NCBI GenBank assembly: GCA_031394795.1
Contig: JANNUB010000300.1
Coordinates: 1 to 43,100, forward strand
Reading direction: 5' to 3'
Source of the DNA: Ignavibacteriota bacterium
GTDB lineage: Bacteria; Bacteroidota; Ignavibacteria; UBA10030; UBA6906
DNA: 43,100 nt
The number at the start of each line of letters is the position of its first letter. Positions within the stretch are counted from its first letter, which is position 1. The notes under the pieces were generated by a model. That model made no database searches. It saw nothing but the letters and a program-made list of their open reading frames with translations, and had not been told where the DNA came from. Of the stretch, positions 1 through 43,100 are shown piece after piece. The position numbers and the translations under genes were made by a program.

Positions 1-414
1 CAGTCAAAGGTCGCCATCGGTTCGGGCGGTGTGCTCTGGAAGGGATTCACCAAGGGAACGCAGACGAGGCTGAATTTCATTCCGGCACAATGGACGGATT
101 TTATCTATACTGTTCCCGGAGAGGAATTCGGCCTTCTCGGCGCGACCGTTGTGCTGACACTGCTGATGATCATCCTGTTTCGCGGGGTAATGATCGCTTC
201 CGCTGTGAAGAATTCTTATGGGAGTTTTCTCGCGATCGCCATTGTGGGCGTCTTCGCAACGCATACGTTCATGAATATCGGCATGGCGCTCGGCCTCACT
301 CCCGTCGTTGGCGTGCCTCTCCCATTTCTTAGCTACGGCGGATCTTCTCTGCTCGCGAGCATGGTGATGGTCGGGTTGCTGTTGAATTTGTATGCGCACA
401 GAAAAGAATATTAA
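1..414 (+). CDS. SEDS-family protein (RodA/FtsW/SpoVE), C-terminal fragment; the 5' end lies outside the window
   Basis: Frame 1 is open from base 1. The translation QSKVAIGSGG...TDFIYTVPGEEFGLLG...PLPFLSYGGSSL matches conserved C-terminal SEDS motifs. Confidence 0.85.
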   Translation, partial: QSKVAIGSGGVLWKGFTKGTQTRLNFIPAQWTDFIYTVPGEEFGLLGATVVLTLLMIILFRGVMIASAVKNSYGSFLAIAIVGVFATHTFMNIGMALGLTPVVGVPLPFLSYGGSSLLASMVMVGLLLNLYAHRKEY

Positions 415-460
415 GAACTGATGTTACGCAAAAAGGAAATTTGCATTGGTTTCCATCAAA

Positions 461-597
461 GCCCTCATCCCCCGCCCCCCCGCCTGCCTCCATAGCTCTT
501 TGAGGCGGGCAGGCTTCTCCCAAAGGGAGAAGGGGAGGAAAGAGCGCAGATTCAACAAAGTCCCTCTCCCCTTGGGAGAGGGATTTAGGGTGAGGGC
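461..597. repeat. GC-rich compound palindromic (REP-like) element between the SEDS gene and the Lon-like gene
   Basis: Outer arms are gccctcatccc (461-471) and gggtgagggc (588-597). There is a perfect 8-bp hairpin cttctccc/gggagaag (514-532) and a perfect 10-bp hairpin tccctctccc/gggagaggga (561-583). The ORFs over it (446..631 +, 424..609 -) are low-complexity translations of the palindromes. Confidence 0.6.
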
Positions 598-655
598 GTT
601 TGAATACAAAAGAAAACAAAATTCTGCGTAACGTCAGTTAAGAAAACGATCGCAT

Positions 656-3100
656 ATGAAAAAGAAGAAAAGCATTCACCGGCAGCCCAGACCGCAGCGC
701 AAGAATAATCTCCCGCGCGCACTTCCTGCCTCCATGCTCCGCTGGCATTGCACTCCTGCCGATCTCGGCGTTGCCGATCTCGGCGTATCGTGTTTCGACG
801 ACGCTGCAACGGTCAAAGATATCATCGGACAGGATCGCGCATTGCGCGCTCTGCACGTCGGATTGGAAATGGCTCATGTCGGGTATAACATTTTTGTGAC
901 CGGCGTTTCCGGCACAGGACGCACGACGACCATCAAGCGTCTTCTGACCGAGTTTGAACAGCTCCCCGCGACCCTGACGGACAAATGCTACGTGTACAAC
1001 TTCCACGATCCCGATGCGTCCCGGCTGATAACGCTTCCGGCCGGTCAGGGTTCGGAGTTCAAGAAGGAGATGGCGTCGTTTCTCAACGACCTTCATACGC
1101 AAATCCCAGCAGCGTTCGAGAGCCGTCGTTTCAGTGAGATGCGCAAGCAAACGCTCGAACATTTTCAGGAGCGCCAACGGAGCGTCCTGCGCGACCTGGA
1201 AAAGAAAGTAAAGGACAAGGGGTTTGAAGTTGTGCAGGTGCAAACGGGTGCGACAACACGTCCCGAGATCGCACCGGTGCTGGAGGGCAATCCCGTGACG
1301 TTCGACCAGTTTCAGGCAAAAGTGGACACAGGCGAAATGACGGAAGAAGCCTTCACCAAAATGACCGGCGACCACGCCGAGCTTGAGCGCCTGATGGACA
1401 GTGTGATGCGAGAAATGCGCAACATCGAGCGCAAGGCGAAAAAATCCACCGAGCAGCTCACCAACCGCGTTGTCGCACCGATCGTTGAAGAGCTGATTCA
1501 AGACCTTGAAGAAAAATACTCTTCGCCTGCAATCCACACGTATCTCGAGGAGATCGAACGGCACGTTCTGGACAACGTTCATCGCTTCCATCCGCGCGAG
1601 GAACAGCAGCAAAGCACGCTGGGATTTCAATTTCAAAAAGAAGAGGATCGTTACACCGAGTTTCAAATCAATCTCATCATTGACAACAGCACGGCGAAGG
1701 GACGCCCTGTCATTATCGAAACAAACCCGCGGTACAAGAACTTGTTCGGCACTATCGAGCGAGTCGTCGATCGCAACGGCGTCTGGCGGACGGATTTCAT
1801 GCAGATCAAGAGCGGCTCGCTCTTGAAAGCCGATGGCGGCTACCTCGTGATTAACGCGATGGATGCCTTGGTCGAGCCCGGGGTGTGGACAACGCTGAAG
1901 CGCGTTCTTCGCAACGGTCTGCTCGATATTCAGCCGCCCGATTTCTTTACCCACAACGCATACTTCGCTCTCAAGCCTGAGCCTGTTCCGCTGAATGTCA
2001 AAGTGATCATGATCGGGGACGCGTACACGTATAGATTCCTGTACGAGATGGACGACGATTTCAAAAAGATCTTCAAGGTCCGCTCGGACTTCGACGTCGA
2101 AATGCCGAACGACAGGAAGTCCATCGCAAGCTACGTCGCGTTCATCAAGACCATGTGCCGCGACGAGAAACTTCTTCCGTACGATATCAGCGGCATGACG
2201 GAAATCGTCGAGTACGGCGCACGGCTGGCAAAGCAACAGAAAAAGCTCTCGACGCGCTTCACCCGCATCGCGGATTTGATTCGCGAGGCAAACTACTGGG
2301 CGCAGAAAGACAATGCCGCGACCGTGACCAAGCTGCACGTACGCAAAGCAATTGAAGAGCACATCGAGCGCGTGCGGCTTGTGGAGGAGAAGATCCAGGA
2401 GATGATCGAAGACGGCACGATTCGCGTTGAGACGGAAGGCGCGGTCGTCGGGCAGGTGAATGGACTGTCGGTGTACCACACAAGCGGCTATTCATTCGGC
2501 AAACCGTCGCGCATCACGGCGAAAACCTCAATCGGACGCGCGGGCATCATCAACATCGAGCGCGAAGCAGATCTCAGCGGCCCATCGCACGACAAAGGCA
2601 TGCTGATTCTCAGCGGCTACCTGCGCGACAAGTATGCAAAGAACAAACCGCTGATGCTGAGCGCAAGCATTGCATTCGAACAAAGCTACGGCGGCGTTGA
2701 CGGCGACAGCGCATCGTCAACGGAAGTGTATGCGCTGCTCTCGAGTCTCTCGGGCATTCCGCTCCGACAGGATCTTGCCGTGACAGGCTCCGTTGACCAA
2801 CACGGCAACATCCAGGCGATCGGGGGAGTGGATCAAAAGATCGAAGGGTTCTTCGATGTGTGCAAAGCGCGGGGACTGACCGGAACACAGGGCGTGCTGA
2901 TTCCGAAACAGAACGTATCGGATTTGATGCTCCGCCACGATGTGATTGATGCAGTGAACCAAAAGAAGTTTCACGTCTACGCGATCACGACGATTGATGA
3001 AGGCATTCGGCTTCTCACAGGCAAACAGCCGGAGGTTGTTCACGCCAAAGTTGACAAGCATCTGTTTGCGATGGCGCGAAAAGTAAAGAAAATGGGTTAG
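656..3100 (+). CDS. Lon-like protease with an AAA-like domain and a C-terminal S16 Lon proteolytic domain (COG1067/LonC-like)
   Basis: 814-aa ORF. It has a P-loop-like GVSGTGRTT and C-terminal Lon protease motifs VDGDSASS (catalytic Ser) and GGVDQKIEGFF (catalytic Lys). Confidence 0.85.
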   Translation: MKKKKSIHRQPRPQRKNNLPRALPASMLRWHCTPADLGVADLGVSCFDDAATVKDIIGQDRALRALHVGLEMAHVGYNIFVTGVSGTGRTTTIKRLLTEFEQLPATLTDKCYVYNFHDPDASRLITLPAGQGSEFKKEMASFLNDLHTQIPAAFESRRFSEMRKQTLEHFQERQRSVLRDLEKKVKDKGFEVVQVQTGATTRPEIAPVLEGNPVTFDQFQAKVDTGEMTEEAFTKMTGDHAELERLMDSVMREMRNIERKAKKSTEQLTNRVVAPIVEELIQDLEEKYSSPAIHTYLEEIERHVLDNVHRFHPREEQQQSTLGFQFQKEEDRYTEFQINLIIDNSTAKGRPVIIETNPRYKNLFGTIERVVDRNGVWRTDFMQIKSGSLLKADGGYLVINAMDALVEPGVWTTLKRVLRNGLLDIQPPDFFTHNAYFALKPEPVPLNVKVIMIGDAYTYRFLYEMDDDFKKIFKVRSDFDVEMPNDRKSIASYVAFIKTMCRDEKLLPYDISGMTEIVEYGARLAKQQKKLSTRFTRIADLIREANYWAQKDNAATVTKLHVRKAIEEHIERVRLVEEKIQEMIEDGTIRVETEGAVVGQVNGLSVYHTSGYSFGKPSRITAKTSIGRAGIINIEREADLSGPSHDKGMLILSGYLRDKYAKNKPLMLSASIAFEQSYGGVDGDSASSTEVYALLSSLSGIPLRQDLAVTGSVDQHGNIQAIGGVDQKIEGFFDVCKARGLTGTQGVLIPKQNVSDLMLRHDVIDAVNQKKFHVYAITTIDEGIRLLTGKQPEVVHAKVDKHLFAMARKVKKMG
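758..787 (+). repeat. In-frame 15-bp tandem duplication (gccgatctcggcgtt / gccgatctcggcgta) encoding ADLGV-ADLGV
   Basis: Read directly: two adjacent 15-mers differ only at the last base. Confidence 0.9.
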
Positions 3101-3131
3101 AAACAATTTCAACGAGCGAGGTAAAACTACT

Positions 3132-3470
3132 ATGCAAATCTACATTGGCAATCTCCCAGCAAGCGTCACGGATGTTGAGCTTCGCGCGATGTTCGAGCCG
3201 TTCGGCAAGGTCTCGGCCGCGAGCATCGGCAAAGAGGGCGGCTATGGTTTTGTGGAAATGAAGGTCAAGGCAGAAGGACGAGCCGCAATTGAAGCGTTGC
3301 GCGGAAAAGAAATGGAGGGAAAACCGCTGCTTGTGCGTGCGTTGAAGCAGGGCGATGCATTTCACGAGCATGCACGCTCTCTCCAAGGTGGCTCGCGTGC
3401 GGGGCAGTTAGGCTTTCAACAGGTTCGCGGGGGCGGCGCCATTCGCAGGGGCGGGCAGCGCGGGAGCTAA
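3132..3470 (+). CDS. RNA-binding protein with one RRM domain and an RGG-rich tail
   Basis: RNP-2-like IYIGNL and RNP-1-like GYGFVEM motifs; the C-terminus reads RGGGAIRRGGQRG. Confidence 0.85.
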   Translation: MQIYIGNLPASVTDVELRAMFEPFGKVSAASIGKEGGYGFVEMKVKAEGRAAIEALRGKEMEGKPLLVRALKQGDAFHEHARSLQGGSRAGQLGFQQVRGGGAIRRGGQRGS

Positions 3471-3474
3471 TTAC

Positions 3475-4080
3475 ATGAAAGACGAACTCACCGAGCAGAC
3501 CATCGCTCCCGATCCGATCATGCAGTTCCAGAAGTGGTTCGACGACGCCCTCGCGCGAAACATTCCGGACGCGAACGCGATGATGCTTGCCACGGCAACG
3601 CGCGAGGGGAGAGTCTCCGCGCGCATTGTTCTGCTGAAGGGTTTTGACGAGCGCGGCTTCTGCTTCTTCACCAATTTTCTGAGCGCGAAAGGAAAGCAGC
3701 TGACTGCCAACGCGAGCGCCGCGCTCGTTTTTTTCTGGCAAGCGTTAGAGCGGCAAGTGCGGATCGAAGGGACCGTGAGCAGAATGAGCGACGCAGAGGC
3801 CGATGCCTACTTCCGCACACGTCCGCACGGCAGCCAGATTGGCGCGTGGGCGTCGCCGCAAAGCGAAGTGATCAGCAACCGCGCGTTTTTGGAAAAACGC
3901 GTAGAAGAGTCTGAAAGAAAATATGGCGAGAATGTTCCGCGTCCGTCCCACTGGGGCGGGTATCGCCTCGAGCCGCTCTCGATCGAGTTCTGGCAGGGAC
4001 GCGCAGACCGGATGCACGACAGGCTCATCTACAGAAAGAGCGCGGCGGGCGACTGGCACATCGAGCGGCTCGCGCCATAG
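3475..4080 (+). CDS. pdxH: pyridoxamine 5'-phosphate oxidase
   Basis: Motifs ARIVLLKGFDERGFCFFTN, QVRIEG, YFRTRPHGSQIGAWAS, WGGYRL and IEFWQGR...R(M)HDR are typical of PdxH. Confidence 0.95.
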   Translation: MKDELTEQTIAPDPIMQFQKWFDDALARNIPDANAMMLATATREGRVSARIVLLKGFDERGFCFFTNFLSAKGKQLTANASAALVFFWQALERQVRIEGTVSRMSDAEADAYFRTRPHGSQIGAWASPQSEVISNRAFLEKRVEESERKYGENVPRPSHWGGYRLEPLSIEFWQGRADRMHDRLIYRKSAAGDWHIERLAP

Positions 4081-4082
4081 CC

Positions 4083-4829
4083 TTACTTGATTTCTCTTCT
4101 CATCCGGCTCGGATCGTCCGTGATGATGATCCGAACGCCCTGCGAGATTGCCTTTGCAAGTTGCGCGCGCGTGTTCACGCCGTAACATCCTAACGTTATG
4201 TCGTTTTCACGAGTGTCGTCCGCGAACCGTTTGCGCAGGTGGGTAACGCTGCATGTGAATACCGAAGCGCCGACTCGCCGGCAAAGATCGGAAGGCTTCT
4301 TCTTGAAATCCCGAATCGGAGAATACAGCGCGCCGATGGCGATCTCAGGGTTGAGCGTGTGAAATCGCGCGAGGAACCGGTGATCGAACGATGAAACAAG
4401 TACTTGCTCACCGATCTCGCTTTCCGAAATAACGCGGGAGAGCACTTCTTCGAGTGCGGGCCGTTTGCGCCGCTCGCCCACCGGTGCGCTGCCATCGGTT
4501 TTCACTTCGATGTTCAGGAGAATATGCCGCGGTAGGATGCCAATGACTTCTTGAAGAGTGGGCACATGCTCGCTGGAGCCTGCATCAAGCTTCCGGAGTT
4601 CTGCCACAGTCAAGTCCGAGACTTTACCGCGGCCGTTCGTCGTGCGGTTGACGGTCCGGTCGTGAAGGACAACAAGCTCGCCGTCCTTCGACATGCGAAC
4701 ATCAAGCTCGATGCCGTCGGCGCCGTCATCGAGCGCTTTGCGAAATGCCGCGAGTGTGTTCTCCGGCGCCGAGCCGGAGCTGCCGCGGTGGGCGATGATG
4801 GAGATACGATCCGTTTCTCGCCATCCCAT
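4083..4829 (-). CDS. glycerophosphodiester phosphodiesterase family protein
   Basis: N-terminal IIAHRGSSGSAPENTLAAF...GADGIELDVRMSKDGELVVLHD is the GDPD signature. Confidence 0.9.
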   Translation of the reverse strand: MGWRETDRISIIAHRGSSGSAPENTLAAFRKALDDGADGIELDVRMSKDGELVVLHDRTVNRTTNGRGKVSDLTVAELRKLDAGSSEHVPTLQEVIGILPRHILLNIEVKTDGSAPVGERRKRPALEEVLSRVISESEIGEQVLVSSFDHRFLARFHTLNPEIAIGALYSPIRDFKKKPSDLCRRVGASVFTCSVTHLRKRFADDTRENDITLGCYGVNTRAQLAKAISQGVRIIITDDPSRMRREIK

Positions 4830-4832
4830 CGT

Positions 4833-5477
4833 TCACGCACCAATCAGCGCTCTGATATCATCATTCACACTCTCGATCGCCGCCATACCGTCCACATCTA
4901 CAATGACGCCGCGCTTCTTGTAGAAATCGAACACCGGTTCGGTGGACGAGTGATACACCTTTAATCGTTTGCGGACCGTTTCGGGTTTGTCGTCATCGCG
5001 CTGCATGAGCTTTCCACCGCACGAAGGGCACGGAGTTTTCAGCGTCACGCCGTCGGTAAGCTTGTTGAAGATCTTTCCGTCCCGCGTGCACATGAGGCGC
5101 GCACTGAGACGCCGGATCACTTCGTCGGCGTTCACTTCGAAGTTGATGACTTTGTAGTTCTTGATGCCAAGCTCGTCGAACAGGCCGCTCAGTGCTTTCG
5201 CCTGGTCCACTGTCCTCGGAAATCCATCGAGGATAAATCCTTTCGCGACTTTGGGCGATGTGAGAACGACGCGCACGATCTCGATCATGACGTCATCCGG
5301 CACAAGCTGGCCTGCATCCATGATCGCTTTTGCTTTCTTCCCAAGCTCCGTCCCTTCGGCGACTGCGACACGGAGCATGTCGCCGGTGGAGATATGTGGG
5401 ACGTCGAATTCCCCGGCAAGAAGTTTTGCCTGTGTTCCTTTGCCGACACCCGGCGGCCCGAACATGATAATTCGCAT
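4833..5477 (-). CDS. adk: adenylate kinase (long form with Cys4 lid)
   Basis: P-loop MFGPPGVGKGTQ, and a lid with C..DG...CPSCGG. Confidence 0.97.
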   Translation of the reverse strand: MRIIMFGPPGVGKGTQAKLLAGEFDVPHISTGDMLRVAVAEGTELGKKAKAIMDAGQLVPDDVMIEIVRVVLTSPKVAKGFILDGFPRTVDQAKALSGLFDELGIKNYKVINFEVNADEVIRRLSARLMCTRDGKIFNKLTDGVTLKTPCPSCGGKLMQRDDDKPETVRKRLKVYHSSTEPVFDFYKKRGVIVDVDGMAAIESVNDDIRALIGA

Positions 5478-5501
5478 TGCAATCTTTCGTCAAAAATGGA
5501 T

Positions 5502-6641
5502 TTATGCTGAAACGAGCAGTGCTGAAGGGCGATGAGTCGCGAGCCGCGCCCGGCGGGCATCCTCTTTCGATGTTATGACGGCAAGCTGCCCGCATGCGGC
5601 ATCGATATCTTCACCCGCGCTGCTTCGCACAAACACGTTGAGATTATGCGCGCGAAGGCGATCGGCGAGTTGCTGCGTTCGCGGCGAAGATTTCATGCCT
5701 GCCCCTATGCCCGTAAACGTAATGTCGTGGTACGGAATGATGTTGATCTTGCATGGAACGCGTCTCGCTATCGTGATGAGTTGACGCACTTCGTATTCCG
5801 AATCGTTCACGCCGTCAAAGAAAATGTATTCATACGTGACGCGCTTCTTGGTTTTGCGGTGATAATACTCAAGTGCCGGCATCAACACGTCGAGGGGGAA
5901 TTTTTTGTTGATGGGCATCAGCTTCGTCCGCGTTTCGTTTACCGCACTGTGCAGCGACACTGCGAGCCTTGCCTTCACTCCATCATCTGCCATCTGCCGA
6001 ATGTTGTCCGCCCAGCCCGCGGTTGAGATCGTGATGCGCTTTGCGGGAAAGTTCATTCCACCGATCATAATTTCGACCGCGTTCATCACATTGCGGTAGT
6101 TCATCAGCGGCTCGCCCATGCCCATGAACACGATATTCGTGATGGGTCGCTCGCTTACGCGGCGAATCTGCACGACTTGATCTATGATTTCTCCTGCGCT
6201 CAGATTGCGAAGGAATCCCATCGTGGCTGTCGCGCAGAACTTGCAGTCGAGCGGGCATCCTACCTGACTCGAAATGCATAACGTGAGCCGGCGCTGTTCT
6301 TCTTCGTTCGTCGCATCGTCGCCGCGAAACGCGAGCCGCGGCGGAATGAGCACGCTTTCCACATTCAAGCCATCACGCAGCGCGATCAAGAATTTCGTCG
6401 TCGCATCGCGACGTGAGCAGTGCGTTCCTGCAATCGTCACCCCCTCGATGTAGGCAGACTGGATCAAATGCTCGCGAAAACTCTTCGCGAGACTCGACAT
6501 CTCGCCAAAGTCCCTCACATCTTTCGTGTAGAGCCACTCGAACAGCTGTTTGCCGCGATAGCGTTTCTCGCCAATTCGTTCAGCAACATCGGAAAGCTCT
6601 TGGAGGGTCAGGCCCAGCAGGTTGTAGCGCGGAGCAGTCAT
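5502..6641 (-). CDS. rlmN: 23S rRNA/tRNA (adenine-C2)-methyltransferase, radical SAM
   Basis: The motifs CISSQVGCPLDCKFCATATMG and GMGEPL, plus overall collinearity, fit RlmN. Confidence 0.93.
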   Translation of the reverse strand: MTAPRYNLLGLTLQELSDVAERIGEKRYRGKQLFEWLYTKDVRDFGEMSSLAKSFREHLIQSAYIEGVTIAGTHCSRRDATTKFLIALRDGLNVESVLIPPRLAFRGDDATNEEEQRRLTLCISSQVGCPLDCKFCATATMGFLRNLSAGEIIDQVVQIRRVSERPITNIVFMGMGEPLMNYRNVMNAVEIMIGGMNFPAKRITISTAGWADNIRQMADDGVKARLAVSLHSAVNETRTKLMPINKKFPLDVLMPALEYYHRKTKKRVTYEYIFFDGVNDSEYEVRQLITIARRVPCKINIIPYHDITFTGIGAGMKSSPRTQQLADRLRAHNLNVFVRSSAGEDIDAACGQLAVITSKEDARRARLATHRPSALLVSA

Positions 6642-6718
6642 CCTGAAATAAGTTACGAAAGATGAATGGGTTATTCAAGGAAGTGGTTCCCCAAAGCGCG
6701 GACGGGCTCAAAACAAGA

Positions 6719-6745
6719 AAGCCTCCGAGAAAAGCTCAGAGGCTT
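6719..6745 (-). terminator. Candidate intrinsic terminator downstream of the OMP/lipoprotein genes
   Basis: 7-bp stem aagcctc/gaggctt with a 13-nt loop. On the minus strand it is followed by the T-rich ttcttgtttt. Confidence 0.45.
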
Positions 6746-6764
6746 GGATCATCTCAGTGATCAA

Positions 6765-7322
6765 CTACGGCTTCACGTTGGAATCGACCTGAAGGAAGAC
6801 GTCCATACACACGTTAAAGTTCGCAGTTACGGCCGGCCCAGCTCCTTGAGCTCGAAGTACAGCAACATTCGGCAGACTATTGAAACTCGTGAGGCCTGAA
6901 AGCAAGCTGCTCAACGCGACCGGATTGTAGGTGATCAATCCCCCCGAGTTGCGCAGCGAAACTCCGGCTGAGAAGGTTTCGTACTGCCCGCTAAACCTGA
7001 GCAACCTGGTTTCCGGTTGGCTGTCAAAGCGAACGTACACATCGCCGCTGACAATACCCTCTGGATGCGGGTGCGTGACACTAACGCGAACGTCATAGAT
7101 TCGGAGGGCCTGGAAATTCTCGCGGAAATCGGACGGGATCAGACCCTTAACGCTGATTTGCCCTGTTGAGCTGTTGAACGAGCCATTGCCCGTATTGATC
7201 GTCGCGCACCCGGAGATCGGATCGGCATCAACAGAAACCGTGATCGGATCATAGAGGCAGTCGAAGCCCGTCGTCGTCATCACAACAACGACAAGAACAA
7301 GAAGAAGAAGTTTTGTTTTCAT
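6765..7322 (-). CDS. Uncharacterised secreted protein / putative lipoprotein, copy A (paralog of 8397..8963)
   Basis: Hydrophobic signal MKTKLLLLVLVVVVM followed by Cys22. It shares with copy B the motifs C..D.I.VSV...PI, LIP, R(I/L)YD(V/F)(R/K)V, LLRF/ILRF, LPNV(A/T)V and (F/Y)(L/I)Q(V/A)D. Confidence 0.75.
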   Translation of the reverse strand: MKTKLLLLVLVVVVMTTTGFDCLYDPITVSVDADPISGCATINTGNGSFNSSTGQISVKGLIPSDFRENFQALRIYDVRVSVTHPHPEGIVSGDVYVRFDSQPETRLLRFSGQYETFSAGVSLRNSGGLITYNPVALSSLLSGLTSFNSLPNVAVLRAQGAGPAVTANFNVCMDVFLQVDSNVKP

Positions 7323-7356
7323 ATAAACACTCCTGAATTTTTTTTGCGGTGTTGAA

Positions 7357-8271
7357 TTAGAAACCGAAGCCGATGCTTGTCGAGATACTCGTCACCGAAC
7401 CGAAGTTCAGATCTCCATGCAGATGAACAACGCCGAGATTCAGCGCTGCCCCAACTGTCCCACGCACTTTGTCTTTTCCTTCAAACGTAACGCTCACGTT
7501 CTGGCTACCGCTCGCAGTAGAAGTGAAATTCAAATCCATGCTGTTCTTCGTATAGCCGAAGCCGCCGTACAATTCGAGAATCGAAAATGTCTTGCTGACC
7601 TGCGGTCCGGCGTAGAAGCTGGAAACGCTAATGTAATCGCCAAAGGTGATCTTGTTATAGAAAATTCCAACGGCAATATGAACCGGCGGTTCTCCTTCGC
7701 CAAAGTATTGGCTAACGCTATGGCGCCCCCCGATGCCCCAATATGTTATCTTCGGCAAGCCGCTGATTTCGGGAACTGGAAACCCTCGTATGATCAACTC
7801 TGTCCCTTGCACGTGTCCGATGGTGGCTTGCAGCGCCACGAGCGGGAAGATGGGAAGATCATCGACAGAACCACCGCTTCCGGCATAGCTCAGTCCGGTC
7901 GCCGCATCCGTTACAACGGTTACTTCCTTCTTACCAAACACGGTTGCGGTGTTAAAGGTCTTTTGTGCAAACCCTTCCGGCGTTGCGGCATCGTAACTCT
8001 TCAAATCGTCGGAAAGAAGAGCGCCCATGCCGACAATGTTGATGGAGAGATTAAAGCCGCTGGGGGGGATGTCGGCTGAACGGTACCAGCCTGCCGTCAT
8101 GTTGGCAGCAAACAGATCCTGGAGTGGCTGAACATAGCCTTGCACCGTTGTCGCATTGAAGCTTTTGAGCGCTTTCTCGAGCGAGCTTTCCGCGTGCACT
8201 GCGGGAACGAGAACGAGCAGTGTAGCAAGCGATGCCCCTGCAAGTTTCCAGATGTGGTTCATACACTTCAT
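7357..8271 (-). CDS. Uncharacterised putative outer-membrane beta-barrel protein, copy A (paralog of 8987..9904)
   Basis: Signal peptide MKCMNHIWKLAGASLATLLVLVPAVHA from the internal ATG at 8271. There are alternating hydrophobic strands and a C-terminal aromatic end ...SIGFGF. Copy B shares the motifs GYV.PL.D.F.ANM.AG.Y.SA.IP, TAT(V/I)FG, G.G.RHS(V/I)SQY and LYGG.G. Confidence 0.75.
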   Translation of the reverse strand: MKCMNHIWKLAGASLATLLVLVPAVHAESSLEKALKSFNATTVQGYVQPLQDLFAANMTAGWYRSADIPPSGFNLSINIVGMGALLSDDLKSYDAATPEGFAQKTFNTATVFGKKEVTVVTDAATGLSYAGSGGSVDDLPIFPLVALQATIGHVQGTELIIRGFPVPEISGLPKITYWGIGGRHSVSQYFGEGEPPVHIAVGIFYNKITFGDYISVSSFYAGPQVSKTFSILELYGGFGYTKNSMDLNFTSTASGSQNVSVTFEGKDKVRGTVGAALNLGVVHLHGDLNFGSVTSISTSIGFGF

Positions 8272-8396
8272 ATCAGCACCTCGTGTTTTGTTGAGTGATT
8301 GTTGGGGAGCATGAAGAAATATATCCTTCGTGGAGGAAGATTGCAACTCCATGAATGTGCAAATCTGTCTCTGCTTCTTTCGCCGCCTCACGTAAG

Positions 8397-8963
8397 TCAC
8401 TTAAGCTCTGCATCCGCCTGAATATACAACTCGATATGAACCGTCAGGTTGTTCGGGACGGGGGAGGGAGCAAGGTGGCCTAAGGTCGAGACGGTGACAT
8501 TCGGAAGAGGGCTGGTGGTAAGTGCGCGAAGGATCTCGTTTATACCCTCCGGCTGCGGGGTGAGATATGCCGAGCCTGTCAGAAGAGACTGCGGGGTGTA
8601 GAAGGCAGACCATGGTGCGGTTCCGGTTTCGGGGAATCTGAGGATCGGTTTGGCTTCTCCGCTGGCCACACGGATCGCTGCAGTGCCCGCTATCGCACCG
8701 GCGTATTCGCCTTCCACTCTGACTTTGAAATCATAGAGTCTTCCTTGCCGGATCCTGTTTTTGTACTGGACGGGTATGAGACTGTCGAGGTTTATTGTTG
8801 CCGCTGCGACAAAGACCGTGTTCGTTCCGAGTTTGAATCGCGCAACGATAGGATTGAGATTCACCGATACGAGCACCCCGTCGTTCACGCATGATGAGCC
8901 CATGAGCGCCAGGGAGAGCACCAACCCTGTGAGAAGAACCAATAGTCTATGTTTCAACTGCAT
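8397..8963 (-). CDS. Uncharacterised putative lipoprotein, copy B
   Basis: Start chosen at ATG 8963 (MQLKHRLLVLLTGLVLSLALMGSSC). The Cys sits at the same position relative to the conserved VSV..PI block as in copy A. Confidence 0.75.
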   Translation of the reverse strand: MQLKHRLLVLLTGLVLSLALMGSSCVNDGVLVSVNLNPIVARFKLGTNTVFVAAATINLDSLIPVQYKNRIRQGRLYDFKVRVEGEYAGAIAGTAAIRVASGEAKPILRFPETGTAPWSAFYTPQSLLTGSAYLTPQPEGINEILRALTTSPLPNVTVSTLGHLAPSPVPNNLTVHIELYIQADAELK

Positions 8964-8986
8964 TTTCTTTCTGCTGCACGACACCG

Positions 8987-9904
8987 TCAGAACCCGAAGC
9001 CGATCCCTCCAGAGAAATGCTGAATGGTGCCGAAGTTCGCGTCCGCGTACACTTTGATTGCCTGCAGGTCAATCATAAGCCCCGTAGTTGCGCGGAAAGT
9101 GTTGCCGCCGTCAATCGTTGCGTTCACGAGCATTGGCGTCACGATGCCATTTGCGCTGTAGGTGTAGTGCAGCCGCATTGTGCTCGTTTCCCATCCTGCG
9201 CCGCCGTACAAGGTGAAAAGCAGAACGCTCTTGCTGAACTGAAGATTTATAGCGGTTCCTTCAAGCTCAAGAATGTTGCCGACAGAAAAATTGGAATAGA
9301 AACCACCGAGGGAGATGTCAAGAGGACATTGCGGAATGTACTGGCTGATGCTGTGGCGAATCCCGGCGCCGAACAAACGTGAAGGCGGAAGTTTGTTGCT
9401 GGAGAGCGAGGGCGTTGAGATATATCGTAGGAATGCCTGAGTGCCGAGCACCGTGCCGATCGTGATTTGCGGTGTGAACAGCGGAAAGTAATTCGTGTTG
9501 AGCATGCCGTCGGATACTTTGTACTGCATTCCCGATTGCGCGTCTATGAACGTCGTTCCTTTGCCGCCGAAGATCGTTGCCGTCCTGTAAGATCCTCCTT
9601 GTGGAACAAACCCCGCCGGCAATTTCGCCTCGTACGTCCGATGCTCTTCGCGGACAACCGACGCCATAGCAACCAGATCAACTCTGACATGAAAGCCGTC
9701 ATCCGGGATCGCCGCGGAATGATACAAGCCAGCGTTCATGTTCGCGCCGAACATATCACCTAATGGATGGACATAGCCTCTTACCTCTTCAGGTGTGAAC
9801 TGCTGAATAGTGATTTCCAATTGGGATTGTGACCGAGCATGAGGCGCTGCAAGGAATACAAGCCAGAAACCAAATTGCTGAAACCGTTTCCACGATATTG
9901 TCAT
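8987..9904 (-). CDS. Uncharacterised putative outer-membrane beta-barrel protein, copy B
   Basis: Signal-like N-terminus FGFWLVFLAAPHARSQ, C-terminal GGIGFGF, and collinear with copy A along its whole length. Confidence 0.75.
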   Translation of the reverse strand: MTISWKRFQQFGFWLVFLAAPHARSQSQLEITIQQFTPEEVRGYVHPLGDMFGANMNAGLYHSAAIPDDGFHVRVDLVAMASVVREEHRTYEAKLPAGFVPQGGSYRTATIFGGKGTTFIDAQSGMQYKVSDGMLNTNYFPLFTPQITIGTVLGTQAFLRYISTPSLSSNKLPPSRLFGAGIRHSISQYIPQCPLDISLGGFYSNFSVGNILELEGTAINLQFSKSVLLFTLYGGAGWETSTMRLHYTYSANGIVTPMLVNATIDGGNTFRATTGLMIDLQAIKVYADANFGTIQHFSGGIGFGF

Positions 9905-10144
9905 GATTCTCCCCTAAAATGTTGAAAGAAGCAACACTGCTCATCCCCCCGTTGCATGAACTCGCCAACACTAGCAGACTTGATATAGAGAACGTACAGG
10001 CTGGAATTTGAACTGAGGATCAGGATGGTGAGAGCCTTGGAGTTTTCAAGGAATCAGGTGTCTTCCCGCCAAATTCTACGATTAAGGTAACACATGAGGA
10101 ACAGAAAAGCAATAGGCAAAAAGACGTAAATCTAAATTTTTTTG

Positions 10145-11107
10145 CTATTTCTCTTTTACGGAATTCAGGAGGGATTCGAGGTCTCTTGGCAGGTTTGAAT
10201 CGAAGAACATTTTCTCTTTTGTCGCAGGATGAATGAAGCCGAGCGTTTTGGCGTGAAGCGCCTGGCGATGAAGAATCTTGAGAAGCTGCTGCACTTGGGC
10301 TTTTTGCTTTTGCGAACCAGAACCGGCAACAATTTGCCGACCGTTGTAGGTCGGATCGCCGAAGACAGGATGACCAATGTGTGCGAGGTGAACGCGAATC
10401 TGATGTGTCCGCCCAGTATGCAATTTGAGCGTGATGAGGGAAAGATACTCGAACTGCTCGATGACACTATACTCCGTGACGGCATGTTTGCCGTTTGCCA
10501 CGACGGCCATTTTCTTTCGGTCCGATTTGCTTCGGCCGAGACTCGCTTCGATGATGCCTTTCTTCTCCCGGAACGTTCCCCATACAAGCCCCAAATATTC
10601 CCGCGAAACAGTTCGCACGGAAAACTGTCTTGCAAGAAACGCATGCGCCGCGTCCGTCTTCGCAATCACCATCACCCCCGAAGTGTCTTTGTCAAGACGA
10701 TGCACGATGCCCGGACGTGTCTCATCATTCAGTGTCGAAAGATGATTACAATGATACAGCAACGCGTTCACAAGCGTGCCGGTGTAGTTTCCGTACGCTG
10801 GGTGCGTCACCATTCCAGCAGGCTTGTTCAAAACAAGGAGGTTCTCATCTTCGTACAGAATGTCGAGAGGGATGTTTTCCGGGAGCGCTTTTTGTGGAGG
10901 GGGCTTCGGAAGTGCGATACGAATCACTTCGTTGCCGGATACCTGGTGGCTGGAGCGTACTTTTTTTCCATCAACCTGCACCGCGCCTTCTTCGATTGCG
11001 CGCTGGACTTTGTTCCGGGTTGCGTTTTGGATGTGATGTGTAAGGAAGAGATCGAGCCGTTCCTTTTTCTTGCCTGCGGGAACGACGATTTCAATTTCGT
11101 GTGGCAT
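10145..11107 (-). CDS. rluD: RluA-family 23S rRNA pseudouridine synthase (RluD-like) with an N-terminal S4 domain
   Basis: Motifs HRLDKDTSGVMVIAKT and RTHQIRVHLAHIGHPVFGDPTY. Confidence 0.92.
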   Translation of the reverse strand: MPHEIEIVVPAGKKKERLDLFLTHHIQNATRNKVQRAIEEGAVQVDGKKVRSSHQVSGNEVIRIALPKPPPQKALPENIPLDILYEDENLLVLNKPAGMVTHPAYGNYTGTLVNALLYHCNHLSTLNDETRPGIVHRLDKDTSGVMVIAKTDAAHAFLARQFSVRTVSREYLGLVWGTFREKKGIIEASLGRSKSDRKKMAVVANGKHAVTEYSVIEQFEYLSLITLKLHTGRTHQIRVHLAHIGHPVFGDPTYNGRQIVAGSGSQKQKAQVQQLLKILHRQALHAKTLGFIHPATKEKMFFDSNLPRDLESLLNSVKEK

Positions 11108-11118
11108 TGAAGGAACCG

Positions 11119-11727
11119 CTACTGCGGCGAGTTTTCCGGCACGGGAGCTTTTTCAGATGAAACAGACACCAGTGCCGGTGCATCGGCAGCTTCGCGGGTA
11201 TGACGATGCTGAACAAAGAGGAGTATGAAAATGCCGATCGTTACTGCAGCATCGGCAACGTTAAACACCGGCCATCGCGAAAGCGAATAGCCAAGAACAT
11301 TGATATCAAAAAAATCAACATCGAAGAAGTCCACGACTCTCCCGTAGAACAAAGGTGCTTCGTTGAAGATAACCCCGTAGAAGGTCCTATCAATGAGATT
11401 TCCTATGGCGCCACCAAGAATAAGAGCGAGAGAGAGTCTGAATAAAAGCGCATCGTTCCGCGCCCGATACAGGTAGTAGTAAATCGCAATGCTGAGGGCT
11501 ATGGAAAAAAGGGAGAAGAACAGCTTTCCGCCAATATCAATCCCGAACGCCATGCCCGGATTCTCAATATACGTGAGCCGAAAAAAATCCCCCAGCACCG
11601 GTTTACTGAGACCGTATTGCATTCCATAGATATTGATGCCGAGCGAGGAAACGTTGATGCCCTTTACCCACAGCTTCGAGAGCTGGTCAACAGCGACGAT
11701 GAGGAGGGTGAGCCAGAGAACGCGCAC
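11119..11727 (-). CDS. lspA: lipoprotein signal peptidase (signal peptidase II)
   Basis: Motifs YIENPGMAFG, GGAIGNLIDR and WPVFNVADAAVTIG. Confidence 0.93.
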   Translation of the reverse strand: MRVLWLTLLIVAVDQLSKLWVKGINVSSLGINIYGMQYGLSKPVLGDFFRLTYIENPGMAFGIDIGGKLFFSLFSIALSIAIYYYLYRARNDALLFRLSLALILGGAIGNLIDRTFYGVIFNEAPLFYGRVVDFFDVDFFDINVLGYSLSRWPVFNVADAAVTIGIFILLFVQHRHTREAADAPALVSVSSEKAPVPENSPQ

Positions 11728-11734
11728 GAAGACC

Positions 11735-12259
11735 TCAGTTCTTCTTCATCTTCGCAAGCGCGAGGCGTCCTCGGGCACACGGCATGTTCGTGTTCTTGTA
11801 CTCCGCGCATGTTTGGGCGGTCGGTACGGCTTCGAGTCGCTCTTTGGGAACCAACAGTCTGCAGGTACGGCAGAGACCGTACGTGCCGTCCTCGATGCGC
11901 AGCAACGCATCATCCAGCTGGGTGACGAATTTGCTTCCACGCGACGCAAAGAGAAATGTTTTCTCGCGTTCCATCGCGTCGGTTCCCTGCTCCATGTGCA
12001 TCGAGTAGGTCGAGCTTTCCACAACGTACTCGCCCGTCATTGTGTCCATGATGCTTTCTTTGAGATTGTCGAGCTCTTCGACTGTCTCTTTGCGCTTTTC
12101 AAGGATCAACTCTTTGAAATGGCGCAGATCGCGAGGTCCGTAGCCTTTCGGCAGAGTCATTTTGATGACCATCGTTTTCGATTTTTTCGCAGACGCTTTG
12201 ACTCTGGCTTTTCCTTTGGGCGTTTTCTTTTTCGGTTTTTTTACTTTCGCTTTCGCCAT
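11735..12259 (-). CDS. TraR/DksA-family zinc-finger protein with a Lys-rich N-terminal tail
   Basis: C-terminal DGTYGLCRTCRLLVPKERLEAVPTAQTCAEY (CxxC...C). It sits in the common ileS-dksA-like-lspA arrangement. Confidence 0.8.
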   Translation of the reverse strand: MAKAKVKKPKKKTPKGKARVKASAKKSKTMVIKMTLPKGYGPRDLRHFKELILEKRKETVEELDNLKESIMDTMTGEYVVESSTYSMHMEQGTDAMEREKTFLFASRGSKFVTQLDDALLRIEDGTYGLCRTCRLLVPKERLEAVPTAQTCAEYKNTNMPCARGRLALAKMKKN

Positions 12260-12283
12260 GAACTTTGTTCGCTCCTTGTGTTG

Positions 12284-15200
12284 TTAGATTCTTTTCTCGA
12301 TGGAAATGTCCGCCGATTCGCCGTTGATATCCTGCGTATGGAATTCTCTCCCTGCGATGAGCTCCGAATGCAGTTCAACGGCAAGTGTTTCTGTTTTGAT
12401 GTACCCACTCAATGTTTGCAATGCCCGTGCGAGTTTCTCCGGAGCGCGGCAGCCGATGGTAATCCGATCCGTCACTTCGAAACCGGCGTCCTTGCGCATG
12501 TTCTGAATGCGGTTGACGAATTCGCGCGCAAATCCTTCATTCACCAGATCCTCCGTCAATTCCGTGTCGAGCGCGACAGTCAGTCCTCCCTCTGATTCGA
12601 CCAGCCAGCCCTGAATGTCTTCGCGCAGAATTTCGATGTCTTCCTTCGCAATTGTGAACGAAGAACCGTTCACCCGAAGCGTCATCGAGCCAATGTTCTC
12701 CAGCTCACCAATCTCGGCGCCATTCATCTCCTTGATTCGCTCGGCAATATGTTGTACGGATTTGCCGAACTTCGGCCCGATGGATTTGAAATTCGCTTTC
12801 GCCCTCTTCTTTACGATTCCCGAATCATCAGTGACAAACTCGATTTCCTTCACGTTGATTTCATCGAGAATGACGTCTTGCATCAACTCGACTTCATGCC
12901 GCTCCTTCTCGCTTACAATCGGAAGAATAATGCGCCTCAGAGGCTGGCGGACTTTCAAATTCGATTTCATCCGCATCGCACGAACAAGCTCGACAATCTT
13001 CCTCGCTCGTTCCATCTTCACTTCAAGCCCGAGGTCAACGGCATTCAATTCAACGTCGGGCATCAATGCAAGATGAACCGATTCGTGCGGCTCACGCTTC
13101 GTTACGGAGTTGAGATTGCGATACAGTTCCTCAGAGATAAACGGGGCGAACGGCGCCGAAAGTTTCGCGACTGCAATCAAGCATTCGTACAGTGTTTGAT
13201 ACGCCGCCGTCTTGTCTTTGCCAATCTCACTTTTCCAGAAGCGGCGACGATTACGACGAACATACCAATTCGAGAGCCTGTCCACTGTGAATTCACTCAC
13301 ACTCCTCGCCGCTTTTGTAACATCGTACGCTTCCATGAATTCCGTATAGCATTTGATGAGTGAATTCAACTCCGACAGAATCCATCGGTCAATCTCCTGG
13401 CGCTCTCCTACGGGAATTCGCGGTTCAGCATAACGAGACTTATCGATGTTGGCGTAGAGCGCGAAGAACGCGTAGGTGTTTACAAGCGTTCCGAAAAACT
13501 TCCGCTGCACATCACCAAGCTCATCAACATCAAATCTTGTCGTGCGCCAGGGCGGACTCGACGTAACAAGATACCAGCGCGTCGTATCGGCGCCGTATTT
13601 TGCAATCGTCTCGAACGGGTTGACGGTGTTGCCGAGCGACTTCGACATCTTCCGCCCTTCTTTATCGAGAATCAGTTCGTTGACAATGAGGTTTTTGTAC
13701 GCGGGCTTGTCGAAAAGAAACGTTCCGATTGCATGTAACGAATAAAACCAGCCGCGCGTTTGGTCAATGCCTTCACAAATAAAATCCGCGGGATACTGTT
13801 TGCCCGAATCAATAAGTTCCTTGTTCTCAAACGGATAGTGCCATTGTGCAAAACTCATCGCGCCCGAATCGTACCATGCGTCAATCAGCTCCGGCGTTCG
13901 CTTTATCGTTCCGCCGCAGGAACATTGCCACGTGATTTCATCAACGAAGGGCTTGTGCAAATCCAGCGGGATCCCTGAACCCTGAACCCTGAACCCTGAA
14001 ACGCTTTCCAACTCCGCAACGCTTCCCACACACTCCTGTTTCTTGCACTCCTCGCACACCCAAATCGGCAGAGGAGTTCCCCAAAATCTATCGCGCGAAA
14101 GCGCCCAATCTTTATTTTCCTCCAACCAATTTCCAAAACGTCCTTCGCCAACTTCCGGTGGCACCCAATTGATTTGCTTGTTCAGCTCAATCATCTTCGC
14201 CGCGTACTTCGTCGTGCTGATGTACCACGACTCGCGCGCGTAATATAACAGCGGCGTCTTGCATCGCCAGCAATGCGGATAGCTGTGAGTGATTGTTTCT
14301 TTGCGATAGAGAATACCGCGCTGTTTCAGATTTTGGATGATAAGCGGGTCGGCGTCCTTCACAAATTTTCCCGCGAAGTCAGTCACTTCACTTGTGAACT
14401 CACCGCTCTTGTTCACCGGGTGAATGGTCGGCAGATTGTATTTCTTCGACGTTTGATAATCGTCTTCGCCGTACGCGGGCGCCATGTGAACGATGCCGGA
14501 GCCATCCGCAGTTGTTACGAAATCCGCTTCGACAACATAGAATCCTTTTTTATCAACAGGATGATAATTGAAGATGCGTTCGTATTCGAGACCTGCGAGT
14601 TGCTTGCCTTTCATTTTCTCCAACACAGCATACTCGCCTTCAAGCGCGCTCAATCGCGCTTCCGCGAGAATGAGCTTTTCGCCTTTATGTTCAACTTTCA
14701 CATAATCAATATTAGGATGAACTGCGAGCGCAACATTTGAGATGAGCGTCCACGGTGTTGTCGTCCAAACGAGGAACGACGTGTCAGGTTGCGACTTGAG
14801 TCGCATCTTCACATACACGCTCGGGTCTTTCACATCTTCATAGCCAAGCGAGACTTCATGCGACGAAAGCGGCGTTTCGCAACGCGGGCAGTACGGCTGA
14901 ATCTTGTAGCCCTTGTAAATCATACCCGCGTCGAAAAACTTTTTCAGCGACCACCACACGGACTCGATGTAATCGTTCTCGAACGTGATGTACGGCTTCG
15001 AAAGGTCAACCCAATAGCCCATCTGCTCCGTCATCTGTTCCCACTCGGTTTTGTATTTCCAAACAGACTCGCGGCATTTTTGATTGAATGCCGCGACGCC
15101 GTACCTCACAATTTCCTCTTTGTGTTTGAAGCCGAGTTCCTTCTCCACTTCAATCTCGACCGGAAGTCCGTGCGTATCCCATCCCGCTTTGCGATGCACT

Positions 15201-15454
15201 TGAAAGCCGCGCATCGTTTTGTAGCGGCAGACCAAATCCTTCAGCGTCCGCGCCATCACATGATGAATGCCGGGCCGCCCGTTCGCGGTCGGCGGACCTT
15301 CATAAAACGTGAAGCCCTTCGCGCCTTCGCGAGTCGAAATGCTCTTCTCAAAAATTCCGTTCTCTTTCCAGAATTTCAGGATTTCTTTTTCGACTTCGGG
15401 ATAGGAAATTTTTTCTGTGAGTTCTTTGAACATCATCTTCTTCTCTATTGTCAT
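12284..15454 (-). CDS. ileS: isoleucine--tRNA ligase (type 2); the true start may be the ATG at 15436 or 15433 (MMFKEL)
   Basis: HIGH-type PPTANGRPGIHH, KMSKS (KMSKSLGN), and 1056 aa collinear with IleS. Confidence 0.97.
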   Translation of the reverse strand: MTIEKKMMFKELTEKISYPEVEKEILKFWKENGIFEKSISTREGAKGFTFYEGPPTANGRPGIHHVMARTLKDLVCRYKTMRGFQVHRKAGWDTHGLPVEIEVEKELGFKHKEEIVRYGVAAFNQKCRESVWKYKTEWEQMTEQMGYWVDLSKPYITFENDYIESVWWSLKKFFDAGMIYKGYKIQPYCPRCETPLSSHEVSLGYEDVKDPSVYVKMRLKSQPDTSFLVWTTTPWTLISNVALAVHPNIDYVKVEHKGEKLILAEARLSALEGEYAVLEKMKGKQLAGLEYERIFNYHPVDKKGFYVVEADFVTTADGSGIVHMAPAYGEDDYQTSKKYNLPTIHPVNKSGEFTSEVTDFAGKFVKDADPLIIQNLKQRGILYRKETITHSYPHCWRCKTPLLYYARESWYISTTKYAAKMIELNKQINWVPPEVGEGRFGNWLEENKDWALSRDRFWGTPLPIWVCEECKKQECVGSVAELESVSGFRVQGSGIPLDLHKPFVDEITWQCSCGGTIKRTPELIDAWYDSGAMSFAQWHYPFENKELIDSGKQYPADFICEGIDQTRGWFYSLHAIGTFLFDKPAYKNLIVNELILDKEGRKMSKSLGNTVNPFETIAKYGADTTRWYLVTSSPPWRTTRFDVDELGDVQRKFFGTLVNTYAFFALYANIDKSRYAEPRIPVGERQEIDRWILSELNSLIKCYTEFMEAYDVTKAARSVSEFTVDRLSNWYVRRNRRRFWKSEIGKDKTAAYQTLYECLIAVAKLSAPFAPFISEELYRNLNSVTKREPHESVHLALMPDVELNAVDLGLEVKMERARKIVELVRAMRMKSNLKVRQPLRRIILPIVSEKERHEVELMQDVILDEINVKEIEFVTDDSGIVKKRAKANFKSIGPKFGKSVQHIAERIKEMNGAEIGELENIGSMTLRVNGSSFTIAKEDIEILREDIQGWLVESEGGLTVALDTELTEDLVNEGFAREFVNRIQNMRKDAGFEVTDRITIGCRAPEKLARALQTLSGYIKTETLAVELHSELIAGREFHTQDINGESADISIEKRI
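13973..14000. repeat. Heptanucleotide tandem repeat (ccctgaa)x4 inside ileS
   Basis: Counted directly. On the coding strand it is (ttcaggg)x4 and encodes part of SGFRVQGSG. Confidence 0.95.
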
Positions 15455-15530
15455 TCTGAGGGAGCGTAGCGACCGAAGAATCCGATACTGACATCCACTA
15501 AACTGGATTCTTCGCTTCGCTCAGAATGAC
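15450..15530 (-). repeat. Long inverted-repeat (REP-like) element between the SIMPL gene stop and ileS; it may act as a terminator or a 5'-UTR structure
   Basis: The arms are gtcattctgag...cgaagaatcc (15450-15483) and ggattcttcg...ctcagaatgac (15505-15530). They give 11 + 10 perfect base pairs around an internal loop. The ileS-proximal arm contains the ATG at 15454-15452. Confidence 0.7.
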
Positions 15531-15538
15531 GCTTCGCG

Positions 15539-16252
15539 TCACTTCAACTCAAACACCACATCCACTTGCGTGCTGATGGAAAGCTCGCCAGTCATGATCG
15601 GCGCGGCAGAGGAACTGGCATCCATCATCGCGGTACGCATCATCGGCATTGGCATCGGCCCGCCGCCGACGGATTCGGAAATCGTCATTACTCTGCCGAG
15701 CGTTGCGCCCAATTCTTTCGCGAGAACGTCGGCGCGCGCCTGCGCGTCGGACGCGGCTTTCTTCAACGCGTCGCGCTCAAGCTCGCGTTGCTTCGAGTTT
15801 TCATATTGCAATCCCCCGAAACTTGTGGCGCCGGCTTTCACTGCTTTGTCCATGAAGTCGCCGACGTTGTCCATCATCTTCCCTTTGAAGACGACGGAGA
15901 AATCGTTCGAGCCATTGTAGCCGAGAATCGGCGGCGGCTGGATGTTTTTCGAGTAATCGAGAATGGGCGAGACATTCACGTGCGACGTTTGAATTTCTTT
16001 TTCCTCCACGCCGTAATTCTTCAGCAACGCGAGCACCGCCCGCGTCTTCGCGCTCGCCTGCGACATCGCTGCCGATGCGGATTCGCCGCGCGTGTTCACT
16101 TGCACGCTCAGCCGGATTTGGTCGGGCGCGGTTTTCACGAATCCTTCGCCGCGAACGCTGACCGTGCGCGCTCGTTCTCTTGGTTCAGTTTGTTGCGAGA
16201 GTGCGGATGCGAACAACATCATGGTAACTCCTGTGAGCAAAAGTTTTTTCAT
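15539..16252 (-). CDS. SIMPL (DUF541) domain periplasmic protein
   Basis: Signal peptide MKKLLLTGVTMMLFASALSQQ. The block VSVRGEGFVKTAPDQIRLSVQV and the layout KKAASDAQARADVLAKELG...L..V..ISE resemble the BP26/SIMPL family. Confidence 0.8.
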   Translation of the reverse strand: MKKLLLTGVTMMLFASALSQQTEPRERARTVSVRGEGFVKTAPDQIRLSVQVNTRGESASAAMSQASAKTRAVLALLKNYGVEEKEIQTSHVNVSPILDYSKNIQPPPILGYNGSNDFSVVFKGKMMDNVGDFMDKAVKAGATSFGGLQYENSKQRELERDALKKAASDAQARADVLAKELGATLGRVMTISESVGGGPMPMPMMRTAMMDASSSAAPIMTGELSISTQVDVVFELK

Positions 16253-16377
16253 GTTTTTCCTTTTTCAATGTTGAGCGGAGCGTCCGAAGGATCCCTTTGG
16301 GGAAACATCTCACCGCTGTTCGGTTTCATGACAGGCTTCAAACTGACCAGCATAGAGACCCTTCGCCCAAAGAAGGC

Positions 16378-16602
16378 TCAGGGTTTACGAAAATATTGTA
16401 TCAACCAAAGTACGACTGAAATCAAAAGGCTGACGAAAATGCTTGTCGTCAGCGGAAAGTAGAATCGGAAATTCTCTTTCTCGATGCGAATATCGCCGGG
16501 GAGTTTGCCGAGGAACGGAATCTTGTCGAAGAACATCAACCCCCCGCCGATCGCTGTAATTACAATTCCGATGAGAACGAGATGTTTACCTATGCCTTCC
16601 AT
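16378..16602 (-). CDS. DUF2905 family small membrane protein
   Basis: LGKLPGDIRIEKENFRFYFPLTTSI is the DUF2905 signature. Start chosen at ATG 16602 (MEGIGKHL). Confidence 0.8.
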   Translation of the reverse strand: MEGIGKHLVLIGIVITAIGGGLMFFDKIPFLGKLPGDIRIEKENFRFYFPLTTSIFVSLLISVVLWLIQYFRKP

Positions 16603-16695
16603 TTGCCTGCGCTTAGAGTTTATAGGGTTTGTAGAGTCACCCACGCACAGCGCTCTACTCTAAACTCCATGAACTCTAAAAACTCTATGAACTTC

Positions 16696-17538
16696 TTACA
16701 GATTCTCAACTACGCCCTTCATTATCGCCGTCAACTTCGGTTCCGCCTCATTCGCAACGGCAATTATCTCCGCGACATTCGCGGGTTGAAGTGAATCAGG
16801 AAAACATTCGTCTGTAATAATCGAGAAGCCGAGAACATTGATTCCCATATGAACCGCTACAATATTTTCTGGAACGGTGGACATGCCAACGACATCTGCT
16901 CCAATCAATCTCAAAAACCTATACTCAGCGCGCGTCTCGAGATTCGGTCCAGCCACCGCAACGAAGACGCCTTTTTCAACACGAATCTTTTTTTCGAGCG
17001 CAACCTTCTCCGCAATCGCAATCAACTCTCTGCTGTACGGCTCCGACATGTCGGGAAACCGCGGACCGAGCGAATCATCATTCGGACCAATCAACGGATT
17101 ATCGCCTTGCAAGTTGATATGGTCGGTGATGATCATGACCGTGCCCTTCTTCCATTGCGGATTCATTCCGCCCGCCGCGTTCGAAATCAGCAGCGTGTTC
17201 ACGCCGAGAAATTTCATCACACGAACAGGAAACGTCACCTGTTGCATCGTGTAGCCTTCATAGAAATGAAAGCGACCTTGCATCGCGACAACCTGTTTGC
17301 CGCCGAGCGTTCCGAAAATCAATCTGCCGTGGTGCGACTCGACTGTCGAGACAGGAAAGTGCGGAATAGTTTCGTACTCAACGACGACCTCTTGTTTGAT
17401 CTCTTTCGCCAGTCCGCCGAGTCCTGTACCGAGAATGATCCCGATCGGTCGCAGACTCGACTCGGTGAGCGGCGGCATTGAAGTCTTTGTGCGAAGAAAC
17501 TTTACCGCATCATCAATGTGCTGCCGGAGTTCGGTCAT
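16696..17538 (-). CDS. purine nucleoside phosphorylase (trimeric PNP, family I)
   Basis: Motifs GRLIFGTLGGKQVVAMQGRFHFYEGY, SNAAGG and GADVVGMSTVPE. Confidence 0.92.
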   Translation of the reverse strand: MTELRQHIDDAVKFLRTKTSMPPLTESSLRPIGIILGTGLGGLAKEIKQEVVVEYETIPHFPVSTVESHHGRLIFGTLGGKQVVAMQGRFHFYEGYTMQQVTFPVRVMKFLGVNTLLISNAAGGMNPQWKKGTVMIITDHINLQGDNPLIGPNDDSLGPRFPDMSEPYSRELIAIAEKVALEKKIRVEKGVFVAVAGPNLETRAEYRFLRLIGADVVGMSTVPENIVAVHMGINVLGFSIITDECFPDSLQPANVAEIIAVANEAEPKLTAIMKGVVENL

Positions 17539-18070
17539 GCTCGATTGCTTTCAGAATATTGTCGAGGTCAATGTTCTCTTTTCCGGTGCCGTGCGAAGGA
17601 TTGTTCGCGAGAACGGGATCGCTCCCCACCTCAAGGGATTTCAGCAACTCAAGCTCGGAACTCAACAGAACGCGTAGCCGCCCGATCACGGAATCCCGGC
17701 GACCGTGAAGCTGCGCGATCTCGTTGTTGAGCCTTGCAATCTCGCCGTTCGCACTGATGAGGATCTGCGACGCTTTCACCTCAGCCTCTTTGATGATGGA
17801 TTCGGCGTCGCGGCGAGCCGCTTCATACGTTTTCCCTGTTGCCTCTTGTGCCTGCATCAACGTTTGCTGAAGAGTGCGCTCGATTTGTTTGTAGTTCTTC
17901 AGGTCGGATTCAAGCTCGATCAGCCTTGTCTTGGAGTCACTTTGTTCCTTCACGAGGCTTTCAAGCTCGTTCCCCATCATTTCCATAAACGTTTGCACTT
18001 CAACAGTATCATATCCGCGCAGCGATTTTTTGAACTCCTGCCTCCGAATGTCGAGCGGTGTGAGTTTCAT
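17513..18070 (-). CDS. divIVA: DivIVA domain-containing coiled-coil protein
   Basis: N-terminal MKLTPLDIRRQEFKKSLRGYDTVEVQTFM is the DivIVA lipid-binding motif, followed by coiled coil. Confidence 0.88.
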   Translation of the reverse strand: MKLTPLDIRRQEFKKSLRGYDTVEVQTFMEMMGNELESLVKEQSDSKTRLIELESDLKNYKQIERTLQQTLMQAQEATGKTYEAARRDAESIIKEAEVKASQILISANGEIARLNNEIAQLHGRRDSVIGRLRVLLSSELELLKSLEVGSDPVLANNPSHGTGKENIDLDNILKAIEHDRTPAAH

Positions 18071-18097
18071 CGTACTTCTCCTCTTGTTATTGTATGG

Positions 18098-18793
18098 TCA
18101 CGCGTTCTTCGCGCGCTTACCAAAAATTGCCGTTCCGATCCGAATCAATGTCGCGCCTTCTTCGATCGCCACTTCGTAATCACCAGTCATCCCCATCGAG
18201 AGGTGTTGCATCTGCACGTTCGACTGGTTGATGCGCGAGATTCCTTCTTTTAGCAAGCGTAATGTTCTGAACATTGGTCGTGAACCTTCGGGATCGGGAA
18301 GAAACGGACCGATGGTCATCAATCCCGCAACTCGGACGTTTTCAAGTTCTGCAAGCCTCTTGACGAACTCGACGGTCGCCCCGGGCTGCAAGCCAAACTT
18401 CGTCTGCTCTCCCGTCGTGTTGACTTCCACCAGCAGGTCTATCGTTCGATTGAATTGCCGGGCGCGCTTATCAATTTCTCTCGCAAGACCGACGTTTTCA
18501 ACTGCATGAACCAAGTGAATCCACCCGGCGACATACTTCACCTTATTCGATTGCAGGTGCCCGATAAAGTGCCAGCGCAGATTTCTCCCCGAAAGCGCTT
18601 CTCGCTTTTCCAGCAATTCCTGCACATAGTTCTCTCCTATGTCCGCAATCCCGGCGTCGAGCGCCTCAGCCACTGCGGACGCGGGAAACGTCTTGGAAAC
18701 TGCAACGAGCGTTACTTCCGAAGGATCCCGCCCGATTTCAGCGCATTTATCGGAAACCCTTCGGCGAATGCTCGCAATGTTCTCTCCAATCAT
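18098..18793 (-). CDS. yggS: YggS/YlmE-family pyridoxal-phosphate homeostasis protein
   Basis: Motifs LVAVSKTFP, IGENYVQEL and WHFIGHLQSNKVK. Start chosen at ATG 18793 (MIGENIASI). Confidence 0.9.
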   Translation of the reverse strand: MIGENIASIRRRVSDKCAEIGRDPSEVTLVAVSKTFPASAVAEALDAGIADIGENYVQELLEKREALSGRNLRWHFIGHLQSNKVKYVAGWIHLVHAVENVGLAREIDKRARQFNRTIDLLVEVNTTGEQTKFGLQPGATVEFVKRLAELENVRVAGLMTIGPFLPDPEGSRPMFRTLRLLKEGISRINQSNVQMQHLSMGMTGDYEVAIEEGATLIRIGTAIFGKRAKNA

Positions 18794-18998
18794 TGCAGTC
18801 CAAAGCAAAAATATAACCGAATGCGTTTTGAATTGCAATGAACGTGCGACGTGGGTGTGTCAAGACCTTGACTGTGGCTGAATCCTCATGAGCATTCAGA
18901 TTCTATGAAATAGCGGAACACAACGGCCTATGTTTCTTGAAAGTCGTTCATGATTATTGTACTTTGACGTAGGTCATTCTCATTTTTCATCCAGGCTC

Positions 18999-19580
18999 AT
19001 GCCGGTAGGCACAACAAAAAAACAGCGCGAGTTTCAAGCTGAAGCCCTTCCCCAGGCGGATCTCCTCTACAACTACGCGCTGCGGACGACGTACAATTCC
19101 GCCGATGCCGAAGACCTCGTTCAGGAGACGTATCTCAAGGCATTTCGGTTCTGGGACAGTTACGAAAAGGGAACGAATATCCGCGCGTGGTTGTTCAGAA
19201 TTATGAAAAACGCGTACATCAATCGCTACAGGAAAGAGAAAAAGGAACCTGTGACGATTGCGTACGATGAAAGCGAGCACCCGTTGTTCGGAGAGCGCGC
19301 GGTTGAGTCTTCCGATTTGCAGTACGCGCTGAATCACACGTTGCTCGATGATGATGTTGGTCGGGGCGTTGCAGAGTTGCCTGATGATTTCCGAACGGTG
19401 GTGATTCTTTGCGATATCGAGGAGATGACCTACGAAGAGGTGGCTGAGTTTCTCCAGTGTCCGATTGGGACGGTGCGTTCGCGGCTGCACCGCGGGCGAA
19501 AATTGTTGCGCGCCAAGCTTCTCGATGTAGCAAAGAGGCGCGGGTATGTTGAAGAAAAAAATAGCGATAATACTATTTGA
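18999..19580 (+). CDS. ECF-type RNA polymerase sigma-70 factor
   Basis: Region 2 DAEDLVQETYLKAFRFW and region 4 LPDDFRTVVILCDIEEMTYEEVAEFLQCPIGTVRSRLHRGR. Confidence 0.9.
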   Translation: MPVGTTKKQREFQAEALPQADLLYNYALRTTYNSADAEDLVQETYLKAFRFWDSYEKGTNIRAWLFRIMKNAYINRYRKEKKEPVTIAYDESEHPLFGERAVESSDLQYALNHTLLDDDVGRGVAELPDDFRTVVILCDIEEMTYEEVAEFLQCPIGTVRSRLHRGRKLLRAKLLDVAKRRGYVEEKNSDNTI

Positions 19581-19608
19581 CTGTTTGTTAACAACCTGGT
19601 AAGAGGTC

Positions 19609-20439
19609 GTGGAGTGTAAGACTTTTGGGGAGCAAATTACTGCAGCAGTGGATAATGCGCTGGAGGGGGAGGAGCGGCAGCGTCTTGAGGCACACCTTGC
19701 ACAGTGTCCCGCATGCAAATCAACATTCGAGCTTGAACATGCAACGCGCAGCGTCGTGAAATCGCGCTGCAAGCGCGTGAGCGCGCCTGCTCACGTTCTT
19801 CGCAACATCGTCCGGCAGCTCGACTCTGAGCCTCGTGAGGAGCGCGGCTGGTGGAAGGAATTCGTCGGCTCGAACTTTTTCAGGCCCGCGGTCGGTTTCG
19901 CTCTCGCCTGCGCGGCGCTCATTGTTTTGCTCAACAACGATTCCGTAAAGCGAACGAACGTGCTCGAGGCGTCAGTGCTTCCTGCGAACGATGTGATGAA
20001 GCAGGCGCTAGCGAACTACATGGCGGTGTCGCGCAAGGAGATTCAGCCTCAGTTCTTGTCCGACCGCGCAGAACTTGTGCAGAACTATTTTGTCGGCAAG
20101 ACAGAGTTCGCAGCATTCGTTCCACCAATGACCGACTGCAAACTCATCGGCGGCATTGTTAATGAATTCTCCGGCAAGACGCTCGCTCATGTCGTTTATA
20201 CTCATCAAGGAACCGACATCATCTACGTGTACGAAACGTGCTGGGAGACCCTACAAAAAGGAAACCACCTTCATCTTTCGAAAGATATTCAAGATGAAAT
20301 ACGAGCGCGCGGAAGGTACGTTGCAACACATCCGGACGGGTACAGCGTTGTCCTGTGGACGAAGGAGAACACACTCTGCTCGGCGGTTGCGAAGCTCGAT
20401 CCGGAAATGCTTGTTGCATGCCTTGAGCTTGACAGGTAG
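19609..20439 (+). CDS. Anti-sigma factor: zf-HC2 N-terminus, one TM helix, and an extracytoplasmic domain of about 170 aa
   Basis: GTG start preceded by aagagg. It has H..(3)C..C (HLAQCPACK) and the TM segment FFRPAVGFALACAALIVLL, and lies immediately downstream of the ECF sigma gene. Confidence 0.8.
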   Translation: MECKTFGEQITAAVDNALEGEERQRLEAHLAQCPACKSTFELEHATRSVVKSRCKRVSAPAHVLRNIVRQLDSEPREERGWWKEFVGSNFFRPAVGFALACAALIVLLNNDSVKRTNVLEASVLPANDVMKQALANYMAVSRKEIQPQFLSDRAELVQNYFVGKTEFAAFVPPMTDCKLIGGIVNEFSGKTLAHVVYTHQGTDIIYVYETCWETLQKGNHLHLSKDIQDEIRARGRYVATHPDGYSVVLWTKENTLCSAVAKLDPEMLVACLELDR

Positions 20440-20572
20440 GCTTCACTTCTCAGATGCGATGCCTCTTCGTGTGCCAGTCCGTTACCGGCTCAAACACGTG
20501 CGCTAGTTCCAGCACTCTCGCCTCACCAAACGGTCTTCCCGAATAAATCCCATACGAATTCCCGCGATACGC

Positions 20573-21400
20573 TCACGCGTCTTGTTGAGGGAAACCTTGA
20601 AGGGTTGCCGAGTTCCGCCGGGCTGGGGAAAAAGTTTCCCGATTAGTGACATGAAAGAACGAATACGCGATATCAAGGAACGCTTGCTTGTCAACTTTTT
20701 GCATCGGGTGCGGCGTGGTGGGAAAAATGTGCGGCATTCCGTACGGGAGGGCATCCGCGAGGCGTACGACTTCCGAACGCGGAACCAATTCATCCTGATC
20801 GCCTGCAGAAACCAGAGCTGGAAAATCCGCAAGATGAAGTGAGTTTGCGGTCAGCCCTTCCGAAGGCATTGCTTTGATGAGTTCTTTCGCCGCGTGGAGC
20901 AGCGATCGCCACCCGGTGGCGCCATTGGTCGGCCCGTGATCGCGTTGAAGCTGTTCAGCCCAGTGTGGTACTTTTGCAACGATCGTGTCGGCATCGAACT
21001 CCTGAATCGTCGTGCGAACAGCTTCGCTGCTCCAATAAAATTTTGTACCGTGCATCAACAGCGAGTCCACCGTGCCGGGGTTTTGCACTCCGAACGCAAG
21101 CCCGACGTACCCGCCGAGGCTGTAGCCACAGATGCGGGCTGTGTCGATATCCAGTGACTCATACAGTGCAAAGAGATCGCCGACAAGATGATGAAGGCGA
21201 AGCTCGTGCGAGGGATTGTCCGTCTTGCCGTGACCGCGCAAATCCACAGCGATAACATGGAAGTGTTCTGCAAGCGACGGAATGAACCGGCGCCAGTGGC
21301 TTTCGATCGTTCCAAGCAGACCCGGCAGGAGAATGAGTGTTTCGCCTGCCCCATGCTCTTCGTAATAGATTGTTGCTGTTTTGGATCGAATGTATGACAT
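20573..21400 (-). CDS. alpha/beta-fold hydrolase
   Basis: Oxyanion region LILLPGLLG and nucleophile elbow GYSLGG. Start chosen at ATG 21400 (MSYIRSK). Confidence 0.85.
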   Translation of the reverse strand: MSYIRSKTATIYYEEHGAGETLILLPGLLGTIESHWRRFIPSLAEHFHVIAVDLRGHGKTDNPSHELRLHHLVGDLFALYESLDIDTARICGYSLGGYVGLAFGVQNPGTVDSLLMHGTKFYWSSEAVRTTIQEFDADTIVAKVPHWAEQLQRDHGPTNGATGWRSLLHAAKELIKAMPSEGLTANSLHLADFPALVSAGDQDELVPRSEVVRLADALPYGMPHIFPTTPHPMQKVDKQAFLDIAYSFFHVTNRETFSPARRNSATLQGFPQQDA

Positions 21401-21545
21401 CTCGAAATGCTTGTTGATGTGCAGAACAGCGCGCCAACGCCAAGGCATATTACAAGAGTGATGAAAGAGATACAAGGGGGTTGCCCGCGCAAAATGAATT
21501 TTGTATTTTGTGCAGCGAAGATTCATAAACCTTAGCGAACAAGCA

Positions 21546-21926
21546 ATGCCTGTACAGCTGCGCAAACAAACGATCATTGTCGGTGACCGGGTTTTGATAG
21601 AGGTTGAAACCGGTCACGACAAAACAAAAGCTGGATTGTATCTTCCAGATACGGTGCGTGAAAAGGAGAAAGTTGCAACCGGACGAATCGTGAAAGTCGG
21701 TCCCGGCTATGCAATTCCGAACCCGAACTACACTGAGGATGAACCCTGGTCAAAGCCAAAAGATCCTGCGCGCTACATTCCCCTGCAGGCCAAGGAAGGC
21801 GACTACGCGTTGTTTCTGCGCGACCAGGCCATCGAAGTGGAGATCGAAGAGAACAAATATCTCATCGTTCCTCAAACAGCGATCTTAATGCTGGTGAGAG
21901 AAGAACTTCATGAAAGTATGGAGTAA
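21546..21926 (+). CDS. Cpn10/GroES-family protein, stand-alone, with an internal insertion
   Basis: GDRVLIEV....KTKAGLYLPDT...K..TGRIVKVGPG resembles the GroES mobile-loop and core. No groEL lies nearby. Confidence 0.65.
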   Translation: MPVQLRKQTIIVGDRVLIEVETGHDKTKAGLYLPDTVREKEKVATGRIVKVGPGYAIPNPNYTEDEPWSKPKDPARYIPLQAKEGDYALFLRDQAIEVEIEENKYLIVPQTAILMLVREELHESME

Positions 21927-21939
21927 CTTGTTTCCGCTT

Positions 21940-22356
21940 ATGAAGCGTGTTTTTATTTTTGCTTCCGTGCTCGCAGCGATTACGCTGGCAGCAGCACAAA
22001 CCAAAACATCTGAGCCAAAGCGCATCGTTAATATCGAGTACGGGCGATACCTTGTGAACAACGTCGCGCAGTGTGTCCAATGCCATACCCCGCGCAATGA
22101 ACGCGGCGAGTTGATCCGTTCGCAATTGCTGGAAGGCGCGCCCATTCCGGTCGGCAAGCCGAATCAACCCGGCGCGTGGGCAGAATTCGCGCCGCGGATC
22201 GCGGGGATTCCACAATACACCGAACAACAAATCATCGCACTCCTCACGACGGGAACTGGCCGCGAAGGAAAAACCCTGCGTTCCCCGATGCCGACATTCA
22301 AGATGTCGTGGCAGGACGCGGCGGATGTTGCCGCGTACTTGAAATCGTTGAGGTAG
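21940..22356 (+). CDS. class I c-type cytochrome, secreted
   Basis: Signal MKRVFIFASVLAAITLAAA, heme motif CVQCH, and a distal ..SPMP.. Met ligand region. Confidence 0.85.
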   Translation: MKRVFIFASVLAAITLAAAQTKTSEPKRIVNIEYGRYLVNNVAQCVQCHTPRNERGELIRSQLLEGAPIPVGKPNQPGAWAEFAPRIAGIPQYTEQQIIALLTTGTGREGKTLRSPMPTFKMSWQDAADVAAYLKSLR

Positions 22357-22402
22357 TAGGATATATTATGGGTGGTCAAGTTCCTGCCAAGAAACGATTT
22401 CA

Positions 22403-22429
22403 CCGTGAAATGTCGTGGCGCCGTGAAAT
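22403..22429 (+). promoter_or_regulatory. Direct repeat ccgtgaaat-N9-ccgtgaaat, a possible activator site
   Basis: Two identical 9-mers at 22403-22411 and 22421-22429, about 110-135 bp upstream of the sigma54-like element. Confidence 0.25.
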
Positions 22430-22536
22430 CGTGCGCCATGTGCGCATCAAGCTTCTCGTTCCTTTCAGTTCAGCAAATTCACATAAGTTGTTCTTTCAAA
22501 ACATGTAACCGTTTTCGCATCGTCTGAAAAACTCTT

Positions 22537-22552
22537 TGGCACACGTTTGGCA
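22537..22552 (+). promoter_or_regulatory. Sigma54 (-24/-12)-like promoter element TGGCAC-acgtt-TGGCA
   Basis: It matches the consensus TGGCAC-N5-TTGCA at every defined position except one (T to G), with correct GG/GC spacing. It lies about 220 nt upstream of the aquaporin gene. Confidence 0.3.
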
Positions 22553-22771
22553 AGATGTTCTGGTGAGAGTAGAAAAAACTGCATTACAAAATCTGTAATC
22601 ACTGAACTTCTCTGCTCCGACGACATAATCTTGCTGTTGGAGACCGTTCCAAACGTTGATGATCTGTAAAGCCGAAGTTGGGTTGAGGGATTTTCGGACG
22701 ACTGTGGTGTGAAGTATTTCAATCGCGGTTGTACTAATCCATCTCTCAATCACAACAAGTAAGGAGAACTA

Positions 22772-23419
22772 ATGAAGAATTACCTCGTCGAATTCATCGG
22801 CACGTTTTTTCTCGTGCTCGTCATCGGGCTGACGGTTGTCGCGCCGACGTCGGGTGTGAGCGCGCCGGCAGCGGACCACATGGCGCCGCTTGCCATCGGT
22901 ATCACACTGATGGTGATGGTGTATGCGGGAGGGCATATTTCGGGAGGCCACTACAATCCCGCCGTGACGCTCGCTGTGTGGATGCGGGGCAAGTGTGATA
23001 CCAAGGACGTCGTGCCGTACATGACTGCGCAAATCGCTGGCGCCATCGTCGCCGCGCTCGTTGTTGGATTCCAGAAGGGAAATCCCCTGAATGCAGCAAC
23101 GGCTCCGGATGTGGCACGTGCGATCCTGAACGAGTTCCTCTTCACGTTCGCGCTCGCATATGTCGTGCTCAATGTTGCTACGTCAAAGAAAAATGCCGGC
23201 AACTCTTACTATGGACTTGCGATCGGCTGCACGTTGCTTGTCGGGGCGTATGCAGGCGGCGGGATCTCGGGCGGCGCGTACAATCCAGCGGTTGCCGTAG
23301 GAATCTCGACTATGGGCTTGAGCGCGTTTAGCAACATCTGGATTTTCTTGGTCGGAAATTTTCTCGGCGGCGCACTCGCCGCAGTAGTGTACAAAATCGT
23401 TAATCCTGAAGAGAATTAA
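22772..23419 (+). CDS. MIP-family channel (aquaporin)
   Basis: Two NPA boxes: HISGGHYNPAVTLA and GISGGAYNPAVAVG. Confidence 0.93.
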   Translation: MKNYLVEFIGTFFLVLVIGLTVVAPTSGVSAPAADHMAPLAIGITLMVMVYAGGHISGGHYNPAVTLAVWMRGKCDTKDVVPYMTAQIAGAIVAALVVGFQKGNPLNAATAPDVARAILNEFLFTFALAYVVLNVATSKKNAGNSYYGLAIGCTLLVGAYAGGGISGGAYNPAVAVGISTMGLSAFSNIWIFLVGNFLGGALAAVVYKIVNPEEN

Positions 23420-23492
23420 GTTTCAGGCATTGGGAGTGACGGGTGGGGTTGGGGAACCATTCACCTAAACAAAAAGAATTAGGAGTACTAAA

Positions 23493-24323
23493 ATGTCAAG
23501 AGCATTGATTATCGGCGGCGGAATTCTCGCATTTCTATTATTGAGCTATTTGTGTGCAACGATGCACGGACCGGCGTTGACAGCAACGACGCCTTTGGCG
23601 GCGCCAAGCTTGTGGGCCACATTAGAAGATGGAAAAACAATCTTGCGGGGTACATTGCCCGACGAAGCGGCGAAAAACACGATCGTTGCAGAAGCTGCGA
23701 AGATGTATGGCGCGGAGAACGTGACCGATGAACTGAAAATAAGCAACACCGTTGGCAAAGCGGCATGGATGCCTGCCGGGCTCGGAATGTTCGGCTTGCT
23801 TAAGGAGGGGGTCAAACGGGCTGGCTTCGGGGTCGAGAACGGCAAGCTAACGGTGAACGGCATTGTGAAGAACAGTGCCGCGGAAAGCAAGCTGCTCGCC
23901 GACGCGCGCATCGCCTTTCCCAATCATGATCTCATCGACAACGTTGATGTCGAGGCTGCGGCTGTGCAGCGCAACATCGGAGAGTTCCTGGCGACGAGAA
24001 CGATCGAGTTCGCAACAGGAAGCGCGGTGATTCTTCCGCGCGGCAAAGCGATTCTCGACACCGTCGCAATGATGCTGTCTGAAGCGCCCGATGCGCTCAT
24101 TGAGGTTTCGGGGCACACCGATAACCAGGGGAACGACGACGCAAACATGATCTTGAGTCAGCGTCGTGCCGATGCAACGGAAGCGTATCTCATCAGGAAA
24201 GGCGTTGCCGATGCGCGCATGACCTCGAAGGGATTTGGCGTAGCGACGCCCGTTGCGGACAACGCTACAGCGGAAGGTCGTCAGCGCAACCGCCGCATCC
24301 GGTTCGGCTTGAGAGAGAATTAG
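23493..24323 (+). CDS. Membrane-anchored OmpA-family protein with two BON-like modules (ArfA-like architecture)
   Basis: N-terminal TM ALIIGGGILAFLLLSYL. Two G.(I/V).L.G.....K...A...V.(D/N).L blocks. C-terminal OmpA_C motifs IEFATGSA...VSGHTDNQG...N..LSQRRA..V..YL...G......GFG...P.A.N.T..GRQRNRR. Confidence 0.88.
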   Translation: MSRALIIGGGILAFLLLSYLCATMHGPALTATTPLAAPSLWATLEDGKTILRGTLPDEAAKNTIVAEAAKMYGAENVTDELKISNTVGKAAWMPAGLGMFGLLKEGVKRAGFGVENGKLTVNGIVKNSAAESKLLADARIAFPNHDLIDNVDVEAAAVQRNIGEFLATRTIEFATGSAVILPRGKAILDTVAMMLSEAPDALIEVSGHTDNQGNDDANMILSQRRADATEAYLIRKGVADARMTSKGFGVATPVADNATAEGRQRNRRIRFGLREN

Positions 24324-24346
24324 GATCCTGAAAGGTTGTTGAAGCA

Positions 24347-24481
24347 ATGAATTTTTTTACGGCGCATTTCTTTGCCTCTTGTCCGCCGCTCTCATCGGAT
24401 GGTTGGTAGGTTGGCTGTTGGGCAGACTTGGTATGAGTCGCCCATCAGAAAGTCTCGATGTAGAGCTGGCGGGCAAGATGC
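24347..24481 (+). pseudogene. Frameshifted duplicate of the 5' end of the downstream OmpA-family gene (24523..)
   Basis: It starts with ATG AAT TTT and is collinear with 24523-24658. A 1-nt deletion (catttcttt-gcc versus cattttttatgcc) shifts the frame to a TAG after 20 codons. The homologous frame has no start codon and stops at 24499. Confidence 0.7.
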
Positions 24482-24522
24482 TGTTACTCGAATTGATTTG
24501 AAATAACTTAGGATTTAGCATA

Positions 24523-25353
24523 ATGAACTTTTTCTTCCCGCATTTTTTATGCCTCTTGTCCGCCGCTCTCATCGGATGGTTGGTAGGTTGGCTGTTGGGC
24601 AGGCTTGGTATGAGTCGCCCATCAGAAAGTCTCGATGTAGAGCTGGCGGGCAAGATGCGTTTATTGGAGGATGAGCGGAATCGTCTTCAGGTCGAAAATG
24701 CCGCTCTCAAGACAAACCTCACGTCGCACGAGTCATTGGCGAGAGAATACTCGTCGTTCCGCGCGCAACTCGACAAGGCAAATAGTGAATTGAGCGAGGC
24801 ACGCTCTGCCGCTGCAGAACGCAATGCTCTGCGCGGCGAGTTGGAGGCGGCTCTCACGAAGCTGAGTCTGCTCGAACAAACTCAACCGAACAACGAGCTG
24901 TTGCGCCTGGAGCTTGACGGCACAAAGAAAATGCTCCCAACGTACGAAGCAGACCTGCGCGAACAAGAAGAAGAGGTGGCGCGCCTGCGCAGCCGAATCG
25001 GTGAGCTTGAATGGCTTCGATGGGATTTGAAGAACATTCGGTTCCCTGTCGACAGCGCCGAAATCACTCCGCAGGCGGAAGCCGTTCTCGATAATGTGCT
25101 TCCTGCGTTGAAGAGCCTGAATGGTGTGAAAGTAGATATCGAGGGGCATACAGATAACATTGATAGCGAAGAACACAACCGCGATCTGAGTCAGCGTAGA
25201 GCGGAAGCAGTACGCACATACCTGATTGAGAGGGGCGTTCCCTCACATAAGCTAACGGCAATCGGCTACGGCGCCTCCCACCCCATTGCAGACAATGGCA
25301 CGGAGGAGGGACGACAGATGAATCGCCGCATTGAATTCGCTGTGAACCATTAA
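24523..25353 (+). CDS. Membrane-anchored coiled-coil OmpA-family protein
   Basis: TM LCLLSAALIGWLVGWLLG, a heptad-rich segment of about 130 aa, and OmpA_C motifs IRFPVDSAEI...IEGHTDNIDS...N..LSQRRAEAV..YL...G......GYG...P.ADN.T.EGRQMNRR. Confidence 0.88.
   Translation: MNFFFPHFLCLLSAALIGWLVGWLLGRLGMSRPSESLDVELAGKMRLLEDERNRLQVENAALKTNLTSHESLAREYSSFRAQLDKANSELSEARSAAAERNALRGELEAALTKLSLLEQTQPNNELLRLELDGTKKMLPTYEADLREQEEEVARLRSRIGELEWLRWDLKNIRFPVDSAEITPQAEAVLDNVLPALKSLNGVKVDIEGHTDNIDSEEHNRDLSQRRAEAVRTYLIERGVPSHKLTAIGYGASHPIADNGTEEGRQMNRRIEFAVNH
24551..24658 (+). repeat. Second copy of a 108-bp direct repeat (first copy 24374-24481), 107/108 identical
   Basis: Compared base by base; the only mismatch is aga versus agg. 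The offset is 177 bp. Confidence 0.95.
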
Positions 25354-25394
25354 CATTCCACCGTCACCATTCCGAAGTTCAACCGAGTCGCCCC

Positions 25395-25988
25395 ATGTTG
25401 TGGCTGATTGTTTCAACGATATGGCTTTGCCTGCTTCTTGCAGCGTTGATTGGGTTCATTGTTGGATGGACGCTCCGCGGCAAACCGCACAGAGACAACC
25501 GGATCGTCAGGAGCGATTCATCGCACATTGCACTTCAACTTCGGCGAAGTGCGGAGGAGATTGCTGCGGCGCCTCATCATGCAGAAGCGCCACGAGGCGA
25601 CACCCAATCGCTCACAAAGAAAGTCGTGCCCTCCGAGGCACCATTTACCGAGCGTGAGGCAGAGTCGCACTCGCTGCAAGATGCAAACGTGATTTCGGTT
25701 GTCGAGACGACGCGCCCAAAGCGGCTCGCTCAACCAAAGCCCAAAACGGGGAAGCAGCGGAAGCTTGTGAAGGACGATCTCAAGCTTATCGCGGGCATCG
25801 GTCCGGTGCTTGAACGGCGATTGAATAAGTTAGCCGTCTATCGCTTCAAGCAAATTGCCCACTGGACCAAAGATGATATCGAGCGATTTGCACATCTCCT
25901 TCATTCCTTTGGAGACAGAATCACAAGAGAGCATTGGAAAGAAAGCGCGGCGAAGTTACACCTGGGAAAGTACAAGCAACGCTTGTAA
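25395..25988 (+). CDS. Membrane-anchored protein with a C-terminal helix-hairpin-helix-like domain
   Basis: The N-terminal TM IWLCLLLAALIGFIVGW resembles the anchor of the preceding gene. C-terminal DDLKLIAGIGPVLERRLNKLAVYRFKQIAHWTKDDI...RITREHW is a GIGP HhH motif. Confidence 0.7.
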   Translation: MLWLIVSTIWLCLLLAALIGFIVGWTLRGKPHRDNRIVRSDSSHIALQLRRSAEEIAAAPHHAEAPRGDTQSLTKKVVPSEAPFTEREAESHSLQDANVISVVETTRPKRLAQPKPKTGKQRKLVKDDLKLIAGIGPVLERRLNKLAVYRFKQIAHWTKDDIERFAHLLHSFGDRITREHWKESAAKLHLGKYKQRL

Positions 25989-26022
25989 TTCACAATCGAC
26001 CAACCACAACAAGGAGTACGAC

Positions 26023-33576: not shown

Positions 33577-35433
33577 TCACTGCGATTCAGCGACAACCTC
33601 AAAAATCCCGCCCGTCATGCCATCGAGCGGGATTTCTTTTTTGTCGCTCAGGTCGAATTCTTGTCCACTCAAAATTTCTCGTAGGCGGACGACGTTGTCG
33701 AGTTGATGTTCGAATCGCGAGAGGCTTACTGTTTGTTTCTCTTTGTTGCGGTTGATGATGACCATCGCCCGCTGGTTATTCAAAATGCGGAAGTAGACAT
33801 ACACTTCTTTTTCTGGTTTGAAGTGGACGAGCTTTCCCGTTTGCAATGGCTTGTATTGTTTACGAAGTACGAGGAGTCGTTTGGTGAAACTGAAAATGTC
33901 ATTCTCCTGCGCGATGCGTCCTTGTTCAGTGAATGCGTCTCGCTCATCGCTCTGCCATCCGCCGGGAAAATCGGCGCGCAATCGCCCGTGATCGCGTCCG
34001 CCCATCATCCCGATTTCTGTGCCGTACAAAATTTGCGGAATGCCTCGCGTCGTCAGCAACATCATCAGCGCAAGTTTGAACCGCTTCACGTCGCCTTTCA
34101 CATTGTACATAATGCGGCGGATGTCATGGTTGTCCAAATGCGTGACGAGGTTTGTCGGATCGGGAAAGAGAAAATCTTTCGTCAGACAATTGAACACTGC
34201 TTCAATCGAACCTGTTGAATCAACGAAGGCTTTCATGAACGCGTCGAACAATCCGAAGTCGGTGATGGTGGGAAGCTCCGGCTTGATGTTCTTGCGCAAC
34301 GCGCTGCCGCGTTGATGCGGCGCGAGATACGCAGGGTCCTGCACCCACACTTCGCCGACGATGTTGAAACGCGGATATTCATCCATGATTGTCTTAGACC
34401 ATCGCTCGCGAAATTCCGCGTTGATGTACGGATACGTGTCTTCGCGAATGCCGTCAATCCCGCTGAGCTCGATCCACCAAATCGTACTCTGAATAAGATG
34501 GTTGGCGACAAACGAATTCGATTGATTCAAGTCGGGCATGTAATCGCTGAACCAGCCGTTCGTTGCTCTCAATCTCGTGAGCGAATCGCTGTGTACATCG
34601 TCGATTTCAAATTTGGAGTGAAATGATTTTTGATGATTGTCGGGCGTGCCGTTCAACCAATCGGGCATAGGCAAATTCTTGGTCCACGGATGATTGATGC
34701 CGATGTGGTTGTTGACGTGATCCATAATGACTTTGAGATTCCGTTTGTGCGCCTCACGTACAAATGTTGCAAACAATTCATTGTTTCCGAAGCGCGCATC
34801 AATGTTGTAAAGATTTGTTGTCGCGTAACCGTGATAGCTTGCCGATGGTCCATTGTTCTCGACAACGGGCGTCAGCCACAACGCCGATACGCCAAGATCG
34901 TTGAGATAATCAAGCTTGTTGATGACACCTCGCAGATCGCCGCCGTGTCTGCCGTACGGTTCGTTGCGATTCAAACTGTCGAGCAATGCTTCGACGCTGT
35001 CGTTCGTCGTGTCGCCATTTGCGAAACGATCCGGCACGATGAGATAAATAACGTCGGACGGAGTGAAGCCTTGATGCTCATCGCGCAACGCGCGGCGTTT
35101 CAACAACGGAAAGAGGAACGACGTGCTTCCATTGCGGGAAGACACAGTGAATCGGAACTCGCCCGGCTGCGCTTGTCGCGCAATCTCAACATCAACGAAC
35201 AGATACGATGCATTCCTGAGCGAATGAGTCTTCAATACTTTGATAGATGCGGACGACAACGAGACTTTCACGTCTCTTAGGTTCTCGCCGTACACCATCA
35301 ATTGCACCGTGTTCAGTTTCATGCCTGTCCACCAATTTGGTGGCTCGATCTTTTCGACGCGGGGCGGGGGTTGAGCGAACGAGAAATGATCGAACAGAAT
35401 GGCGGAAATGAACAGGGTCTTGAGGAAATTCAT
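33577..35433 (-). CDS. GH13 alpha-amylase-family glycoside hydrolase (cyclomaltodextrinase/neopullulanase-like), secreted
   Basis: Signal MNFLKTLFISAILFDHFSFA. GH13 regions are DRFANGD, KVIMDHVNNH, GIDGIREDT, IVGEVW and HLDNHD. Confidence 0.9.
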   Translation of the reverse strand: MNFLKTLFISAILFDHFSFAQPPPRVEKIEPPNWWTGMKLNTVQLMVYGENLRDVKVSLSSASIKVLKTHSLRNASYLFVDVEIARQAQPGEFRFTVSSRNGSTSFLFPLLKRRALRDEHQGFTPSDVIYLIVPDRFANGDTTNDSVEALLDSLNRNEPYGRHGGDLRGVINKLDYLNDLGVSALWLTPVVENNGPSASYHGYATTNLYNIDARFGNNELFATFVREAHKRNLKVIMDHVNNHIGINHPWTKNLPMPDWLNGTPDNHQKSFHSKFEIDDVHSDSLTRLRATNGWFSDYMPDLNQSNSFVANHLIQSTIWWIELSGIDGIREDTYPYINAEFRERWSKTIMDEYPRFNIVGEVWVQDPAYLAPHQRGSALRKNIKPELPTITDFGLFDAFMKAFVDSTGSIEAVFNCLTKDFLFPDPTNLVTHLDNHDIRRIMYNVKGDVKRFKLALMMLLTTRGIPQILYGTEIGMMGGRDHGRLRADFPGGWQSDERDAFTEQGRIAQENDIFSFTKRLLVLRKQYKPLQTGKLVHFKPEKEVYVYFRILNNQRAMVIINRNKEKQTVSLSRFEHQLDNVVRLREILSGQEFDLSDKKEIPLDGMTGGIFEVVAESQ

Positions 35434-35554
35434 TTGTTCGAATTATTGAAGGGATGTGTGGGAAAAGTAGTCAATACATTTGCTTTCTGCAAGCATCGCC
35501 GGTTGACATTCAAAAAGATTTCTGTAACTTGATGCAACAAACATAGGAGTACAT

Positions 35555-36820
35555 TTGAGCCTCGCAGACCGCATGCAAGAAATCCGCACAGGATTCAACA
35601 AGACATTTTGGATTGCAAATACCATCGAGTTGTTCGAGCGCCTCGCATTCTACGGCTCGAAGGCTGTCCTTACGGTCTACCTCGCAACGAAAGTCGGGCT
35701 GACCGAAGAGGCAGGCTCGCTTGCAGGATTCTTCAGTCTTATTCTCTACTCGATGCCGGTTGTTGCAGGAGTATTCGTCGACCGGTACGGCTTCAGGAGG
35801 ACACTCGTCGCGTGCTTTGCATTTTTTACTGTCGGCTATTTCTTGATCGGTTTGGCGGGGCTTGAATATGGTCAGGGCATCGTCAACGCGATCGGCAAGA
35901 AACCGTACATGATCGGCGTGCTGCTGCTGACGGCAATCGGCGGCTCACTGATCAAGCCGTGTATTGTTGGAACCGTCGAAAAAACTTCGGCGCCTGCGGT
36001 GAAGTCGCTCGGCTTCTCCATCTACTATATGCTGGTGAATCTTGGCGGGGCGATCGGACCGATTCTCGCTCTGCAAGTGCGGAAGAATATCGGCATCGAG
36101 TACGTCCTGATTATGTCGGCGCTTACCTCCGCGCTCATGCTGCTCGGGACGCTGTTCTTCTTCCGCGAGCCGGAAAGCCACGACGGCAGCACAACACCGC
36201 AGTCATCGCTGAAGAACGTCTTTGCCAACATGCTGCTCGTTTTCACGAACGCACGCTTCATGATTTTTCTCGTCATCTTCTCCGGCTTCTGGATCATGTT
36301 CTGGCAGATTTTCTATCTCTTCCCGTTCTATGTCACCGAAGTACTGAAGTTCCCCGACTTCGAGCTGCTCGAAACGGTTGACGCGTGGACGATCATTCTC
36401 GTCAGCGTACCAATCACTGCTCTTGCCAAGAAGCTGAGTCCGATTATCGCGATGACTGTTGGATTCGTTGTGGCGAGCTTTTCCTGGCTGCTGCTGGTGT
36501 TCTCCCCGACGATTCCCGGAGCCATTGCCGCCATGGTGTTGTTCGCCCTCGGCGAAGCGACGCAAGCGCCGCGTTACTACGAGTACGTCGGCGCACTCGC
36601 ACCGAAGGAGCAAGTCGGTACGTTCATGGGCTTCGCGTTCATTCCCGTTGCTATCGGTTCATTTACCGCGGGAGTCCTCTCGGATTACCTGCGGCACAAC
36701 TACCTCGAAGCGACGATGAATCCTGCGATCATGTGGTATATTCTCGCGGGCGTCGGGTTCGCTTCGACGGCGCTGATGCTGGTGTATAATTTTACTCTTG
36801 CGAAGAAATCTGCTGCATAG
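35555..36820 (+). CDS. MFS transporter, POT/PTR2 (peptide:proton symporter)-like; TTG start, alternative ATG at 35573
   Basis: ELFERLAFYGSKAVLTVYL resembles the POT signature. There are about 12 predicted hydrophobic helices. Confidence 0.75.
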   Translation: MSLADRMQEIRTGFNKTFWIANTIELFERLAFYGSKAVLTVYLATKVGLTEEAGSLAGFFSLILYSMPVVAGVFVDRYGFRRTLVACFAFFTVGYFLIGLAGLEYGQGIVNAIGKKPYMIGVLLLTAIGGSLIKPCIVGTVEKTSAPAVKSLGFSIYYMLVNLGGAIGPILALQVRKNIGIEYVLIMSALTSALMLLGTLFFFREPESHDGSTTPQSSLKNVFANMLLVFTNARFMIFLVIFSGFWIMFWQIFYLFPFYVTEVLKFPDFELLETVDAWTIILVSVPITALAKKLSPIIAMTVGFVVASFSWLLLVFSPTIPGAIAAMVLFALGEATQAPRYYEYVGALAPKEQVGTFMGFAFIPVAIGSFTAGVLSDYLRHNYLEATMNPAIMWYILAGVGFASTALMLVYNFTLAKKSAA

Positions 36821-37522
36821 ATGAAGTTGACCGTAACCATATTTTTGTCCTTGATAATTCTGAACCCTTCGTTCGGACAGAAAGCATCAACGCTCTCCGG
36901 CGAACAAATTCTCGAAAACATCGAAGCGAACTACGCGGGCATTCAAGACTACACCGTCGCGCTCGATGTTGCCGTTGACCTCGAGCGATTGAAAGTGCCG
37001 AAAATGCAGGCGACAATGTTCTACAAAAAGCCGGATAAGATTCAATTCAAGTCGGAAGGATTCGCGCTGTTGCCTAAGGATGGCGTCGGCTTCACGCCGG
37101 GCAGTTTGAGTTCACGATTCGAGGTTCAGAATGTTGAAGAGAAAACAAATGCTGGACAATTCGTTCTGACGATGACATTGAAAAACGATAAGACAAAACT
37201 CCGCAAAGCGTTCGTCGTCGTCAATGCATCAAACTGGACGGTCGCTTCCATTACCACGCCGCAATTCGACGGTCGACAGATGAACGCCACATTCGACTAT
37301 CGTCGCGTCGAAGGGCATTGGCTTCCTGCCACACTCAACGTGACGTTTTCTTCCGATACGACGGAAACTGAACCCACCGACCCGTTCGGACAAATGCCGA
37401 GCGCAGTGCGCTCATCGCAAATTCCCCGCAAGGGTTCCATTTCAGTTCGATATTCTGAGTATCGTCTGAATATGGGATTGACCGATGAGGTGTTTGAACA
37501 ACAGGACTCGCCACAGAAATAG
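36821..37522 (+). CDS. LolA-like / outer-membrane lipoprotein-sorting-like secreted protein (putative)
   Basis: Signal MKLTVTIFLSLIILNPSFG. The N-terminal block ILENIEANYAGIQDYTV...(M)FYKKPDKIQF is typical of LolA-fold proteins. Its ATG abuts the transporter stop codon. Confidence 0.45.
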   Translation: MKLTVTIFLSLIILNPSFGQKASTLSGEQILENIEANYAGIQDYTVALDVAVDLERLKVPKMQATMFYKKPDKIQFKSEGFALLPKDGVGFTPGSLSSRFEVQNVEEKTNAGQFVLTMTLKNDKTKLRKAFVVVNASNWTVASITTPQFDGRQMNATFDYRRVEGHWLPATLNVTFSSDTTETEPTDPFGQMPSAVRSSQIPRKGSISVRYSEYRLNMGLTDEVFEQQDSPQK

Positions 37523-37555
37523 TTAGGCGAAAGACGGATAACTCAAGGAATCCGC

Positions 37556-37596
37556 AGGGGCACGATCCCGACTCGTCGGGATGCCCCTACTTTTTT
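37556..37596 (+). terminator. Rho-independent terminator after the LolA-like gene
   Basis: The stem is aggggc..atcccgac / gtcgggat gcccct, followed by acttttttg. Confidence 0.75.
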
Positions 37597-37604
37597 GTCG
37601 CCTA

Positions 37605-37633
37605 TTGACATTAGCCTTCCAGAAATCTATATT
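37605..37633 (+). promoter_or_regulatory. Sigma70-type promoter: TTGACA - 17 nt - TATATT
   Basis: The -35 at 37605-37610 matches consensus exactly. The -10 tatatt is at 37628-37633. It lies 27 nt upstream of the mntR-like ATG. Confidence 0.6.
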
Positions 37634-37647
37634 TAGGTAAGCCTAAA
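37632..37647 (+). promoter_or_regulatory. DtxR/IdeR/MntR-type operator overlapping the -10 element and the start site
   Basis: The palindrome is TTTAGG-taag-CCTAAA. Bases 37633-37646 (TTAGGTAAGCCTAA) match 13 of the first 14 positions of the classical DtxR box TTAGGTTAGCCTAACCTAA. Confidence 0.6.
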
Positions 37648-37659
37648 ATCAAATCGTGC

Positions 37660-38313
37660 ATGAAAAGCATATCCACCGAAGATTACCTCAAAGCCGCCTA
37701 CAAGCTCGAAGAGAAAGGCGTCAAAGTCAGCACCTCCGCCCTCGCCGCGCAGCTTGATGTTGCCGATGCTTCCATCACCGACATGATCAAGAAACTTTCG
37801 GAGAAGGGCTTGCTCAGGTATGAAAAATATCAAGGCGTTGAGTTGACGGCGAAAGGGAAGAAGATGGCACTCGGCATCTTGCGCCGCCACCGCTTGTGGG
37901 AGATGTTCCTTGTTGAATTCCTCGGCTACTCATGGGACAAAGTCCATGATGAAGCGGAGCGGCTCGAACATGTCACGTCGGAAGAGTTGGAACATCACCT
38001 CGACAAAGCGCTCGGCTTCCCAACAAGTGACCCGCACGGCGACCCGATTCCGACGAAGGACGGCACGGTTGCGGGGAAAGAAGACGCAAGCCTTTCCGAA
38101 TGCAACGTCGGCGATGTCGTAAAAATTTCGCGCGTCAGCGATGAGAGCTCAGAACTTCTCCAGCACGCGGCAGAAATTGGGTTGGGGTTGAACAGTAAGC
38201 TCATGGTCAAAGAGAAAAAGAGCTTTGACGGCTCGATGATCGTCAAAGTCGGGGCGAAGCAACAGTTCATCAGCAAGCAAGTTGCCGAAGCTATTTTTGT
38301 TCAAGAAATCTAA
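37660..38313 (+). CDS. mntR: DtxR-family metal-dependent transcriptional regulator (MntR/IdeR-like) with a C-terminal FeoA/SH3-like domain
   Basis: Motifs EDYLKAAYKL, RRHRLWEMFL, HDEAERLEH and DPHGDPIP. Confidence 0.88.
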   Translation: MKSISTEDYLKAAYKLEEKGVKVSTSALAAQLDVADASITDMIKKLSEKGLLRYEKYQGVELTAKGKKMALGILRRHRLWEMFLVEFLGYSWDKVHDEAERLEHVTSEELEHHLDKALGFPTSDPHGDPIPTKDGTVAGKEDASLSECNVGDVVKISRVSDESSELLQHAAEIGLGLNSKLMVKEKKSFDGSMIVKVGAKQQFISKQVAEAIFVQEI

Positions 38314-38327
38314 AACGAAAAATCACC

Positions 38328-40184
38328 ATGGAACGTTCAACAGTTTCACTTTCCGAAGTTCATCGCAGCGTAGCGATACCGAACAAGGTCGGATTCCTGA
38401 AACGCATGTTCGCGTTCGCAGGTCCCGCGTATCTCGTGAGCGTCGGTTACATGGATCCGGGCAACTGGGCGACCGACCTCGAAGGGGGCGCGCGGTTCGG
38501 GTATCAATTAGTGTGGGTGTTGGTGATGTCGAACCTCATGGCGATTCTTCTGCAAACGCTTTCCGCTCGCATGGGTATTGTCGCTGGACGCGACTTGGCG
38601 CAAGCATGTCGCGAAAGCTATCCGGCGCCGGTGGGCTATGTGCTCTGGGTTCTCTGCGAAGTTGCAATTGCCGCGTGCGACCTTGCGGAGGTGCTCGGCA
38701 CTGCTATCGGTCTGAATCTTCTCTTCAATATTCCCTTACTCTACGGCGTCATCATTACAGGCTTCGATACACTCCTCTTTCTTGTCATCCAGAATTTCGG
38801 GATTCGCAAGATGGAAGCATTCATCATCACGCTCATTGCGACAATCGGCGTTTGTTTCGGCATTGAGTTGTTTCTTGCGAAGCCGGACATCGTCCAGATC
38901 GCCTCGGGGCTTGCACCGCAGTTGAGTTCCGAAAGTCTCTATGTCGCAATCGGTATCCTCGGCGCGACCGTGATGCCGCATAATTTGTATTTGCACTCGG
39001 CGCTCGTGCAGACTCGGTCCGTCCAGCAATCCCTTGAAGGGAAAAAACTCGCGTGCAAGTACAACATGATTGACACGGCAGTAGCGCTGAACGCGGCGCT
39101 GTTCGTTAACGCGGCGATTCTCATTCTCGCCGCGGCGACATTCTTCAAAAACAACGTCGTCGTCAACGAACTGCAGCAAGCGCATGAACTTCTAACTCCG
39201 ATGCTCGGCACCACTCTTGCAAGTACCGCGTTTGCGGTCGCCCTGCTCTGCGCAGGACAAAGCTCAACGCTCACGGGCACGCTTGCGGGGCAAATCGTGA
39301 TGGAAGGTTTCCTCCAGTTCAAAATGCGTCCGTGGATGAGGCGCTTGATTACGCGTACCATCGCCATCATTCCCGCCGTTATCGTCATCGCGCTCAAAGG
39401 CGAGCAAGGCTCGTACGGCCTGCTGATCCTGAGCCAGGTGATCTTGAGCATGCAATTGCCGTTTGCCATTGTGCCGCTCATTCAATACACAAGCGACAAT
39501 GCAGCGATGGGCTCGTTTGCCAACAAGCTTTGGGTGAAGATTCTCGCATGGGCGGTTGCCGTTATCATCATCGGCTTGAATGCGCGCCTCGTTGTTGATG
39601 CGCTCTCCGGATGGATTGCGGAGTCGGAAAACCCGCTGTGGATCTGGCTGACCATTGTTCCGGTTGCTGTTGCGTGTACACTCCTGCTTCTCTATATCGC
39701 GCTGCCGAAGCGCTGGCGAAAGAGAAAAGAACTGCCTGCGAGGATTGCGCCGCCCGTTGAGTTCATCGCGCAGAAATACTCGCGCATCGGCGTTGCGCTC
39801 GACTATGGCGCGATGGATGCCAAGGTGCTTTCCTATGCAATCTCTGCCGCTCAACGGGACGAAGCGGCACTGTACCTCTTTCACATTGTTGAAGGGGTGA
39901 GCGGACAATTGTTCGGGGGCGAGGCGTACGATGACGAGGCGAGGCGAGACGAGGAGCAACTTGAAGAAGTTGCAGAGAAACTGCGCGCGCGAGGAATTGA
40001 AGTGTTTCCCTTGCTTGGCTTCGGCAATGTTCCTCACGAGATTGTAAGGCTCAGCACCGCGAACACTATAGACTTGCTGATCATGGGCGCGCACGGGCAC
40101 CGCGGTTTGAAGGATTTGCTTTTCGGAGCGTCGATTAGCGGAGTCCGCCATGCGCTTACCATTCCTGTGCTCGTTGTACAATAA
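38328..40184 (+). CDS. mntH: Nramp-family divalent metal:proton symporter fused to a C-terminal universal stress protein (USP) domain
   Basis: The Nramp signature is GPAYLVSVGYMDPGNWATDLEGG with about 11 TM helices. The last ~140 aa (from about nt 39771) read IGVALDYG....VL..A...A......LYLFHIVEG...DLLIMGAHGHRGLKDLLFGASISGVRH...PVLVV, which is USP-like. Confidence 0.9.
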   Translation: MERSTVSLSEVHRSVAIPNKVGFLKRMFAFAGPAYLVSVGYMDPGNWATDLEGGARFGYQLVWVLVMSNLMAILLQTLSARMGIVAGRDLAQACRESYPAPVGYVLWVLCEVAIAACDLAEVLGTAIGLNLLFNIPLLYGVIITGFDTLLFLVIQNFGIRKMEAFIITLIATIGVCFGIELFLAKPDIVQIASGLAPQLSSESLYVAIGILGATVMPHNLYLHSALVQTRSVQQSLEGKKLACKYNMIDTAVALNAALFVNAAILILAAATFFKNNVVVNELQQAHELLTPMLGTTLASTAFAVALLCAGQSSTLTGTLAGQIVMEGFLQFKMRPWMRRLITRTIAIIPAVIVIALKGEQGSYGLLILSQVILSMQLPFAIVPLIQYTSDNAAMGSFANKLWVKILAWAVAVIIIGLNARLVVDALSGWIAESENPLWIWLTIVPVAVACTLLLLYIALPKRWRKRKELPARIAPPVEFIAQKYSRIGVALDYGAMDAKVLSYAISAAQRDEAALYLFHIVEGVSGQLFGGEAYDDEARRDEEQLEEVAEKLRARGIEVFPLLGFGNVPHEIVRLSTANTIDLLIMGAHGHRGLKDLLFGASISGVRHALTIPVLVVQ

Positions 40185-40210
40185 AACACAATGGAGAGGA
40201 GAGTTAGTTA

Positions 40211-41434
40211 ATGAAAAAAGAAATACAAGCGCTTGTGATTCTGTTGGGCACAAGCTTGCTTCCGATCGGCTGCGATCAGCTGATGACAAAAGCACCGGAG
40301 CCGGAGCAAGCGTTCGATTCGCCCATTGATGGTTTGACGAACGAGCAGCGGGGGATTTTCGCGCGTGGCGACGGGGCATTCGGCGAAGTCTTTACGTTTC
40401 AAACGGGTCTTGGACCGCTGTTCAATCAAGCAGCATGCGAACGTTGTCACGTTGGCGACGGACGCGGTCACCCGCGGGTGAATCTCAAACGCTTCGGCAG
40501 AAACTTAGGCGGTGGGCAGTTCGATCCGCTGATCGAATTTGGCGGCGCCCAGCTTCAAGAGCGGAGCATGCCCGGCTATCCTGCGGAGACGATTCCCGCT
40601 CACGCGAACGCAATCTCTGAACGCGCCGGACCCATCGTCGTCGGGCTTGGGCTTATCGAAGCCATCCCCGATCAAACAATTCTCAGCCGCGCAGACCCAA
40701 CAGATGTAGACGGCGATGGAATTTCCGGTCGCCCAAATCTCATCGCAGCGCCGGAGTTCCTTGGGTTCTCTCCGGGACCCTACAACGGAAAATATCTCGG
40801 ACGCTTCGGACGCAAAGCGGGAGCGATCAATCTGCTCCAACAAACAGCGAACGCGTATCATCAGGACATGGGGATTACATCCGACTTCATCCCTACGGAA
40901 AACTTCAATCCACTCGCTGGAGGAGCCGGCGGCGATCCGGTTCCCGATCCGGAAGTTCCTGCTGCAACGGTGAATGATGTCGTCTTCTACCTTCAGACAC
41001 TTCGTCCTCCGATCAGACGGAACGAAAGCGATGCGACGGTTCAACGTGGAGAGCAGTTGTTCCGTTCCATCAAATGCTCGTCGTGTCACGTTCCGGCGAT
41101 GACGACGGGACCACATGCAATCGCGGCATTAAGTAGTCGTCCCGCGTACCTCTATTCAGATTTGCTCTTGCATGATATGGGACCAGACCTTGCAGATAAC
41201 TTTATTGAAGCAGAAGCGACGGGAACCGAGTGGCGGACAACACCGTTGTGGGGCTTGGGTATCGTGCAAAATGTTCTCGGCGGAACGCCATTCTACTTGC
41301 ACGATGGGCGCACATCCGATTTACGCGTGGTGATTGACGTGCACAAAGGCGAAGCCAATGGTTCGCGCCTCGCCTTTCAGCGGTTGACCGTGGAAGAACA
41401 AGAAGCCCTCATCACGTTTTTGAAATCACTGTGA
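40211..41434 (+). CDS. Di-heme c-type cytochrome, DUF1111 / putative thiol oxidoreductase-peroxidase family
   Basis: Signal/lipobox-like [21 protein letters not shown]. Two heme motifs, CERCH and CSSCH. GLGPLFN..AC..CH and WRT.PLWGLG are typical of DUF1111. Confidence 0.8.
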
Positions 41435-41871
41435 TGGACAGAAAAACGTTTTTGAAATCAGCAACGGTCGCGTTCGTCACAGCGAGTGTTGTCCCTTTGT
41501 CGTTATTGGCGGAAGGATGCACTGCTTCGGCTCCGACGCTTCACGTTTCGTTAGTCAATAAGAAAGCCGTTGTTTCGCTTGCACAACTTCCCGACCTCAT
41601 TCAGCCGAACAGTTATGCAAAGGTGTATGTGGAGCAGTACGCAAACCCGATTATTCTCTTCGCAGAAGTGAATGGCGAGCTTCGCGCAGTGCTTAGTACA
41701 TGCTCACATTCTGGTTGCGAAGTGAAGAAACGGCGGACGAAGTTTGAGTGTCCGTGTCACGGCTCGGAATACGACTTGCAGGGACAGGTGTTGAGAGGAC
41801 CCGCGCCCGATCCCCTTGAAACATTTCAGGTTCAAAAGTTAATAGATCGGATAGAAATTTCTGTGGGATGA
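41431..41871 (+). CDS. Rieske [2Fe-2S] domain protein, exported or membrane-anchored
   Basis: Rieske boxes CSHSGC and CPCHGSEY with GPAP. The ATG overlaps the upstream stop (ATGA). Confidence 0.88.
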
Positions 41872-41875
41872 AGTT

Positions 41876-43051
41876 ATGAAAACAACTTATCGCGTCCTTA
41901 TGCTCGCCGCATGGCTTGGTCTCATCGGCCAGCAGGCATTAGCTCAAGATACAACCGTTCATCCGCCACTCGTGAAAGGCGGAATTTATGATCGCCCGTA
42001 CATCTTCCGTCCCTCGTCGCGCATTGCCATCGGTGGATATGCGGAAACAATGATCCGCTCCGAATATGAACAGGGAGTCCATGAGAACATTTCGTTTGAA
42101 GCAAGGCGATTCAACATTTTCATTTTTTCTTCCATCTCTCCTTTGATCAAATTGACGTCGGAGCTGGAATTCGAACATGGCACGGAAGAGATCAAACTCG
42201 AGACGGCGCTCATTGATATTCAGTTTTACGAGGAGTTGAACCTGCGCGGCGGCATTCTCCTTTCTCCGCTCGGCAAATTCAATATCGCCCACGACAGTCC
42301 GCGCAATGAATTTACGGACAGGCCTCTTGTCTCGACGCAGATCATTCCCGCGACACTTTCGGAAGCCGGCATAGGCGTGTTCGGTTCGTTCTATCCGCAT
42401 CCCGACCACCGACTGACCTATGAGACGTATCTCGTGAACGGATTCAACGACGGCATCGTCCTTGGCGGCGATGGAACGTCTATTCCGAGCGGTCGTCCGT
42501 CCGCATTTGAAGAAGATAACAACGGAAGCCCGGCCTTCGTCGGCCGCGTCGCGTGGATGCCCGAGACGTTCGGTTTGGAGCTGGGACTGTCGGCACACAC
42601 GGGATTCTACAACTCGTACAAGAAAGAAGGACTCGTCGTTGATGAGAAACGACGCCTCACCATTTTCGCGGTCGACGCGGAATATCGGGTGGACGATTTG
42701 GTTGTGACGGGAGAGTATGCGAGGGCGCGCATCGGAATTCCGCGGTCTCTTGTCGGATTGTTCGCTGAAACGCAACAAGGCTTTTACGGACAGGCGGTGT
42801 ACAGCATTCTGAAAGGCGTGTTGCCGCTGTTCCCTCAATCAACTTTAGCTGTTGGCGCGCGCTACGACTACATTGATCGTGATTCGGGAATTCGTGGACA
42901 CGATATGCATCGCGTGACCGTGGGAGTCAACCTGCGGCTCGTGCCCGACACCGTGATCAAGCTCGATTACCAGCATACATGGGAGTTCGACAGACTGACG
43001 AACGAAACACGCTCGGCAGTAATTCAATTCGGTGTGGCAACGTATTTCTAA
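41876..43051 (+). CDS. Porin-like outer-membrane beta-barrel protein of unknown specificity
   Basis: Signal MKTTYRVLMLAAWLGLIGQQALA, alternating amphipathic strands, and a C-terminal ...FGVATYF. It starts 4 nt after the Rieske stop. Confidence 0.65.
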   Translation: MKTTYRVLMLAAWLGLIGQQALAQDTTVHPPLVKGGIYDRPYIFRPSSRIAIGGYAETMIRSEYEQGVHENISFEARRFNIFIFSSISPLIKLTSELEFEHGTEEIKLETALIDIQFYEELNLRGGILLSPLGKFNIAHDSPRNEFTDRPLVSTQIIPATLSEAGIGVFGSFYPHPDHRLTYETYLVNGFNDGIVLGGDGTSIPSGRPSAFEEDNNGSPAFVGRVAWMPETFGLELGLSAHTGFYNSYKKEGLVVDEKRRLTIFAVDAEYRVDDLVVTGEYARARIGIPRSLVGLFAETQQGFYGQAVYSILKGVLPLFPQSTLAVGARYDYIDRDSGIRGHDMHRVTVGVNLRLVPDTVIKLDYQHTWEFDRLTNETRSAVIQFGVATYF

Positions 43052-43100
43052 AGCGTTGTTACTCCGTAATCAGTAATGCGTCACTCCATCACTCCATCAC

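Follow-up and report, generated by a model that had tools for sequence, protein, structure and literature searches.

Pairs consisting of an outer-membrane beta-barrel and a lipoprotein, among them LptDE, SusCD, BAM and Slam with its surface lipoproteins, play a central part in envelope construction in Gram-negative bacteria and in the uptake or display of molecules. To our knowledge, almost all such pairs have been worked out in Proteobacteria or in gut Bacteroides. In LptD-LptE, a barrel of 26 strands and ~780 aa holds its dedicated lipoprotein of ~190 aa, which has an alpha/beta fold, inside, and each protein needs the other. Other well-known outer-membrane barrels include the omptins (Pla, OmpT), which have 10 strands and no known partner lipoprotein, and the autotransporter beta-domain (PF03797) and FapF, which are 12-strand barrels preceded by a helix. 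Slam, which defines type 11 secretion (T11SS), is a proteobacterial protein with an N-terminal TPR domain and a 14-stranded DUF560 barrel, encoded next to a lipobox protein with an all-beta domain (TbpB, HpuA and others). This gene pairing has been used as the signature of Slam, and 52% of Slam homologues adjoin a lipobox gene (PMC5449769). Likewise, in SusC-SusD and the lids of other TonB-dependent transporters of Bacteroides the barrel gene is directly followed by that of a surface-lipoprotein partner, and one preprint uses such gene-neighbour logic to define lipoprotein lids (bioRxiv 10.1101/2023.03.17.533168). The surface placement of lipoproteins in Bacteroidota is described in a recent preprint as not well defined (PMC12889592).

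Results

We analysed a stretch of 43,100 nt from an Ignavibacteriota bacterium (contig JANNUB010000300.1; hereafter the window), in which ORF analysis places four co-directional minus-strand genes in two pairs of a barrel and a small putative lipoprotein (305+188 aa and 304+185 aa), as the original prediction had proposed. Stop-to-start gaps are 23 nt in the A pair and 34 nt in the B pair, matching those originally reported. The features are as follows:

9905..10144, minus strand: rluD–barrel A intergenic region, 240 nt, where the promoter is presumed to lie (from sequence)
8987..9904, minus strand: barrel A, predicted 305-aa DUF6588 outer-membrane beta-barrel with signal peptide and C-terminal GFGF (ORF, PF20230 match, paralogue of barrel B)
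8397..8963, minus strand: lipoprotein A, 188 aa, predicted signal peptide ...LMGSSC and mature start CVNDGVLVSV (ORF, AF2 model)
8272..8396, minus strand: spacer separating the two pairs, 125 nt, with one weak sigma-70-like match at 8346-8318
7357..8271, minus strand: barrel B, predicted 304-aa DUF6588 beta-barrel with signal peptide ...AVHA/ESS and C-terminal GFGF (PF20230, AF2 model)
6765..7322, minus strand: lipoprotein B, 185 aa, predicted signal peptide ...TTGFDC and mature start CLYDPITVSV (ORF, paralogue of lipoprotein A)
6719..6745, minus strand: intrinsic terminator, 11-bp stem with 6 G-C pairs and a T-rich tail (terminator scan)

The starts of lipoprotein A and barrel B were taken at ATG (MQLKH and MKCMNH), the mechanical ORF list beginning at GTG 8984 and at 8400, respectively. 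A single strong terminator closes the four-gene unit, 20 nt past the lipoprotein B stop and ahead of rlmN, and each barrel gene is probably co-transcribed with the lipoprotein gene downstream of it. A sigma-70 scan, with other promoter types outside its reach, returned no match in the 240-nt region upstream of barrel A; the match in the spacer agrees at 9 of 12 positions, and shuffled sequence would be expected to yield no fewer matches than this region does. The exact products of all four ORFs are present in a public protein collection.

Both barrels are full-length members of DUF6588 (PF20230), spanning profile positions 12-319 of 319 at 134 bits for barrel A (E=8.2e-39, residues 16-305) and 152 bits for barrel B (E=2.8e-44), where the gathering score is 27 bits; ten distant relatives score 123-190 bits. 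The barrel family thus already has a Pfam entry, as a family of unknown function, and is not wholly undescribed. At E<=1, neither window barrel matched any other barrel-type Pfam family, PF03797, DUF560, omptin, OMPLA, PagL and LpxR included, nor TPR; barrel B also gives a sub-threshold chance match to ATP_synth_reg (E=0.21), and a profile search of the PDB returned one chance match and nothing else. A literature search found no paper mentioning DUF6588 and, for PF20230, unrelated strings only, while broader queries retrieved no description of this barrel–lipoprotein pair.

The window barrels combine the general features of outer-membrane beta-barrels, namely a signal peptide, an all-beta barrel and a C-terminal aromatic residue. 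Their N-termini are hydrophobic, with cleavage sites predicted by reading the sequence at AVHA/E and PHA/RS, and both proteins end in GFGF, as originally reported. In the AF2 model of barrel B (pLDDT 82.4), helices at 30-37 and 40-59 are followed by about 12 (11-12 long) strands, so that ~35 residues precede the barrel and the mature protein carries no passenger domain; the helical segment holds a conserved motif, GY.QP..D..GAN.N.G. All best fold matches in the PDB (Foldseek) are outer-membrane barrels, specifically omptins, autotransporter beta-domains and FapF, at weak TM-scores of about 0.4. The best of them are the omptins Pla and OmpT, with Pla first (E=7.5e-7, TM 0.40-0.43, sequence identity 7-10%), with autotransporter beta-domains and FapF at TM 0.32-0.44, and one relative, L070, marginally passes the Pfam Autotransporter profile (27.2 against a cut-off of 26 bits).

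The small partners resemble no annotated family. Neither window protein has a relative in Pfam, NCBIfam or the PDB by sequence search, ten distant partners have no Pfam match, and none of the four window proteins matches LptD (OstA) or LptE in Pfam or NCBIfam. The claim that neither partner belongs to a characterised family thus survives the profile searches, and the broader claim of an undescribed system holds for the small partner but only in part for the barrel, given its DUF entry. The AF2 model of lipoprotein A (pLDDT 89.2) is an eight-strand jelly-roll beta-sandwich that starts five residues past the invariant Cys. Viral jelly-roll capsid proteins make up its best 50 PDB fold matches (TM 0.23-0.38), a likeness of topology only. 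A LolB-like, LptE-like or lipocalin-like fold was considered for the partner and rejected in light of these matches.

Both window partners have a hydrophobic N-terminus followed by the invariant Cys, at which they may be lipidated, as their sequences suggest. Measured against the consensus [LVI][ASTVI][GAS]C, position -1 is G, A or S in the majority of relatives, as in GSSC of the window A copy, whereas B-type partners have Asp or Glu there. The N-terminus and the Cys of both agree with the proposal that they are Cys-anchored secreted proteins, but because GFDC of lipoprotein B departs from the usual lipobox, "lipoprotein" is a putative designation for the B-type copy. The Cys is the sole invariant residue over 75 unique partners, and no polar residue is conserved; beyond it, the family shares a few partly conserved Gly, Phe, Ile and Leu and a hydrophobic-core pattern. 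Word-indexed homologue searches gave 7-16 close relatives per query (orthologues P0002-P0010 for lipoprotein A and P0012-P0017 for lipoprotein B), and an iterated HMM search with the partner reached 35 of 86 sources, the remaining homology being established by cluster-to-cluster hhalign. Since the four sequence clusters are joined by these profile-profile matches (96.3%, E=1.9e-9; 97.7%, E=1.4e-12; 92%, E=6e-7), the partners form one fast-evolving family, with a mean pairwise identity of 20% against 36% for the barrels.

We collected related loci by means of the pattern GxRHS[IV]SQY[FI], so that they sample only part of DUF6588. In the set of 80 loci, with barrels counted over 86 sources, an ORF of 150-260 aa lies directly downstream of 83/94 barrels (about 88-90%), and 82 of these 83 ORFs encode a signal peptide and a Cys; an ORF of the same kind follows only 12/645 other genes (1.9%), which places the pairing well above chance. 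The median gap between barrel and partner is 18 nt. The pairing, whose absence from other genomes would have spoken against the original prediction, extends far past close relatives and is kept in loci labelled with about eight FCB phyla: Ignavibacteria, Bacteroidota, Calditrichota, KSB1, Gemmatimonadota, Latescibacterota, Krumholzibacteriota and Eisenbacteria. Agaribacillus aureus BMA12 and Rapidithrix thailandica JCM 23209 are examples of cultured carriers. The barrel can also occur by itself, since seven (L027, L030, L043, L046, L057, L064 and L075) have no partner gene beside them; in such solo barrels one segment, corresponding to residues about 95-135 in barrel B, is shortened. No conserved third gene recurs, the maximum being 6 among 106 flanking genes in a Pfam scan, with which ORF clustering agrees. 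The synteny ileS-dksA-lspA-rluD / rlmN-adk includes the lipoprotein signal peptidase gene, and we do not read this as a functional link because it is confined to Ignavibacteria-like loci.

The two pairs of the window arose by duplication of the pair as a unit, which is limited to one Ignavibacteria-like clade. As collinear paralogues, the barrels share 37% identity over 295 aa (E=2e-59), and their alignment displays all the shared motifs noted earlier (GYV.PL.D.F.ANM.AG.Y.SA.IP, G.G.RHS.SQY, LYGG.G and IGFGF), and the same applies to the lipoproteins (26% identity over 175 aa, E=3e-13; C..D...VSV...PI, R.YD..V, LRF, LPNV.V and Q.D). Ten other fetched loci, several of them near-identical, keep an A-type and a B-type pair in the same order, in agreement with an old duplication of which both copies have been kept. 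In all two-pair loci the A-type pair comes first and the B-type pair second, and barrel and partner types match. Barrel and partner distances correlate at r=0.87, a mirror-tree signal that shared descent alone explains and that we therefore do not count as evidence of contact.

Discussion

On balance, and in line with the two-component complex of the original prediction, we are inclined to think that each pair encodes a dedicated, obligate barrel–lipoprotein complex of the outer membrane, whose two members would be in physical contact. After export via its signal peptide, the DUF6588 protein would enter the membrane as a barrel of about 12 strands, whose lumen the conserved N-terminal helices would probably fill or close, much like the linker helix of autotransporter beta-domains and FapF. 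The partner would be translated off the same transcript, undergo processing at the invariant Cys and become anchored to the outer membrane. With only five residues between the Cys and the sandwich, it would have to lie flush with the membrane, where the jelly-roll could cap or shield the cognate barrel at its rim. The absence of conserved polar residues from the partner fits a structural or recognition role rather than that of an enzyme, and it is the barrel that carries the conserved polar site. When the lineage of the window duplicated the whole pair, each barrel would have retained its own partner. A plug-in-barrel arrangement, raised in the original prediction, appears unlikely when judged by size only, with about 12 strands set against a folded partner of 160 residues.

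Such a complex would share its logic with several known systems while differing from each of them. As in LptD-LptE, an outer-membrane barrel comes with a dedicated lipoprotein of similar length, but here a jelly-roll partner accompanies a barrel of about 300 aa. As in SusC-SusD, the partner gene directly follows the barrel gene, but Pfam identifies neither a TonB-dependent receptor plug nor a 22-strand barrel here, nor anything SusD-like in the partner. The fold likeness to autotransporter beta-domains and FapF extends to the preceding helix, but neither type V secretion nor the Fap system is known to include a separate lipoprotein gene. Slam has a matching gene arrangement, but the window barrels belong to DUF6588, which shows no detected homology to it, have about 12 strands with ~35 helical residues ahead of them, and come from FCB phyla.

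This last likeness leads us to the alternative that fares best, although we consider it unlikely: that the barrel, instead of being a lasting partner, is a single-substrate exporter moving the neighbouring lipoprotein from the periplasm to the cell surface, as an FCB functional counterpart of Slam. The gene logic is that of Slam, with an even higher rate of adjacency in our loci, the barrel is autotransporter-like, and the partners evolve much faster than the barrels, as surface proteins often do. By the published rule for the export signal, which asks for a minimum of two acidic residues among the six that follow the Cys (PMC12578637), 12/17 partners of a mostly Bacteroidota cluster carry it, against a chance expectation of 0.16, and Asp or Glu occurs at +2 to +5 in 70/75 partners against an expected 0.40, although these counts are not phylogenetically independent. 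On the other hand, the barrel lacks a TPR domain and is not DUF560, a folded jelly-roll cannot pass the lumen of about 12 strands, and the window lipoproteins have just one acidic residue each, in CVNDGVL (A) and CLYDPIT (B), under a rule established only in Bacteroidota.

The evidence on orientation is suggestive and in conflict with itself. While the acidic residues after the Cys point outward, paralogue-specific barrel positions point toward the periplasm: they favour strand ends predicted to be near it by 9 to 1 (Fisher p=0.009), in a post hoc comparison with topology taken from secondary structure only. For an exporter, paralogue-specific residues near the periplasmic end and shared ones near the outer end would be in keeping with recognition at the lower end followed by a shared export route. 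The DUF6588 barrel would then be a single-client translocon of FCB bacteria, unrelated in sequence to Slam/T11SS, that recognises its own jelly-roll lipoprotein from the periplasmic end and delivers it to the surface, a scheme that we judge to have a minor chance of being correct.

Less probable still is a barrel that acts as an outer-membrane hydrolase modifying lipids or proteins, like OMPLA, PagL, LpxR or the omptins, by means of an Arg/His/Ser cluster, with the lipoprotein as regulator or substrate-presenting subunit. Over 91 barrels, the polar residues R162, R183-H184-S185-x-S187-Q188-Y189, Q148 and T157 are invariant, and any chemistry must lie in the barrel because the partner has no conserved polar residues. 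The invariance of RHSxSQY is, however, inflated by construction, since the loci were retrieved with a pattern that contains it, and the omptin Pla, although the best fold match, comes with a TM-score of only about 0.4 and without a Pfam match to any of these enzyme families. We find it similarly hard to credit that the two are merely co-expressed envelope proteins, free of physical or functional dependence and adjacent through inherited operon structure, as the solo barrels and the lineage-specific synteny with housekeeping genes could suggest, given that adjacency, order and short gaps persist over about eight phyla while all other neighbours change, that the pair was duplicated as a unit with its types still matched, and that such stable gene order is rare without functional coupling.

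If the proteins do form the dedicated complex that we favour, they would constitute a new outer-membrane module for FCB phyla and offer the first functional handle on DUF6588. Should the barrel export its partner, this would bear on how FCB bacteria place lipoproteins on their surface, and a translocon of this type would be among the first dedicated surface-lipoprotein exporters proposed outside Proteobacteria. The naturally duplicated and diverged pairs provide a ready-made comparison of cognate and non-cognate specificity. The module is located among housekeeping genes, and cultured Cytophagales are among its carriers.

A conserved barrel-lipoprotein module

The four genes at 6765-9904 belong to a genuine outer-membrane module of two genes that is conserved and uncharacterised, in which the gene for a DUF6588 barrel is directly followed by that of a small Cys-bearing predicted lipoprotein, its partner. 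The window contains two such pairs, A and B, arranged as follows.

6765-9904, minus strand: whole set of four co-directional ORFs
8987-9904, minus strand: barrel A, ORF of 305 aa
8397-8963, minus strand: lipoprotein A, ORF of 188 aa
7357-8271, minus strand: barrel B, ORF of 304 aa
6765-7322, minus strand: lipoprotein B, ORF of 185 aa
6745-6719, minus strand: strong intrinsic terminator just past lipoprotein B, 11-bp stem then T-rich tail
10145-15454 and 4833-6641, minus strand: flanking housekeeping block, with the module between rluD and rlmN

All four genes have identical products among public protein records, which means that independent gene calling settled on these starts. The spacers measure 23 nt inside the A pair and 34 nt inside the B pair, as originally predicted, with 125 nt between the two pairs. 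A 240-nt intergenic region lies upstream of barrel A; a sigma-70-type promoter scan, a method that may not suit this organism, returned none that stood out. Identity is 37% between the two barrels (295 residues, E=2e-59) and 26% between the two lipoproteins (175 residues, E=3e-13), which bears out the original prediction of two paralogous pairs on the minus strand; the shared motifs it quoted all appear in the barrel-barrel and partner-partner alignments. Its claim that both copies have been kept also holds: ten further two-pair loci, several of them nearly identical, place an A-type pair first and a B-lineage pair second, with barrel and partner agreeing in type. Ignavibacteria loci that have one pair lie equally far from A and B. 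Together, the matched order and this equidistance show that the pair was duplicated as one unit within one clade and retained in both copies.

Pairing across phyla

A barrel alignment, run against a single genome for each species, yielded 80 loci, which were pooled with earlier ones. Record labels among the 80 read Ignavibacteria/Ignavibacteriota, Bacteroidota (Cytophagales, Cyclobacteriaceae, Flammeovirgaceae, Bacteroidales), Calditrichota, KSB1, Gemmatimonadaceae, Latescibacterota, Krumholzibacteriota and Eisenbacteria, with Agaribacillus aureus and Rapidithrix thailandica as cultured carriers; DUF6588 membership was confirmed for ten distant barrels of the 80-locus set. A same-strand ORF of 150-260 aa lies downstream of 83 of the 94 barrel ORFs (median gap 18 nt), against 1.9% for the 645 remaining genes of these loci, and 82 of these 83 combine a hydrophobic N-terminus with a Cys. 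The predicted adjacency thus extends across FCB genomes.

Eleven barrels are exceptions, four of which are not judgeable: a run of N follows the barrel in locus L016, the stored DNA ends in L025 and L031, and L002 holds a barrel fragment at a contig end. Locus L032 has a run of N too, but there the gap splits a partner that can still be recognised. The other seven genuinely lack an adjacent partner gene (L027, L030, L043, L046, L057, L064 and L075; barrel at ~4900-5850 in each), four of them with a convergent gene downstream. All carry deletions in the segment matching barrel B residues ~95-135 and, being shortened in partnerless barrels, this segment is a candidate partner-docking region.

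In close relatives the four genes follow ileS, a dksA/traR-like gene, lspA and rluD in order and precede rlmN, adk and a GDPD gene; the window neighbours were verified by Pfam. This synteny occurs in all Ignavibacteria-like relatives and not in other phyla, and the closeness of lspA to the module is lineage-specific. Neither clustering of all ORFs in the loci nor Pfam searches of 106 immediate neighbours in non-Ignavibacteria loci revealed a recurrent third family, the most frequent being Radical_SAM (6/106).

The barrel

Both window barrels belong to Pfam DUF6588 (PF20230) and match it over their full length (134 and 152 bits, cut-off 27). The sole additional Pfam match at E<=1 was a sub-threshold chance hit of barrel B to ATP_synth_reg (E=0.21), and NCBIfam gave no significant match, in agreement with the prediction that the barrel has no characterised family; a literature search found no paper mentioning DUF6588. 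For barrel B, AlphaFold2 gives a model (pLDDT 82.4) with a signal peptide, helices at 30-37 and 40-59 on which the DUF6588 N-terminal motif sits, 11-12 long strands and the GFGF end. The PDB structures closest to it in fold are without exception outer-membrane barrels, at TM-scores of only 0.3-0.44: omptin Pla/OmpT, a Legionella Dot/Icm porin, autotransporter beta-domains (EstA, EspP, Hbp, NalP) and FapF. An Eisenbacteria DUF6588 barrel (locus L070, 576-1484) marginally passes the Pfam Autotransporter beta-domain threshold (27.2 vs 26 bits), a double match that hints at a distant link. Given these weak fold matches and the L070 hit, the DUF6588 barrel is a distinct family, most like 12-strand barrels with a helix in the lumen, and a helix probably occupies its own lumen as well. 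Its conserved polar residues are Q148, T157, R162 and R183-H184-S185-x-S187-Q188-Y189, although conservation of RHSxSQY is inflated by its inclusion in the pattern used to retrieve loci.

Membership of the LptDE, SusCD, omptin and autotransporter families was ruled out by the Pfam/NCBIfam searches; omptins and autotransporters are nearest by fold, not by family. Slam/T11SS is closest in gene logic, as a barrel with neighbouring surface lipoproteins, but the pair lacks both the TPR domain and the DUF560 barrel that define that system. We file the barrel in DUF6588 and the pair among barrel-plus-lipoprotein systems.

The small partner

Searches of Pfam, NCBIfam and PDB sequences with the small window proteins were empty, consistent with the predicted lack of a characterised family. 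Lipoprotein A was modelled, at pLDDT 89.2, as a beta-sandwich of eight strands plus one helix, its first strand beginning five residues past Cys25. By fold, the model matches jelly-roll capsid proteins of viruses in the PDB; with TM-scores of 0.23-0.38 these share topology only, and we reject relatedness.

When a partner profile was run exhaustively against 1.84 billion representative proteins, just 99 relatives reached E<=0.001; with few exceptions these have a single domain and a length of 170-198 aa. Two longer proteins, P0050 (834 aa) and P0129 (929 aa), align to short parts of the profile 11 and 6 times, respectively; they could consist of repeats of a related strand motif, or the matches could stem from composition. 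The window-type profile finds only Ignavibacteria-like and Gemmatimonadaceae partners, and iteration stalls. BLAST clustering gave four groups (34, 18, 17 and 6 unique sequences), which profile-profile comparison links over nearly full length: clusters 0 and 1 at 96.3% (E=1.9e-9), 1 and 2 at 97.7% (E=1.4e-12), and 0 and 3 at 92% (E=6.4e-7). These links argue for one fast-diverging family; mean pairwise identity is 20% among partners versus 36% among barrels. Across 75 unique mature partners the Cys is the sole invariant residue, accompanied by a few partly conserved Gly, Phe, Ile and Leu positions and a hydrophobic-core pattern. No conserved polar site was found in this set, so the partner looks like a structural or recognition subunit.

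In B-type partners the residue at -1 to the invariant Cys is Asp or Glu (GFDC, GFEC, GADC), off the usual lipobox, which bears on the manner of their processing by signal peptidase II, if any.

7247-7258: ...TTGFDC of lipoprotein B, a feature shared by its orthologues P0012-P0017

Proposed complex and orientation

Adjacency, order and spacing persist across phyla while all other neighbours change, and the two genes were duplicated jointly. The best-supported reading is therefore a predicted obligate one-to-one outer-membrane complex, which each DUF6588 barrel would form with its own partner. The originally proposed two-component complex withstood the refuting checks that were run, on family assignment and on conservation of the pairing. 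Since no tether follows the Cys, the sandwich would have to lie against the membrane beside its barrel.

Evidence on the side of contact points both ways. Surface exposure of the partner is favoured by its fast evolution and by acidic residues: Asp or Glu falls within positions +2 to +5 of 70 of the 75 partners, and two or more acidic residues within six after the Cys, a criterion for the lipoprotein export signal taken from PMC12578637, occur in 12 of 17 partners of the cluster that is mostly Bacteroidota (chance expectation 0.16). Contact at the periplasmic side is suggested by the barrel positions that distinguish A from B, which fall at strand ends predicted near the periplasm (9 vs 1), while positions conserved in both barrels lie nearer the outer end (12 vs 19; Fisher p=0.009, a post hoc test that relies on a topology derived from secondary structure). 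A barrel acting as dedicated exporter of its partner, with recognition below and a common path above, would reconcile these observations, but we regard it as speculative and rather improbable. The originally suggested plug-in-barrel arrangement is unlikely, as a folded domain of ~160 residues is too big for a 12-strand lumen.

Other loci in the window

Two further gene pairs lie on the plus strand.

22772-23419: MIP aquaporin gene, just upstream of the OmpA-family pair
23493-24323 and 24523-25353, plus strand: two tandem OmpA-family proteins, 276 aa each
28742-32074 and 32081-33574, plus strand: neighbouring genes for large secreted proteins of 1110 and 497 aa

The OmpA-family proteins are alike only in their C-terminal OmpA domains (42% over 124 aa), and the first matches a BON domain weakly as well. 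Both large secreted proteins end in a type IX secretion sorting domain (Por_Secre_tail / FlgD_ig), so the organism has T9SS cargo, in keeping with an FCB-group origin.

Follow-up and report, generated by a model that had tools for sequence, protein, structure and literature searches.

The question raised by this locus is what a di-haem cytochrome, a small Rieske protein and an outer-membrane porin do together behind a divalent-metal importer. The first-pass annotation had placed three genes at 40211-43051 of the window (the whole stretch of 43,100 nucleotides that we analysed), and an ORF check found all three there. They are the distal part of a five-gene operon in the order mntR, Nramp-USP, DHOR (the DUF1111-type di-haem protein), Rieske, porin, with the following features:

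37605..37633, + strand: promoter of the five-gene operon, TTGACA / 17-nt spacer / TATATT, matching 11 of 12 consensus positions; the best site within 35300-43100
37633..37646, no strand assigned: predicted DtxR/MntR-type operator palindrome TTAGGTAAGCCTAA, a palindrome pattern match abutting the -10 element
37660..38313, + strand: DtxR-family repressor, MntR-like, with a C-terminal FeoA/SH3-like domain (Pfam Fe_dep_repress, Fe_dep_repr_C and FeoA)
38328..40184, + strand: Nramp (MntH-type) divalent-metal importer with a C-terminal universal stress protein domain (PF01566, E 1.5e-136; PF00582, E 3e-21)
40211..41434, + strand: DHOR/DUF1111 di-haem c-type cytochrome, 407 aa, predicted lipoprotein (Cys21) (PF06537, E 7.5e-65)
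41431..41871, + strand: small Rieske [2Fe-2S] protein, 146 aa, with a Tat-like signal (DRKTFLK) and a lipobox Cys (PF00355, E 7e-15)
41876..43051, + strand: predicted 16-strand outer-membrane porin, distantly OprP/OprO-like, 391 aa (AlphaFold2 pLDDT 81, pTM 0.79)

The spacing is as first annotated: 26 nt separate the Nramp-USP stop (40184) from the DHOR start, and a gap of 4 nt follows the Rieske stop before the porin ATG. A stop/start overlap of DHOR and Rieske had also been described; the overlap stands, but not as ATGA. The junction reads cTGTGATGg, so that the overlap is GTGA if Rieske starts at the GTG (41431) or TGATG if it starts at the ATG (41434). Homologues start MDRK..., which favours the ATG. 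The Rieske start is overlapped by the DHOR stop in 17 of 30 loci, and the two genes appear usually to be translationally coupled.

The order DHOR, Rieske, porin is that of loci L003, L004, L006 and nine further loci, and a neighbourhood survey of its synteny found it in 48 of 48 informative Bacteroidota loci. Because the same order recurs in 28/28 informative phylum loci and in 20/20 further informative loci, and because of the frequent overlap, the arrangement is far beyond chance. Judged by gene order, the trio is a conserved, self-contained cassette. A strong copy was present in about 55 of 401 sampled Bacteroidota genomes. Minicystis rosea carries the trio in a different order; the neighbours there, which include malonate decarboxylase genes as well as a PAS histidine kinase, are unrelated, and a DtxR-type operator was not found at that locus. 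Literature searches found no publication on a DHOR-Rieske-porin cassette.

The claim of a DtxR-type operator was borne out: TTAGGTAAGCCTAA lies ahead of the regulator gene that heads the operon. It is the single match to the palindrome pattern in the window, where shuffles gave an expectation of 0.19, and the 4.7 Mb genome has a single exact copy, which spans the -10 element of this operon. Allowing one mismatch at most, TTAGG-N4-CCTAA has 25 copies in 554 kb of related loci, against about 2 expected when the shuffle rate of the window is scaled up. Eighteen of the 25 lie no more than about 110 nt ahead of dtxR or DHOR; the 11 exact copies are all at dtxR/DHOR promoters. In 19 of the 20 further loci, variants of the box with two mismatches are found 30-85 nt ahead of DHOR. 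Overall a DtxR box (TTAGG-N4-CCTAA or TTAG-N6-CTAA) heads the operon at some 40 loci, among them loci where neither a regulator nor an importer gene lies nearby. The metal control suggested by the first-pass annotation is thus supported by conservation of the putative operator even where neither gene is adjacent, and across Bacteroidota the cassette sits behind a predicted DtxR/MntR-type operator.

The regulator points to manganese. Its top NCBIfam match is MntR, at a score below the MntR cut-off, and its best solved-structure matches are 5zr4 and 8pvt, followed by the streptococcal SloR and ScaR. Asp8, Glu100, Glu103 and His104 align to Met10, Cys102, Glu105 and His106 of IdeR. We therefore read its metal site as manganese-type rather than iron-type, because Asp8 and Glu100 replace IdeR Met10 and Cys102 and because SloR and ScaR are among its nearest solved structures. 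An operator palindrome at the promoter and Asp/Glu in place of Met/Cys are both what would be expected of a DtxR/MntR manganese regulon. On balance we favour the view that the cassette is the envelope module of a manganese-repressed operon and aids the supply of a scarce divalent metal, most probably manganese.

The importers linked to the cassette leave more room for another metal. In the window the importer scores 597 bits on NCBIfam MntH (cut-off 430). At about 20 of 31 loci, and at 7 of the 20 further loci, the cassette has DtxR and/or FeoB or Nramp as a neighbour; it is repeatedly linked to Nramp- or FeoB-type divalent-metal importers. The trio occurs with no importer or regulator in view at L004, L006, L052, L055-58 and L014. 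Within the same genus, genome G009 retains Nramp-USP but its cassette has decayed, which suggests that the importer works without the cassette. In close relatives a PgMntR-like regulator and FeoB are found in place of Nramp, and the FeoB-type operons of relatives have a second regulator with twin FeoA domains. This twin-FeoA architecture has been reported for P. gingivalis PgMntR, which binds Fe(II) as well and whose neighbour FeoB2 takes up manganese (PMC4805248). The same pair, a twin-FeoA DtxR-family regulator beside FeoB, lies directly upstream of the cassette in relatives; the window differs in having Nramp-USP in FeoB's place. We know of no DHOR/Rieske/porin cassette described with PgMntR-FeoB2.

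The cassette could instead serve iron, as a periplasmic ferric reductase and a porin feeding Fe2+ to FeoB or Nramp under a DtxR-family regulator that senses iron. The Fe(II) binding of PgMntR fits this, as does the fact that most of the cassette-linked importers are of the FeoB type. So does the family to which the di-haem protein belongs: DUF1111 proteins occur in operons with imelysin/EfeO-like and DUF1513 proteins, for example P. aeruginosa PA4370-73, that mutant fitness data link to iron uptake (PMC3143127; bioRxiv 10.1101/072470). These operons resemble the cassette in having a DUF1111/DHOR di-haem protein, regulation by metal starvation and extracytoplasmic action, but there the partners are imelysin and a beta-propeller protein, whereas here they are a Rieske protein and a porin under a manganese-type regulator. 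As to the proposed tie of DUF1111 to iron-regulated loci, the family does occur in iron-uptake operons; imelysin, the usual partner of its iron-linked members, is missing from the source genome, and the regulator has Asp/Glu at the positions of the Met/Cys of the iron sensors DtxR and IdeR. In the source genus, moreover, Nramp/MntH takes FeoB's position, and two haems and a 2Fe-2S cluster would be costly under iron starvation.

The source genome also has a parallel system. A paralogous porin, which matches Pfam Porin_O_P, lies in the order Fur-FeoA-FeoA-FeoB-porin-FMN_bind-TM protein, and a close relative likewise keeps a Fur-FeoAB operon apart from the cassette, with a paralogous porin and an FMN protein of its own. 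In a further variant of this parallel system, ApbE and a cytochrome c-FTR1 permease are present. A link between extracytosolic flavoproteins and reductive iron assimilation has been reported (PMC8238504). We consider it quite unlikely that the cassette serves iron rather than manganese.

The di-haem protein has the DUF1111-type character first assigned to it. It matches PF06537 at 219.7 bits (cut-off 22) in two stretches, leaving profile positions of about 84-212 unmatched, and is some 90 residues shorter than the Pfam model. The haem sites C76ERCH80 and C289SSCH293 do not vary among 30 homologues, and neither does the lipobox Cys21. PF06537 membership and two CxxCH motifs in a predicted exported protein together place it among the DHOR proteins. 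Sequence and profile searches found no solved relative in the PDB, and the AlphaFold2 model is poor (pLDDT 51).

The protein also has peroxidase kin. At a probability of 88.7%, hhalign detects homology of its C-terminal haem domain to bacterial cytochrome c peroxidase, with xRTPxL and HDGR motifs common to both, and Pfam names the PF06537 family 'putative peroxidase'. This kinship means that oxidative chemistry fits as well as reductive. It could be that the cassette provides periplasmic peroxide defence in manganese starvation, with DHOR as an H2O2-reducing di-haem peroxidase, the Rieske protein as its donor and the porin as a Mn2+ channel like MnoP. The reason for expressing them together would be that manganese-poor cells are peroxide-sensitive and that H2O2 would oxidise the incoming metal. 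A Pfam search of the source genome found no canonical PF03150 peroxidase. The likeness to peroxidases is partial, however. DHOR itself does not match PF03150 (di-haem cytochrome c peroxidase/MauG), and hhalign detected no peroxidase similarity in its N-terminal domain. The peroxidase methionine is a haem ligand, replaced by tyrosine in MauG; its position (PYMHDG motif) is Leu363 in the window protein and leucine throughout its clade; Flavobacteriia-type proteins have Met. The setting also speaks against peroxide defence, since the cassette has an MntR-type box and no recognisable peroxide-regulator context, and since a peroxidase would have no need to be strictly linked and translationally coupled to a porin of its own in 48 of 48 loci. 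We regard peroxide defence as unlikely.

The peroxidase kinship would equally suit an oxidase-type uptake aid as in EfeUOB, in which DHOR oxidises periplasmic M2+ with H2O2 or O2, the Rieske protein removes the electrons and the metal is trapped or handed on. EfeB and the imelysin-DUF1111 operons, where oxidation of Fe2+ before uptake has been proposed, offer the analogy. The locus and the genome contain neither an Ftr1/EfeU-type permease nor imelysin; no Peptidase_M75 gene is found in the operon or anywhere in the source genome, and we rejected an imelysin-type DUF1111 system. Since the linked Nramp and FeoB importers take divalent ions, oxidation would work against uptake, and we think this alternative very improbable.

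The exported 146-aa Rieske protein was also correctly recognised from its CSHSGC...CPCHGS motifs, and matches PF00355 at 55 bits (cut-off 20.3). Its R[RK]xF[LI]K signal, lipobox Cys and CxH...CxxH ligands are kept in 30 loci. It carries both the ligands and the disulfide cysteines of the bc1/b6f-like Rieske branch (CSHSGC/CPCHGS), and its closest solved structures are the 110-aa cytochrome b6f-type chains 5cxm and 8hn2; the disulfide cysteines are missing in the Rieske types of Flavobacterium, Gracilimonas and Ferruginibacter. We rejected a bc1/b6f Rieske subunit, as the protein scores 56 bits against NCBIfam PetC/QcrA cut-offs of 97-250 and has a lipobox rather than a transmembrane anchor, and as none of the cassettes examined includes a cytochrome b gene. 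DHOR and the Rieske protein are both predicted to be exported lipoproteins, the Rieske protein by the Tat route. No electron source for the Rieske protein is encoded within the cassette.

The third protein was annotated as a 391-aa barrel ending in YF. Its C-terminus is ATYF, and AlphaFold2 models it as a 16-strand barrel with an internal loop, as in general and OprP-type porins. A search of the PDB by sequence found no match, and the fold search alone was informative: Foldseek matches are general porins, with a top TM-score of 0.62 to OprP and OprO (PDB 2o4v, 4rjw), whose 16-strand barrel and internal constriction loop the model shares. OprP and OprO have an arginine ladder, in contrast to the conserved Glu/Asp residues of lumen type here. 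Acidic motifs are conserved at 96-105 (ELEFEHGTEE), 138-142 (AHDSP) and 211-219 (FEEDNNGSP), and the invariant residues include 17 acidic and 7 basic. With conserved Glu/Asp instead of an arginine ladder, the porin is predicted to be selective for cations, not anions. The family comprises 294 clusters (50% identity) at E<=1e-30. The window porin has no match to PF07396 (Porin_O_P) at E<=0.01 and so lies below the Pfam threshold, although its relatives match that profile weakly; the barrel did not prove to belong to a known substrate-specific porin family unrelated to the redox proteins. For one distant relative (L097) the genomic context was uninformative.

The trio had been likened to porin-cytochrome electron conduits, and this likeness did not hold. 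MtrCAB, PioAB, Pcc and Cyc2 share with the cassette an outer-membrane barrel encoded beside a c-type cytochrome and a setting of metal redox chemistry. In MtrCAB, PioAB and Pcc, multihaem cytochromes (at least 8 haems) run through 20-26-strand barrels, whereas the cassette has two haems, not eight to ten, and a modelled 16-strand barrel with an internal loop and no haem motif. In Cyc2 the haem motif is fused to the barrel, whereas the cassette barrel contains no cysteine; on strand number, haem count and this lack of cysteine we rejected both the conduit reading and the Cyc2-type one.

A model for the porin part is found in Bradyrhizobium japonicum, where, in work by Hohle et al. in 2011, an outer-membrane channel, MnoP, was reportedly co-regulated with the inner-membrane Mn2+ importer MntH. 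PMC6011978 cites that work. The repressor of MnoP and MntH is Mur, of the Fur family. Both systems would place an outer-membrane channel and MntH under a manganese-responsive repressor, and the two barrels are matched by co-regulation alone. They differ in that no redox proteins are linked to MnoP and in that the regulator here belongs to the DtxR family.

Returning to the manganese-repressed envelope module that we favour, its parts could work together as follows. At low manganese MntR would leave the operator, and the acidic porin would let the metal species through the outer membrane. Anchored in the membrane, the Rieske protein may then donate single electrons to the di-haem protein or accept them from it, and the di-haem protein would change the oxidation state of the metal. 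To our knowledge, Nramp and FeoB carry only the M2+ form. We infer that the Rieske/di-haem pair carries out a redox conversion of the metal before import; the likeliest reaction would reduce Mn(III)/Mn(IV), or else Fe(III), to M2+. A bolder proposal, which we put forward tentatively and do not expect to be the likelier outcome, is that the cassette is the first dedicated assimilatory manganese reductase. Electrons would pass from the Tat-exported Rieske lipoprotein to the DUF1111 enzyme. After entry through a cation-selective porin, soluble complexes of Mn(III) or species derived from Mn(IV) oxide would be reduced by this enzyme to Mn2+ for MntH or FeoB2.

The inner-membrane step of manganese uptake, through MntH, MntABC and FeoB2, is understood. 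We know of almost nothing on the passage of manganese across the outer membrane, and of nothing on bacterial redox mobilisation of oxidised manganese of the kind carried out for iron. The cassette is found in the cultivable genera Flavobacterium, Gracilimonas, Ferruginibacter, Lacibacter and Minicystis, which makes it directly testable. It would give the Rieske-linked branch of DUF1111, itself an uncharacterised family, its first functional setting, and would place functionally an acidic porin family that recurs in both Fur-type and MntR-type metal-uptake operons. If the proposal of a manganese reductase is true, it would assign the DUF1111 family a biochemical role and open the pool of oxidised manganese to Bacteroidota and other phyla.

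The ORF list and our reading of the sequence agree with the first-pass annotation in placing three co-directional genes at 40211-43051. They close a five-gene operon with the following features:

37605-37633, + strand: promoter TTGACA-17-TATATT, the sole strong promoter of the operon
37633-37646: palindrome TTAGGTAAGCCTAA, directly abutting the promoter
37660-38313, + strand: DtxR-family regulator, 5' of the cassette
38328-40184, + strand: Nramp/MntH-USP fusion, 5' of the cassette
40211-41434, + strand: DHOR, 407 aa (Pfam PF06537 DHOR/DUF1111, E 7.5e-65), with CERCH and CSSCH
41431-41871, + strand: Rieske protein, 146 aa (PF00355), with CSHSGC...CPCHGS
41876-43051, + strand: porin, 391 aa, cysteine-free, C-terminus ATYF

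Gaps of 14 nt and 26 nt separate the regulator from Nramp-USP and Nramp-USP from DHOR, and no terminator-like site was found between these three genes. The 26-nt gap and the 4-nt gap before the porin are as previously described, but the DHOR/Rieske overlap is not ATGA; the junction reads cTGTGATGg, giving an overlap of GTGA or TGATG. As homologues begin MDRK, a Rieske start at the ATG at 41434 is favoured. The window is the entire 43.1 kb contig, so sequence 3' of the porin cannot be read. The operon is preceded, at 35555-37522, by genes for an MFS (PTR2-like) transporter and a 233-aa exported protein with a weak DUF4292/TP_0789-like match, and both are syntenic with it in loci L003, L011 and L012.

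DHOR and Rieske lie immediately 5' of porin homologues on long contigs in three different genomic settings, and the same adjacency appeared in a one-genome-per-species scan. The porin had a match in 87 of the 401 phylum genomes sampled, and a strong one in about 55. The order DHOR, Rieske, porin was found in 28 of the 30 best loci (contig ends truncate two of this set, and one of the 28 is a decayed copy from the same genus) and in all 20 further loci. Carriers identified by exact sequence are Flavobacterium hankyongi, Gracilimonas species, Ferruginibacter, Lacibacter and a Sphingobacteriales MAG. In Minicystis rosea (Myxococcota) the genes run Rieske, porin, DHOR. Close homologues also appear under the database names KSB1, Zixibacteria, Poribacteria and Limisphaerales. 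In 17/30 loci the stop codon of DHOR overlaps the start of Rieske, suggesting synthesis of both proteins at a constant ratio.

The decayed copy (L030, genome G009) lies directly 3' of an intact Nramp-USP gene. Only residues 6-42 of its DHOR are left, joined to the porin from residue 73 onwards, with a frame break near porin residue 300. In G145, another member of the genus, the porin is without any match. Some strains can therefore dispense with the cassette.

The exact palindrome TTAGGTAAGCCTAA has a single occurrence in the 4.7 Mb genome. Across 31 loci (554 kb) the form TTAGG-N4-CCTAA, allowing up to one mismatch, is found 25 times, where scaling the window's shuffle rate predicts about 2. 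Eighteen of these boxes lie just 5' of the regulator gene heading the operon, or of DHOR in loci that start with the cassette. Among the eighteen are boxes from loci that lack a neighbouring regulator or importer (L052, L053, L006 and L064 from Flavobacterium). A looser TTAG-N6-CTAA precedes DHOR by 30-85 nt in four of the loci (L055, L060, L061 and L063) and in 19 of the 20 further ones, against a chance rate that we estimate at about 0.1 per locus. In L056 and L058 a perfect palindrome, TT(A/G)GACAAAGTC(T/C)AA, replaces TTAGG-N4-CCTAA just 5' of DHOR, and may be a diverged operator or the site of another regulator. Because the operator is conserved across loci, even away from regulator and importer genes, the predicted sites argue independently for membership of the cassette in a DtxR-family regulon, bearing out the DtxR-type metal control first proposed.

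Which metal is involved can be approached through the regulator. Its Asp8 and Glu100 align to Met10 and Cys102 of IdeR (1fx7), and Glu103 and His104 are retained. Asp/Glu versus Met/Cys at these positions is, reportedly from Guedon and Helmann in 2003, the established manganese-versus-iron determinant in the DtxR family. The best solved relatives are 5zr4 and 8pvt, then SloR and ScaR, all of them manganese-responsive. In most relatives the place of Nramp-USP is taken by a second regulator-like protein, bearing twin FeoA domains, together with a FeoB that is divided between two ORFs. This is the arrangement of PgMntR/FeoB2, through which P. gingivalis takes up manganese (PMC4805248). The window's own genome has a separate Fur-FeoA-FeoA-FeoB operon. 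The manganese-type site, these relatives and the separate operon make manganese more likely than iron as the cassette's signal and substrate.

The second DtxR-like protein (about 345 aa) combines Fe_dep_repr_C and the twin FeoA domains with only a faint DNA-binding domain, and the split FeoB consists of a G-domain ORF and a membrane ORF (L003:5048-8336, with equivalents in L007, L011-13, L046, L050, L051 and L054). The USP domain fused to Nramp (38328-40184) recurs in relatives, including L094. As a USP-like segment also trails the FeoB membrane ORF in L007 (6084-6242), the tail is tied to the importer slot and not to Nramp as such.

Invariant or almost invariant features of DHOR are the lipobox Cys21, the two haem sites and the motifs LLHDMG, EWRTxPLWG and HDGR. 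Profile-profile comparison aligned its C-terminal haem domain with the corresponding domain of bacterial cytochrome c peroxidases (88.7% probability, E 2.5e-6), and gave no match for the N-terminal domain. At the aligned position of the Met in the peroxidases' PYMHDG motif, presumably the haem ligand, the DHOR of the window has Leu363 and the Flavobacteriia type has Met. The AlphaFold2 model of DHOR was too poor for use. Neither a canonical PF03150 peroxidase nor an imelysin is present in the genome.

The Rieske protein has a Tat-like R[RK]xF[LI]K motif, and its lipobox Cys and cluster ligands are invariant. Among solved structures, 110-aa Rieske chains of the cytochrome b6f type (5cxm, 8hn2) come closest. 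The disulfide cysteines, present in the window protein, are missing in some lineages: the Rieske proteins of L062, L063 and L064 (Ferruginibacter, Gracilimonas, Flavobacterium) keep CxH...CxxH but lack both, as in CAHQGA...CPAHGS, which suggests a different cluster potential.

The porin model (AlphaFold2, pLDDT 81) has 16 strands and an internal helix-bearing loop at 130-160, and Foldseek matched it to general porins, with a top TM-score of 0.62 to OprP and OprO. Conservation is unusually high, with at least 50% identity across all 32 aligned homologues. As the invariant charged residues are mainly acidic (17 against 7 basic), including Glu96, Glu98 and Glu100 alternating on one strand, we infer a cation-selective channel.

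The window's genome contains another metal operon with a porin of this family:

L067:2938-8664 (contig C425 of G000): Fur, FeoA, FeoA, FeoB, porin, FMN_bind, 168-aa membrane protein
L067:6271-7485: paralogous OprP-like porin (Porin_O_P, E 8e-9)
L067:7424-8161: FMN_bind protein, 3' of the paralogous porin

The arrangement is kept in two other genomes, being conserved in L068 and partly in L069. A more distant porin member, in L096, lies between a divergent Fur gene and FMN_bind, Aq_1264_TM and ApbE, in a locus that also adjoins a cytochrome c-FTR1 permease. The L067 operon appears to be the flavin-based equivalent of the Rieske/di-haem cassette. For flavinylated proteins outside the cytosol, a link to reductive iron assimilation has been reported (PMC8238504).

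The first-pass annotation likened the trio to porin-cytochrome conduits, but the cassette lacks the defining features both of these and of Cyc2. For the porin part, MnoP-MntH is the closest functional analogue. DUF1111 has so far been known solely from imelysin/EfeO-like operons with a link to iron uptake (PMC3143127; bioRxiv 10.1101/072470), which, unlike the cassette, are without Rieske and porin partners. No paper describing the DHOR/Rieske/porin cassette was found in the literature searched.

The design that recurs is a metal repressor, a divalent-ion importer, an acidic porin of the cassette's family and an exported redox protein. This supports a role in redox-assisted uptake, with reduction favoured because FeoB and Nramp carry M2+. 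We rate the cassette, for which the gene-level facts are solid, as a probable new form of redox-assisted metal acquisition.
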